From: Bispira polyomma
Taxonomy: Eukaryota
Direction of reading: 5' to 3'
DNA: 64,000 nt
NCBI GenBank assembly: GCA_965649765.1
Contig: OZ287749.1
Coordinates: forward strand, 87,544,001-87,608,000
Position 1 is the first letter of the stretch; the number at the start of each line of letters is the position of its first letter. The translations under genes and the position numbers were made by a program. The notes beneath the pieces are model-generated. The model did no database searches and was not told the DNA's origin. It saw only the letters and a program-made list of their open reading frames with translations. Positions 1 through 64,000 of this stretch are shown here, in pieces.

Positions 1-894
1 CTCACAATAGCCTATATTGGATGCTGGTCATCTAATTATATGTGATACTTGTGGCTTCTTAACTTCAAATACAATAACAGGTAAGTTGAGATGTGGCTTC
101 TAAGTTTGAGAAATCCATTGGGCCTGATTAAGAAGGTTCAAAATTATCACCCATTGAATTTGAAGTTAGCCATTAATTGTAATTATCAATTACTGTTGTA
201 TATAAATAAAGACTGCTTGCCTGCTATTAATTCATTTAAGATTTGTATATGTACAAAATGGCGGATTTAGCTGAACATAGATTCAGGCAAGATTTATACA
301 CTAAATTTCGGCAAACTAAAAAAAATTTTATTCCATAAGATGAATATTATTAAATGATTGAAGAGATAAAAAATGCTGAACAAAATAAGAGCAGACGTAC
401 ATACTATTACCAACCACTTATGCATATACATGTTTTCTGTAATAATGTAATTAATTAATTGGTGCCATTTACTACATAAAATATACCACATGACATGTAA
501 TATATGAGAAAATGTCATTTATATGAGCAAATCTATTTCAAAAGTCATTTTCAGGTGTAAATTTATATCTTGAGGGCTACTTGTAACATATTGGTGTAAT
601 AAATTGGATGCTATGTATAACATACACTTAGGATAGTGTCGTAACCTGAACTGGGGGGTAGCGTAGAGCATAGGTATAAGGCTCAAGTATTGATTACATC
701 ATATAAGGACATAGGACAATAGACAACATAGTATATATGTACATGTATATGTAATGTGTCTAAATAAATTGACCTAAATAAAGATGGGCTCTTTAATAAC
801 TTTTAAAATCACCACTACCACATAATTATACATCATATGGATGAAAAAGACTTTATGTGGCTAGTTAATCATCACTTGATGAATAATAAGACAA

Positions 895-1047
895 TTCAGT
901 AAATACGTGAACTTACTGGACCCAAAACCAGTAAGTATGCGTATTTACTGAAATTTTTAGGGATTACACGTATTTACTGACCAAATAAGTAAATACTCGT
1001 ATTTACTAAAAATTTCAGTAAATACGCGTATTTACTGATTTCACATA
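895..1047. repeat. Cluster of ~22-bp palindromes (CAGTAAATACGCGTATTTACTG-like), probable DNA-transposon terminus
   Basis: About five variant copies of the self-complementary unit between 897 and 1037; the perfect copy is at 1016-1037. The block ends in ATTTACTGTAAC followed by (AT)n. Confidence 0.55.
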
Positions 1048-1811
1048 TTTACTGTAACATATATATAATTTAAGAGTACAACTCTCTACAAATTCAGAGA
1101 TTACCCTGTGGACACGTCGTAACCATGCGTAACCAAGGTTCTTCCACTATTCCCTTTCTCCAGGAAAGCATGATTGTGCCAATGCTTATTGAAAAACTAG
1201 AAAGTCTAGAAAAAACATAGGGCAAGAGAGGTAATGCCTGGGCAGCTTTTGCAGTGTTACAACAGTCGATTATAATAACTGAACCATAACTATTACCACC
1301 TAGGGGAGGTGGGAATTTTGATGATGTTCAAAACTTCCACATTGCCCAGGCGTTTTTGATATGCATGGCTTTCTAATGCTTTCCTTTTAAAAGGTGGTAT
1401 AGATTCAAATACTAGAGGTACTTGGCAATTTTCATAACTTGTCTAACCATCATATAATCATAGTATGAACAGTACTTTGCCATCACTTTCCATATGCAAA
1501 CAAATCGTATGTTGAATTTTAGATATTGCAATAAGGTACACTAGGAGGACAATGTTCTAAAATAATGCATTTCACTCCCAATAGTTGGACCAAGACTGAA
1601 GTCGGTCTTCATGCAATTATTACCAGAGATGCAATGTATTTTGCTTCAACTCAAAAATGAAAGGTGACTTAAGAAGTGCAAAGAAAGCTTGCAAAAAGAT
1701 CATGCAAGTTGAGAACCATTTTGTCTTCTCGAGTGTATATTCTGTCATTTTTTTTTATTAACTTTCACAATTATTTGTTATTCTCTGTTTTGAGTTCTTT
1801 ATCTTACCTAA

Positions 1812-3114
1812 TCCATGCATCATTACACGTGCTATGGAAAATCTAGAGACAGTCTGAAGAACTTGCCACTGAATGTCAAAGAATTGGACTGGGACAGACC
1901 TTTAACATTTTGTGGTATTCTTAGTTTTGCAATAGTGTTGTACAGAATACATAACTCCTGATTTTTGTCCATTAGTACAGTTACAATATAATCACTGACT
2001 TTAAGCATTCAAATGTTACAGTTGGAAAAGGTGTTGAAATACTGTCTTTAAGCATTCAAGAGTACAATGTACACTTGAATGTTGCATATACTGGTGATAA
2101 TTTTAGCTTTAAATATGATTTTACCACATTTTGCAGCATCAAAGTATTTCACCAAATCATTCACTGAAATAGTTGAGCTGAAATGTTTGTCCATGCAGAC
2201 TTTATCTCGCCTTCTTATAGTGGCTGATTTACACAATGTACCAAAGTTGTGAGTATTATGTTTAACTTAAGGCAGATGAAAAGTATAATACTAATCCCTC
2301 ACCCACTCACTTTTTACAATTTCAAATAAGAAGACCTGGCTTTGATTTATATGATAAATATGCTGTTAAAGTATACAATGAACTGCTGATGGGACAAGTT
2401 CTGTAAAATCAATTTTTTATACAGACTATATTTTTGATATCAAAGTGTTGCCCTAATGATAATTTAAGTATTTCTGTGGTAAAATGTTCTATATTGTAAC
2501 CATTTGAAAGAATAAATCAGTTTAAACAGAAGCAAAAAATCCTTTTAAATATTTGTTAAAAATATCTAGTAATATCTGCATTTAAATTGGACACTATACT
2601 TTGTTCACTCACTGTTTTAAAGTAATAAAAATATACACACTCACTTCAACAAAACTGTTGACCTTTAGTTTGGTGAAGAGTCTGGTGCTTTAAATGCATG
2701 TTCTTAACCATATTTTAGTGAAGTACCAGAGGGCTATTATATTTCTTCACTGACAGAGCATGATGCAGAATATGTCAACATTTAATGGCATTATTCTAAT
2801 GAAAAAACACTCAAGTATGTTCAGTGGTTGATCAAAACTTACAGCAATGTTGCCATTCGTACCCATGACCACAAACTGGTTTCTCACGTCCTCCAGAGGG
2901 AATGCGGAGTTCCAAGCATGCTTATGTAGACCCCAATCATCGAAGAAAAGGACTGGCAAATCTTGCGTTGACAGAAATTACAAGAAATATATGTAATAAA
3001 GGTGACTTTCTATTTGTCTGTCCAGATAATGAATTTTCTTTCCAAGTTGCAGAAAAATGTGGATTTAAAAAGAAAATAGATATCACAGGGATCATGTTGA
3101 AAAGGCTGATTTAG
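1812..3114 (+). pseudogene. GLYAT-like acyltransferase pseudogene (paralog A1); exons 3-5 at 1812-1914, 2137-2248, 2719-3114
   Basis: Exons and introns are collinear with the intact gene at 6709-13260, with the same 103- and 112-nt exons. Lesions: exon-3 acceptor AG>AA (1810-1811), TCA>TAA nonsense (2783-2785), and a 1-nt deletion near 2925 just before VDPNHRRKGLA. Exons 1-2 were not found in the window. Confidence 0.88.
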
Positions 3115-4079
3115 ACTGATGAATAATAAGTGTTTTTTAAAATTGGCATATTTAGCAAATGGCTCACAGCAGTTTACTTAGACCAGTTAGTTAGGTTTGT
3201 GTTATTTATCACCTTAGATAACAACTAGATAGATATGACATAGATTGTGTCAAGAAGCCTGATTTAAACTGATGAATGATCAATTGTGGAAAAAATTAGA
3301 TGGAAAAGTGTAGCTACTGCCAATGTAAAAACTTATACTTTATTAAACTGCAAATAATACCCCACATATAAATTGTAAACTCATCTTAGTTTATTATTTA
3401 TAAACATTGGTTTGTGCTTGATCCAATTGGTTGTGCTTAAGAATCCTGGTATCAGTTATATTATATTGCAAAGGAATGATGGAATAAACAAATGCAGGCA
3501 TTTAACAGTTAAACATTTACTTTTCATATTTATATCTACGTGAACTGTGAACCAGATTTATTTTTTAAAGCAATTTGCGTTATTTTTGATGACATAAAAT
3601 TGGCCTATATATCCAAGCTGGTGACAATGTACAACAATAAATTTGCATCGAATGAACTTGCACTTAATTTATGTTATACATTTAATTCCCAATAAAGATA
3701 ACCATGATGTAAAAACCTGTATTTCATTTGTACTAATGTAGGTGGTTTATAATACAACTCACAACTCAGGGCGGAGGTAAACAGACTTAGTTACATGGAA
3801 CTCGTAATGACCTGACTAGGTGCATGTATGACAATCTGTTTAGATCTGTCCCAGTAAAAATGACTTCGTTTTATATGATTATGTGCATATTTGTTCAAAC
3901 AGATCACTACTTTAATGAAAAATAATTGACGATGAAGATGTCCCCTATTTGTATAAAGTTAGAACATTATGTTATCACCATATGGGGGGTTTTAAAATTG
4001 ATACTGGAACATGTTGGTTGGTGATGTTATTGAACGTCACTGCAGACCTTAAGTCCACATGGCATTTCAGGCGCTAAAA

Positions 4080-5110
4080 AGTAGAAGTTTACTGTAAGAT
4101 TATTTGTATACCAACCTGAAGCCAATCAGATGGCAGATTAAGACCAATTAAATACTTCGATTCCTGGGCGTTTTCCCGCCTTTCCTATTATGTGAGCATT
4201 ATAAAATTGAAAGCAACGAGACAACAAGTAAAAATTTGAAGAAAAGGAAGCCATATTGGATTTTATGAAATCTTTTACAAATACAAGTGATTTTAGTGTG
4301 TTTTACATAAGGTTTTTAATTTTTCTGTTATAGAATAAGATTTTATGATTTATATTTTACATTATACGTACTCTTAACTGTGAGTTATGGGTCGTGGAAA
4401 GAAAAGAAACACGACAGATACGGCTTTGTGCTCAAGGTGTGCTATTGTACACGAACGTCCCGTCGGAATCAGATGTAAGCTGAATACTGGAGAAAACATC
4501 TTACACAGTACTGTGAGTATGGTTGATGAAGATACTTCCCCCGTAGTAGACTCTCTCGAGAGAGAGGGCAGATACACAAAGCGACAGAGATTTCTATCGA
4601 GAAGGCTATGAAAGGCAGCAATCCATGATGGAAATGCTTGTAAAAACAGTTTCAAAATTGCAAGAGGACGTCTCTAGCCTTAAAAACGACACATCTAATG
4701 TACACAAACAACCAGTCGCAGTCGAACCGAACCCCAGGAGTGAACTTCCGACAGCTCCAGACGTCTATCACCAACACCCTATACCAGTACCGAGACCTGG
4801 AGCGAACGCTACAACTACAGCACCTCGTCGTAATAACCCATTATTACCTACACCTAACACGTCAGAAGGACTAGGTCAGGGATGCGTTCGCGACACGTAC
4901 GTCGCTCCTACACAGTCAATTCAAGGTAATCATCAATGCTCGTGTAATGCAAACATACCAGTACAACAACCAATAGGAGACACCTTTCCACAATGTGCTC
5001 TACAAGACAGCATCATCCCCAGCACAGAAGTTTTAAAACAATCGTCGATTATACAAAACGAAGTCAGCCAAAGGTTATCACAGTATGGAGCTTGGGCGAA
5101 CGGCGAAAGG
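4080..5110 (+). mobile_element. DIRS/Ngaro-type retroelement 5' fragment with disrupted gag-like ORF
   Basis: ORFs 4387-4611 and 4625-5185 give an N-terminal CSRCAIVHERPVGIRC (CxxCxxxHxxPxGxxC), a coiled coil, a Pro-rich linker and IIPSTEVLKQSSIIQNEVSQRL, resembling invertebrate DIRS-order gag. No pol follows. Family call from motif recall only. Confidence 0.5.
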
Positions 5111-5795
5111 GGTTCAATAACCTACACTCTTTCTATGCTTATGGCTAAGTTTTTTTGCGTATGTGTGTTCTCATGTGTGACTTGAGAAAATATGGACAAA
5201 AATTAGATATACATTACTGTTATCACTATTGTTTTAAAATGATTTGGATAGACCAAAATACATTGGTGACATAATCATTCTGTGCAAGTATTAATAATAA
5301 TACTTCAGACATATCTACATTCACACATTGACTCCCTAGATACGCCACTAATGTGACCAAGGCATTAAAATATTCCACAGAACAAGTTCAATATCCTCTA
5401 AATTTAAATTTCCCATTGACACATATTGCAGTTTATATATATTGTGCTGAGAGTAGGAGTAAGGATAATAAGAATTTAATGAAAACACACAATAGGATGA
5501 AGGTTAATAAACCACTTAGTGTTATTGAACCCTGCAAAATGTCCCTTTAAAACATATTTTGAACACATATCTACTCCATATAATGGATACACACTACCAG
5601 TATCATATTGCCATACTATTGGCCTCAGTTCACACATTAAAATAGTACCAAAGAATTCTATAGATATATATGCATATATATAGTTCACAAATGTATCTTC
5701 AACGGGTTGTTTCTCAAGGCCGCTCGTTGTGCAGATAATTTAAGGGTAAATTTTAAATAAGACAAGTATCCATAATTTCAAATTATTCATGTACT

Positions 5796-6423
5796 AGGGC
5801 CCATATTCACGAAAAGGGCTTAGCCTGGACTTGGGCTTAAAGTTAAGACTTTTGTCATAACTTTAGCAAAAAGATGGATAAGTCTTTGGTCCAAGACTTA
5901 GCAGTATTCACAAAGCAGCTAAGCCTAACTTTTAGCTTAAAACAGGTAGTTAGTGAGCTTAACTTTACAATAAAAAGTCTTAGGGTTTCTACATAACTTT
6001 TACAAATAAAGTTATGTACTTTTGCAGTGTATTATAAACTATAAACATTTAACTTTGATAGTATGACATCTAATATCAAACAAACCCAATTGTCACGAAT
6101 CAAACAAAAAGTAATATAATTCGTGACATTTTGAATCATATATTATTTGAAGGTGCTTAACCAGTCTGAAGTCTTAGTTTAATAAAAACAAATTGTGTTA
6201 ATTGATATTCATTTTGTTCTACTCTTGGATGTCCATACAGACCTAAATAACTATATAGTATATTAGTGTGTGTAAAAATGTAAATAATATTGTGTATTAT
6301 TGTAAATGAAGCAATATAAGACTTTTGTCTTAACATAGTCTCAGGTAAGCCTCCTTTCGTGAATACCATTTGAACCCAAAACTTAGCTGAGACAAAAGTT
6401 TTAGATTTAAGCCTGAAATTAGC
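5796..6423. mobile_element. MITE (PIF/Harbinger-like), cut by the assembly gap
   Basis: Starts TA-GGGCCCATATTCACGAAAAGG. The internal TATTCACAAAG and inverted CCTTTCGTGAATA (6353-6365) suggest fold-back ends. The right terminus would fall inside the N gap. Confidence 0.5.
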
Positions 6424-6600
6424 NNNNNNNNNNNNNNNNNNNNNNNNNNNNNNNNNNNNNNNNNNNNNNNNNNNNNNNNNNNNNNNNNNNNNNNNNNNNN
6501 NNNNNNNNNNNNNNNNNNNNNNNNNNNNNNNNNNNNNNNNNNNNNNNNNNNNNNNNNNNNNNNNNNNNNNNNNNNNNNNNNNNNNNNNNNNNNNNNNNNN
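6424..6600. other. Assembly gap (177 N)
   Basis: Run of n in the sequence. Confidence 1.
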
Positions 6601-6708
6601 GGTATTATATCTTCAGCAAGGCCTGGTTTCTCAAGGCCTCATATTTTCCAGGATAGTTTTAAAGTTTGTGCTTTGCTGATAGTGACACTTTGACAAAATA
6701 AAGGCATC

Positions 6709-9700
6709 ATGAGGCAGTTATGTTTTCAGGAGTTATTGTCATTTCGTAGTCAACTGCAGACTATTGGATCATCCAACAAGCTAGATAACATTAACCGGGT
6801 AAGTTTACATTCACTTGTGACAATTTTAACAAAATACAAAATTTAAACTTGTGGTCTAATTAGTGACTATTGTGAAAATATACAAACTTGTAGCCCAATT
6901 ACCAAAGTATTGTAACAACATACAAACTTGTAGCTTAATTAGCAAAGTATTGTAACAGCACAAAACTTGTAGCTTAATTAGCAAAGTATTGTGACAACAA
7001 ACAAACCTGTGGGCTAGTGGTTATGGAGTTGGTCTGGAGATTCGAAGGTCCTTGGTTTGAATCCCAGTAATGGGGACAAGATCCTTGGGCATGATGTGAA
7101 CATCCAATTGCCTACTGATGAATATCAATGCTCAGATATATGACGGTCCTCTTTTCTAAACCATCAATGATATTGCACTTTAGAAATTTCATATTACCTT
7201 GACCAAACTTAAATAAAAAGACAACATTCCAGTAAAAAGTAAAACTAGACAAGCCTTCTTGATTTCAGATTAATAGCGAACTGAAATCAATCATAAAAGG
7301 ACAGATCAACCATAAAGTTTTTGTGGATAAATACCCAGACTTTACAGCTGCAGTCGTGATAGCTTCAAAAGACAATTGGGAAAAGGTAATGTCCATCTTT
7401 ATGTATACTTACTGTTAAGTGTTTAGATTACTGATTATATAAACAGAGACCATTACACTAAACCAACTCAAATGCATACTTAGGTCTTATGAATGCTTTG
7501 TTTTAGTGGAACTATTCTATATTGTGTCACAGATATGTTGAAAAAACATAATAATATATTAATATTATGCAAGACACAGGACAATTCTGACATGACATTT
7601 GCAGACAGAAACAGCTGGTTACTAAAAGTAAAGTATTATAGTATAGATACGTAAAGATGCAGAAATGTTTGGTGAAATAGGTAGCACAATTATTAATCCA
7701 GGTTGAGAATGTAGCAGAAGACTTGATACTTTATAGATACAAATACTGGAGGTACCTGGAGATTTTTATAACTTCTCTGATCATCTCTGTATAACGTCAT
7801 ACTGTGAACAGCACTTTGCCATGTATTTCCATATGTAAACAAACCTTATGGTGAATTTTAGATATGGGAATAAGGTATGACTAGCGGGGAACTGTTATAA
7901 AATAATGTATTTCACTCTGAATAGTTGCACCAAGACCGTGGCAGTCTCTATGCAATTATTGCCAGAGATGCAATGTATTTTGCTTTAACTCAAAAATGAA
8001 AGGTGACTCAAGGAGTGCAAAGAAAGCTTACATAAGATCATGCAAGTTGAAAGGCTTTTTCTCTGCTCGAGTGTGTATTGTGTCAATTTTTTATTATTAT
8101 ATGGTTTATTCGTGTTAATTGTATATATGTTGTTCATAAATACAATAAAACATTTACAGTAATTAGAAACCCCCCCCTCCCCCCCCCCCCCAAAAAAAAA
8201 AAGAAAAAAGAAGAGAACAAAAATAAATTAAAAAAAGGCTAAATAGTAACTAGAATATAAGTGTCAATTTATACAAAGATAGTCTATTATATTTGGCATA
8301 TATATAGCATGATAATTCTTAGAATTATTGAGAGCCTTTCATTTATCTTTGGGTATAGGTATAATTACAGATTACAATAGAGCACCAGGTACAACATTAT
8401 GAGTGAGCATTTTAGTCACAACAATTGACAGAAGAACATTTAACCTGTGGCTGCCATGTATAAAGTGGTCACTGTAGGACTTCTGATAACCGTCATGTTT
8501 GCTATGCTTAAGATGTTTGATTGCATTCTTTATGTCCTCTACTGTTGTAACGTGACAGCTGTAGCATTCCTTACTAATGCAGTGTGAACTGAGTTGTTTA
8601 TCTATAAGATTAGTTACCCTGTGCATGTCATCAGTCTTTGAGGGCCCACTACTGAAAATATCTGAATATTTTCCTTTAAACACATTTGCAACCAAAATAG
8701 CAGACTTTTTGGAATACAGTCTATTTATGCGTGACCATAGATTTTGAACATTGTTCTGTAGTAATGAGTCTGCAGCTCTTGTCATATCAACTGACTCATG
8801 ATTTTTCTTCACTTGCTTCACCACTCTATGATAGGTAGATGGACTAAGCGTCAGATATTGGCTATAGTACCATGCTGTGGGGATCCAGCATTTTTCCATA
8901 TATTGTGCCAGAAGATAGCCTTTTCTCGGTTTTCTTTAACATATTTATTTCATCCTGAAATTTGTTTTTTTTATCAGGACTTACTGTATGGGATACTGGA
9001 ATGGTTGAATTACTTGCACAGATGCACACATTTACAATGTAATCGTAAAATTTTTCAATGTAAACTCTAAGTAGAGCACTACTGCACTTGATGTAATCAA
9101 ATCTATTTTGGTAATTAATAATGTCATTTGGTGTTGCCTGTTCCCATAGCAGCTTATGATGCTTCACTAGCTGCATACTCAGCCTTGGGAAGGCCTACAT
9201 CCACATCGATAAAGGAGAGTGATCAGAAGTATTGTGACCTTCATAATGAGCAGAATAATATTTTTCATCACCTTGTAGATATTCAGAAATAAGAAAATGA
9301 TCTATCCATGATTTTTAATATGTCATTTTGCTTTCATATGTGTAATCTGGTACTGCTGAGTTTGTTGGACATCAAAGACTCTCCCTTTGGATGAATTCAT
9401 TCAGTGATTTTGTATTGGCTGATCCATTGCATGAAAAGTCAGTATTTAAGTCACCCCCAATTATAACTGCATGATGTTTATAAGTGTCACAGTAACTAGC
9501 AATTACAGCGAGAATGGAGTCAAAAATATCACTATTTGTACTGTTAGTACCATCACAAGTCATATGTACATTAAAAAGTAAAACTTGTAGCTTGTCCATT
9601 TGTACATTTATGCCACAAACTCTGTCATTGCCAAAATCAAGTGGAGTAACGCTGTATGTCAGATTTTTTTCCCCATAATATAGCTGTTTCACCAAATGGT

Positions 9701-12700
9701 CGTCCTCTTAATATTTCTTTTTAATTCATAATAATAATATATCAGACTTTTTTAGCGCTTATTTTCGTTGTAACGAATTCTAAGGCGCAAAATACCACAG
9801 CCAGAGTTGAAAAACATAGGTGATAGACAGAAGGAAGTCGTCATCAATGCGTCCACCGAGAATGGGAAAAAGACTATGGAGGGAATGCATCATTGAACAG
9901 ATAGGTCTTTAAACTGCGCCGGAAGGAATACAGGGACGGAGCTGTCCTAATGTGTTGAGGCAAACTATTCCATAGGGTAGGGGCATCATTTGCAAAACTT
10001 TTATCAGAGGTAACCTTTGACCTATGTACTTTGGACTTATATTTTGGAACAAGAAGGAATCTATTTTTGGGAGCGGCTCTCCTGGTGTTGACATTGCACT
10101 TGTAGCAACTCAAGTGTGGTTCAAAGTATTTAGGCAAACCTGAATCGAGAAACTTATATACTATTTTAGCAGTTTTAAAAACACACTGATACCTAAAGTG
10201 TTATGTACTTTACAGTTCTTGAGTTTACTTTTGTACACATCTAAATGTTCATGATACAACCAATGTTCTTGGATCAGCAAAATATCTCAACTATCAAATA
10301 TCTCTTGTATATATAGTAATCTGTCACATCCAGAGCCATTACTGTTGTAGGTACCCAGCCTTAACACCTCATCATTAGTTGAGTTCGGATCCATGAATGT
10401 TGTTGGGATTTTTTCTACGTGATGACAGTGGACACCAGTGGGTTAGACGTCTTCAGTGCGCAGATTTTCAAAATGTTCGTTAGGCAAAGTAAGCTTAAAA
10501 AATTTTGACAGTGAATCTTCCTTCATATGACATACACTTAAGGTCCATCACAATAATCCCCTTGTCTATAACATATTGTCTAAGGTCAGTTGGAGCTGTT
10601 TCTTTATCCACTCGAAATATGAACAGCTCTTTGGGGAGCCGGGGGCTCCTTTGAAAGCTCCGTTAGATTGACCTTTTCCAATAACAGTTCTGGCATTTCT
10701 TCTCCTATTTTTTTTAACTCCACACTTGGTTTTTTAAAGCCTTGTGAGTCAAGTTATTGAACATTCCTTTGATCCAAGAACATAGAATTCTGTGATCTCA
10801 GTAGGAAAGTTTTGCTGGCCTTTGAACTATTAGAGTGGTTACCTTTTACATTTATACTGTCTAGTGGTTTCTGTTTTTGGTTCATTGATGTTAGTGGCTT
10901 CTGTTCCTTTGAGGATAGACTATCTGTCAGATGTATATCCGATGCAGATAACACAGAGGCATAGCTGGTTTTTTGGTTTATTATATCTCTTAACACCATG
11001 TTTTCACCTAGACATTTGTCTACAGTATTTTGCATTTGACTTAATTTACTTTCAAGCGTTATTAACCTTTCAACAACAGAGCTAAAAAATATTTCTTCAG
11101 GAATGAATCTAGGTAGTCTATGTAGCTCAGCTGTTGTTACAACAATGTTTGGAACTTTTTCAAGCTATGTCAATGCAAAAAGAATGTCATGTAGATTGGC
11201 TTCTTTTTCAAATTTGACACTAGAGTCTTTTCTTTTAAGTTTTTCTCTAATAATAGAATTGTCACATTTCTCCCACAACAAGTTCTTTGCACTGTTGATC
11301 TCTTGAGAACTGAAATATCCCAGGATTGAAGATTATCTTGTTGAATTAACTTTTACAATTATTTGTTAATCTCTGTTTTGATTACTTTATCTTACCTAGT
11401 CCATGCATCATTACACGTGCTATGGAAAATCTGATGATGTGATGCTGCTGGACGCGAGTCAGGTCTTTTACCGTGTTAACTATGGAGTTTTATTTCAGAT
11501 ACTTATCAAAAAGTATTATGTGCAGTTGTGCAGTTTCCAACCAACTGATGTGTGTAAGATGGTTTGATCACCAATGCCCACAGTTTAGTGTCATAAACGG
11601 GGTGAGACGAGGAGGCATCCTCTCTCCAACACTATTTTCTCTATATGTTGATGATCTGTTTAATCTCTACATTAAACGTAGAATAGGATGTCATATTGGT
11701 CATACATTCACTGGTGCATTCGGATATGCTGATGACATTATTTTGCTGGGTCCAACAAAGCAAGCCCTAAATTGTATGTTAAACATAGCAAATAGTTTTG
11801 CCATAGATCATGACATGACATTCAATGCTAGTAAATGTAAATATATGTTTTCTCAACTTTAAAGGAAAAGAATATTCAGAGTATCTTGTTTAATACTTTT
11901 TACAATTATTTGTTAATCTCTGTTTTGATTTCTTTATCTTACCTAGTCTATGCATCATTACACGTGCTATGGAAAATCTAGAGACAGTCTGAAGAACTTG
12001 CTACTGAATGTGAAACAATTGGACTGGGACAGACCTTTAACATTTTGTGGTATTCTCAGTTTTGCAATGATGTTATACAGAATACATACTATGTTATAAC
12101 ATGATTTCCTAATTTTGGTCGATTAGTAGTTACATTATAATCCGTTAAGGTTAAGCATTTAAGAGTTCAAGTTAGAATAATTGTTCAATATATCATGTAC
12201 AATTGAATATTGCATAAACTGATGTTACTTTTAACTTTCAATTTGATTTTTCCACATTTTTCAGCATCAAAGTATTTCACCAAAGCATTTACTGAAATAA
12301 CTGAACTGAAAGGTTTGATGGTGCAGACTTTATCTCGCCCTCTTATGGTGGCTGATTTTCACAACATACCAAAGTTGTGAGTATTATGTTTAACTTAAGG
12401 CAGATGAAAAATATACTACTAATCCCTTCACTCAGTCTACTATTACAAAATTGAAGACCTGGTTTTGATAATGCATGATCAATATCCTGTTAAAGTATCT
12501 AATGAACTTTATACTGTAAAATCTATTTTTATAACAACTTTATTTGTGATATTAAAGGGTTGCCCTTATGCTAAATTATATCTATATCTGTGGTAAAATG
12601 TTGTAGATTGGGATATAGGCATTATTCTTTTAAATGAATAAATTAGTTTTGAAAGAAACAAAATAAATTCCTCTGAATGCTCTGTATCTATTACAAATAT

Positions 12701-13260
12701 CTAGTATGCATTTAAATTAGACACTACAGTTTGTTTAATCACTGTTTTGAAGTAAATTAAATATACATACCCACTTCAACAAAAATGTTGACCTGTAGTT
12801 TGAAGAATCCAGTGGTTTAAATACATGTTCTAACTTCTAACTATGTTCCAGTGAAGTACCAGATGGCTACTATATTTCTACACTGACAGGGCATGATGCA
12901 GAATATGTCAACACTTCATGGTCTTATTCTAATGAAAAAACACTCAAGTATATTCACTGGTTGATTAAAACTTACAGCAATGTTGCCATCCGTAGCAAAG
13001 ACCACAAACTGGTTGCTCACATCCTTCAGAGAGAATATGGAGATGCAGGCTTTCTTATAGTAGATCCAAGTCATCGAGGAAAAGGGCTGGCAAAGCTAGC
13101 ATTGACAGAAGTAACAAGAAATATGTGCCGTAAGGGTGCCATTCTGTTTGTGAATCCAGATAATGAAGTTTCTCTTCAACTGATAAAGAAATGTGGGTTC
13201 AGAAAGCAGATCGATATGACATGGATCAATGTTAAAAAGCCTGACATGAATGAATGCTAA
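6709..13260 (+). CDS. Glycine N-acyltransferase-like protein (GLYAT family, GNAT fold), paralog A2, 276 aa; coding exons 6709-6798, 7269-7385, 11947-12049, 12265-12376, 12852-13260
   Basis: Five GT-AG-bounded exons (90+117+103+112+409 = 831 nt; phases 0,0,1,2) join into an open frame: MRQLCFQELLSF.../INSELKSIIKGQINHKVFVDKYPDFTAAVVI.../SMHHYTCYGKSRDSLKNLLLNVKQLDWDRPLTFC/ASKYFTKAF.../EVPDGYYISTLTGHDAEYVNTSWSYSNE...VDPSHRGKGLA...KCGFRK. VDKYPDF matches GLYAT VDKWPDF; HRGKGLA is GNAT motif A (CoA binding). Confidence 0.88.
6816..7010 (+). repeat. 40-bp minisatellite, ~4 copies, in GLYAT-A2 intron 1
   Basis: ACAAACTTGTAGCTTAATTAGCAAAGTATTGTAACA-like unit at ~6882, 6922 and 6962, plus a degenerate upstream copy. 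Confidence 0.85.
7008..7110 (+). mobile_element. tRNA-derived SINE fragment
   Basis: A-box-like TGGGCTAGTGG and B-box-like GGTTTGAATCCC; no complete cloverleaf. Confidence 0.65.
8090..11345 (-). mobile_element. Degenerate CR1/L2-group LINE (ORF1 + APE endonuclease + start of RT) with internal RT deletion, antisense in GLYAT-A2 intron 2
   Basis: ORF1-like text at 11340-10400 (FSSQEINSAKNLLWEK..RKDSS..LPRFIPEE). ORF2 ATG at 10394 (LGTYNSNG, LLIQEHWL, RGRPFG, IIGGDLNTDF), linker and RT start (IIPIPKDK..NYHAI) to ~8280, then a 3' UTR with AATAAA and a (TAA)n tail near 8090. The segment is absent from paralog A1. Confidence 0.8.
9728..10195 (-). mobile_element. 5'-truncated L2 LINE 3' end nested in the endonuclease of the previous LINE
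   Basis: ORF 9874-10137 ends SFANDAPTLWNSLPQHIRTAPSLYSFRRSLKTYLFNDAFPP, a typical L2 ORF2 C-terminus, then a 3' UTR and (ATT)n tail. The host endonuclease frame continues on both sides. Confidence 0.85.
11433..11882 (+). mobile_element. LINE reverse-transcriptase core fragment flanked by an ~85-bp host duplication
   Basis: LLDASQVFYRVNY, GVRRGGILSPTLFSLYVDDL, GYADDIILL and FNASKC motifs. Flanks 11349-11432 and 11895-11979 are near-identical direct repeats. Confidence 0.85.
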
Positions 13261-13935
13261 ATTGTTTAAAAAAAATGGTGTGTTTAGCATATGAGGCAGT
13301 GTAGTAAAAAGTCAATGTGTTAACTTAGACCAATTAGTTTTGTTTGAGTTAATTATTATTACGTCACAATATTCAATAAAAATATTAAAAACTGCAAATA
13401 ATGCTCCATATGTAGATTGTAAACTCATCTTAGTTTATTATTTTTAAACATTAGTTTGTGTAAGTCTTAACTGGCCGACCTTAATAATCCCGGTATTAGT
13501 TATATAATATTGCATAGGAATGATAGGATCAACATGTGCAGACATATAACTGCCAAACATTTACTTTTCATTCTTATAGAAGCGTTTATCAAATGATGAT
13601 CCTAATTTAGGCATATTTTGGACTTTGAACCTCTATAACTCCACCAGTTTTCAACATTTTTTAAATGTCAGTGGCTCAACTAATAAGTTTGGCATTCATT
13701 TATGATTCCACCAAATATTATGGCCATTGTATGTATAGAAATATTTAATATGTTTATTTTTCCTACTGTGATTGGGCTTAACCCAGTGATCAAACTATGA
13801 TCCTATTTGTGGCCAAGTGACAGTGTGAACTTTTCACTGCTTGCATTTTATATGTTATGACAAAAAAAACACATGTATTCCAAATAATTCTACTATTTAT
13901 TTATACATAACATATTGTATTCAATGGCTGATCTA

Positions 13936-14568
13936 TTTTTTTCATTGTAAATGTTGTAGCCCAACTTACAATTTGGCCAACCTTAAGATGAGCTATAGCG
14001 CAACTTAGGATTATAAGTTTGCCAGCCTATCTTAAGATGAACCACCAGCCCATCTTACTTGCGAATCTTAAGATTGGCCAGGAAAACTAGCAAAACTTGA
14101 GATTGGAACATAATACGCAGGAACATAACATAGAAAAATAGTTTTTAACTTTACAAGTAGCCATCTTGACTTGTAGGGTATGACACTGTAGGGTTTGATT
14201 TATATAGACAACATAAAGTCATAATTACAATTAGCAATTACAATTCAATTTCTTTATTAGACTTTACTACAATTCATAGATTGAATAATCTGTCCCTATT
14301 TAGTGAGATTCCTTGCTGATATGTTGACAGACTCACGAAAAGGGACAAAATGGCTTGCGTATTAAATCTCAAGTTGGGCTAGTTTTCAATCTTAATCCAA
14401 TCTCAAGTTTTGCTAGTTTTCCTGGCCAATCTTAAGATTAGCTAGTAAGATAGGCTGGTGGTCCATCTTAATTTAGGCTGGCAAACTTATAATCCTAAGT
14501 TGGGCTATAGCTCATCTTAAGGTTGGCCAAATTGTAAGTTGGGCTACAACATTTACAATGAAAAAAAA
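13936..14568. mobile_element. Fold-back MITE with ~170-bp inverted arms
   Basis: 13936-14107 is the near-perfect reverse complement of 14396-14568 (CATTGTAAATGTTGTAGCCCAACTTAC...GTAAGTTGGGCTACAACATTTACAATG). Absent from the paralogous flank of A1. Confidence 0.85.
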
Positions 14569-14949
14569 TCAAATGGCCTATATGTCTGAGCTGGTAACAT
14601 GCAGAACAATAAATCTGCATATATACTGAACTTGCACACAAGTTATTTCACACATTCTAATTTAAAATAAATATAGATAACACAAAAAATAAAACCTGTA
14701 TTTCATTTGTGTAGATTTGTTATTTGTAATGCCATCATGTGGCAATCAAGAGTCCAATTTGTGGTATTTTATGAAAAATTCTGTTGACTAATTGCCACTA
14801 TTCGGAATACTTGCCGCCAACTGTGGATAATCTGTTTATTCTTGGACATTTTTTACACATTTCTAAAACATTACAGGTTTAGGGTTTAGCGTGCACCAGT
14901 TAAGTACATTTAAAATAGCTGTCTCGTAAATCATTTCATTTTTCACTGC

Positions 14950-17900
14950 TACCTCCGAGTTATGGTTTAAAAACATCATACCTTTATCATAAACTACTGC
15001 TTGTCTTATCTTACTGTTATTTTGTCTGATTTTATGGTGTCTTTTCAGTATTCCTCACCTAGTTGTTTAACTTTCTGCCATTATTGCTCACATTCCCCGT
15101 TTTACGCATCCGTTTATCTGCGAATTTCGCATTTCCCTTTCCGCTTTGTGACTTTTTCTCACATATTTTTGGTACTACAACTGTTTTTTTACATACAATA
15201 TTTTTACAACTTATTTTCAACTTATTTCTCACATATTTTCGGGATATCTGCTTTCTGATACTGTCTGGCTGTGATTTGTTACTTTCTACTTATTTTTGTT
15301 ACTTTTTCCTTATTCTTGTTACTGTTCCTTGACTTCTGAGATGTGGAAGTTATGTTTCACACTTCTCCCTAGCATGGTTCTGGCCGGTGTCAGATTACAT
15401 AAGCGAAGCGCCAGCTCGCCCTCAAATACCCAATTTTTCAACCAATTTGCACTTGGTCCATCTCTCCTAGCCTCCCTGGATAAGGTGAACACTTTTTTTT
15501 AGCCTTTTAAATTCACATTACCCGCCATCCTAACCCCCGGGTTAATAGTGTTTAGATCCCTCTGCTGACTGCACTCTGCGAGGAGGTCAGCGTAAATTCA
15601 GGCCCCCCAGCATAAATGCTCAAGATTGGTGCATTTAATGCCCGTTCCTTGCGAAATAAGGCACCTGCGGCTATCGACTTAGTCATAGCCCAGGACCTGG
15701 ATATCGCTGTCCTCTCCAAGATGTGGCTCAGCAGTAGAGATACAACATCTTTTTTTAATGATATAACTTCTCCGGGTTATAAATTTGTTCAGTCTCCTAG
15801 GTTGTACAAACGGGTAGCAGGAGTAGGCATCTTTGTGAAAAATGCTTTTTCTTGTGAAATTAAAAAAATTCAGTCCTACTTTTCCTTTGAATCCATCTCA
15901 TGTGAAATTTCCAATGGTTGTCACTTATTCCTGGTGTCCTCGCTTTACCGACCACCCACTCCTTCTCTAGCTACCTTTTCTCAAGAGTTTTCCGAATTCC
16001 TTGAAACCCTAAACCTTCTCCCATTTGAAGCTGTCATCCTTGGTGATTTTAACATCAAGGTAGACATAAAAAATACTGCAACAAAAGATTTCTACAACCT
16101 CCTTAACACTTTTGGGTTCTCACAGTTCATCTCCACTTCAACCCACATCCACAATCACATACTCGATCTGGTAATCGCAAGACCAAATTCAAATCTCATC
16201 AGAGAATCACGGGTAACTGATTGGATTTCGGATCACCTAGCAACCTTGCCTATTTAAATTTACCAATACCTGCCTTACACAAAACTCGTTTAATAAAATA
16301 CAGAAACATCAGAAAAATCAATATGAACAAATTTAGAGACGACATCCTAGAATCAAATCTCATCAGACATCCATGCAAAAATGCTAAAAGCCTTAGCTTA
16401 CAATACAAGCACTGCCTTTCTACCATCCTGGATAAACACGCGTCTTGGGTATCTAAAACCCTTTCCCCCAACAAACCCCCATGAATGGACCAACACCGCC
16501 ATTACAGAGGCAAAAAGATGCAAACGCCAACTTTAGTGTCAATGGCGTCATACTAAATCCTCTTTTGACAGAAGCTGTTACAGTATCGCCACAAATAATT
16601 ACAATAGACTAATATCTGATGCCAAAAAGCAACATTACAACTCTATCATCAGTGAAAATCAGGATAATCCCAAAAGGTTATGAGCCTCCATAAACAAAAT
16701 TCCACATCGAACATCGGAGAAAGTTCTTCCCATAAACCACTGCCTTACTTTCTCAGCCGAAAAATTTGGAAAATTTTTCATAGAAAAATCAGCAACATTC
16801 GTGACGGCTTTCCAACGATGTATCACTTCAGTCCTCCAACCCCAGGATATAAGGTTTCTAACCTGTTTCATTTCAGTACACTGTCAGAGCAGGAAGTTCT
16901 GGAACTCATAAAATCTTCTACGATTAAATCTTGTGAATTAGATCCTATCCTGGCAGTTATTCTAAATCAATGTCTTGACATTCTAGTCACACCCATAACA
17001 AACATTTTAAATTTTTCTCTTCGGGATGATGTTTTTCGCACCTGTTTCAAGGCAGCAAATGTAACTCCCTTGATTAAAAAACAAGGGCTTGAGAAAAACC
17101 AGCTCAAAAACTACAGACCGGTGTCAAACCTCAGCTTCGTCTCAAAAGTCATCGAGAAAGTTGTTGCTAAACAAATTTCTGACCACCTTAATAGACAAAA
17201 CATTGAAAATCGCCACCAATCTGCTTACAGAAAATTCCACTCTTCAGAAAGTGCCCTTTTTTCCATCAGCAATGATATCAATCTTGCACTGGACTGCAAC
17301 AACACAGTGGCCCTCACCCTTCTTGATCTCTCAGCTGCATTCGACACTATTGATCATGTCCTGCTCAGTGACACTCTAAAGCAGTGGTTTGATATAAATG
17401 GCAGTGTCCTTAAAGGGATCAGATCCTACCTTACTCTTAGCTCACAAGGAATTAATTTAGATGATCACCTATCATCTTCCATAAAGCTACCATATGGAGT
17501 ACCCCAGGGATCAGTCCTTGGCGCTCTACTTTTCCCCCTTTATACACATCCTCTTAGCACTGTCATAAATAAACATAATATAAAACACCACATGTATGCA
17601 GATGATACTCACGTCTATTTCTCTCTCAGTCCACAAAATGCAAATATAAACATATACCTACTTGCAGACTGTCTCTCTGATGTCCAGGCGTGGATGAACT
17701 ATTCCAAACTAAAATTTAACCTGGACAAAACAGAATTCATCCTCATAGAAAACAAGAAAAACAGTGAACTCCTAAAATCTTTGTTTCCCATCTGCCTGCT
17801 GGAAAAAGACATACTACCTTCCGAAAATGCCAAAAACCTGGGTGTCACTTTTGATTCAGCTTTTTTGTTAGACATTCATATTGCCAACATCTGTCGCTCC

Positions 17901-18571
17901 TGCTATTACCATATAAGCGACATCAAAAGAATCAGAAACCACATGTTCATGGACACAGCGATAACTGTGGCAAATGCCCTTGTGAGTAGCCGCCTCGACT
18001 ACTGCAACTCTCTTTTTTACGGAGCAAACAAGTCACACATTACAACGCTCCAGTCCATCCAAAACTGCCTATGTAGGGTCATTTTTCGTCTGGGTTGTCA
18101 CACAGACGTTACTCCTTACCTCAAAAAATTGCACTGGCTGCCCATTCATTGTCGTATTTTGTTCAAGATTCACTCTACTACTTTTAAGGCTGTAGTCACT
18201 CAACAGCCCCCTACCTTGCCTCCCTTCTCTCCTTCAGCAACCGTAAGAAAGGCAACAGAGTCTCTGTCTCTTCGGTCAGACCAGTCAGGAAGACGGGATC
18301 CAGAGCGTTTTCCACTGCAGCTCCACTGTTATGGAACAGTCTTCCAATCAACCTCAGATCAGTTGACACACTTATCGGTTTTAGGAAAAAGCTGAAAACC
18401 TAGCTTTTTAACCTTGCCTACCCACCTTAGCTTCCCTTGTGCACGCTCCCACTTCCTTCCTTATGACTTTGCAATTTCCATGGACTTAATGATTAAACCA
18501 GTGATTCTGCTGTTCTGCTTTAGAAGATGTCTAGCATCAATAAAGTGTGTTAAAAATTTATAATAATAATA
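14950..18571 (+). mobile_element. Near full-length L2-clade LINE (APE endonuclease + RT), frameshifted
   Basis: Endonuclease 15616-16257 (FNARSL, YRPP, GDFN, ILDLV, SDH). RT 16680-18395 (NYRPVSNL, LLDLSAAFDTIDH, GVPQGSVLG, YADD, SRLDYCNS, LHWLPI). Ends AYPP, 3' UTR and (TAA)n at ~18560. Several stops and frameshifts. Confidence 0.93.
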
Positions 18572-19169
18572 CTTATACTTGACTCATTCTCCAATTTTTA
18601 GGTGAGCTACGGATTGCAATTCATCTATATTATTGGTATTGATCCTTACTTCATCATCTTATGTGTGACCAGACCTTTATATGGCTTTGAAATACTTTTA
18701 CTTGTGTGATACAAAGCCATCATTGTTGCTATTTTTAGTTGAAAATTTAAAAAAAACAATAATAAGGTGTTATACTGACAATTTAAGATTGGAATTTGTC
18801 GTACATTTTCTTACATCTATAAATCACCAATTAAACCATAAAAAGGGACAATATGAATAAGTGATTGGATCAGTCGGCAAATTACGGGAGCAGTTAATAC
18901 TAAGAATATTTATATAGACTAATTGCAGTTGTCGGTGATTTTTTAGCAATAGTAGCAATTGCTGAACAAAAATTCATGAATGCCAACGAAATTCTATTGC
19001 TACAAATAACATAAACACATATAAAGAATAGCAAATCTGTCATGAATTTATTGAGCGGCTACAAGAATTTTCAACATTGCAAAATGTTTGTAGTAGAGGG
19101 CGAATTTCAATGTTACTGTAGGGATTTCTTATAGTTCACATATCTAGATTCACAACTTCACTGACTAGA

Positions 19170-19670
19170 TCCGACATAGTGTGACCAAGGCATTAAACCA
19201 CTACTCTTATAAGCAACTAAGATGAGAATGTAGTGGCCTATAGGCAGCATCATTAGGTATCTGATGAAGACACAGAACAGACCAACAGACAAAATTTAAA
19301 ATAAAATCTGAAACATCTTTGTATAAACAACCAAATTACCCTAAAACTGTTTTAATAATTTGTTTTTCACATAATTTTATTGTAAAACCTGATAAAAACA
19401 ATTGTATTTTTATAACATTTTATAAAACAAGCAATCAGCGGTGAGATATCTTGAATTAGCTGTATTGAAAAGCTTTGCAACAAAATAGGTCACATGTGGC
19501 AGATGCTAGAGAACAAACCAACTGACAAAAAATAAAAATATAACCTTTTGGCTTAAAATTATAGATAGCTATTGTTTTTCTTTGTATAAACAACCAAATT
19601 ACCCTAAAAACTTTTTCAGTAATTAATTTTACACATAATTTTGCTATAAAACCTCATAAAAACAATTTAC
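19170..19670. repeat. Degenerate Helentron/HINE-like remnant with a ~263-bp-period internal duplication
   Basis: CTAGAT..TGTGACCAAGGCATTAAA is shared with 5336-5370. CTTTGTATAAACAACCAAATTACCCTAAAA occurs at ~19317 and ~19580. Confidence 0.45.
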
Positions 19671-19869
19671 TTTGTGGGTGATAATATAATATTTGATGAA
19701 TTTCCGGAATTCTTCAACATGTATTTGGCCGAATCGGCTTCGAACCTTGTTTTCAAAGGCTGTTCCAAGCGAACTTTCAATATTTTGTAAAAATCGTTGC
19801 AGGAGTAGTAACAGTAATATAAATTAATTTTACCATCACCCACGTCTTATAGTTTTGTTCATCGAAACC

Positions 19870-20765
19870 CAGGACTTCATAAAATATTATCCTACAATCG
19901 CTACTCTTCAAAGATGAAAACTCGATCACAGATCTAGTATCGAACGCATTTTTATTTAATTTTAGGGTAGAATCTTTCATCACAGTCCACACTGACTTAA
20001 TAAAATATTACCTTACAGAATTGAAAACTCCAGCGGCCTACAGTAAGGAACTACCACCTTTCCCACATAGGCATCGACAGGATTCGAACTCACGCCGCCC
20101 AGAGGTGAGAGACCAGTGATTGTGAAGCGCAATGCATGCTAACCACTAGGCCACCGCGGCCCCGTTTTTGTTGAGAGCGACCTACTTTCAAACAGCTGAT
20201 TTTGTAATCAGGAAAGCATGTGGAGTAAACCTTTATTAAATGAAAAAAATTTTTTTTGTATACATCCTCATAATATTGAAGTTCATTTGCAGGCATATTT
20301 TACTACATATTATAAAGCGCACTACAAAAATATAAGCAATCACTTCCAAATCTACCTGATTTCATTTTGCTGCCAGCTGTTATAAGACGGGAGTTCTATC
20401 CAATCAGAAGCAAGATGACAATGCTCTGCCGAGAAGGCGTGCAGTTTTGATTGTGGGTTCAAAAATTAAAGATCAAAGCCAGACTTCATTAAATATTACC
20501 TTGCAAACGCTACTCTTCAGAGATAGAAACTTGTGGCTCTGGCATCGCATCAAACACAGTTTTATTCAATTTTAGGGTAGAATCTTTTGTATTTCAACAA
20601 TTTTGTTACAATCCATCATCGTTGACACAGGCCTGTTTTGTTGGCTGAATTTTACCCACCAAAAGTTCCAAAAGCCGATTACTTCATAAAATATTACGTT
20701 ACAAATGCCACCTTTTCAGAGATAAAAGCTCACCAGTCTGCCATCAATTCAAACGCATTTTAATT
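19870..20765 (+). repeat. Degenerate ~100-bp dispersed direct repeat (3-4 copies)
   Basis: ACTTCATAAAATATTAC..CTACTCTTCA..TTTTAGGGTAGAATCTTT at ~19873 and ~20482, with a partial copy at ~20681. Confidence 0.6.
20025..20163 (-). mobile_element. tRNA-derived SINE, 3'-truncated (same family as 43206-43466)
   Basis: Reverse complement reads GGGGCCGCGGTGGCCTAGTGGTTAG...GAGTTCGAATCC...TGGGAAAGGTGGTAGTTCCTTACTGTA. Confidence 0.85.
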
Positions 20766-22589
20766 TATGGCAATGCTCGGGCTACGTAAAACGTGTTCAA
20801 AGCACGGTAAACTCGGAACACGTTTCTCAATTAAAAATTTGATTAAAGCAAGCGTACTGCCGAATATGATAGAATATCAATAAATAATTAATTACTGTTC
20901 TTTTTTTTTCAATTTACAATTCTAGAGGCTTTTTTGAAACAATGTAACAATAATGCTGATCTGTGAAAATAACTGGGATTATATATAGACAGAGGAGAGA
21001 CGAGAGTGTAATTTACCCACTCTACCAAGCCATGCTACAGCGTGATGTCTACCAACATTAACTTGTGTTTTATACAACAATATGTTTGGTATAATGTATC
21101 CACACGAATCTGGCGTGGTTATACTTAGATGTAACTTCACATAAAACTCATCTAATAAACGTGTACCACAAAATTGTAAGTGATCAACAAATTGTTTTAT
21201 TGGTGAACGTGCCCTGAGTCACTTCGTTTAATATAATATTGGAGGTAAAATCTTTCGTATTTTGACAATTTCATCATAGTCCACGCGTCTGTTTTGTTGG
21301 GTAATTGCAATCCGTAGCTATTCACTTAAAAATTGGGGAATGAGTTAAGTATATTCACAAACAAGGGAGAATAAAAGAACCATTGGTAGAATGCATAAAC
21401 CTGCAACTAAACCTTAGGATTTGTACAGTTGTAGAAAGATGAATATACTAATAGCCAAAGACAGGCACAGTATTCATCCAAATTCACATACGAATTACAA
21501 GGTAATGTTTTAGAATTGTGTACAAAATGTCCAAGAATATCCAGATTTTGCCAGTTGGCGGAAAGTATTTTAGGAATAGTTGCAATTAATCAACAGAAAT
21601 TCAAGAATACTGCCAATATAATTTTTAGAAACATTAATAGTGGCTGCATAACAGTTATTATGATATATTGCTAAAGTCACAGTTTATGCCATTATCGTAT
21701 TAACGAATCACATTAATTGAATTTTACAGATGATCAGTTTATGTTATTATCTTTGATAATGTAACTTTGTTAAAAGATGTAGTAAAATGCTAAATTGAAA
21801 ACTACTATAATTATGAATTCAGGGAATAGTTGTGTTTCTACAAACACAATTAGCAGCCCTATCGCATCCTAATTTTTTAGTACTTTCCTAAAAGTCGTAG
21901 CTGTTATTACACTTTATTATTTCATTTTTTTTCTGTGTGTTTTTCTTACAACACATACTAATAGCATTTAATTTAAATGACAACTTTAACTTAGTGGTAT
22001 GACATTTAGCGGCAAACAGTGGCTATAGTTTCATTGCATCATATTATCTGTTAAATAACAAGTTTTTGCTGCAGCTGTATAATACTTATAAGAAACAACT
22101 ATAAATTAAATAACTATTACAGTGACAAACACTGTGAGTAACAAATTGTTTCAACACTATATGTTGTATAGTTAATATTAGTATAGCTTGTAAGACAGCT
22201 TTAAACTAACATCTATTGTTATTTCTTGCATCACATGTATTGCTGTGTAATAATTATTAACATTAGACAGTTCTCATTAATTGTAATGCTAAATAGCCTT
22301 GAATGCATATTGTAGACTCTCACTGTATATAGCTCTCTTTCTGTCTTTCTTGTGTCATAAATATAAAACTTGCCAGCAAAATATATGTAAATATGTTGAC
22401 ACAAATTCATGAAAAATATAGTAAATGTTGTTGTTATTCACATAAAAAGATCTGCAAACTTTCACTTATCAATTTTCACAATAATGTTTTAAGGAGTACT
22501 GTTATATTTTTGTATGTTTAAACATTGTTGCACATCTGCTAAACATTAAAAATTTAGGTTGTCTGCAAGTGAAATTTAAAATTCAATAT

Positions 22590-23760
22590 GAAGAATATCT
22601 AACATTAAAGTGTTGTCTGCAAATTGTCAAGGGCTTCGTTACTTTAAAAAAAGAGTTGATGTTCTAAAGCACCTGAAAGAAACAAATACCTCTATAGTAT
22701 GTCTGCAGAATATCCACCTCCTGGAAAGCGATATGACCTATTTGAAACAGGTTTGGCACAACTGCTATATTAATGAAACAAAAACCAACTCCAGTGGTGT
22801 CTTAATCTTGCTAAACAATAATTATGAATAGAAGATATCTGAAGTTAACAAGGACAAAGAGAGAAATATTTTGCAATTTCTTATTACATGCGGCACAATA
22901 TTTATGCTCAAAATAAGGATAGTCCAGAATTTTTAGCAAAATCTTGCAATTAGCTAAAATGATGAAGCTGACTATGTAGTAATCTGTGGGGACTTTAGTA
23001 CCTTGTTATGGACCCCATAAAAGATTGGGACAATTATGTCAATATCAATAACCCCTAAGCCAGGGGTAAAGTCATAGACATGTTAAATAAAATAGATTTA
23101 GTGGATATATTTTGCTATTTAAAACCTGATGCTAAACGATTTTCATGAAGAAAAAAAATTCCCATTAAACAAGCAAGACTAGAATACTTTTTAATATCGA
23201 GTTCCATGACTGACATTGTTGAATCATGTGTTATAAAACCGAGCTATAGGTCAGATCATTCTATTGTAAAATTACAGCTAAATACTAGTAATTTCAAAAT
23301 GGCAGTGGCATATGGAAATTTAACAATAGCTATTGGAATAACAAAAAATATTTAAATCTGATCAACACAGTTATTGAGAAAGAGAAATTAAAATATGCTT
23401 TATCTGTTTACAATTTGGACTACTTAAAAATAAATAATAATAAAGTTTTCTATTGACAACAATACTTTCTTAGAAATGTTGTTCTTAAGATTCGAGGTGA
23501 AACAATAAAACTTGCAACAAATTTTAAAAAGGAACAAAATTTGCTTGAGAAACATTTAATGAATGATATAGCCATTCTAGAAAGTAATCCAATCAACCAG
23601 AATAGTACAACTTTATTGGATGACAAATGAACAGAATTGGAAAATATTATAAAATAAAAGATAAAAAGATACATGACTCCTTCTTTTCAAATTAGAAAGT
23701 AAACATTTTACTGAAAAAAAAACAATAAGAAAACTACAAAATAATAGTGGCTCTATTGTT
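22590..23760 (+). mobile_element. L1/Tx1-clade LINE ORF2 5' remnant (APE endonuclease)
   Basis: LSANCQGL, CLQNIH, ICGDF, ARLEYFLIS, YRSDHS and IWKFNNS motifs, broken by many stops. Confidence 0.8.
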
Positions 23761-24420
23761 AAGCATTTAATAAAACTATCCAGGTCAACCATTTTTAGCC
23801 CACCATTGTTGTAGATTTGTATAAGTTTTTTCCTGCTTATTTTATCTGTTTTTTATCCCAAATAAATTTATAAAACATTTTGCCAATCTCTAACTTGGTG
23901 GTGGTATTTGGATTAGGAATAGTTAGGAACAAGTGGTTAAACTTCGACAATGGAGTAGTTTTAATCGCTGCAATTTTACCCAGGGGAATTCAAAAACTTT
24001 TGTGCCAGGGTACTAATACCATATCTATATTTTTTTATAAGGTGGTCGTAGTTTAGTTTAGGTATTTTTCCTCGAGATCTACTGAGAAGGTTATTCCTAA
24101 AGCTTTGAACTTTGTAGATCCCCATTCTGGTGTTGTATCTTGACATAATTTATCTCTAGAGTGTCTTTTCTTCCCGATCCATACCAAAAGTTTTTTTTCT
24201 TTATTTACCTTTAGCCCGGAGTAGTTGCCATATATTTCTAGAACATTCAACGCTGCCCGGAGAGTGTCTTAATTTCCATCTAAAAACCGTAGTATCATCG
24301 GCAAACTGTATTAATTTTATATCTTTGTTATTGTATGCTACACCTTTAATTTTTTTATTCTGTTCGACCAAAACGCATAAAAACTGTGCACATATTATGA
24401 ATAAATAGGGTGCTATGGGA
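23760..24420 (-). mobile_element. L1/Tx1-clade LINE RT remnant
   Basis: Reverse complement gives PIAPYLFII, QFADDTT, SGLKVNKEK and KALGITF. Confidence 0.8.
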
Positions 24421-24879
24421 TGAGAGTTGTGTGTACATTTCTATGTAGGCTGCTGTCTGTGAGTGGCAACCATTTAGAATTTATTTTAATTTAAAACAGA
24501 GGTTGTTTTTTTAGCTTAGAACGATGGCTGATAGTACTTTAAATGCTTTGACTTGGCAGTTGGAACTGTTTCCAAGTGCTGGTATTTAAAGGATCCTTAT
24601 AGTATTTCTAGCTTGTGGTGTCTTTGTCCATTTAATAACAATATGACCACCAGGTGGGGGGGAAGATAATGTCAGCCCTGGCCAGCTGGTAAAGGGGGGA
24701 TTATCTAGTGAAAGAATGATGTATGAGGTTGGAAATTCTGAGAAAAGAAAAGAATGCAAGGAGGCAAGGTGCTTTGTAAACCCGACCCATATACATGATG
24801 TCACAAATGAGAGTGATTTTTTGTAACAATTCTATGTCAATAATTACATTTATTTTATTTTTAAATGGTTTTTGCAGGA

Positions 24880-25200
24880 CCAGGGCCTTCTGGAAACATT
24901 TCAGCCTTGAAAAAGCCACCCTATTGAACTTGGGAATAAATTTTGGAAACCAAGTAAGGTCCTAATTAAATGGCAGTTCTAATTTGATGTTTGATGGACC
25001 TGAGGCAGAACGTAATATGTCCAGCATTCTGTTCAGAAATGCTCTAGACGTCTTAACGCATTTTGAAATGTATAGCAGTGATCCTAACAATGATTCGAGT
25101 TGACATTTTGAGTATGCTTTTGTATTTCTCCATTGTTTTTTATTTCAAGCAGTTTACTTTCCATAATGGAGATTGTAAATTAATGCTACTACTTTTTTCT
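24880..25200 (-). mobile_element. Ngaro/DIRS RT-RNase H remnant
   Basis: SKCQLESLLGSLLYISKCVKTSRAFLNRMLDILR..DLTWF..FIPKFN is homologous to ORF 39863-40225 (QYQSLLGKLLYIHKCV..RIFINRIL..DLQWF..FLQKFN). Confidence 0.8.
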
Positions 25201-25847
25201 TACTAAGAGTAAGAGTAAATTGTCACGTATTGTGTTAAATGAGTCATAAAATGTTGATGCTGGGCTAAAACCGATGACGTCGTCTATATAATTTATCACG
25301 ACATACCTCTGTGACGTCGTGATGAACCAAACTGAAAAATCATACTACCATGACGATACCCGAATGGTACAAGTGTATCAATATATATGATGTCAAGCTT
25401 CAAGCATAATAGTTCATGGTCAGCTGGGTCTATTTTACGTGACAGAATGCCCGGATGACGTTTAGCTTTTATAATACCGTTCCTTTACCTAATTTGATGA
25501 TATTTCTGGTGACATCATAAACTTTTCAAAGGGTTAAAATTAAAGGTGTACCCTGATATGTATATCACTTTATAGTTGCACTTGAAGTTAATATTTGTCA
25601 CCATGTGCCTAACCTATACATAAAGCATAAATTGTTAATTTGCTGCATTTACACCCAGCATCTACATTTACCTTTACACTATAAAATATCACTGTACATT
25701 AGAGAAAATAATAATGTAAGTGATGTATTGAATAATTTGTTAAAAAAAATAGCGATCCTAGCTGGAGACTGCATTGCCGAGATGGATTTATCAATGTGCA
25801 TATATCTAAGTGGATGGTACTCGTTTTTAGCAATAACTGTCAGGTTA

Positions 25848-26172
25848 AGTGTACGTCTCCACAAGTACCATTTTCACCAAACCATGTACGATTTGCAATG
25901 GCGATTTGTTTTCTCCTTATAAATTATATACAACTGTCTCCACACACACAAACACACACTTTACTATTTCCAATTGTGATAAAAGTTTTTGCTCCTGGAG
26001 TGGAAATATTTGCATTGGACTGAAAAATCGCACAGAATTGGTGCCATAAATAATAGTAAATCCAAGTCTTATAATCCCTGTACCAAGTCAAACTTGTGGA
26101 GACACAAACCACAAATATTTATCGCAAATGGTAGGATTGTACATCACCAGATAGTACTTGTGGAGACCTACA
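25848..26172. mobile_element. Small MITE with terminal inverted repeats
   Basis: GTGTACGTCTCCACAAGTAC ... GTACTTGTGGAGACCTACAC. Confidence 0.55.
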
Positions 26173-26398
26173 CGTAATCGGTTTATTATGATGACGCATT
26201 ATTTAATGTCAAATATATAACGGTCAGGTAATATATGGAGGAGGAAGTGTTCTTTTTATTTTGGTTCAAGTTTAATAATCCATGAACTACTCAGGAAAGG
26301 TCATTTGTATTAGGGGAATAATATTCTACTTTTCATGACACAATTCATCGTAGGCATTTAAAAAAGATGGTTTTGCAGTTTTTGTGAAAATTTTTTTA

Positions 26399-27180
26399 CA
26401 GGGTCCCATATTAAAGATGGTGCCACATCTGGAAAAATAAAGTTTGCAAGCAAATTTCCAAAAGCCACCAAGTTTTGAATTAGGAGGCTAATAGCCAAAG
26501 TTAAACTTAATGTGAGATATTGCAGAGGCTTGGCATATATCTAGGGACAGTAAATAAAGTGTTAAACAAAGTTATACAATTGAAATTGAGGAAAAAAATC
26601 CAAAGTTCATAAACTGTCTCATAACCAGTTTGAAAAACTAAGCCAAGGTTTGTGAAATCTGAATCTCAAGTTTAAATAATGTGAAATGCAAAACCTTGTT
26701 ACTGCTGATGAAGCTGGGTTCTACATTGCAGGCAACAATGGACAAAGAAGATTTTTTTTATGTTCAAAAAGGGGAAGATCCTGGTGATAAAGTGAAGTAT
26801 GTAAAAATAGCTGATATTGCATATGGCTTCATGGTTTGGGAAAGAGTAAGCTTTAATGGAAAAGCAAGCTTGAAATTTATGGGCAGAAGTTAACGTAAAT
26901 TCCTAATTTTATATAAAGAAGGTTGTAACTGTATTCACCAAGAAAGATGTACCAAACTTGTTACCTGGAAACAAGAAAAAAGACACGTCTTCTACCAATG
27001 TAGTGCCTCATTACATACTTCATTATACACTTCCTTAAAATTGGTTTAAAATAGGAGACACTAGAAGAGTGGATCTGGAAGAATCTTTACACTACTCCCA
27101 TGGAGTTAAGTATTTGGGGAATCTGCAGAGAGAGTTAGAGGTGCAACATTCATTCACTGGCTGCATTAAAAAGAAAAACA
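26399..27180 (+). mobile_element. Tc1/mariner-superfamily transposase remnant
   Basis: TA|CAGGGT start; fragments VTADEAGFY, GFMVW..VSFNGKASLKF, FYQCSA and PMELSIWG correspond to decayed DDD/E-domain motifs. Confidence 0.7.
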
Positions 27181-27965
27181 ATATTTTTCTTACATATTTC
27201 TTTCCAATAAACACAATGATCATCATATAAAATAAATATTTTCATTGATATTCTCTAAAAACCAATTGATTACTAGTATACATATCAAATATTGTAGCTA
27301 ATGTTTCAATTAGCTTCTATCGACTACATTTAAATAGATTACTTTTTTCACCAAAACAAGGCAAAAGTTTTTATAAATCAGTAGAAATAATTTTCTCTAA
27401 TGTGTGCCATAGTTCTTCAAATTTTGATGAACGATTTGGTAAACCCAGTTTGGTAAATTATGGTATTTCGATAAAGTGTCTAACATTGCAATAAAATTTT
27501 AGAATTACATGCACTGAAATTTTAAAACTTTCCTTGTGACTGACAGGTTGTCCCTATTTATAGGCATCAGCTCTAAAAGTTTACTTAAAGCAAAATACAA
27601 AATCTGTGTGTGAAATTAAAGATATCATTAACAATAGTACAATACATCAGCTAAAAATATTTATATATTTTCAGGTATGCTGTCCTTAAAGCAAAGTATT
27701 CACTGAGTAAGATCTGAGGAACTAATCTGAGGAAATAATTTGGGCATATAAAGGCAAGCCATTGGTTTAAACTTGATTTGCAAGTTATAATGTAACCATA
27801 CAACTTTTAAGGCTTTTATTTCCACCTAATTAAAAATGTAAACATTTAGTAATCCAGGATAATAAAAATGACATTTTGCTCTACTTTGAACTTGTTTATA
27901 AATAAATGTCAGACATCAGTGACAATAACTTAGACAATATAGGTAATAATTTTTAAAATATATAT

Positions 27966-28754
27966 CTCAGTAATTTCACCTTTTTGAATAACTGATACAG
28001 CAGCAGAAAAATTTAGAAAGTCATCTACAAAAAAATTCCTGTGAATATGGCCCAATAAAGTTGCTCTGACATCACCAAGAATCTGCAAATATAAATTATG
28101 AAGTTCTCATTCCTGACCAAATTCGATTTAATGGAGTATCAAGCTATAAACTGTGACCTAAACTTCTGTATTACTTTTATTAACATCAACTCTGTATTAT
28201 TTATTGCCAGTGTTTGATAAACTAATCCAATAATCTAATAATCAACAAAGACTTTAGACTGCCATTATCAAATTCTCTCTTGGTAAAAATTCTAGTTCAT
28301 CTTCTCTTTCTCTCCAATCAAGAGAAATTTGATACCTTGGGTAGTATTCATAAACTATTATTCAGCAATTCAGCGGCTTTAATTGCTGAAGACAGATGCT
28401 TGAGGATGACCACTTATCCCCATCTTCAAGTTCTGTATGGCATTATGGATAAGATCCAATGATGTTAATGACAGAGAACCACTCTTTGAAGTGATCAGCC
28501 AAGCTACTATGTATATGCCTGTACCTTGAACCCCTTGGCTGGAATCAAACCCATGCCATTTGCATTCATAAGCAAGTGTTACCCACTAGTCCACAGTGGA
28601 AGGTAAAGTAATGTGCAGAGTTTGTAACTCCAAATTGTAACTACAGCTGTATATAGTACTTTACCTTATAACTGTAATCTATACCAGGAGATACTCCAAG
28701 CTCTAATAACATCTTCTCGAATACAACAAGTTTGTCGAAATGCAACTGTTTCAT
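27966..28754 (-). pseudogene. GLYAT-like paralog B fragment 1 (exon 1 28754-28665, exon 2 28082-27966)
   Basis: MKQLHFDKLVVFEKMLLELGVSPGIDYSYK and ILGDVRATLLGHIHRNFFVDDFLNFSAAVSVIQKGEITE closely match the gene at 54517. The exon-2 donor is mutated GT>AT; exons 3-5 were not found. Confidence 0.85.
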
Positions 28755-29949
28755 GATGTTTTGTTAACATACACAGATCACAATTTACACCATTAACTGT
28801 CTACCTGTCCTGGATGATTTCAGCAGAAGTATATGTTCACTTCAGTATATCTACCTTTCGTCCTGTTTGTAGTTATCTTGATTTGATATTGCATAAACAC
28901 TACAGTACACACAATGCAGGTAGTCAAATTGGTTGTTCTATTTATATATTTTAGTCAAATTACATACTTAAGTACACTAAGATATCGAAGCTTATACTAT
29001 ATGAAAAATTGTGGCGTTGAACACTGTCACTTCCTATATGAATCAATGGGATATAAAAAGCCTTCATATAATACTTTGGTCTATTGGCTTAAAGTTGATA
29101 GATTTATGATCAGTTTAGGTGAAAACAAGTACTCTATGTATGTGTTCAATATAACATATTGCAATACAAAATTGGAATAGAAATACTATTGGTACACAAT
29201 ATGTCTGGTAAAATCTTTAGCTATTCCTCGATTATTGGTATTCCAAACTAATATGTAAAAGCGTACAATATATTTGTTAGCAATGGAATCGGAAATAAAG
29301 CAATGGATGCAATCTACACTGAATAAATTAGAAAACTTTTCATAATTTTAACAGCTTCTCAATTTTTTTTTTCTGATCACTGATTTTTACTATGCAAACT
29401 TTTTTTTTGGCATAAGTAGAAACTCATTTGATGTTAAACTCACGTCATTCCAAAATAGAACATGTTGCTGGAGACCACAGACCACCTTCTATTTGAGTTT
29501 TTTTTGTAGGGAGTTATATAACTTTTGACCCTCTCATTTAATGATGGCCGCCTGCAGTACTATTTTAACTATACCCTGGTATTCCACCACCTACACACCA
29601 TCTTCTCCGGCAACTGTCCTCAACACATTTGGCTTACTGCAGCATGCCAGACAGAAGTCCTCAGTCCACACATACATCTACGCAAGTCAGTAAAATAGAA
29701 ACACCAATGTCCCATGAACAAATAGGACATAGGAGCAGCTAAAAAACCTAAAATAGTAACACACTAATGTCCCTGACATTGCAACACATATACTAGGTCA
29801 AAAAGATCAAAGAACAATAACGTGTTCACTTAAACACACACACCAGGCACTTAGCAATAACATAGATACACTAATACCACCTTAACACATCAGAGTGCAG
29901 CCACTAATACTAGTAATACATCACTAAATTTATACTGAAACCTCCCTAA

Positions 29950-30441
29950 TGGGGTGTTCACACTGTTCGCGTTATCTGACCCGTTCTTCACCTGTTCTGA
30001 GAACTTGTGAGAACTTGAACAAACGTCTCAGGACTGGGCAAAAATGGGGTAGAACTGTAGCGAACGGCAAGAATGGATGCTACAGCAAGAAATTTTGAAC
30101 ATGTTCAAAACTTCTGTGGGTGGACGGCTCTGAAAGCACATCTTGAGAGAACTTAAGAAAACAGCAATGCCGGGGCGATGCCAGGGCGTAAACGGGAGTT
30201 GAACTGCTTAGAACTTGTGTGATCTGGCCAGTACTGGAGAGAACTTGAGAAAAGATAACATAACTTGGGCATAAACGGGGGTAAATGGGTCTAAAACAGG
30301 TCAAAAACGGGGGATGCAAATATATGCAAATGCAAATATACATTTTCCCGTCTTTTCTCGCCCGATCAGCCGAGTTCAGCCATAATACTCTAATACTCTA
30401 ATGTATTAAGGGGCGTTCACATAGTCCAAGTTCACGCCCCT
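29950..30441. mobile_element. PIF/Harbinger-type MITE (unit-1 copy, right end rearranged)
   Basis: TAA|TGGGGTGTTCACA left end and GCCCCT|TAA right end; TAA target duplication. Confidence 0.7.
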
Positions 30442-31399
30442 TAATACATTAGAGTGCATAAATTGAAACTATTAAAACACGGAACAGACCATACTAATTC
30501 ATTGAAACATTCTTTCCTACTCCCCATCCATAGTCCCTCTTCATTTTTTTTCTCACCAGCTTCCTCGTACAAACATTATCCTCTCCTCACTAATCTTTAT
30601 GGGTGACAATAAGTCAGGGATAATAGAAAAGAATAGCCACCAATAAATGGGTTTACCACCAATGAGCTACCAATCAGCGTTGTGAAAGATGAATGAAGTC
30701 AAACTGACAATGCTTAATCGCAAACATATAGCAGGGTTTTTTTTTGTTATTAAGTGTCTCCTCAATTGGTGGATTTATTAATTTTTGTAGTACTTTCTGT
30801 TAAACTCAAAGAAACCAGATGTGGGGAAGAGGAAGAGGCCTCAGGGTAGTGAAGTGGCAAAGGACAGCTGGCTCACACAGGGAAACTAAAACCTTCTTTC
30901 TTGAGGCTGAGGCGAATGAGGCTGACATTGGCTCTGGTGCTGATGATCTCTATGACCAATCAAAAGCAGAGGCAAGATGGGCTGCCCAAGAAGAGAAGGA
31001 CCGTCCAGTATATACTCTCTGAATAAAGTCTGGACTGAAAGGTGTTAAACATGAACGTGACACAGTTTTTGAAATATGTCATTGTTCTGGATTGAGGGTG
31101 TTGGGGATATTTGACCTTAAATATCACCCTTAGGTAAAACTACAGGTGGTCCAGAAAATAGCATTTTCTCACAAAAAAAGAGGTCAAGGTCATGTTCTGA
31201 GAATATATCGGTGGCCCAGGAAAGGGCCTTTGGGTGGCACTAAGACAGCCTTTACATTTTTCACAGGTCATCTTTTTCACAACTTCTTCAAATCATGTCA
31301 TTCTGCCATGGCCCCGACCCTACTGCAGAATTATAGTAATAATTGAAGTATAGTCTCTGCTTTTTGGGAATTTTGGTGTCCTCGTTACCCGCTGTGACT

Positions 31400-32067
31400 T
31401 CCTACATGTCGTAAAGATTCATCCCCTGTCTTCACCAGGCCAAGACTATCTTTATGACTGTATTTGGATCTTGTGACAAGGTTGTAAGTAGGCAGCAGAA
31501 TCTGTTGGTTGTAATACCAAAGGCATTTTCCACAACAACCCACAAGCATGTAAAAGTCGATAGTTGAAAATTCTGTGTTCATCTGCAAGCACCCTGAGAC
31601 TAAAAAGTTTCATAAGCCAGGTCCTAATGTAGTAGGGTGTACCTGTGGCATCCCTTGGCAGTAGGTTTGGATCTGGAAAGCCTAAGGTCCAATCTATAAT
31701 TGTGTCCTTTAAGTTGTTAAAAACTTGTGCATTCAAACAGGATTCATTTGTGCCTACATCAGGTCACAGGAACTTGATGCCACCCAGTTTAAAATTTCCC
31801 CGAACATGGTTGGAAAGATGACACATATTCATTTTCCAATACCCTCATGAGCCTATTGTAATGTCCATAATTGAACCTCCGGGATAAACATGGTTTGGAC
31901 CGGCACAGATTGAATATAAAAAACCATTGCAAACCTAACCCAATTATATGCACCTGGGGAGTCCGGAGGCAATGCAGATAAGATCTAATCCCTCTTTATC
32001 GCCCATATTCTCCGTCCTCTTCATCATCGTAAACAATTCTCCATGGCATCGAAGTGAATAGGGAGGG
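31400..32067 (-). mobile_element. PIF/Harbinger (HARBI1-like DDE) transposase remnant, truncated at the duplication junction
   Basis: RTWLMKLFSLRVLADEHRIFNYRL followed after a frameshift by VVENAFG..NRFCCLL, matching the Harbinger consensus WLMKP..RIFNYRLSRARRVVENAFG. Confidence 0.85.
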
Positions 32068-32198
32068 ATGTAAACATTTAGTAATCTAGGATAATAAAAA
32101 TGACATTTTGCTCTACTTTGAACTTGTTTATAAATAAATGTCAAACATCAGTGACAATAACTTAGACAATATAGGTAATAATTTTTAAAACTTTTTAC

Positions 32199-32975
32199 CT
32201 CAGTAATTTCAACTTTTGAATAACTGATACAGCAGCAGAAAAATTTAGAAAGTCATCTACAAAAAAATTCCTGTGAATATGGCCCAATAAAGTTGCTCTG
32301 ACATCACTGAGAATCTGCAAATATAAATTATGAAGTTCTCATTCCTGACCAAATTCGATTTAATGGAGTATCAAGCTATAAACTGTGACCTAAACTTCTG
32401 TATTACTTTTATTAACGTCAACTCTGTATTGTTTATTGCCAGTGTTTGATAAACTAATCCAATAATCTAATAATCAACAAAGACTTTAGACTGCCATTAT
32501 CAAATTCTCTCTTGGTAAAAATTCTAGTTCATCTTCTCTCCAATCAAGAGAAATTTGATACCTTGGGTAGTATTCATAAACTATTATTCAGCAAATCAGC
32601 GGCTTTAATTGCTGAAGACAGATGCTTGAGGATGACCACTTATCCCCATCTTCAAGTTCTGTATGGCATTATGGATAAGATCCAATGATGGTAATGACAG
32701 AGAACCACTCTTTGAAGTGATCAGCCAAGCTACTATGTATATGTCTGTACCTTGAACCCCTCGGCTGGAATCAAACCCATGCCATTTGCATTCATAAGCA
32801 AGTGTTACCCACTAGTCCACAGTGGAAGGTAATGTGCAGAGTTTGTAACTCCAAATTGTAACTACAGCTGTATATAGTACTTTACTTTATAACTGTAATC
32901 TATACCAGGAGATACTCCAAGCTCTAATAACATCTTCTTGAATACAACAAGTTCGTCGAAATGCAACTGTTTCAT
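32199..32975 (-). pseudogene. GLYAT-like paralog B fragment 2 (exon 1 32975-32886, exon 2 32314-32199)
   Basis: Duplicate of fragment 1. The exon-2 donor is intact but the exon is 116 nt (1-nt deletion near 32213); no exons 3-5. Confidence 0.85.
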
Positions 32976-34168
32976 GATGTTTTGTTAACATACACAGATC
33001 ACAATTTACACCATTAACTGTCTACCTGTCCTGGATGATTTCAGCAGAAGTATAGGTTCACTTCAGTATATCTACCTTCCGTCCTGTTTGTAGTTATCTT
33101 GATTTGATATTACATAAACACTACAGTACACACAATGCAGGTAGTCAAATTGGTTGTTCTATTTATATATTTTAGTCAAATTACATACTTAAGTACACTA
33201 AGATATCGAAGCTTATACTATATGAAAAATTGTGGCGTTGAACACTGTCACTTCCTATATGAATCAATGGGATATAAAAAGCCTTCATATAATACTTTGG
33301 TCTATTGGCTTAAAGTTGATAGATTTATGATCAGTTTAGGTGAAAACAAGTACTCTATGTATGTGTTCAATATAATATATTGCAATACAAAATTGGAATA
33401 GAAATACTATTGGTACACAATATGTCTGGTAAAATCTTTAGCTATTCCTCGATTATTGGTATTCCAAACTAATATGCAAAAGCGTACAATATATTTATTT
33501 GTTAGCAATGGAATCGGAAATAAAGCAATGGATGCAATCTACACTGAATAAATTAGAAAACTTTTCATAATTTTAACAGCTTCTCAATTTTTTTTCTGAT
33601 CACTGATTTTTACTATGCAAACTTTTTGGCATAAGTAGAAACTCATTTGATGTTAAACTCACGTCATTCCAAAATAGAACATGTTGCTGGAGACCACAGA
33701 CCACCTTCTATTTGAGTTTTTTTTGTAGGGAGTTATATAACTTTTGACCCTCTCATTTAATGATGGCCGCCTGCAGTACAATTTTAACTATACCCTGGTA
33801 TTCCACCACCTACACACCATCTTCTCCGGCAACTGTCCTCAACACATTTGGCTTACTGCAGCATGCCAGACAGAAGTCCTCAGTCCACACATACATCTAC
33901 GCAAGTCAGTAAAATAGAAACACCAATGTCCCATGAACAAATAGGACATAGGAGCAGCTAAAAAACCTAAAATAGTAACACACTAATGTCCCTGACATTG
34001 CAACACATATACTAGGTCAAAAAGATCAAAGAACAATAACGTGTTCACTTAAACACACACACCAGGCACTTAGCAATAACATAGATACACTAATACCACC
34101 TTAACACATCAGAGTGCAGCCACTAATACTAGTAATACATCACTAAATTTATACTGAAACCTCCCTAA

Positions 34169-34665
34169 TGGGGTGTTCACACTGTTCGCGTTATCTGACC
34201 CGTTCTTCACCTGTTCTGAGAACTTGTGAGAACTTGAACAAACGTCTCAGGACTGGGCAAAAATGGGGTAGAACTGTAGCGAACGGCAAGAATGGATGCT
34301 ACAGCAAGAAATTTTGAACATGTTCAAAACTTCCGTGGGTGGACGGCTCTGAAAGCACATCTTGAGAGAACTTAAGAAAACAGCAATGCCGGGGCGATGC
34401 CAGGGCGTAAACGGGAGTTGAACTGCTTAGAACTTGTGTGATCTGGCCAGTACTGGAGAGAACTTGAGAAAAGATAACATAACTTGGGCATAAACGGGGG
34501 TAAATGGGTCTAAAACAGGTCAAAAACGGGGGATGCAAATATATGCAAATGCAAATATACATTTTCCCGTCTTTTCTTGCCCGATCAGCCGAGTTCAGCC
34601 AAGTTACTCAGGTCTTGAGTAAACGGCAATGCCGGGGCATGAACTTGGACTATGTGAACGCCCCT
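34169..34665. mobile_element. PIF/Harbinger-type MITE (~497 bp, intact ends)
   Basis: TIRs TGGGGTGTTCACACTGT and ACTATGTGAACGCCCCT, flanked by TAA on both sides. Confidence 0.8.
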
Positions 34666-35029
34666 TAATACATTAGAGTGCATAAATTGAAACTATTAAA
34701 ACACGGAACAGACCATACTAATTCATTGAAACATTCTTTCCTACTCCCCATCCATAGTCCCTCTTCATTTTTTTTCTCACAAGCTTCCTCGTACAAACAT
34801 TATCCTATCCTCACTAATCTTTATGGGTGACAATAAGTCAGGGATAATAGAAAAGAATAACCACCAATAAATGGGTTTACCACCAATGAGCTACCAATCA
34901 GCGTCGTGAAAGATGAATGAAGTCAAACTGACAATGCTTAATCGCAAACATATAGCAGGGTTTTTTTTTGTTATTAAGTGTCTCCTCAATTGGTGGATTT
35001 ATTAATTTTTGTAGTACTTTCTGTTAAAC

Positions 35030-36510
35030 TCAAAGAAACCAGATGTGGGGAAGAGGAAGAGGCCTCAGGGTAGTGAAGTGGCAAAGGACAGCTGGCTCAC
35101 ACAGGGAAACTAAAACCTTCTTTCTTGAGGCTGAGGCGAATGAGGCTGACATTGGCTCTGGTGCTGATGATCTCTATGACCAATCAAAAGCAGAGGCAAG
35201 ATGGGCTGCCCAAGAAGAGAAGGACCGTCCAGTATATACTCTCTGAATAAAGTCTGGACTGAAAGGTGTTAAACATGAACGTGACACAGTTTTTGAAATA
35301 TGTCATTGTTCTGGATTGAGGGTGTTGGGGATATTTGACCTTAAATATCGACCTTAGGTAAAACTACAGGTGGTCCAGAAAATAGCATTTTCTCACAAAA
35401 AAAGAGGTCAAGGTCATGTTCTGAGAATATATCGGTGGCCCAGGAAAGGGCCTTTGGGTGGCACTAAGACAGCCTTTACATTTTTCACAGGTCATCTTTT
35501 TCACAACTTCTTCAAATCATGCCATTCTGCCATGGCCCCGACCCAACCGCAGAATTATAGTAATAATTGAGGTATAGTCTCTGCTTTTTGGGAATCTTGG
35601 TGTCCTTGTTACCCGCTGTGACCTCCTACATGTCGTAAAGGTTCATCCCCTGTCTTCACCAGGCCAAGACTATCTTTATGACTGTATTTGGATCTTGCGA
35701 CAAGGTTGTAAGCAGGCAGCAGAATCTGTTGGTTATAATTCCAAAGGCATTTTCCACAACAACCCACAAGCATGTAAAAGTCGATAGTTGAAAATTTTGT
35801 GTTCATCTGCAAGCACCCTGAGACTAAAAAGTTTCATAAGCCAGGTCCTAATGTAGTAGGATGTACCTGTGGCATCCCCTGGCAGTAGGTCTGGATCTGG
35901 AAAGCCTAAGGTCCAATCTATAATTGTGTCCTTTAAGTTGTTAAAAACTTGTGCATTCAAACAGGATTCATTGGTGCCTACATCAGGTCACAGGAACTTG
36001 ATGCCACCCAGTTTAAAATTTCCCCGAACATGGTTGGAAAGATGACACATATTCATTTTCTAATACCCTCATGAGCTTATTGTAATGTCCATAATTGAAC
36101 CTCCGGGATAACCATGGCTTGGACCAGTACAGATTGAATATAAAAAACCATTGCAAACCTAACCCAAATATATGCAGCTGGGGAGTCCGGAGGCAATGCA
36201 GATAAGATCTAATCCCTCTTTATCGCCCATATTCTCCGTCCTCTTCATCATCGTAAACAATTCTCCATGGCATCGAAGTGAATAGGGAGGGAGTCAGTTG
36301 AGTCACCCATCTTCGTCACGTATTAGCCATCCATGGATGTGTATTATTACCTGCATTCACCTATGCCTCATAGATAACTCTCAGTGCGCATTGGTGATGG
36401 ATTGGCAAGTTGCCAATGGCAACGCATTGTTCCTGGTTCTCAATGAAACCATACTACATTGGTAGGGGCTTAAAAAAAGCCAGATGGAATCTGTATTCGC
36501 CACCATTCTT
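35030..36510 (-). mobile_element. PIF/Harbinger autonomous-type remnant: transposase (-, ~36510-35620) facing a probable accessory-gene tail (+, 35043-35246)
   Basis: Same transposase motifs as 31400-32067, extending further 5'. The convergent + fragment FFLEAEANE..DDLYDQSKAEA resembles the tail of ORF 44766-45056. The accessory-gene call is tentative. Confidence 0.7.
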
Positions 36511-37496
36511 CCTCTTAGTTATAGCACCCTCTATACAATTGGACCTAGGAATTAGTGTGTTCTAGTTAACTGTATTTAAGTACTTGTATTCCATTTCCTA
36601 ATTAATTTATGACCTGCATTGTTTTGTTCATTATCTGTTTCCAGGATTTAGTAGACTGTACGTGATATTTTTTTGGCCAATGAAATTAGTACATTCTTGA
36701 ATGCTATGCTATGCTGTTTTGTTGGTACTGTATCCCCAATATGATGTGGCACTCAAAGCACGGTTCATTATTTCCATTATTCAGAGTCATAGTCATAAAC
36801 GAGATTCGTCAGAAAATACCATGTCACCTGGGACAGAAATGAACAGGAAACTATTTTCGGCTTCTACATTTCCTTTATCAAACTTGGGTACTCTGGGTTA
36901 CTCATACAAAATGTTTCTAGCATCTGAAAATTGTGTTAATCGGTTGGACACCAACATTGAAATCTTAGAATATCAGGCAAGGTAAACAAAATAGTAGTAA
37001 CTGGTCATTTCCAAATTATTCTTGCAAGTATACACCACTGAGTATAAAATTAATTCACTTTAACTTAAAGATAAATCACACAAAATATACCTGCAATAAA
37101 TGCAACACTAGTTTTCTCATTTAACGTCTTTCAAATAAATATGAAACAAGCATTCATGCAGTGACCTATTATTTGGTTACATATCTCAGAGAACAAAATT
37201 GTGGTTGATTTTTTACTTCATAACTCTGTTATCTTGTTATGCACTATTGTCGTGAAATGAGCAAAAAATTTGCTCACTTGCTCACTCACTCGTGAAATTG
37301 GCAACAAATTTTCTGCTCATTTCATGAAATGGGCAAGTAAATGTAAAATTGTAACTTTCATACACACAGTGATTCAAACATGTGACTCATGTGTTTTTAG
37401 AATTCATGTTATTTTTTTAACATATCTATAACTTCTACACACAAAATAAAACAACTTCTACATAGTAAAGTCAACATATCCTTGCATAAAGACAAC

Positions 37497-40400
37497 CAGT
37501 CCCCAAGGTAGTGTTAAGTTCAAAGGTGATATTGCCCAAGGTCAAGTTGATATTATTTATTGGCGAGATGATATGCACAGGTAATGAAAATATTCTGTTT
37601 GAGGTAACAAACGTTGAGCCCCATAGGGCACGATTGACAATAAGAGAATAGCTCAATCCATAGCTATACTAATCAGTAATACACAATTCGACATATAATG
37701 CATTTATCAAATACATAAAATAATACTTTAAAGTAATAGGACTAGCCATAAAATATTTGAAAGTAACTTCACGTAAAGACTGGTTACCAACATAATCATA
37801 AACAATTTATCACATACCCCTTATTACATCAGGCTAAACACATATTAATTACTGCTCTTCTACTTCACTTTGTATTATTGATCAGTTTCAATAATCATGC
37901 TCGTGTACGCTTACTCCTAAACTCGGCATAAACTCCAGCAGGTCATGCAAGTGTAACCTTATTAGGTGGCCATAAGCTGCCCATAAACAGTCATACTTTT
38001 TGTAAAGTTATGTCAGTGTCGTTATTTTTTCTTTACCCTGGTGCAAGGAGCCCCAGACCTAGGACACCTAATCCAGAGGGTCCTGCTCCTATTCAACCCT
38101 GGCCCCCTAGACGTGTAACTCAGGGGGGTTTAGGAGACAGGATCCTCCACACGGCTATAGGCTCTGGCTACCGAGGCAAAGTTAAAATTTGCTTTAAACA
38201 TGTTATCAGTTGTGTCTCTATAAATGTGAGGTTGTGCGTATCTGCCATCCAAAGAGAGGCTGCAAATTAAATTCATTACATTTGTCTTATAGCTTTGTAT
38301 TCGGCCATATTTTAAGTTTAAATTTTTGAAACTCCATAGTAGCTGAGGTAAAGGGGAGGAGGTGGGAAAAATAAAATGTACTTGTTGTTGCTTTAAATTC
38401 AAGTTTCAATATGGAAGCCTAAAATAGCGGGAACTTAATTAGGTAGCTTGTGCTGTGATTGGTTGGAGTGTGGATTGACAGAAAGTAAGAATAAAAGTAG
38501 TCTAGTCAAATAAATGTTTAAGGTTGTATAGAAGTATTAACCTGTGGACTGACGTAGCAGTGCCCTAAAGGTGTCCTGCTTACCACAGTCCCCAAGGTAG
38601 TGTTCAAAAGTGATATTGCCCAAGGTCAAGTTGATATTATTTATTGGGATGATATGCAGTGTAAGACAGGTAATGAAAAGATTCCGTTTGAGGTTTTATT
38701 ATTTACATATTAGTTTCTCTATATACATTAACAGTTAGATACTTAATAAAGATGCTTAAAACTTTAAAAATTGTAAAAGACCTCCAAAGACCATGTGCCA
38801 TGATGTTCTGTAAGGACACATTATGGTTAAATGTGAAGGCGGCCCCAGACCTTCTAAATGTACGAAAACAATGAGACCTATATTGTAGTCCAATGTGTGT
38901 AAGAACCTTTTCTAAGACAACCCTAACATGCGAGTCTACTATGGTGACATAAGGGGGAGAGCCTACTTCAAACAATGGTGCTGTAGGAGGTAAGGTCTGC
39001 TTGATAGCAGTTTCTTGATTTCTGTGACTGGGCATATAATTCTGTTGTTAAGAAGTGGGATTTGAATTATTTGTGTTATTTCTATTCTGAAGGTTTTTGG
39101 CCCATTTCAAAATTATATGTGGGATGGCCAAAAATCACATCCTGCCTTAGAAAATGTCTGGAAGGGTCATAAGAAGCCCTAGAGTGAGGTGCTATGTTTG
39201 ATAGCCTTAAGAACCCCAAAAAGGCTACTAGAAAAATGGCCCTATATAAGATAGGGTCATCTAAAATGTCACAGGTGGCAGAAAGTTGTAAAATTTGATG
39301 GACAGTGAAAAGGCCCTTGGGTTTGGGCCTAAAATTAGAGTTGTGTGACAAACTCCTTAGAAATAAAGCCACTGCATCGTGTATAAATGGTGACAAATCC
39401 CATTGATATCTATTGGCATTGAATCTAATGGCAGCTATGTAGTTTTATATAGCACCTGGTGATATGTGATTCTGCACCAAGTACTCCAAAAACTGCATGT
39501 ACTGTTAATCCAGAAGCATCTGCAATTAAATAGATAAATTAAGGTTAAAAAATGTCAATGGAACTGATTTCAAAAAAAAGTTATTGATGAAAGGCTCTAA
39601 AGTTACACTACAGGGATCTTCATCTGAATAAATTCTGGACAAAGCAAAGCATCTGCAATGTTGTTCTTTTTACCAGGAATGTGCTTTATGCTTAGTGTTA
39701 TGTCATATGTTACTGTAATGAGCCAGATATTTCTAAGACATAACGCTAGAAATTTGTCTCTAGTTTTTTAGGAATCAACTATCAAAACTACAGCCATATT
39801 GTCACAATTGATGCTCAGTCTTTTGTGTCTCCACTGTTACGCTCAAACTTTCAGCGCGATAATTATGTTGAGCAGTTTCCATTGAAAATGTCATAGAAAG
39901 GTGTGGTGTATACTTCGTTATTCCAAACGCCTCCAAAACCTGTAAGGCAAGCGTCAAGGTGTAATTCTTTGCCAAAAGGGATGACGTCATGTGAAATGTA
40001 TGTGACGCCATTGAATTTCTGTAGAAAATGTATGAACCATTGTAGGTCATTTTTCATTTCAACAGTTACTTTGAAACGTTTTGCTGTATGATTGGTCCGG
40101 AATTCTGCCAATATTCTGTTAATAAAAATTCTGGCAGGGAGAACGCATTTATGGATGTATAACAGTTTCCCCAGTAACGACTGATACTGATTCTTCGATA
40201 TATACTGCTTAGCCTGTGTCTCCATACATGTGTTATGAACTTCTATTAATTTTTCTGGTTGAATTGAGATAGTTCCCTGGTCTATATCAAAATCAATTCC
40301 CAGGCATGTAAGTTTGGTTGTTAGTTAGTTTGTCCGGATTCATTGGGAGGCCAAGTTCTGTCATGAGCTGGTGTAAAATTTCAAATCCTTTCTGCGCTAC

Positions 40401-41957
40401 GCTTCTGGGAGCCACACATATGTAGTTGTCGATGTATCCGAATGTCTGGAAATGCTGTTTCATCATGTGTGACGTAATGGTGTCTGTGCAGTGCTGAAAC
40501 GCTGCACTGCCATGAGCCCACCCGAACGCAATTGCCGGATCAATGTATCAAAGTTAGACAGCATGGACCAGGTCGACTCTCAGGTTACACAAGCCCGCGA
40601 AACGTCAATTTTGAATAAGACTTCGTTCTCAGTTTCTCTTACTGCTAGTTTAATGTTATCAATTGTTGGAAATTTAAGAGTAAAGGCTACGTTATCGAAT
40701 TTTCCTTTGTTGACATTATCATTGAGTGAAGCTCCATATGGCTGAGAAAGATTTTAAAATTACCCGATGTTTTGTTATATCCTTGGGCCTAGTTAACAGT
40801 GGAGATCAATTGTAATGAGTGTTGTTAATATCTTGGCTTAGGCCCAACATTGCCCCAAGCGACATTTCTTTTTGTAAATAGTCATTTACTGCCTTAGGAT
40901 GTTGTAAAGGTGAAAAGTGTTTTTTTACTCTAGCAATCCTAACCTTATTCGGTTCACTTAGTGATAAGGGGAAGTCAAATGCAATGTACTGAATCAGTAA
41001 CTCGTCAGAATAGCCCTTAAGTAACTTTGCCTAGCTTCAATCGCCAACCCAGAACTTATTGGTATTCTGGCCTGACAATAATTGGGAACACCTGTGTCCC
41101 TAATAATGTCTGCCATTTCCAAAATTTTTGAAACAGAGTCGATTCTTATAGGTAATCTGTCAGGACCCTCAAAGTAAAACTTTGTGGGTGAAAGTGCTAT
41201 AAATCCGATTTCCTAATTTTTGTCATTAAAGTCCCTAGCTTGCCTGATGACAGGATTGCTAGTATGGTCAGTGTGAATCATTTCAGTAAAGTTTTCAGAA
41301 GACCCTGACTGTAGCATATGTGCTGTCTGCCTTCATGTCGCTGACATTATTGAAAACATTTTTTTTATTATCACAATCTTCAATTAAGGAATCAATATTT
41401 CCCTCAACAGTAAAATCTTTACCATTGCTTTTAACACATTGCATATCTCTCTTGTAAAAGTAGAATGAGTTATTAGCTTGTTTCATTTCCTCTACTGATA
41501 ATGTATCCCTTAGTACATTGGCTATCATTAGCCTATAATCAGCTAAGAAAATTTCAAAATTTCCTACAACATATAGCATACCACTTGGTGAGAAATCAAT
41601 AGGGCTATACACAAAGTTACCAGTATTTGGATCCCATCCTTGGGAGAAGAAACCCTGCATGAGACCCTTATTGTCTCTGATGAAGACTGTTGGTAATGCC
41701 CCCATGCCATAAGGCAATATATATTGCCAATTTGTTACTTCTACCTTTACTTTTTGATTATCTTCCCCAACGCTGGTCATAATGAGTTCATTCTTTATTG
41801 AATTCATGCTATTGTGACCTCCTGCATGCTTGACCTTTTCTCCCTGCATTACCTCAGGATCTTGTCTGACACAGCCCTGTCCATTTTGGTGAATGGATAT
41901 CAGCCCCACTGTCTCACCAGTTTCTGAAATGTCACTATTTACATCATTGACATGCAT
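37497..41957 (-). mobile_element. Ngaro-like (DIRS order) tyrosine-recombinase retrotransposon, degenerate, gag apparently missing
   Basis: RT ~41100-40250 (SPLLTRPK..RVIL.LSQPYGASLND, LKFPTID, FKIDVSRA, YIDN). RNase H 40225-39640 (LHLDACLTGFGG). Tyrosine recombinase 39480-38703 (FLGFLRLSN, TFRRSGA, HGLWRS). A ~109-bp direct repeat at 38586-38694 and 37497-37605 follows the recombinase. Confidence 0.9.
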
Positions 41958-42299
41958 GATAACATTATGTTTGGATTGGTTTAACTCATTTTGATATTGT
42001 TGGCCATAAAGAATAGTTAATCAAGTTCAACACTTCAAAGGGAATTTAACCTTAATCACATTTGCTTTATTTTGAAACTAAATCAATTTATAGTACAAGG
42101 TAAATAATAGTACGAAGGGATTTATAGACTTCCTCACATTTTATTTTCTATTAAAACTGACTGAGGATTTATATGTGAAAAAAAGTTTTAAAAGTTTTAA
42201 AAAACACCTACAAACCAAAAAGTCAAATTTTTAATGTAAAATAATGATAGATAATAAATTATTACATACTTATAAATTAGGTATTATCCTACTATCAGA

Positions 42300-42610
42300 A
42301 GGTGGGTGGTCGGCTCTGAAAGCACATCTTAAGAGAACTGGACAAAAGGGGTGTGGTCAGGGCATAAACGGGGCTTAAACTGCTCAGGACTTGTGTAAAT
42401 GGGGTTAAACTGCTTAGAACTTGTGTGATCTGGCCAGAAGTGTAATTTGGTGTAATCTGGAGCAAATGTTACATGAACGTGTGATGAACTGCTTAGATCT
42501 GGTTAGGGCATAAATTTGTCATAAACTGGGGAGACAAAACTAGACATATCCTGGGCATAAATGGGTGATGCAAATATATGCAAATGCAAATGAACATTTT
42601 CCCACATTTC
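42300..42610 (+). mobile_element. Diverged fragment of the Harbinger-type MITE family at 29950/34169
   Basis: Shares GGCTCTGAAAGCACATCTT, ACTGCTTAGAACTTGTGTGATCTGGCCAG and GATGCAAATATATGCAAATGCAAAT. Confidence 0.8.
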
Positions 42611-43205
42611 TCTACCGACCAAGCAACCAGTCATATATTGTGTATTTTGAAAATGCATACACGTGGTACGCATTAAATATATGTGGTTCTGAGATAGATT
42701 TGTTATTGATTTTTTTGTGTATATAAGGTGTTTTTATAAATACAGGCCATTTTTGCATGTCAGCAAGGCTAGAAATTCACATATTTGACTATATCGGTCA
42801 AACCTATGTCAGTGCAACCTAGATTTTTAAAACTGTTATTATAGTTTTTTGTTAAGAAAACTAATCGACTGCATTATCCCCAGAATTAAAAAGGATACCT
42901 GGTAAGTATGAAGTTTAATTTTAGGGCCGATTTTATGAAAATGCTGTCGCAACACAAAATCTGCAGTAGACCATCAATGAGTGAGACTAGCCTGGCTAGA
43001 CTTACTTATTAAAAAGGCATGTGAAATTAAGGAGTCCTGGAAATAAAGCATGCTTTAGAACATATATGAACATCACATAAAAATAATATATTGTAGCAGA
43101 CTGGACATACAAACAGAATACATGCTTGGTGTAATGCAATAAAGCTGACTAGAAATTTACCTAGATGTGTCATCACATTTTCTGTATTGTTTAATACGGT
43201 GTCAA

Positions 43206-43466
43206 AGGGGCAGCGGTGGCCTAGTGGTTAGCAAGCATTGTGCTTCACAATCACTGGTCTCTCACCTCAGGCATCTGCTGGCTTGGGTTTGACTCCTGCC
43301 GTTGCCTATATGGGAAAGGTTGTAGTTCCTTACTGTAAGCCGCTTGTTTCAGTGTACAACCTTGATCAACTCTATGCAGTGTTTCCTTCAGCGTTTCCAA
43401 CTTCCCGTCCCAATATAACGTAAACTAGAGTGGACGTTAAATATCCCAATTCCAAAAAAAAAAAAA
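43206..43466 (+). mobile_element. Full-length tRNA-derived SINE with poly(A) tail and 13-bp target-site duplication
   Basis: A box TGGCCTAGTGG, B-box-like GGTTTGACTCC, poly(A) tail. AATACGGTGTCAA occurs at 43193-43205 and 43467-43479. Confidence 0.92.
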
Positions 43467-43622
43467 AATACGGTGTCAATGTCAGGATTTTTGTTCAGAG
43501 GTTCTTTATTGGCCTCATTTAATTCAGACAAGGTGTCATTTCTCAGCCAGATTATCTTATTACAAATTTTCCCTGATCTCATTCTGATGTCCTTTCCACC
43601 AAGTTAACTTATTACAGCTTTC

Positions 43623-43800
43623 CCTTGGTCTCCTCCGTGGGGTGCATTTTCCTTTCTTCCTGATCGGTTGGCCTATTGCGGGTTTGCCCTGGTTTCATCC
43701 ACGGGATGCATTTTTCTTCTTTCCTGACCGATTAACCTCTTATGGCTTTGCCTTAGTTTCTTCCACGGGGTGCATTCTTCTTCTTTTCTGACCGGTGAGC
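43623..43800 (+). repeat. ~64-bp tandem repeat, 3 copies
   Basis: CCTTGGTTTC.TCCACGGGGTGCATT.TTCTT..TTCCTGACCG-like unit three times. Confidence 0.8.
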
Positions 43801-44599
43801 GTAAGTATACTTAGGGAGCTTTAGGGAACACAAATTGGTAACAAGCAGGAATAAAAACTTGGAAGTTTATATATGTCAAAAGAACACAAAAGTGGTGCAT
43901 ACTTAAAACTGAAAACAATCTCAAGAAGTCAACCCAAGAATCAAAAGGGGTAAACAACACAACATAAAAACATTCCACCTGAGAATTTGTCGTTGAGTAG
44001 CAGAAAATGGTTAAAAACATACAAACATAATAACAGAAAATAATTGTCATACAATTGTGCAAATTAAGTACATTGACAAGAAAATAGTGCATTTTTCAAA
44101 GAATTTGGAATTATTCAAAGCTACACAAACCAATTACTACCAAATTACAGTCTTCACCAAGAAATGAATCACTTTAGCATAGTTAGAGATTTCTACCAAA
44201 GAATGTAAACAAAAACAAATGCAAAACACAACACTTAGATTATGCATTAAAGTTATACATGTTAACCCTCCACCAGATTTATACATTCAAAATAGCCTTG
44301 TAAACTTCCCTACTCCCATGATCCTCCCCACATACCAGCCTGCCTATTTAATACTTCCTTGCTTCTAGAAATTTTACCTAATTCATTTAGACACTTTGGA
44401 TCAAATAAATACCCAGTACTATAACCACACCCCATCTACAATATAAAGCTCAATAAAGCAAGAAAATACAACTATTTACAATCATGAATAAGAACGAATA
44501 TTCCTGAATCAAGTCCCAAGTCCAGTCATGTTCCATTTCTTTTATCCTATCCTACCACACCCAAGTAACCTAAGTGATACTTCTGTCTGTCATCTTCTT

Positions 44600-45120
44600 A
44601 TCATTAACAACAGGCCATGGGGATACAGGAGCGGGCTACGGGTGCGGGAGCAACAAAGGCAGGTGCCCCCATGCCATAGGAGGTACTCCGCTGCGGTTGA
44701 AATTGTGGATACTGTTTTGGTTGTTGCTGGAAAAGCGTGAATCCTACCTCCTCTTGAGCCTGTTCCTATAAGTTGCTGACCAGGTTGAAGGCCTCCTCTC
44801 TAAAGGTGTTGAACAAAGGTTCCAACAGTTTATCAGTCTCTAAGGACAGCCAGCTCATTAAGACGGCGCTTGGTCCCTCAGGCTTTGGTTTGATGGCATC
44901 CTTCAGGAAGCCGGCTATCCTAGCTTCGATCCCGGACATACTGTCCTTAAAGTCGGCTGACAATGCATCATGGTGGGTTGGAGTGGACTGCCCTCCATAG
45001 GCAGATGACTCTTGGGAAAGTCTGGCTGGTGACAACAACAATAAGGACTCCGCCATCTCCAGTTCAGCTTGGTCTATGTCGGACTGGGATCCCCTTGATG
45101 TCTGCGACCTGTCTGCCCCA
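44600..45120 (-). mobile_element. Probable C-terminal remnant of a Harbinger accessory (Myb/MADF-type) gene
   Basis: ORF 44766-45056 (..LMSWLSLETDKLLEPLFNTFREEAFNLV) plus a Gln/Pro-rich tail resembles the fragment facing the Harbinger transposase. The DNA-binding domain itself is not seen. Confidence 0.35.
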
Positions 45121-45569
45121 CTGTTTGTTTCTTGCTTTAATCATTCAGTATTATCTAAGCACCCAAATATCTTCACGTGTACATGTGGTCGTGATGATTT
45201 TGAGTGATTTATTATTGAATTCAGAAAGTATTAATAATTTTAGTAAAAAAACATCAGGATAGCCTTGTGGCCAGGCTGTTCAGTACACATAAATTGGTGT
45301 GGAGTGAAGTAGTCTTGGTGGGAGAACAAAACACTGATAACATTTGTATACTGGCCTGACTTGTCTGCCTAAGATATTGTGTGTATATTTTTTATTGCAA
45401 CCCAGTTTTTTTGCCCTTTATTTCATTTAAATCCAAAAACTGTGTACTCTACATAGCATAGCATCTACATAGCATCTACAGTGCTTGTAGGTAGAGATTC
45501 CTTTGGGCGCTAGTATATGTTTATCACTTGATAACAAGGCTCTCCAGTTTAACCAAATATGTATATTAA

Positions 45570-46812
45570 AATTTGGCATCTACAGAAAAACTACTTCCAT
45601 GTTTAAGAAAATATAAAGACCTATCCTCCAACTTGCTGAACCCTGTCAAATCCTGTGTCAGGCAAGTGACCATCAGTAAGGGACTTTATGGCAAGACGTT
45701 TACGGAAGACTTGGAGCCTTAACTACAAGGAAGTCTTGCAGATGGTATAATTGGACTATACAATGTTAATCCAGACATAGAGCATTGCATTTTTGAAACA
45801 AATGTTATATATTATTCAGCTTCTGGTTTAGCTGCTGGACGTGACAGGTGGATAGTTAAAAAGGATGAAAGTACAGGTGCCATTGTGTTTGTACACAGTA
45901 ATGGGGAAGCAATACTAAATACAACATTAACAAAGAAGTTAAAATCCAGTTCACAATTTAGAGATCCAAATGGCCTGTTTTTTTAATATTTTTAAACTAC
46001 TGCTGGGAAAAAACTACACAGATAGATATATGTCCAATAGAATATTACAAAGATGGTAGATCCATTAAATATAATCAAGTGATTGTATCTGTGAAGGATA
46101 ATGTGAGTCATGTGGATTTTGTTGCAGCAGGAAAATTTCAAGAGTGGCCCAGATACATTCTTTGGCTACAAACTAAAGGGAAATGGCCAAGCAAATTATG
46201 CAGCAAGATATTTCATTTGAACGTAGTTGTAGGAATAACAGGTTGACGCTGCTTGTTTGCAGATGTTGAAACTGAATTGTTTTTATGGATAAGCACCTTT
46301 TAGAAGCATGCATATGTCCTCTTTAAAAGCATGTTCTATCGCTGTTTCAGACCAATCTCATGTGCCAAATATGGCGGTGAGAATGATGCTTTCTTCACTT
46401 CATATTTGGCCAAGACAACCTTCTTGTTTGAGGTACACCCACCAAAAGATGGAGTTTGGCAATGTGTAGATTCAGCAGTTTAGTTACTTCTGCAAGCTCT
46501 CTTAAAGTATTTTGAGCAAGCAGATCTGCTTCATTTTGCACTGAACCATAACCTTTTTGGAAAAGGCACAGCCATAACTACTTGCAATGCAACATTATGC
46601 AATCAGCTGTGAAGCAATCGTCAGAAATGGTAGATAACTTTAAACAGTACCTCCCACAGGAGAATCATTTCAACCGACTGATCAAAATGATCTCCCTAGC
46701 ACATAGAAGAATTGACTGTCTGATTAAACTTCTAACCAATATACAGTATATGTACTATACTGTAAAACGGAGCCACAAAAAGGGGCTTACGAAGGTTTTA
46801 TGTAATATTTAA
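45570..46812 (+). pseudogene. Mab-21/cGAS-like receptor (cGLR)-family nucleotidyltransferase pseudogene
   Basis: Manual translation through stops: LQGSLADGIIGLYNVNPDIEH ... HVDFVAAGKFQEWPRYILWLQTKGKWPS ... G*RCLFADVETELF..F*KHAYVLFKSMFY ... FTSYLAKTTFLFEVHPPKDGVW..LLLQALLKYFEQADLLHF..NHNLF. Stops at 45720, 46244, 46301 and 46481; frameshifts near 45985-46005 (with adjacent TAA codons) and 46580. Confidence 0.85.
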
Positions 46813-47387
46813 CTTTCTCACAACAGCTAACTTGTTGTTGGCACTGGAAACAAAAAATGGACTGATTCTCACTTGATAACTTTGTAATAACTCTTTGTGG
46901 TCATGAAAACAGTCTATAGAATTGGCAATAGTGAAATAAGAACCAAACTTCAAAAAGTAAAAGTGATTAAAGATTCACTTTTTCTAACAATCTTTTCAAG
47001 AACTTTGTAATTCTCAGCATTATCATATATTTGTACATAAGGCTATTTTAATTCAATCCTCTTCTGCAAACGTTTGTTATTTGTATAAATTACTATTAAA
47101 TGAATATACATGTATTAGTAACATATTATTCCACTGTTACATGTAAGTCATTAATCATTCTATATGTATTAAGTTTATATATCCATTTAATCTCGTATAT
47201 ATCTTAGAAGTAAGGTTAAGTTACAAAGTGACCTACTGTTACAGTAATGTTACCTGTCAATACAAATTGCAATATGAGCAAATACTGAACTTGATATATT
47301 TATTTAAATAATTGGTATTGTTTTGTTGTCACCCAAAAAATTATTTGGTATATATGATTTAGAAGTGGTATGATGCTAATACAATTA

Positions 47388-47561
47388 CAGTGGAGCCGTC
47401 TTAAGTCGAATCTAAAGGGACCATAAACATTTATTCTACTTATCAGAAATTATACTTAACAGGGTAAATTTTAATTAGAAACGCAACAATGGGACCTCAA
47501 AATAACTTCTACTTGACAGGTAATTGCACTTATCAGAGTTTCACTTACAGGGGTATGACTG
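47388..47561. mobile_element. Tc1/mariner (pogo/Tigger-like) MITE
   Basis: TA|CAGTGG ... TGACTG|TA with imperfect inverted ends. Confidence 0.6.
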
Positions 47562-48437
47562 TATTTATTAAAGTAATATTAAAGGAAATTTATTTGAATC
47601 TATCGGAGGAAACTTGAAATCTATGTGGAAATTTTTCATGTAGGTGACAATATTTACCCGAAATACAATATTTTACTTTATAAACTTAACATATGTCTCA
47701 CTTTACCAGAATTTAACCATACCCTTTTAATTATTGCTTTGGCTGATTAGTAGTTACTTTTTATATTCTAAATCAAACCCTACTGCCAAGCTTTTAAGCC
47801 TTTAAAGTATGCCATTATAACAAGAACTAAGCATAACATTCTTATACTACTTGATTGTTAAGGTTATCTTGACAGCTTAATTGGTAGAGTGTCTAATTTG
47901 GACCTCAGTGGTTATCACAGGACTTGCGAGTAGCATAATTTAGACGTCTCTTAAACATTAAATTTGAACTACTTAATTAATTCAAAACTCATTTTACACA
48001 AACCTTAATTTCTAGCCATATAATAACTAAATTACTACCACACCTTTAGCCAATAGATATTTGATAGATTTAAATTTGAGTTTACCTATATATAAAACAA
48101 AATACTGACTAACAAGCTGTATTTCGGACATACAAGTGCAATATAGGCAAACCGGTTACAAGTTGGCAGTCTGTTGTAAATTGGCCATTAAATAGTAAAT
48201 TATAATTATTGTAAGACGCTACATACTAAATGGACCATGGCACAGTTGCTAGGGGGTGGGGTGGAATTACTGGCAGGCGATGTCATAAACTAGTTATAAT
48301 ATATCACAAAGTTAATGTCAGGGGTACTAGTGTTTCTTAGGGGTACTAGTGTATCACATCGCCGGCCAGTAGTCCCCATAGAGTTAAAGTAAAACAATTA
48401 CAATAATGATATTATGAAAAGTACAGTTTTGCTATGC

Positions 48438-48992
48438 AAACTAGAAAATGGTTTTAAAAACAAAGCGTGCCTGAAGTTGAAGCAATAATATAGTTGTTTT
48501 AGTGTTCATGGTTGAACGTAAGTTGAAGTCACAACAGTAATGACAGCTGCCAGAAATTCAAGATGGTCAGAAAAATTGGAATTTTTTGGGAAAGTTAACA
48601 TAAGCAGAACAAGCCCTATGGGTAAAACATGAGCTCGAAATCGCTTTATCTAGCAACATTTTCAAGATAATGAACGTGTCTGAAAGAGACATCAAAATTC
48701 AAGATGGCCACCAAAATCGGAAATTTTTTGGAAAAGTTGGCAGAAGCAAAACAATCCCTGCAGGTTAAAAATTAGCTTGAAATCGCTCTGTCTCGCACCA
48801 TTTCTGAGAGAATAACAGCGATATTTCAACATTTTCGAAATTTAAATTGTTCTATCTCATTAACAATCAAATATTTTGGTTGGGGTTAAAAAACAATAAA
48901 TATTTAGGCTTTTTTTTAAAACTTATATGCTGCATGTACTGCTCTTAAATTAAAAATAAACAAACCCCCAATCAGTCAATTATCACCAGATT
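48438..48992 (-). mobile_element. Older, truncated copy of the HINE family at 56324-58857 (~2 satellite monomers)
   Basis: Shares the AACTAGAAAA..AAGCGT.CCT.AAGTT end, AGAAATTCAAGATGG and GAGCTCGAAATCGCT monomer motifs, and CAATCAGTCAATTATCACCAGATT. Confidence 0.85.
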
Positions 48993-51263
48993 ACTTCAAT
49001 CCACTTTCCAAGCTGCTTCTATCATCCCTTCTACATTCTCTTCCATTGTCCCTTCCTCTATTTAGTTGGGTTTGGGCTTATCTCAAAATCTCATATTTTA
49101 TAATATTTCAATATGCCTTTTACCGCTCCCTGTATATACATACTAACTTGTACAGAATAAATACCTCAAACTGTATCATAGTCCTTATTCAATTTTTTAT
49201 TATTAACTTTCACCACTTTGGGAACTATTACTAGCACGACCCCTTTAGGGGGCCTGCTGACTCAGTTCCTGATCACTTTATTTCCTCCTTTTAAAAACTA
49301 ATCTTGTTTTTCTTTTTTGTCCTCCTCTGATTACCACCGCATGATTTAGTAATTTTGGTCCCCACACAGGCACCATTTTAAACCAAGAAGTTAACGGGTA
49401 AACATTACATCCCTTATTGGGAAGTTGTTTTCCTGTGATGGGTTAAAAAATCTGCACACGCAATTTCATTGGAAATTCATTGAATTTTCCAATTATGTTC
49501 TCATATTTCAAAAATAGCCATATACACTTAAGTTTGATTAATTTAACCATCACTGTCGATAACCAGTGACTGTTTCTATTTTCAGAAAAGAATTGCGGTA
49601 TTTAACAAAAAAAGTTTAAAATATATTTATCAATGGAAATATTTTGTTAATTTGGTGTAAAAATAAAGAAGACAATATTTCATCTAAACTGGCCCTATAT
49701 TTACATAATGACAGCGGATTAATATGCATAAAATGTGGTAAATTGTGTTACACCGTTGATAACCAGTAACTCAAGAATACTTTCACCTACATTTTCGATT
49801 CTGGGTTAAAAATGCTTTGTATGTTTAAAATTTAATATATCATCTTCAAAAATAAAAGTTTCCAAATCCAATTTTAATATTTTTGTTTTCTTGTCAGCTG
49901 TTATAGCTCTCGAAATGATCTTCACCCGAAACTGACGTAGTACTTCATTGTCTGGGTTTACGTTCTGATTGGTCCTGTGATGAGGTGTTTCTTCCTCCAA
50001 TGAGGAAGGAAATACTGCCATTATAAATATTTCGAAACAATATTTTAAAATGTGTACATCTCGGTGAGTTTGGGACGGTATATTATATTTAATTTTATTT
50101 AATTTTTGTATGGTTTTCGCCGTATTTGCACCGCCATTTATTCCTTGTTATATATAGCTGGGAAATACCCAGACTTTCCGCCAATCACGTCTCGCCTACA
50201 ACTATATCATGTATATGCTTATATGGGCCCATAACAGCTTTCAGAGCCAGCTATTTTATATATTTTGAAACAATATTTTAAAATGTGTACATCTCAGCGA
50301 GTATGGGACGGAATTTAATTTTGTAGAAAGTTTCAGAAAGTGTATAAATTACTCTTTATAGTCATATGAATCCTTAATTGTAGCTTTACTGGTAACTTTG
50401 TTGATTTTCGGAAACAGACACGAGAGAGATCTGCATTTGCTATAAAATTGTTGTCTCGACTTTTTGGTCAATTTTGCGTCTTCGTAAGAATAAATAAGGA
50501 TAATAATCTTTAGAATAAAGAGGATATCGATCGCGTCACTGCGCCTGTTTGGAAAATCATGTGTTCTTACTCCGTACTTTACTTTCATTAAAAAAAAAAA
50601 CACGAAAACTATCCATCAATGAAACAGATGTTGAGATCACTCAATTTATTCCACAAAGATGGAAAATTGTGTAGAAGAAAAACAGAAAAAGGGCTGTTTC
50701 TCTCTTATTTCTATCGGTATTTACACCAAATTACAAATGTATTGTCTCTGAAACAGACCAAATATGTATGCAAAATATGTAAGCTGAAGTCATTGTAAGT
50801 CCTGAGATTATGTTGTCCCCAATTGTTGCCATGCCAACAACCACCACAAGCACACTAACATATTAGGTGTGATTAACAACAAATATAATAAAAGGGACAT
50901 TCATATACATTTTTTTTAAGAAAGTATTGATCAATAAATTTGTAAATCATGAAAGGTAAATATAAGATATATTTCAAGAAAGCTTTAGTAAACTACTTTC
51001 TTCAATTTAAAACATAAATTGAATTTATCAAAATAACATGCATGACAGAAAAGTTGCTTTCATATTGTGTCGAGTTACTTTTATTATATAATATTCTCAT
51101 TGTAACACTTAATTGTGTGTGCTGTACACAACAAATAAAAAAAAAAATAAAAAAGTACAAAATATAAATTTTTTATAAACCTGAGCGTACATGATTAATA
51201 AAATATGTCAACTTTTAATTATGTTACCACTTGTTAAAATTGCTGTATATGATAAAGATATGT

Positions 51264-54200
51264 TTATCTTTTTTTAGGGAATGCCCACACAGTGTCCATA
51301 ACTTTCTTATATCCACATTTGGTATGTAGCCAGTATGATTCCTCCGATCTTGTGTACAAATAGGATACTTCTCCAGGTTTAATTGTTTGCCTTGTCAATT
51401 CGGTGACCAAAAATTGAGCTATTCCCTTCCTTCGGTGATCAGGGATAACCCTTAAAAGCCCAATCGTACCATTCTCCATCTGAATCATATAAGCTGCTAA
51501 AGTACCATCATCTGTTTGAATCGCCAGAGAACGGAAGTTTTTTATAAGCCAACAAATATATGCTTCTGTTTCCTCAGTGGAATAAGGCCATGCCTGTGCT
51601 ATTAGTTGTGCTTCATTCTCTGTTAGTGTGGATAGGGTATACCCATCAGGGAGATTACTTCAAATTTGCAGAAAATATATGGATGAAATATATTGCCAGG
51701 ACTTAAGACTTTATAAACACGGTTTATGTACAAGAAGAAAAATTGCACTTTTTTTACAATTCTGAAGCAATACTGGATTATACTTTACTTAAACAGCTAC
51801 ATTATACTTTAGGAAAGCTGTATCTTAGATTTACCAATCCTATCCTTATCAATATGACAATATACAATTATTAGTTGATCTAGAGATCACGAAGTATTTC
51901 AAGCAAACCTAAATTATCAGTATACAACAAACAATATTATATTCAGCTACACAGTTTTAAGCAAACATAAATTCTCATTCACCGCTAAGATTCATTAGTG
52001 TACCTTTCATTACTTAAGCACAGCTAGGAAAATTTATTAATTATTTGTAGAACAATACAAAAACCTTTATTTTATATTAACTTCACTCACAATTTGGGTA
52101 AATTTGTAATTTTAGCCTCAAGTACAGGATGTGTTTCTATTTTTAAGGGATATCCTTTAATTGCTGCAAATTCTTGAACAACATCTTCAAAATACTTTGA
52201 GGCTGTAAAAGACAAAAAGAAAAATAGCACAACTATTGTCTGTGTTAGCTCTGAATAGGATCATTCAGTTCTGTATTGTGGCCTTGTGGGAAACACACTC
52301 ACTATAGAACACAAAGTACCTGGGTTCAATCCCAGTCTGGTGCGACCAAGGTACGGATGGATACAAAGTGACACTAATGACAAGTTAAATAGCTCCCCCT
52401 CCCTTTTAGTTAGGGGAATGACTGTACTGGCGCAGATTAGCTGTATTTGATCAGTCAAAAAGGTTAATAAGTAGTAATAAATTTGAATACAAGTATGAAT
52501 TTATATTTAGGCATTTAATGCCATAATTGCATTTTAACACTGAATCCTAATATACAGATTGAATTACTTCTGACATTTACAAGTTTTGTTAGCACTGGAT
52601 CTGATGATAACTAACATATTTAACTATTCCATGTATGTCTGCCTTTTTGTCAGCAACCAGATAGGAAACATCATACATCGTATGTCTTAATCCACAGGTA
52701 TGTGAAAAAAATGATATCTACTCCCATGCTCTACACATTATGCACAAAACAATGAAATAGAACTCTTACAACAAAATACTAGATGTATGTCCCACTGAAT
52801 TTCTGCACTGATATCTAGTAGAAGGTGCTTCAGCTTTTCATGACATTTTCCATAACATGTTACGTAACCATTCCGAAATCTACTCCCTGCTTTCTGTAAA
52901 ATATAAAAATAATTGAATTAGATTCTACCCACCACATATAAAAGATATAATTTGTTCATCAGGCCATAGTTTGCATAATAACTTATTTAAAATAAGTCTT
53001 CTAATGGTCTTTATGTTGAGGGACTTCATATGCAAAGAATTTGGTATTTAATACTAGATTTTTGTTACCTGACTTCAACTGAGTGGCTTAATTTGCAATA
53101 AAATTTAAGAATTTCTAAGATTAAGCGAATCATTTAAAAAAAGCCACATCCGATGGAGCTTACAACAAAGAAAGTTTGTATGAAAACAAATAAGTTCCCT
53201 TCAAGGACTTCTTATCTCTATGTATCTTGCCCAGGTAAAAAATTTCTGCTTATATTCACAATGAGGCCAAAATCTTGCAAAAACAAGATATTATTTTGAT
53301 AAATCTTTTAAAAAAGACAAATTTCACTTTCAAAGCCAAAAAAAAAATTGTCCTTATGGCAACTTATATTGGTAGGCAAGCAAGCAATGCATTTCAACTA
53401 ACTTTGCAGATGGTAACATAGCCATGCACTTTTGAATGCTTTTGTTTCACCTTACCTAAAATGTAAACAGCCATTAACAATTATAATGGCAGTCAAAAGA
53501 AACAATTTAACAGAAATCTAAAACCTAGAAAAAATGTATCTCCATACTAGACCTTTCGTTCAGGCATATGTTTTCAGAACCGACCATGGAGATGGAAAAT
53601 TATATTTTTGCTTTAATTTGAACAGAAGTATAGCTTATCCCCCGGCGCGCTCTATGTTGCTGACCCTTTTTCTGTCCCTTGATTTTGGAAATTGGATAAC
53701 TGTCTTTTGTGCTGGTGTGCCTTAGAGTCCCCTTTGTTAAGGAGGGATTAGGCGCAATAAAAGTCTAATTACAATTACAATTAGAGATAACGGGCAAATA
53801 CTGTCTGTACTGCAGGTAATCATTTGAATAAACCTTAGGCTCAACATACCTGAGTAATTTCACCTTTTTGAATAACTGATACAGCAGCAGAGAAATCTGG
53901 GAAGTCATCTACAAAGAAATTCCTGTGAACATGGCCCAATAATGTGGATCTAACATCACCAAGAATCTGCCAATCAAAATTAAGAACGTTTAATATCGGA
54001 ACACCTATTGAGGGCATGACTTTATTTGCCTACCAGAAGGTTTTGATAAAAAAATATATTGATAATAGAAACTAATAAGAAAATGTTAAGAAAATACAAG
54101 TTTGATTATTGAGGTTCTACTTTATGAATTATGAATTTTTAATGTGCTTTATTGATGCTAAGCATCTTCTATAGGCTTTAGCATTAAGAATTAATTGAGT

Positions 54201-54517
54201 ATCCATCTTTAATCCTGTGTCATCAACTTCTTTACTACTCGTCTGTAGCAGGACGCCAATATAAGTGGCCATTTAAGTCACTATGTACTGCCCATATGTG
54301 AAAGATTGAATGCAGGTCATCTGTATTCCTAAGTGAGTGTACCCAAAAAGCCACAGTTTCACATATAAAGTGCAGAGTTTAAAAACTCCACATAGTACAA
54401 ACTATATAACTGTATGTATTACATTACCTTATAACTGTAATCTATACCAGGAGATACTCCAAGCTCCAATAACATCTTCTCAAATACAGCAAGCTCATCG
54501 AAGGGTAATTGTTTCAT
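51264..54517 (-). CDS. Glycine N-acyltransferase-like protein (GLYAT family, GNAT fold), paralog B, 278 aa; coding exons 54517-54428, 53966-53850, 52893-52770, 52202-52091, 51657-51264
   Basis: Five GT-AG-bounded exons (90+117+124+112+394 = 837 nt; phases 0,0,1,2 as in A2) give an open frame: MKQLPFDELAVFEKML.../ILGDVRSTLLGHVHRNFFVDDFPDFSAAV.../KAGSRFRNGYVTCYGK..IQWDIHLVFC/SSKYFEDVVQEFAAIKG.../NLPDGYTLSTLTENEAQLIAQAWPY...VIPDHRRKGIA...KCGYKK. Confidence 0.9.
52277..52420 (+). mobile_element. tRNA-derived SINE fragment in GLYAT-B intron 3
   Basis: A-box-like TGGCCTTGTGG and B-box-like GGTTCAATCCC. Confidence 0.55.
53620..53783 (+). mobile_element. L2 LINE 3' tail in GLYAT-B intron 2
   Basis: AYPP-coding end, 3' UTR with AATAAA and an (ATTACA)n tail. 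Confidence 0.5.
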
Positions 54518-56323
54518 GATGTTTGCTCGAATACACAGTACAAAAAAAACCGTTAAATTTGTATCAAATTAAATCACACCATTAATAATGGAAATGTGTC
54601 CTCTAGCGGAAGCATCATAGACGACTCTAATAAAAGTATACCTACATATTTGTTTCATCAGTGCCTGCATCTTTAGCGTTATTTATAGTAATCCTGACTT
54701 GAACTTGACACTTCTTCAAACAATGGCTGAAACAAACACTGCAGTAAGGCCATTAAAGCTTAAACTACACAAATTTCACTGCATTTAATGTCACAGTCAA
54801 TCTGACTACACATACTTGCCATATGGTACTGCCCCAATCCAACCACTACAGAGGTAAGTTTGTAATTATATCTCTGCCAATTATAAGGTTAATGGTAATC
54901 CATCTATTGAAGGACACGTATTCTGTGCTATCTGCTTCAGTACTTTGGACTTCCAATGTCAAGTTTTTTTCATATTTTTCATCAGTCTCCATTCTCCACT
55001 TTTGGTGTGTTATCAATGTTACCACAAATAGCAGTTGAGAGTATTATGATACCCTAGACCAGCAAGTAGGGACAGACTTCTCTTGTTTGGAACTGTATCT
55101 GCACTAAGAACAGATGACTATGTGTTTACATGGGTAGACACTAGACAGCACTAAATTTCTGAAGAAAATTTTTATAAAAGTTGGTAACACATTAGGTATG
55201 CAGAGAACCTGGGATTCGATCCCAGCCTGGAGCCTTACAAGTACAGGTATATACAGGGGACTTGGATGACCACTTAATCGTTCATCTGTCAAAAGGTCAT
55301 ATCCACAATGGCAGGCTAAAGAACTATAGATTCTCAAACTTCTTGACAATAATGAATAATATTGTGACTTGGGACAGCAGTATTTCTCGGATTATTCAGA
55401 CATTATTGTATTTGAATTTTATCTTTAAATATAAATGGTAAATTATAGTACGACTTGGAGGGCATAATATAGAAAACTAATGATGATAATGACGCTGTCA
55501 ATTTAAGAACATGGGTGAACCATAGGAAAGCAAAATCAGAAGACCAGAGTTTGATACTAGCCTCACCCTCCCTATTACCAGCATAGTGGTACGGATGACA
55601 CCTTAAAATTACAGCTCTCTGTCATTAGGCCATATCCCAGTAACAGACTAAAAGAGTTTGGGACATTGTTAAATGGTCATCCCTAAAACCTTGGTCTATT
55701 TCTGTGGAAATTTTACATAAAGCTGTTTTTTTTAAGGAAATATGCTACACCTGGACAGTCCATACGTCATCTGCATCCCTTATGCTTTATCTATCAGGCC
55801 AAGAAAAGTCTACATATATGAACAATAATAATCAAATTAAAATCCAAATTAAGGCAGATAAATTAGGGTTTTTCGAATTAAGTCCCAGCAATTTTTGTAT
55901 GGCTTATGTAACATAAACAAACGTATACAAATAGAGCCAGCAAAGCTAGTGTCAAGTTTCCCACATACATGACAATGCAGAGAAACCGAAGACTGCAAAG
56001 ATAATTTTTGCTATTTTCGCTTGTCCAGGTAAGTGTCTTCTACATTGTTGACAGTAAAAACTGCAATTTTTTTCAGTGTTTCTTTATAGTCTTTACTATT
56101 ATATTTAGGGGACCTGTTCTACAGACTTAATGCTACATATTGGGTCCCCTTTTGGCATTACTTTATTTATGTAATGCTATTAATGGCCCCCACAGCAAAT
56201 TAAATGTTTTGTGAGCCGTTGATGATTTGAAGCAATAATATTCCCAATAATTAATGCCATGACAATAAATAAATTATTTAATTCACGACAATATTCCAAG
56301 TTAACTAAAGGATTTCTCATCAA

Positions 56324-58857
56324 AACTAGAAAACGGTCTTTGATAACAAAAACGAAGCGTCCCTAAAGTTAAAATAATAATGAAATTGTTTAGTGTACAA
56401 GGTTTGATATTGTTTAAAAGTTGACATATAAGCAGAATCAGCACTTTTGGTCAAATATAAGCTCGAAATCGCTCTATATAGCACCATTTCCGAGATAACA
56501 GACATTTTCGAAAAAGATGCAGAAATTGAAGATGGTTGCCCAAATCAAAAATTACTTCAAAAGTTTACATATAAGGAAAATCAGCCCTGTTGGTCGAAAA
56601 TGAGCAGAAATTCAAGATGGCCACCAAAATCAAACTTTTTTTAAAAGTATAAATATAAGCAAAAACAACCCTGAGGGTCGAAAATGAGCTCGAAATTGCT
56701 CTATCTAGCACCGTTTTATAACGGACATTTTCGAAAAAAGCACAGAAATTCAAGATGGCGGCCAAAATTAAAATTTTTTTGCTTTATCTAGCACCGTTTC
56801 TGAGATAAAGGACATTTTCGAAAAAGACGCAGAAATTCAAGATGGCCGCCCAAATTGAACATTCTTTTAAAGTTTACATATAAGCAAAATCAACCTTGAG
56901 GGGTGAAAATAAGCTCGAAATCGCTCTATCTAGCACCGTTTCCGAGATAACGGACATTTTCGAAAAAGAAGCAGAAATTCAAGATGGCCGCCAAAATTGA
57001 AAATTTTTTGAAAGTTTACATATAAGCAAAATCAACCCTGGGTTCGAAAATGAGCTCGAAATCGCTCTATCTAGCACCGTTTCCGAGATAATGGACATTT
57101 TCGAAAAAGACGCAGAAATTCAAGATGGCCGCCAAAATAAATTTTTTTTTCAAAAGTTTACATATAAGCAAAATCAACCCTGTGAGTTGAAAATGAGCTC
57201 GAAATCACTCTATCTAGCACAGTTTCCGAGATAACGGACATTTTCGAAAAAGACGCAGAAATTCAAGATGGCCGTCAAAAATGGAAATTTTTTTGAAAGT
57301 TTACATATAAGCAAAATCAACCCTGGGTTCGAAAATGAGCTCGAAATCGCTCTATCTAGCACCGTTTCCGAGATAATGGACATTTTCGAAAAAGACGCAG
57401 AAATTCAAGATGGCCGCCAAAATAAAATTTTTTTTCAAAAGTTTACATATAAGCAAAATCAACCCTGTGAGTTGAAAATGAGCTCGAAATCACTCTATCT
57501 AGCACAGTTTCCGAGATAATGGACATTTTCGAAAAAGACGCAGAAATTCAAGATGGCCGCCAAAATTGAAAATTTTTTGAAAGTTTAAATATAAGCCAAA
57601 TCAACCCTGTGAGTTGAAAATGAGCTCAAAATCACTCTATCTAGCACCGTTTCCGGGATAACGGACATTTTCAAAAAAGACGCAGAAATTCAAGATGGCC
57701 GCAAAAATTGAAAATTTTTTGAAAGTTTACATATAAGGAAAATCAACCCTGTGGGTCGAAAATGAGCTCGAAATCGCTCTATCTAGCACCGTTTCCGAGA
57801 TATTGGACATTTTCGAAAAATACGCAGAAATTCAAGATGGCCGCCAAAATTGAAAATTTCGTGAAAGTTTACATATAAGCAAAATCAACCCTGTGGGTCG
57901 AAAATGAGCTCGAAATTGCTCTATCTAGCACCGTTTCCGAGATAATGGACGCTTTAAAAAAGCCTTAATTTTTAAAATTTTTGAAATTGAAATCGTTTTA
58001 TCTCAGTAACGATCGCATATTTTTGGATGGGGTAAAAAATAAATAAAAATTCAGGCTATTCTTTAAAAGTTACGCGCTGCATGTACTGGTCTAAAATTAA
58101 AAATAAAAAAAATCCTCAGACACTCAAAAAAGCACCCATCAACACATTTTTTTCCCCATTTTGTATGATTGATCGACCCTGTCAATCAGTCAATTATCAC
58201 CAGATTGGTTTAAAAATTTACGGACATCTATGCTTTGGTATTTGCAATGAGCATGCTAAATTTCATCGAACTATGACAAGTACTTCAAAAGAAAAGTTGA
58301 TAAAAGTGCAAGATAGAGCAAAATAGAGCCAACTACTCATTTGAAGTACTCAGTACTCATTGAGTACTGGACTTAGAACTGTGAGATTTTTACATCATAC
58401 ATAAAATCAAAAAGTAGATGAATAACTTATACCAAGAAAAAGCCGAAATCCCAATAGTTTCTGAGATAGCAAAAAAGTACTGATTTTTCGCATTTCAATA
58501 AAAATCAATCGGTTGGCAATCGGTCAATTATCATCAGATTATTCTCATCAGCGTCTCCCGTCCTGAAAATTGCCTTACCAATGTACATACCAAATTTCAT
58601 TGAGCTATGATGAATACTTTCTGAGAAAACCTAGTGACAAGCACTTTTACACCCCCAGGGTAACCTGACATTTAAGTAGGCCAAAGTTTAAAGCCAAGAA
58701 TATCAAAAAAATTTCCCACTCCTGGTTAAGAGAACTGCCAAAAATAATTTTGATGCAGATAATATTGAAAGAGATATTCAAGGAAGACCATGCGGCGGCG
58801 GCGGCGAGGAAACCAGGGGTGAAACCAAATAAGCGCCCTTTTCAAGGGACGCTTAAT
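56324..58857 (-). mobile_element. Non-autonomous Helentron-associated element (HINE/DINE-1-like)
   Basis: Subterminal inverted repeats AAGCGTCCCT (56355-56364) and AGGGACGCTT (58845-58854). The latter is in the hairpin AAGCGCCCTT-TTC-AAGGGACGCTT next to a (GCG)n microsatellite. The opposite end is AACTAG; an internal tandem array is present. Confidence 0.8.
56400..57955. repeat. 142-bp satellite array (~11 monomers) inside the HINE
   Basis: AGAAATTCAAGATGGCCG starts at 56831, 56973, 57114, 57257, 57399, 57542, 57684 and 57826 (spacing 141-143). Confidence 0.97.
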
Positions 58858-58859
58858 TA

Positions 58860-61800
58860 TGTGTGCTTGCTTAATTTTATTTGTAAATTAATATTGACAA
58901 CAAATCGTATTTACAATCCTTTACAAGGCGGGCGTCTACTGCTCCTGTAAGTTTAATTCTTCTTGGTGTACCACTAAATATTTAATGCTGCATTTAATTT
59001 AGCAGTACACGGGTGGTGCTGACACCTAGGTTATTATTTAAATTATTATATAAAGGTTAAAGACAGTTATAAATATCCTTTAAAAAATTTATATGTGAAC
59101 ATGTACTCTAGTTACAAAGTACTCACTAGATGGGGACCTCTTGTGAAAGTTTGACATTAAATATTGTGGTGAAACCAGGGTTTGGCTTTTAGTACGAACC
59201 CCAACCGCAGAGCGTCGAAGTGATATAAAAGGTCAAGGGCAGTCTGAAATCGTGGTAGTTCAAACCAAAAGGAGCGCCATATTGGAAAAGCCTTATATTC
59301 TTAGCCTTTGCTGTTGGAAACCAACAGTCGAGGCATTCTACAAATACAAGAGACTACACAGTTAGTTGACTGTGTATATAACAGTGATTAGAGCCAGCTC
59401 TGTGAAGTGTTAACAACACAAGCTTCAGGGCTGGAGCAATAACATATTAGCGCCCAGTTTAGTACACAAAAGTTTACTTTATTGGTATAAGAAGTGTGTG
59501 AAGACTCACATTTCTGTTTTCTAGTACTAGTGAAGATATTTGTAGTAATTTATACACTGTTTTTGCTTGAAAATTCACGCTAATTTCAAGTGTATAATTA
59601 GCGAAAAAACGGCTATTTCGAGTGTGTTTTTGCAGAAAATTACACCAAAAACTGCTGATTTTTGTATCTAAAAGTATTGTAAATGTAATTATATCACTTT
59701 CTTGCAAGAAATTTGATTAGTGAAGGTGATTTATAGCAGTTTTGTGGCAAAATATACAATTTAACAGTGTGTAAACTTGCCATATTGCATTGTGATTACT
59801 GTGTGCACTGTGTTTGAAATAATTCAAGATAATTCATAATGGGTCAGTGCCGATTGAATTATATTGATATTGGGTACTGAATTATTGCTGAAATTTTGAT
59901 GTATATTCTATGGAATTTCGGCTGGTGAATTGTTTGTCTTGAGTTAATCAGTGTAGTATTGATAAACTTGGTGCACCCAGTTGTCGATATATTTGACACA
60001 TTTAATGTGAAATTTGGCAATACTGGTGAATCGAATTATTTCAGTTATTCATCGGTAATTTGAATTAATAACTGGTCGTAGGTTATTGGTTCTTGTTGAA
60101 ATTTTTTGGTGGTGTATATTTATGCCATTGAAATATATTTGAAATCATTTATAAATATAAACTTGTAGTTTCACCATATTTTGGTTGACTACGGTGCAGA
60201 TAAAATAGAGAACCAGTAATCGAAAACGGTTTTCGCCAGATTTTTTATAAATTTGGTGGAGATTAATAGTCAGTTACTATATATATATATATATATATTG
60301 ATATTATACAGTGCAACAAATTTGAATTATAATTTGTTAAATCTGTCGACAGCAGTAACACTTGAATTTAATTACTGTATCGATAGAAGTGACAGTTAAA
60401 TAAATCACTGTGTTGTCAGCAGTGACTATTGAAAATTAAACTGTCGATAAATCACTGTATTGTTTGAATTATACTAATAGAAGTACAGAATTTTGTAAAT
60501 TAGTAGGTTTTCGCCATATTTTTGGTTCAGTGGAAATTGGTGGAAATAGTGTTATATATTTTGTAACTGATAAATTGATATTGAAGTAAATTAATTACAA
60601 GCTAGAATATTTTTACTGAACGCTTAATTCAGGTAAATTTTTATTGAAATTAGAAATTTATTATATTTCATTAGAACTCAGATAAATTTTATAGCTGTAT
60701 TGATAATATACCAGTATAATTTTGATAAATTATTTGTTGTTTTGAAATATAATATATGCCATACCAACTTAGTTAATATCAGTTAAGAACAGAAAGTTAG
60801 TGTTTCCATTAGTTAATGCTTCTTTTAGTTAATGGTGGCATACAATATTGCATATATTAAAATTAATTTGAAATAATTAAAAAGAATTGGAAATTTATTT
60901 ATAATTTAGAATTTAAATCTAAAATTGAAATATTTATAATTTGGGAAAAGAAACATAAATTTCAAAAATAATTTCAAAATTGAATAATAATTGTTAATCA
61001 GAGAGTGTGACTGCTTTTGATTAACATAGTTGGTTGCAAAAGGGATATTATCTGATATCCATATAGGAGATTTTAAAAACGATAAAAAAAAATTTTTTAA
61101 ATAGAAAGTAACGCTAGTGAATCAGGGAGTTTACTCTTTTGATTATTGTCAGTTACTTTACATTGCAAATACTTGACACTATCCTTTAGTTGTTAAATTT
61201 GCATGAAACTTAAAGATCATTAAAAAAATAGTTAACAATTTCTAGTAACTGATTTTGCATGAAATTTTGAAATCATTAAAAATTCTAGTATAATTTGACA
61301 GGGTAGAAGACAGATGCATGTGCACTATTCCAATTAGAATAAGTGTTAAAATGTAACTAGTTATTAAATTATTTATAGTGAATTACAAATCCCTATTATT
61401 GACTGGAACTGTTATATTTACACTTTTGGAAAAACAAAAATGTCAAACGATTTTGCGATATCAAAATGTAGGAATTGCATATTTCAATAGTAGAATGCCA
61501 ACCAAATTAATAAATATTGAAAGCGCTGATGAGCAGGTATTGTCGGAGATTAAATATCTCGGAGAAAAAAGGGTTAAAGAAATATTAACTAAACGCAATG
61601 AATTAGGTGGAAGGATGACCGAAACTGATTTCGATCAGGTCGGCTTGCCAGAACATAGCGTCCGTTCAGCTATAGAATGTATTCAATTTACCGAACAATT
61701 TGAGGGAGCCAGTTTTCCGAAGACACAGTTAGGTACTCCAGAAAATCTACTTTATGAACAAGTGGATAGTTTCTCGTCTGTGCAGGATTCTATGTTTACT

Positions 61801-64000
61801 ACAGGAAATTCTGATGATGAAGAAATAAAACCATTAAAGGGTGTTTCTGCAAAATCTGTTAGTGATACATCGCCGAAGTTATCACTTCGCGGGAAAGATG
61901 TTACAGAACATAAACCAGTTACTGAAGAAAGAGTAAAATACTTGGTTGAGGAATCGCATGACAAATTGCTTCACACAATTGAGTATGGATTTGCTCAAAT
62001 GGAGGAAATAAAGTCAGATGTCTGCCAGCAGAGTGAAAGCCTGGGAAAAGAAATTAGCACCATCAAGTCTGAGGTATCCACCATCAAGCGAGATGTTGAA
62101 GAAGTTTCAGATAATGTATGTAAAGTGCGGGGTGATATTCAAGGTCACATCCAAGAACATATCCAGGAGCTTACCCGTCATTCCGAAGTGACTAAAGCTG
62201 ACGTTGCGGCAAACATCACTAACATCACCAGGATTGATAGCGTGCAGAAAACTCTTAGTGACTGTTCAAGCTCTAACGGAGGATGTTCAAGCTTTGAAGG
62301 TCAAAGAGACTGATCTACAATCATTGGTGATGACTGAAGTTGATCCAGAATTTCTTGAGGTCCGAAAATGGCTAGATGCTTCAGTACAGGAGGTGTCTGA
62401 ATTGAATACAGAGAAATACCTTTTTATGGAAAAGTACCTTCAAGAGGAAGAAGAACAGAGGAAGAAAATAAAGGACATGAAAGGACTTTGTCCAGGGTTG
62501 ATGGCCAAAGCTGAGACCATTAAAAAACAGAATGTTGCCTTCCAAGAAGACTTTTACAGGAGTAAGATGGAAGTAGTTGGAAATAAAATAAAGGATGATG
62601 TGAACACCTTAAAATACAAATTTGGCGTGGACAATCCTCTATCTTCTGACTGTAAACAGGATCTGGAATGGACTGGACTGGATCTACTTAAAGCAGAAGC
62701 GTCGACTAAACCAGACCCGGCTCACTCACCAGTAGCTGTATTGGACACAGATACCTACTGCAAAGAGCCAACATCGTCAAAACCATACAAGGCTGGTCTT
62801 GTGCAGTTTACTTCAAATCCTGGGCATAAAAGATCGTCCACTCCAATGAGTCTTGTAGCATTGAGTAGATTGAGAAAGGTTATAGATGAAAAGACTGTTA
62901 ATGGAAAATATGTGGGTCGTAAAGTAAAATCTAGGAAGTACCACAAGCAAATATCTCAAACTCACTCGAAACAGAAGACTCCGGACTCAAAATGTCAATC
63001 AACAGAGGTTCAAGAGGGAGATTCTGATGATTGCGATAGCGATGCTGCAGAAAAGTCTGCACAACCAGATGACGTTTCACATAGTAGTGAATCTGATGAA
63101 CAGGAGACTGTGAGTCATACCTCACGTGTAATCAAGAGTGGTACTCTCCAGATACCCAAGATGACATTCGATGGTACCTACTGGCGTGGGTTTATTAGTC
63201 AATTTGAAGCCTATGCAAGGAGAGTGAGACGGTCTCAAGGAGACAAGATTGACGCCTTTGGCATGTGTCTCAGAAAGGAGGCTTCTAAGTACTTCAGTAT
63301 ACTACCAGACAAAGAAAAGAAGAGCTTCAAGTGGATGAAAGCTAAATTTGAGCAGTACTTTGAGAAGAATGATTCTCCATCCACCATCAGATGGGAAATC
63401 TTGTCAACTGAACAGAGGGAGGACAAGTCACTAGAGAAGTATTTGGCCCGTTTACAGAAACTGATTCTTAGTGCATATCCAGAGGCAGGGCAGATAGAAC
63501 TCAATAACTCTCTCTTTGTGGAAGCTTTCCTGAAGGATTGTCGTGATAAGGCAGCTGCAATAGCCACAGGTGTGAAACAACCTAGAAGAAGCTTACAAGC
63601 ACATAAAAACAGAGCAGCAGGTGAAGAAAGCCATACTTGGTAAGAAGGGTTCAAGTGCTGTTAGGCAGGTAAAGCAAATGCAGTACAGCTCCGACAGCTC
63701 AGAGTCAAGTTCAGTTGGGGAACCATCAGTAAGGAACTTTTCGGCTCATAAGAAATTCAGTGAAAAGCCGAAACCCAAGTTTACAACTGAGTCAACCTCC
63801 GTGTCAGGGACAGACCTTAAGGACTTAGCCAAAACAATGTCGCAGTTACTCGAAGTCATGTCCAAACAGACCCCTCAAAAGAGTAATCAGTAATCGCCAA
63901 GCATGAATAACGGGTGCTACGAATGTGGGGATCTGGGATTGTCCTAGGAGAAGAAGGTATTCATCCCCTGGTAGTCCCAGATCTGGTTATAACTCAAGGG
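58860..64000 (+). mobile_element. Gypsy/Ty3-like LTR retrotransposon, 5' part (LTR remnant, putative PBS, long leader, disrupted gag)
   Basis: Candidate LTR end TTGACA at 59156. TTGTGGTGAAACCAGGG (59164-59180) matches the tRNA-Phe PBS TGGTGCCGAAACCCGGG at 13/17 positions. Gag lies downstream; pol would be beyond the window. Confidence 0.75.
61495..63950 (+). pseudogene. Retrotransposon Gag (HhH domain - coiled coil - acidic linker - capsid-like - zinc knuckle), frameshifted
   Basis: ATG at 61495. Capsid-like region FDGTYWRGFISQFE..CLRKEASKYF..QREDKSLEKYLARLQKL..AYP..FVEAFLK. Partial CCHC knuckle CYECGDLG..DCP near 63916. Frameshifts near 62255 and 63585; stop at 63891. Confidence 0.85.

What the first reader, a model, noticed from the sequence alone, without database searches (positions are those of the whole stretch)
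45570..46812. Fossil cGAS-like receptor (Mab-21 nucleotidyltransferase) invisible in the ORF track
Seen by translating through stops: G-S-x13-D-I-E (QGSLADGIIGLYNVNPDIE), a third acidic residue in HVDFV, WP..W..WPS, (W)RCLFADVETELF, YVLFK, TSYLAKT and LLHF..NHNLF, in the order expected for a Mab-21 domain, on one intronless stretch. Three stops are single-base changes (TGG>TGA, and probably CAG>TAG twice), so the ancestral protein can be rebuilt with its metal-binding triad intact. Established: cGLRs are innate immune sensors that make cyclic dinucleotides and are expanded in some invertebrates such as bivalves and cnidarians. Inference: a lost member of a possibly undescribed cGLR subfamily with living paralogs elsewhere.
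Basis: partly seen in the sequence, partly recalled or inferred. Interest (0 to 1): 0.75.

Follow-up and report, generated by a model that had tools for sequence, protein, structure and literature searches.

The report
Dead copy of cGAS-like receptor gene
This is a long-dead, heavily broken duplicate of a small family of cGAS-like immune-sensor genes whose intact copies sit elsewhere in the same invertebrate-type genome, an ordinary product of the gain-and-loss turnover of such genes.

Summary
The locus (about 45123-47327, coding remnant 45573-46873) is a full-length pseudogene of a ten-copy, single-exon gene family in this genome. Five copies have clean 451-456-aa frames; a sixth is open but has a doubtful start.

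The intact paralogs pass Pfam Mab-21_C (34 bits against a cut-off of 24.1). They align to Mab-21/cGLR proteins at 99.8% hhalign probability. Their model matches cGAS, MB21D2 and coral cGLR1 (Foldseek E about 1e-11). The cGLR reading therefore holds.

Three details do not hold:
- The window copy matches no Pfam Mab-21 model itself.
- It has far more than three stops: a lost start codon, four stops, six frameshifts, six in-frame indels, and dN/dS 0.94.
- The TGA came from GGA, not TGG.

The homologous pair is E-x-D in FETDV, and the window alone has Asn in place of that Asp, so the triad is not intact.

No repair is needed to study the family, because living paralogs exist. The pseudogene is ordinary. 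The subfamily is mildly unusual: it has no PF03281 match and non-standard motif spacing.

The parts
45123..45572 (+). Upstream flank that is still homologous to the closest paralog (L012). It is a presumed 5' UTR or promoter remnant.
   Evidence: The blastn alignment with L012 begins at window 45123 and is continuous into the coding part.
45573..45575 (+). Former start codon, now TTG.
   Evidence: The window reads TTG. L012, L014, L015, L016, L017, L018 and L019 read ATG at the aligned position. An exact contig covers 45422-45780 in runs X1, X2 and X3.
45570..45719 (+). Piece 1, covering the N-terminal long helix (family residues 1-48).
   Evidence: Family profile E 1.2e-13, profile positions 1-48.
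45720..45722 (+). Premature TAA, created by a 3-base deletion.
   Evidence: DNA alignment of ten copies. Exact contigs in X1, X2 and X3.
45723..45983 (+). Piece 2, holding the QGS motif (45726-45734) and the beta-2 strand with the catalytic pair position.
   Evidence: Family profile E 1.1e-33, profile positions 53-133.
45795..45803 (+). Remnant of the catalytic pair: GAA ACA AAT, reading E-T-N. The Asp is replaced by Asn.
   Evidence: Eight of the nine other copies show GAT or GAC at the aligned codon. The ninth (L020) is gapped in the DNA alignment but reads EVD in its protein. hhalign pairs this Asp with the nearly invariant Asp of Mab-21 proteins.
45818..45829 (+). Private 12-base in-frame insertion.
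   Evidence: Absent from all nine other copies. Exact contig covering 45770-45887 in X1 and X3.
45985..46008 (+). Two +1 insertions, at 45985 and 46008. Both are frameshifts in short T and A runs.
   Evidence: Exact contig covering 45864-46137 in X1.
45962..46243 (+). Piece 3. It holds the strand with the third Asp (GAT at 46115-46117) and the WP...WPS segment. Internally it carries a 15-base deletion after 46101, a 1-base deletion after 46191 and an 11-base deletion after 46211.
   Evidence: Family profile E 1.5e-28, profile positions 132-229. Lesions.
46244..46246 (+). Premature TGA, derived from GGA (Gly).
   Evidence: All nine other copies read GGA here.
46247..46300 (+). Piece 4 (RCLFADVETELF...).
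   Evidence: Family profile E 0.011, profile positions 231-248.
46301..46303 (+). Premature TAG, derived from CAG.
   Evidence: Eight of the nine other copies read CAG and L013 reads CGC.
46304..46480 (+). Piece 5, the core of the Mab-21 C-terminal domain (YVLFKSMFY...TSYLAKTTF). It has in-frame deletions of 3 bases after 46382 and 6 bases after 46428.
   Evidence: A profile of 34 proteins from outside the family matches it at E 1.7e-8. The family profile matches at 5.9e-28.
46481..46483 (+). Premature TAG, derived from CAG.
   Evidence: All nine other copies read CAG. Exact contigs from 46399 onward in X1, X2 and X3.
46484..46609 (+). Piece 6 (LLLQALLKYFEQ..LHFALNHNLF). It is homologous only up to the 4-base deletion after 46559.
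   Evidence: Family profile E 6.8e-9, profile positions 313-339. The deletion is seen.
46552..46809 (+). Piece 7, C-terminal helices. It ends at the +1 insertion at 46808.
   Evidence: Family profile E 3e-34, profile positions 340-422. The insertion is seen.
46766..46873 (+). Piece 8, the last C-terminal remnant in a third frame. It has a 3-base deletion after 46839.
   Evidence: Colinear weak match, family profile positions 412-441, E 0.29. DNA alignment.
46874..47327 (+). Downstream flank still homologous to L012, a presumed 3' UTR remnant. A very high-copy repeat begins about 47378.
   Evidence: The blastn alignment with L012 runs to about 47327. Summed contig depth jumps to between 5794 and 30522 in the 47378-47450 bin.

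Best explanation
Window 45123-47327 holds a non-functional, neutrally decaying duplicate of a lineage-restricted family of single-exon genes. These encode proteins of about 452 aa with the cGAS/Mab-21 two-lobed nucleotidyltransferase fold, so the family is cGAS-like receptors (cGLRs).

Shown:
- The family has ten full-length copies. Five form a same-strand array on contig C5 at 30.95-31.11 Mb and the others are dispersed.
- Five copies keep clean open frames. A sixth (L020) is open but lacks the family start and has an N-terminal deletion.
- The intact copies keep QGS, E-x-D and a third Asp.
- The window copy branches with the C5:30.946 Mb copy (L012).
- All of its lesions are private to it.

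Inferred:
- The intact paralogs are ligand-activated enzymes that make a nucleotide second messenger read by the genome's STING gene.
- The window copy landed on contig C2 by duplication or retroposition of a unit of about 2.2 kb. It has evolved without constraint for essentially the whole time since, so it does nothing now.
For: Paralogs. The DNA search of the own genome gave 12 matches: the locus itself, nine full-length copies at 78-85% identity, and two fragments. Open frames of 451-456 aa were found in L012, L014, L015, L017, L018 and L020.

Family identity.
- Pfam Mab-21_C scored 34.3, 31.9 and 33.2 bits (cut-off 24.1) in 3 of 3 paralogs tested.
- The profile search found 1327 proteins at E<=1e-3. 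Of the 43 rows aligned, 40 carry Mab-21_C and 29 carry PF03281.
- hhalign of the family against 29 outside proteins gave probability 99.84%, E 1.7e-30, over 323 columns.
- The AF2 model has pLDDT 74.3 and pTM 0.80.
- The top Foldseek hits are cGAS 8g2p (E 1.8e-11), MB21D2 7lt1 and Sp-cGLR1 8gjy, with 274 hits at E<=1e-3.
- The profile against PDB sequences gave Sp-cGLR1 at 2.7e-25, MB21D2 at 3e-23 and cGAS at about 5e-12.
- 28 of 30 Atlas hits are Mab-21 clusters.

Death of the window copy.
- It has a TTG start, 4 stops, 6 frameshifts, 6 in-frame indels and Asp>Asn.
- dN/dS against L012 is 0.94, compared with 0.44-0.57 for most intact pairs.
- Its private substitutions fall 25/22/12 by codon position.
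- Its branch length is 0.137, against 0.045 for L012.
- Exact contigs from two samples reproduce most lesions.

A STING ligand-binding-domain locus is present in the genome.
Against: - The window copy matches no Pfam model. Six pieces gave 0 Mab-21 hits at E<=10. It is absent from the 28 PF03281 matches and the 64 PF20266 matches of the own-genome scans, although the other nine copies are all found by PF20266.
- Even the intact paralogs miss the NTase-core model PF03281.
- The family-only profile reaches cGAS in the PDB only at E 0.14.
- The gap between the catalytic pair and the third Asp is 98-102 residues in 8 of 9 family proteins, outside the X50-90 of the published cGLR criterion.
- No enzymatic activity and no expression was tested. 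No RNA run holds the locus.
- Exact contigs were not listed for 46138-46398, so five lesions there rest on the assembly alone.
Confidence: 0.9

Rival explanations
1. The copy is a processed retrocopy that was dead on arrival, rather than a DNA-level duplicate that worked for a time and then decayed. This rival concerns origin only; both end as the same pseudogene.
For: - The copy is dispersed to another contig (C2), whereas its nearest relatives are on C5.
- The homologous unit is only about 2.2 kb, that is the coding part plus UTR-sized flanks.
- dN/dS against the nearest paralog is 0.94, and private substitutions show no third-position excess (25/22/12). No detectable period of constraint followed the split.
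Against: - No poly(A) tract and no target-site duplication is recognisable at the ends. No terminal repeats were found.
- The parent genes are single-exon in their coding part, so intron loss cannot be scored.
- About 450 bases upstream of the start are included, which could be promoter rather than UTR.
Confidence: 0.4
2. The family is Mab-21-fold but not a signalling enzyme. It would be a non-catalytic Mab-21-like protein, like Mab21L1/2 or TMEM102, so the window holds a dead copy of a non-cGLR gene.
For: - There is no PF03281 match.
- The motif spacing lies outside the published range.
- The middle residue of the pair is often not hydrophobic (T, G, S).
- Calculated pI is 6.7-8.8 across the nine family proteins and 6.7-8.6 in this genome's six, below the >8.5 reported for nucleic-acid-sensing cGLRs in five of those six (passage of PMC9980059).
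- One Atlas row is a TMEM102 cluster, with score 0.90.
Against: - QGS, E76, D78 and D183 are kept in 9 of 9 family proteins at only 50-76% overall identity.
- The best sequence matches among solved structures are active cGLRs (Sp-cGLR1) and cGAS.
- A STING locus is present.
Confidence: 0.15
3. The locus is a live gene. On this view the apparent lesions are assembly errors, or are bypassed by recoding or splicing.
For: Contig evidence is missing for 46138-46398. At 46808 two contigs per run lack the extra base.
Against: - About 17 independent lesions are spread over 1.3 kb.
- Exact contigs from two samples reproduce the TTG start, TAA 45720, both +1 insertions, the 15-base deletion, TAG 46481, the 4-base deletion and the +1 at 46808.
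- The contigs that differ are 90-95% alike and carry paralog states, for example the ATG after 46382.
- dN/dS is 0.94.
Confidence: 0.02
4. The family is cargo of a transposon or an integrated virus, and the window copy is a dead element rather than a host gene duplicate.
For: - The copies are dispersed on four contigs.
- The neighbourhood is rich in mobile elements. A LINE endonuclease and RT lie at 15616-18395. A high-copy repeat starts at about 47378. An ORF with a weak integrase SAM-like hit lies beside L012 (E 0.0093, below cut-off).
Against: - Homology between copies stops within about 450 bases on either side of the coding part.
- No terminal inverted or direct repeats bound the unit.
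- No transposase, integrase or RT is shared among the copies.
- Five copies form a same-strand array with 30-45 kb spacing, as tandem host-gene duplicates do.
Confidence: 0.03

Closest known systems
Animal cGAS-like receptors (cGLRs), e.g. Stylophora pistillata cGLR1 (PDB 8gjy) and the expanded cGLR repertoires of bivalves and cnidarians (Li et al. 2023, PMC9980059; passages read)
   Same: - Two-lobed Mab-21 fold: the intact paralog's model hits 8gjy at Foldseek E 2.3e-10, and the profile hits it at E 2.7e-25.
- The QGS, E-x-D and third-Asp residues are kept.
- The genes belong to a genome with many Mab-21_C matches, 57 over the cut-off, and with a STING gene.
- Copies are gained and lost.
   Different: - About 15% identity to solved cGLRs.
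- No match to the Pfam NTase-core model PF03281.
- 98-102 residues lie between the catalytic pair and the third Asp, against X50-90 in the published criterion.
- The window copy itself is dead and has Asn at the second acidic position.
Human cGAS (e.g. PDB 8g2p, 7fui)
   Same: It is the best Foldseek match of the intact paralog's model: E 1.8e-11, probability 1.00, TM 0.46-0.65, with 384-446 aligned columns out of 452 residues. It shares the C-terminal helix bundle.
   Different: Identity is 13-16%. No zinc-ribbon insertion or DNA-binding surface was tested. Calculated pI is only 6.7-8.8. Ligand and product are unknown.
Human MB21D2 (PDB 7lt1), a cGLR of unknown ligand
   Same: Second-best Foldseek hit (E 3.3e-11) and second-best profile hit (E 3e-23). 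It is an orphan member with the same fold.
   Different: Identity is 16%. MB21D2 is a single conserved vertebrate gene, not a fast-turnover multi-copy family.
Ankyrin-fused cGLR clusters noted earlier in this same genome (scan notes s1-632732 and s1-632751)
   Same: They belong to the same superfamily and show the same birth-and-death pattern, with most copies broken and a few intact.
   Different: This family has no ankyrin repeats, is single-exon and about 452 aa long, and lies on other contigs. I did not examine those loci myself.

Membership tests
cGLR (criteria of Li et al. 2023, PMC9980059), applied to the intact paralogs | Active-site motif h[QT]GS [X8-20] [DE]h[DE]h [X50-90] h[DE]h | tested here: inconclusive
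   All 9 family proteins have QGS, X20, E-x-D-h and h-D-h. However, the middle residue of the pair is T, G, S, V, L or C. The second spacer is 98-102 residues in 8 of 9 proteins (84 in P0003), outside X50-90. The residues are met and the spacing is not.
cGLR (criteria of Li et al. 2023), applied to the intact paralogs | [quoted passage not shown] | tested here: met
   hhalign of the family against 29 outside Mab-21 proteins gave probability 99.84% and E 1.7e-30, covering family residues 42-386. Pfam Mab-21_C is over its cut-off. PF03281 itself is not matched.
cGLR (criteria of Li et al. 2023), applied to the intact paralogs | Predicted structural homology to known cGLR/CD-NTase enzymes | tested here: met
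   The AF2 model has pLDDT 74.3 and pTM 0.80. Foldseek finds cGAS, MB21D2 and Sp-cGLR1 at E 1.8e-11 to 2.3e-10, probability 1.00.
cGLR, applied to the intact paralogs | Ligand-dependent synthesis of a nucleotide second messenger | not testable with these tools
   This needs purified protein and nucleotide product assays.
cGLR, applied to the window copy itself | Complete catalytic triad in an open frame | tested here: not met
   The copy has no ATG, 4 stops and 6 frameshifts. The second acidic residue is Asn (AAT at 45801-45803), whereas the other copies have Asp. Five residues are deleted just before the third Asp.
Pfam Mab-21 NTase domain (PF03281) | Score over the gathering cut-off (24.1 bits) | tested here: not met
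   There was no hit at E<=10 for the 6 window pieces or for 3 of 3 intact paralogs. None of the 28 own-genome matches lies in the window or at a family copy.
Pfam Mab-21_C (PF20266) | Score over the gathering cut-off (24.1 bits) | tested here: met
   Met by the paralogs at 31.8-37.7 bits, at 9 of the 9 other family copies. Not met by the window copy, either in pieces or read through stops.
Pseudogene | Disabling lesions relative to intact relatives, plus loss of selective constraint | tested here: met
   About 17 private lesions. dN/dS is 0.94, against 0.44-0.57 for most intact pairs. Private substitutions fall 25/22/12 by codon position. The branch is three times as long as L012's.

The most novel reading that the evidence does not exclude
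The intact paralogs, together with three 49-55% identical proteins from one other unnamed assembly, may form a narrowly distributed cGLR subfamily that standard screens miss. They have no Pfam NTase-core hit and an insert of about 100 residues between the catalytic pair and the third Asp, outside the spacing rule of the published catalogue. If the subfamily is uncatalogued and active, it could sense a different ligand or make a different nucleotide signal. The window pseudogene would then be one record of its turnover.
Probability: 0.3. Interest if true: 0.5.

Novelty: new member of a known kind. Interest (0 to 1): 0.3.

Why it matters
The pseudogene adds one more case to the known birth-and-death turnover of cGAS-like receptors in invertebrate genomes with expanded repertoires.

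Two practical points follow. First, nothing needs to be rebuilt, because five paralogs with clean open frames (and a sixth open frame with a doubtful start) and a conserved triad are available for direct assay.

The subfamily is worth a look by people cataloguing cGLRs. It escapes the Pfam NTase model and the published spacing rule while keeping the catalytic residues.

Tried and rejected
- **Pfam on the stop-free pieces of the locus.** None of the 6 pieces gave a Mab-21 hit. The only hits were two chance-level ones on the last piece, DASH_Duo1 at E 0.085 and DUF745 at E 0.28.
- **Own-genome scans that read through stops.** PF03281 gave 28 matches and PF20266 gave 64 matches. Neither finds the window copy.
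- **Family-only profile against PDB sequences.** Only cGAS came up, at E 0.14-0.34, which is not significant by itself.
- **First structure prediction.** With a 10-row alignment the model was unusable, at pLDDT 45.2. It was repeated with 43 rows.
- **Word-indexed protein search.** It returned only 4 relatives, none with a name. The exact-sequence look-up found none of 4 paralogs in the collection and gave no names. The family's taxon and any public annotation therefore stay unknown to me.
- **Retrocopy or transposon hallmarks.** No poly(A) tract, no target-site duplication, no terminal repeats. The mode of dispersal is unresolved.
- **Expression.** No RNA run holds the stretch, so expression is untested.
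- **Intact alleles.** Only contigs from 3 runs, 2 samples and 1 study were available, and one of these may be the assembly's own source. No contig shows an intact state at a stop. The differing contigs are 90-95% alike and carry paralog states. Exact contigs for 46138-46398 were not among the rows listed.
- **Literature.** One search led to PMC9980059, of which I read 12 passages. For all other papers I saw only the listing. One search gave nothing on cGLR pseudogenes or on this subfamily. Table S1 of PMC9980059, the list of 3,020 cGLRs, is a supplement I could not open. It may already hold this subfamily.
Its Glu position varies E/T/D/Q among intact paralogs. Both MAFFT and hhalign place the conserved E-x-D seven residues later, on the predicted beta strand 73-82.
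Full report
**Setting.** The window is G000:C2:87544001-87608000 of a 1.035-Gb assembly in 75 contigs. It has 35% G+C, CpG observed/expected of 0.46, and one masked N run at 6424-6600, which I left alone. This composition, together with LINE endonuclease and reverse-transcriptase ORFs at 15616-18395, fits an animal genome. I did not determine the species.

**The observation.** However, they lie in three frames. The path through them is:
- 45570-45719
- TAA
- 45723-45983
- two +1 frameshifts
- 45962-46243
- TGA
- 46247-46300
- TAG
- 46304-46480
- TAG
- 46484 to about 46559
- a 4-base deletion
- 46552-46809
- a +1 insertion
- 46766-46873

**Direct family tests on the locus fail.**
- Six pieces searched separately against Pfam at E<=10 gave no Mab-21 hit. 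One 18-residue piece was too short for the tool.
- Own-genome scans that read through stops found 28 PF03281 matches and 64 PF20266 matches, none in the window.

The picture changes once relatives are brought in.

**Paralogs.**
- The 1243 bases match nine other full-length places in the genome at 78-85% identity, plus two fragments.
- Five full-length copies and one fragment lie on the same strand of C5 between 30.946 and 31.115 Mb. The other copies are at C5:67.79, C1:90.10, C1:93.84 and C4:78.72 Mb.
- L012, L014, L015, L017 and L018 have clean ATG-to-stop frames of 451-456 aa. L020 has a 454-aa frame with an odd start. L013, L016 and L019 are broken.
- The intact proteins are 73-76% identical to L012.

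**What the family is.**
- All 3 intact paralogs tested pass Pfam Mab-21_C (34.3, 31.9 and 33.2 bits; cut-off 24.1), and none matches PF03281.
- The word-indexed search of 5.8 billion proteins found only four relatives. Three are 49-55% identical. One is 26% identical and carries both Mab-21 domains.
- An exhaustive profile search found 1327 proteins at E<=1e-3, 318 at E<=1e-10 and 41 at E<=1e-30.
- I aligned 34 of the more nearly full-length hits with the nine family proteins. Of these 43 rows, 40 match Mab-21_C and 29 match PF03281.
- A separate profile-profile comparison of the six paralogs against 29 outside proteins gave probability 99.84%, E 1.7e-30, with 323 aligned columns over family residues 42-386.
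- With the 43-row alignment, AlphaFold2 gave pLDDT 74.3 and pTM 0.80. A first model from 10 rows was useless at 45.2.
- Foldseek against the PDB returned cGAS (8g2p, E 1.8e-11), MB21D2 (7lt1, 3.3e-11), further cGAS entries, and Sp-cGLR1 (8gjy, 2.3e-10). There were 274 matches at E<=1e-3.
- By sequence, the 43-row profile hits Sp-cGLR1 at 2.7e-25, MB21D2 at 3e-23 and cGAS at about 5e-12. The six-row family profile alone reaches cGAS only at E 0.14.
- The protein-language-model atlas places the paralog among Mab-21 clusters in 28 of 30 hits, commonest in Cnidaria and Mollusca.

The window's own sequence also connects directly. A local profile built only from the 34 outside proteins matches piece 46304-46480 at E 1.7e-8 among 2849 pieces of the whole window. 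The family profile matches eight colinear pieces that cover profile positions 1-441. The Mab-21/cGLR assignment therefore holds.

**Catalytic residues.** The published cGLR criterion is h[QT]GS [X8-20] [DE]h[DE]h [X50-90] h[DE]h (passage of PMC9980059).
- In the family, QGS is at residues 53-55.
- The acidic pair that aligns with the conserved E-x-D of the outside proteins is E76-x-D78, in the sequence FETDV. Both MAFFT and hhalign agree on this. It lies on the predicted strand 73-82.
- The third Asp is D183 in (N/H)VDF.
- All nine family proteins keep these residues.
Its Glu position reads E, T, D or Q in intact paralogs, so it is not the metal-binding pair.
- Spacing is X20 after the Ser. 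It is then 98-102 residues to the third motif in 8 of 9 proteins (84 in P0003), outside X50-90.
- In the window, the D78 codon reads AAT (Asn) at 45801-45803. Eight of the nine other copies show GAT or GAC. The ninth is gapped in the DNA alignment but has Asp in its protein.
- A private 15-base deletion removes five residues of the strand leading to the third Asp.

The triad is therefore not intact in the window copy.

**Lesions.** All of the following were found against the nine other copies and are private to the window:
- ATG>TTG at 45573.
- A 3-base deletion that makes TAA at 45720.
- Asp>Asn at 45801.
- A 12-base insertion at 45818-45829.
- +1 at 45985 and +1 at 46008.
- A 15-base deletion after 46101.
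- A 1-base deletion after 46191 and an 11-base deletion after 46211.
- GGA>TGA at 46244.
- CAG>TAG at 46301.
- A 3-base deletion after 46382 and a 6-base deletion after 46428.
- CAG>TAG at 46481.
- A 4-base deletion after 46559.
- +1 at 46808.
- A 3-base deletion after 46839.

**Constraint and age.**
- Nei-Gojobori dN/dS is 0.94 between the window and L012. It is 0.44-0.57 for most intact pairs, 0.85 for the very young pair L014/L015 and 0.74 for L012/L020.
- Private substitutions by codon position are 25/22/12 for the window, so there is no third-position excess.
- In a FastTree tree, the window groups with L012 and L013 (support 1.00). The order within the trio is unresolved (0.17). The window's branch is 0.137, against 0.045 for L012.
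- I infer that the copy has been unconstrained for essentially all the time since it split from the L012 lineage. Converting this to years would need a mutation rate that I do not have.

**Origin.**
- Homology with L012 runs from 45123 to about 47327, roughly 450 bases either side of the coding part.
- There is no poly(A) tract, target-site duplication or terminal repeat.
- Contig depth jumps to thousands at 47378-47450, so a high-copy repeat follows the unit.
- Whether the copy arose by retroposition or by DNA duplication remains open.

**Reads.**
- Three runs from one study (two samples) hold the stretch. All are kept as contigs, and none is recorded as RNA. One of them may be the source of the assembly.
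- Contigs identical to the window cover 45000-45367, 45422-45780, 45770-45887, 45864-46137 and 46399-47432 in X1. In X3, the second sample, they cover 45422-45780, 45770-45887, 46399-46867 and 46838-47430.
- These reproduce the TTG start, TAA, Asn codon, 12-base insertion, TAG 46481, the 4-base deletion and the +1 at 46808 in both samples. In X1 they also reproduce the two +1 insertions and the 15-base deletion.
- No identical contig was listed for 46138-46398, so the 1-base and 11-base deletions, the TGA, the TAG at 46301 and the 3-base deletion rest on the assembly alone.
- Contigs that differ (for example one with ATG after 46382, and two per run without the extra base at 46808) are short, are 90-95% alike, and carry the paralog states. 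I read them as paralog contigs, not intact alleles. Contigs cannot exclude rare alleles.

**Context.**
- The genome has at least 57 Mab-21_C matches over the cut-off, many with stops. It also has one STING ligand-binding-domain locus on C1.
- Earlier notes of this scan describe decaying ankyrin-cGLR clusters elsewhere in the same genome. They concern a different subfamily, and I did not re-examine them.

**Verdict.** It is much more decayed than stated, its catalytic triad is not intact, and it is invisible to the Pfam Mab-21 models. As a pseudogene it is an ordinary product of immune-gene turnover. The mildly unusual part is the subfamily itself: few relatives in public protein sets, no NTase-core Pfam match, and non-standard motif spacing. 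Whether published catalogues already include it could not be checked, because supplements are closed.

Noticed in passing
G000:C7:2427618-3349071: Seven Mab-21_C matches with identical scores (E 4.3e-9, 46 bits, 184-aa open frames) lie about 72 kb apart, on both strands of C7 between 2.43 and 3.35 Mb. An eighth, slightly different, is at 2.53 Mb. This looks like a very recent large-unit array or a palindromic duplication carrying a short Mab-21_C gene or fragment.
   Followed up: no
window 47378-47450: Summed contig depth jumps from about 14-31 to between 5794 and 30522 in all three runs, with many loose ends. A very high-copy repeat starts about 50 bases after the end of the pseudogene unit.
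   Followed up: no
window 15616-18395 (+): Two ORFs of a non-LTR retrotransposon: an endonuclease (Exo_endo_phos_2, E 2.6e-10) and a reverse transcriptase (RVT_1, E 6.5e-30).
   Followed up: partly
L012:55-843 (+), i.e. beside the closest intact paralog on C5: A 262-aa ORF with a weak, below-cut-off match to the phage-integrase N-terminal SAM-like domain (E 0.0093, 16.8 bits). It may be a remnant of a tyrosine-recombinase element next to the gene.
   Followed up: partly
L020 (C5:30.99 Mb copy): This otherwise open copy lacks the family's usual MAST start. It begins at an upstream Met with an unrelated N-terminus, and it has deletions in the beta-2 region. It may be starting to decay despite its 454-aa frame.
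   Followed up: no
window 61378-63643 (+): Two long overlapping ORFs of 311 and 479 aa. The second gave no Pfam match. An earlier scan note (s1-686220) reads this region as a Gypsy-type Gag.
   Followed up: no
window 41295-41957 (-): A 220-aa ORF about 3.2 kb upstream of the pseudogene unit, with no credible Pfam match. The only hit is MatP_C at E 0.0096, below cut-off.
   Followed up: partly
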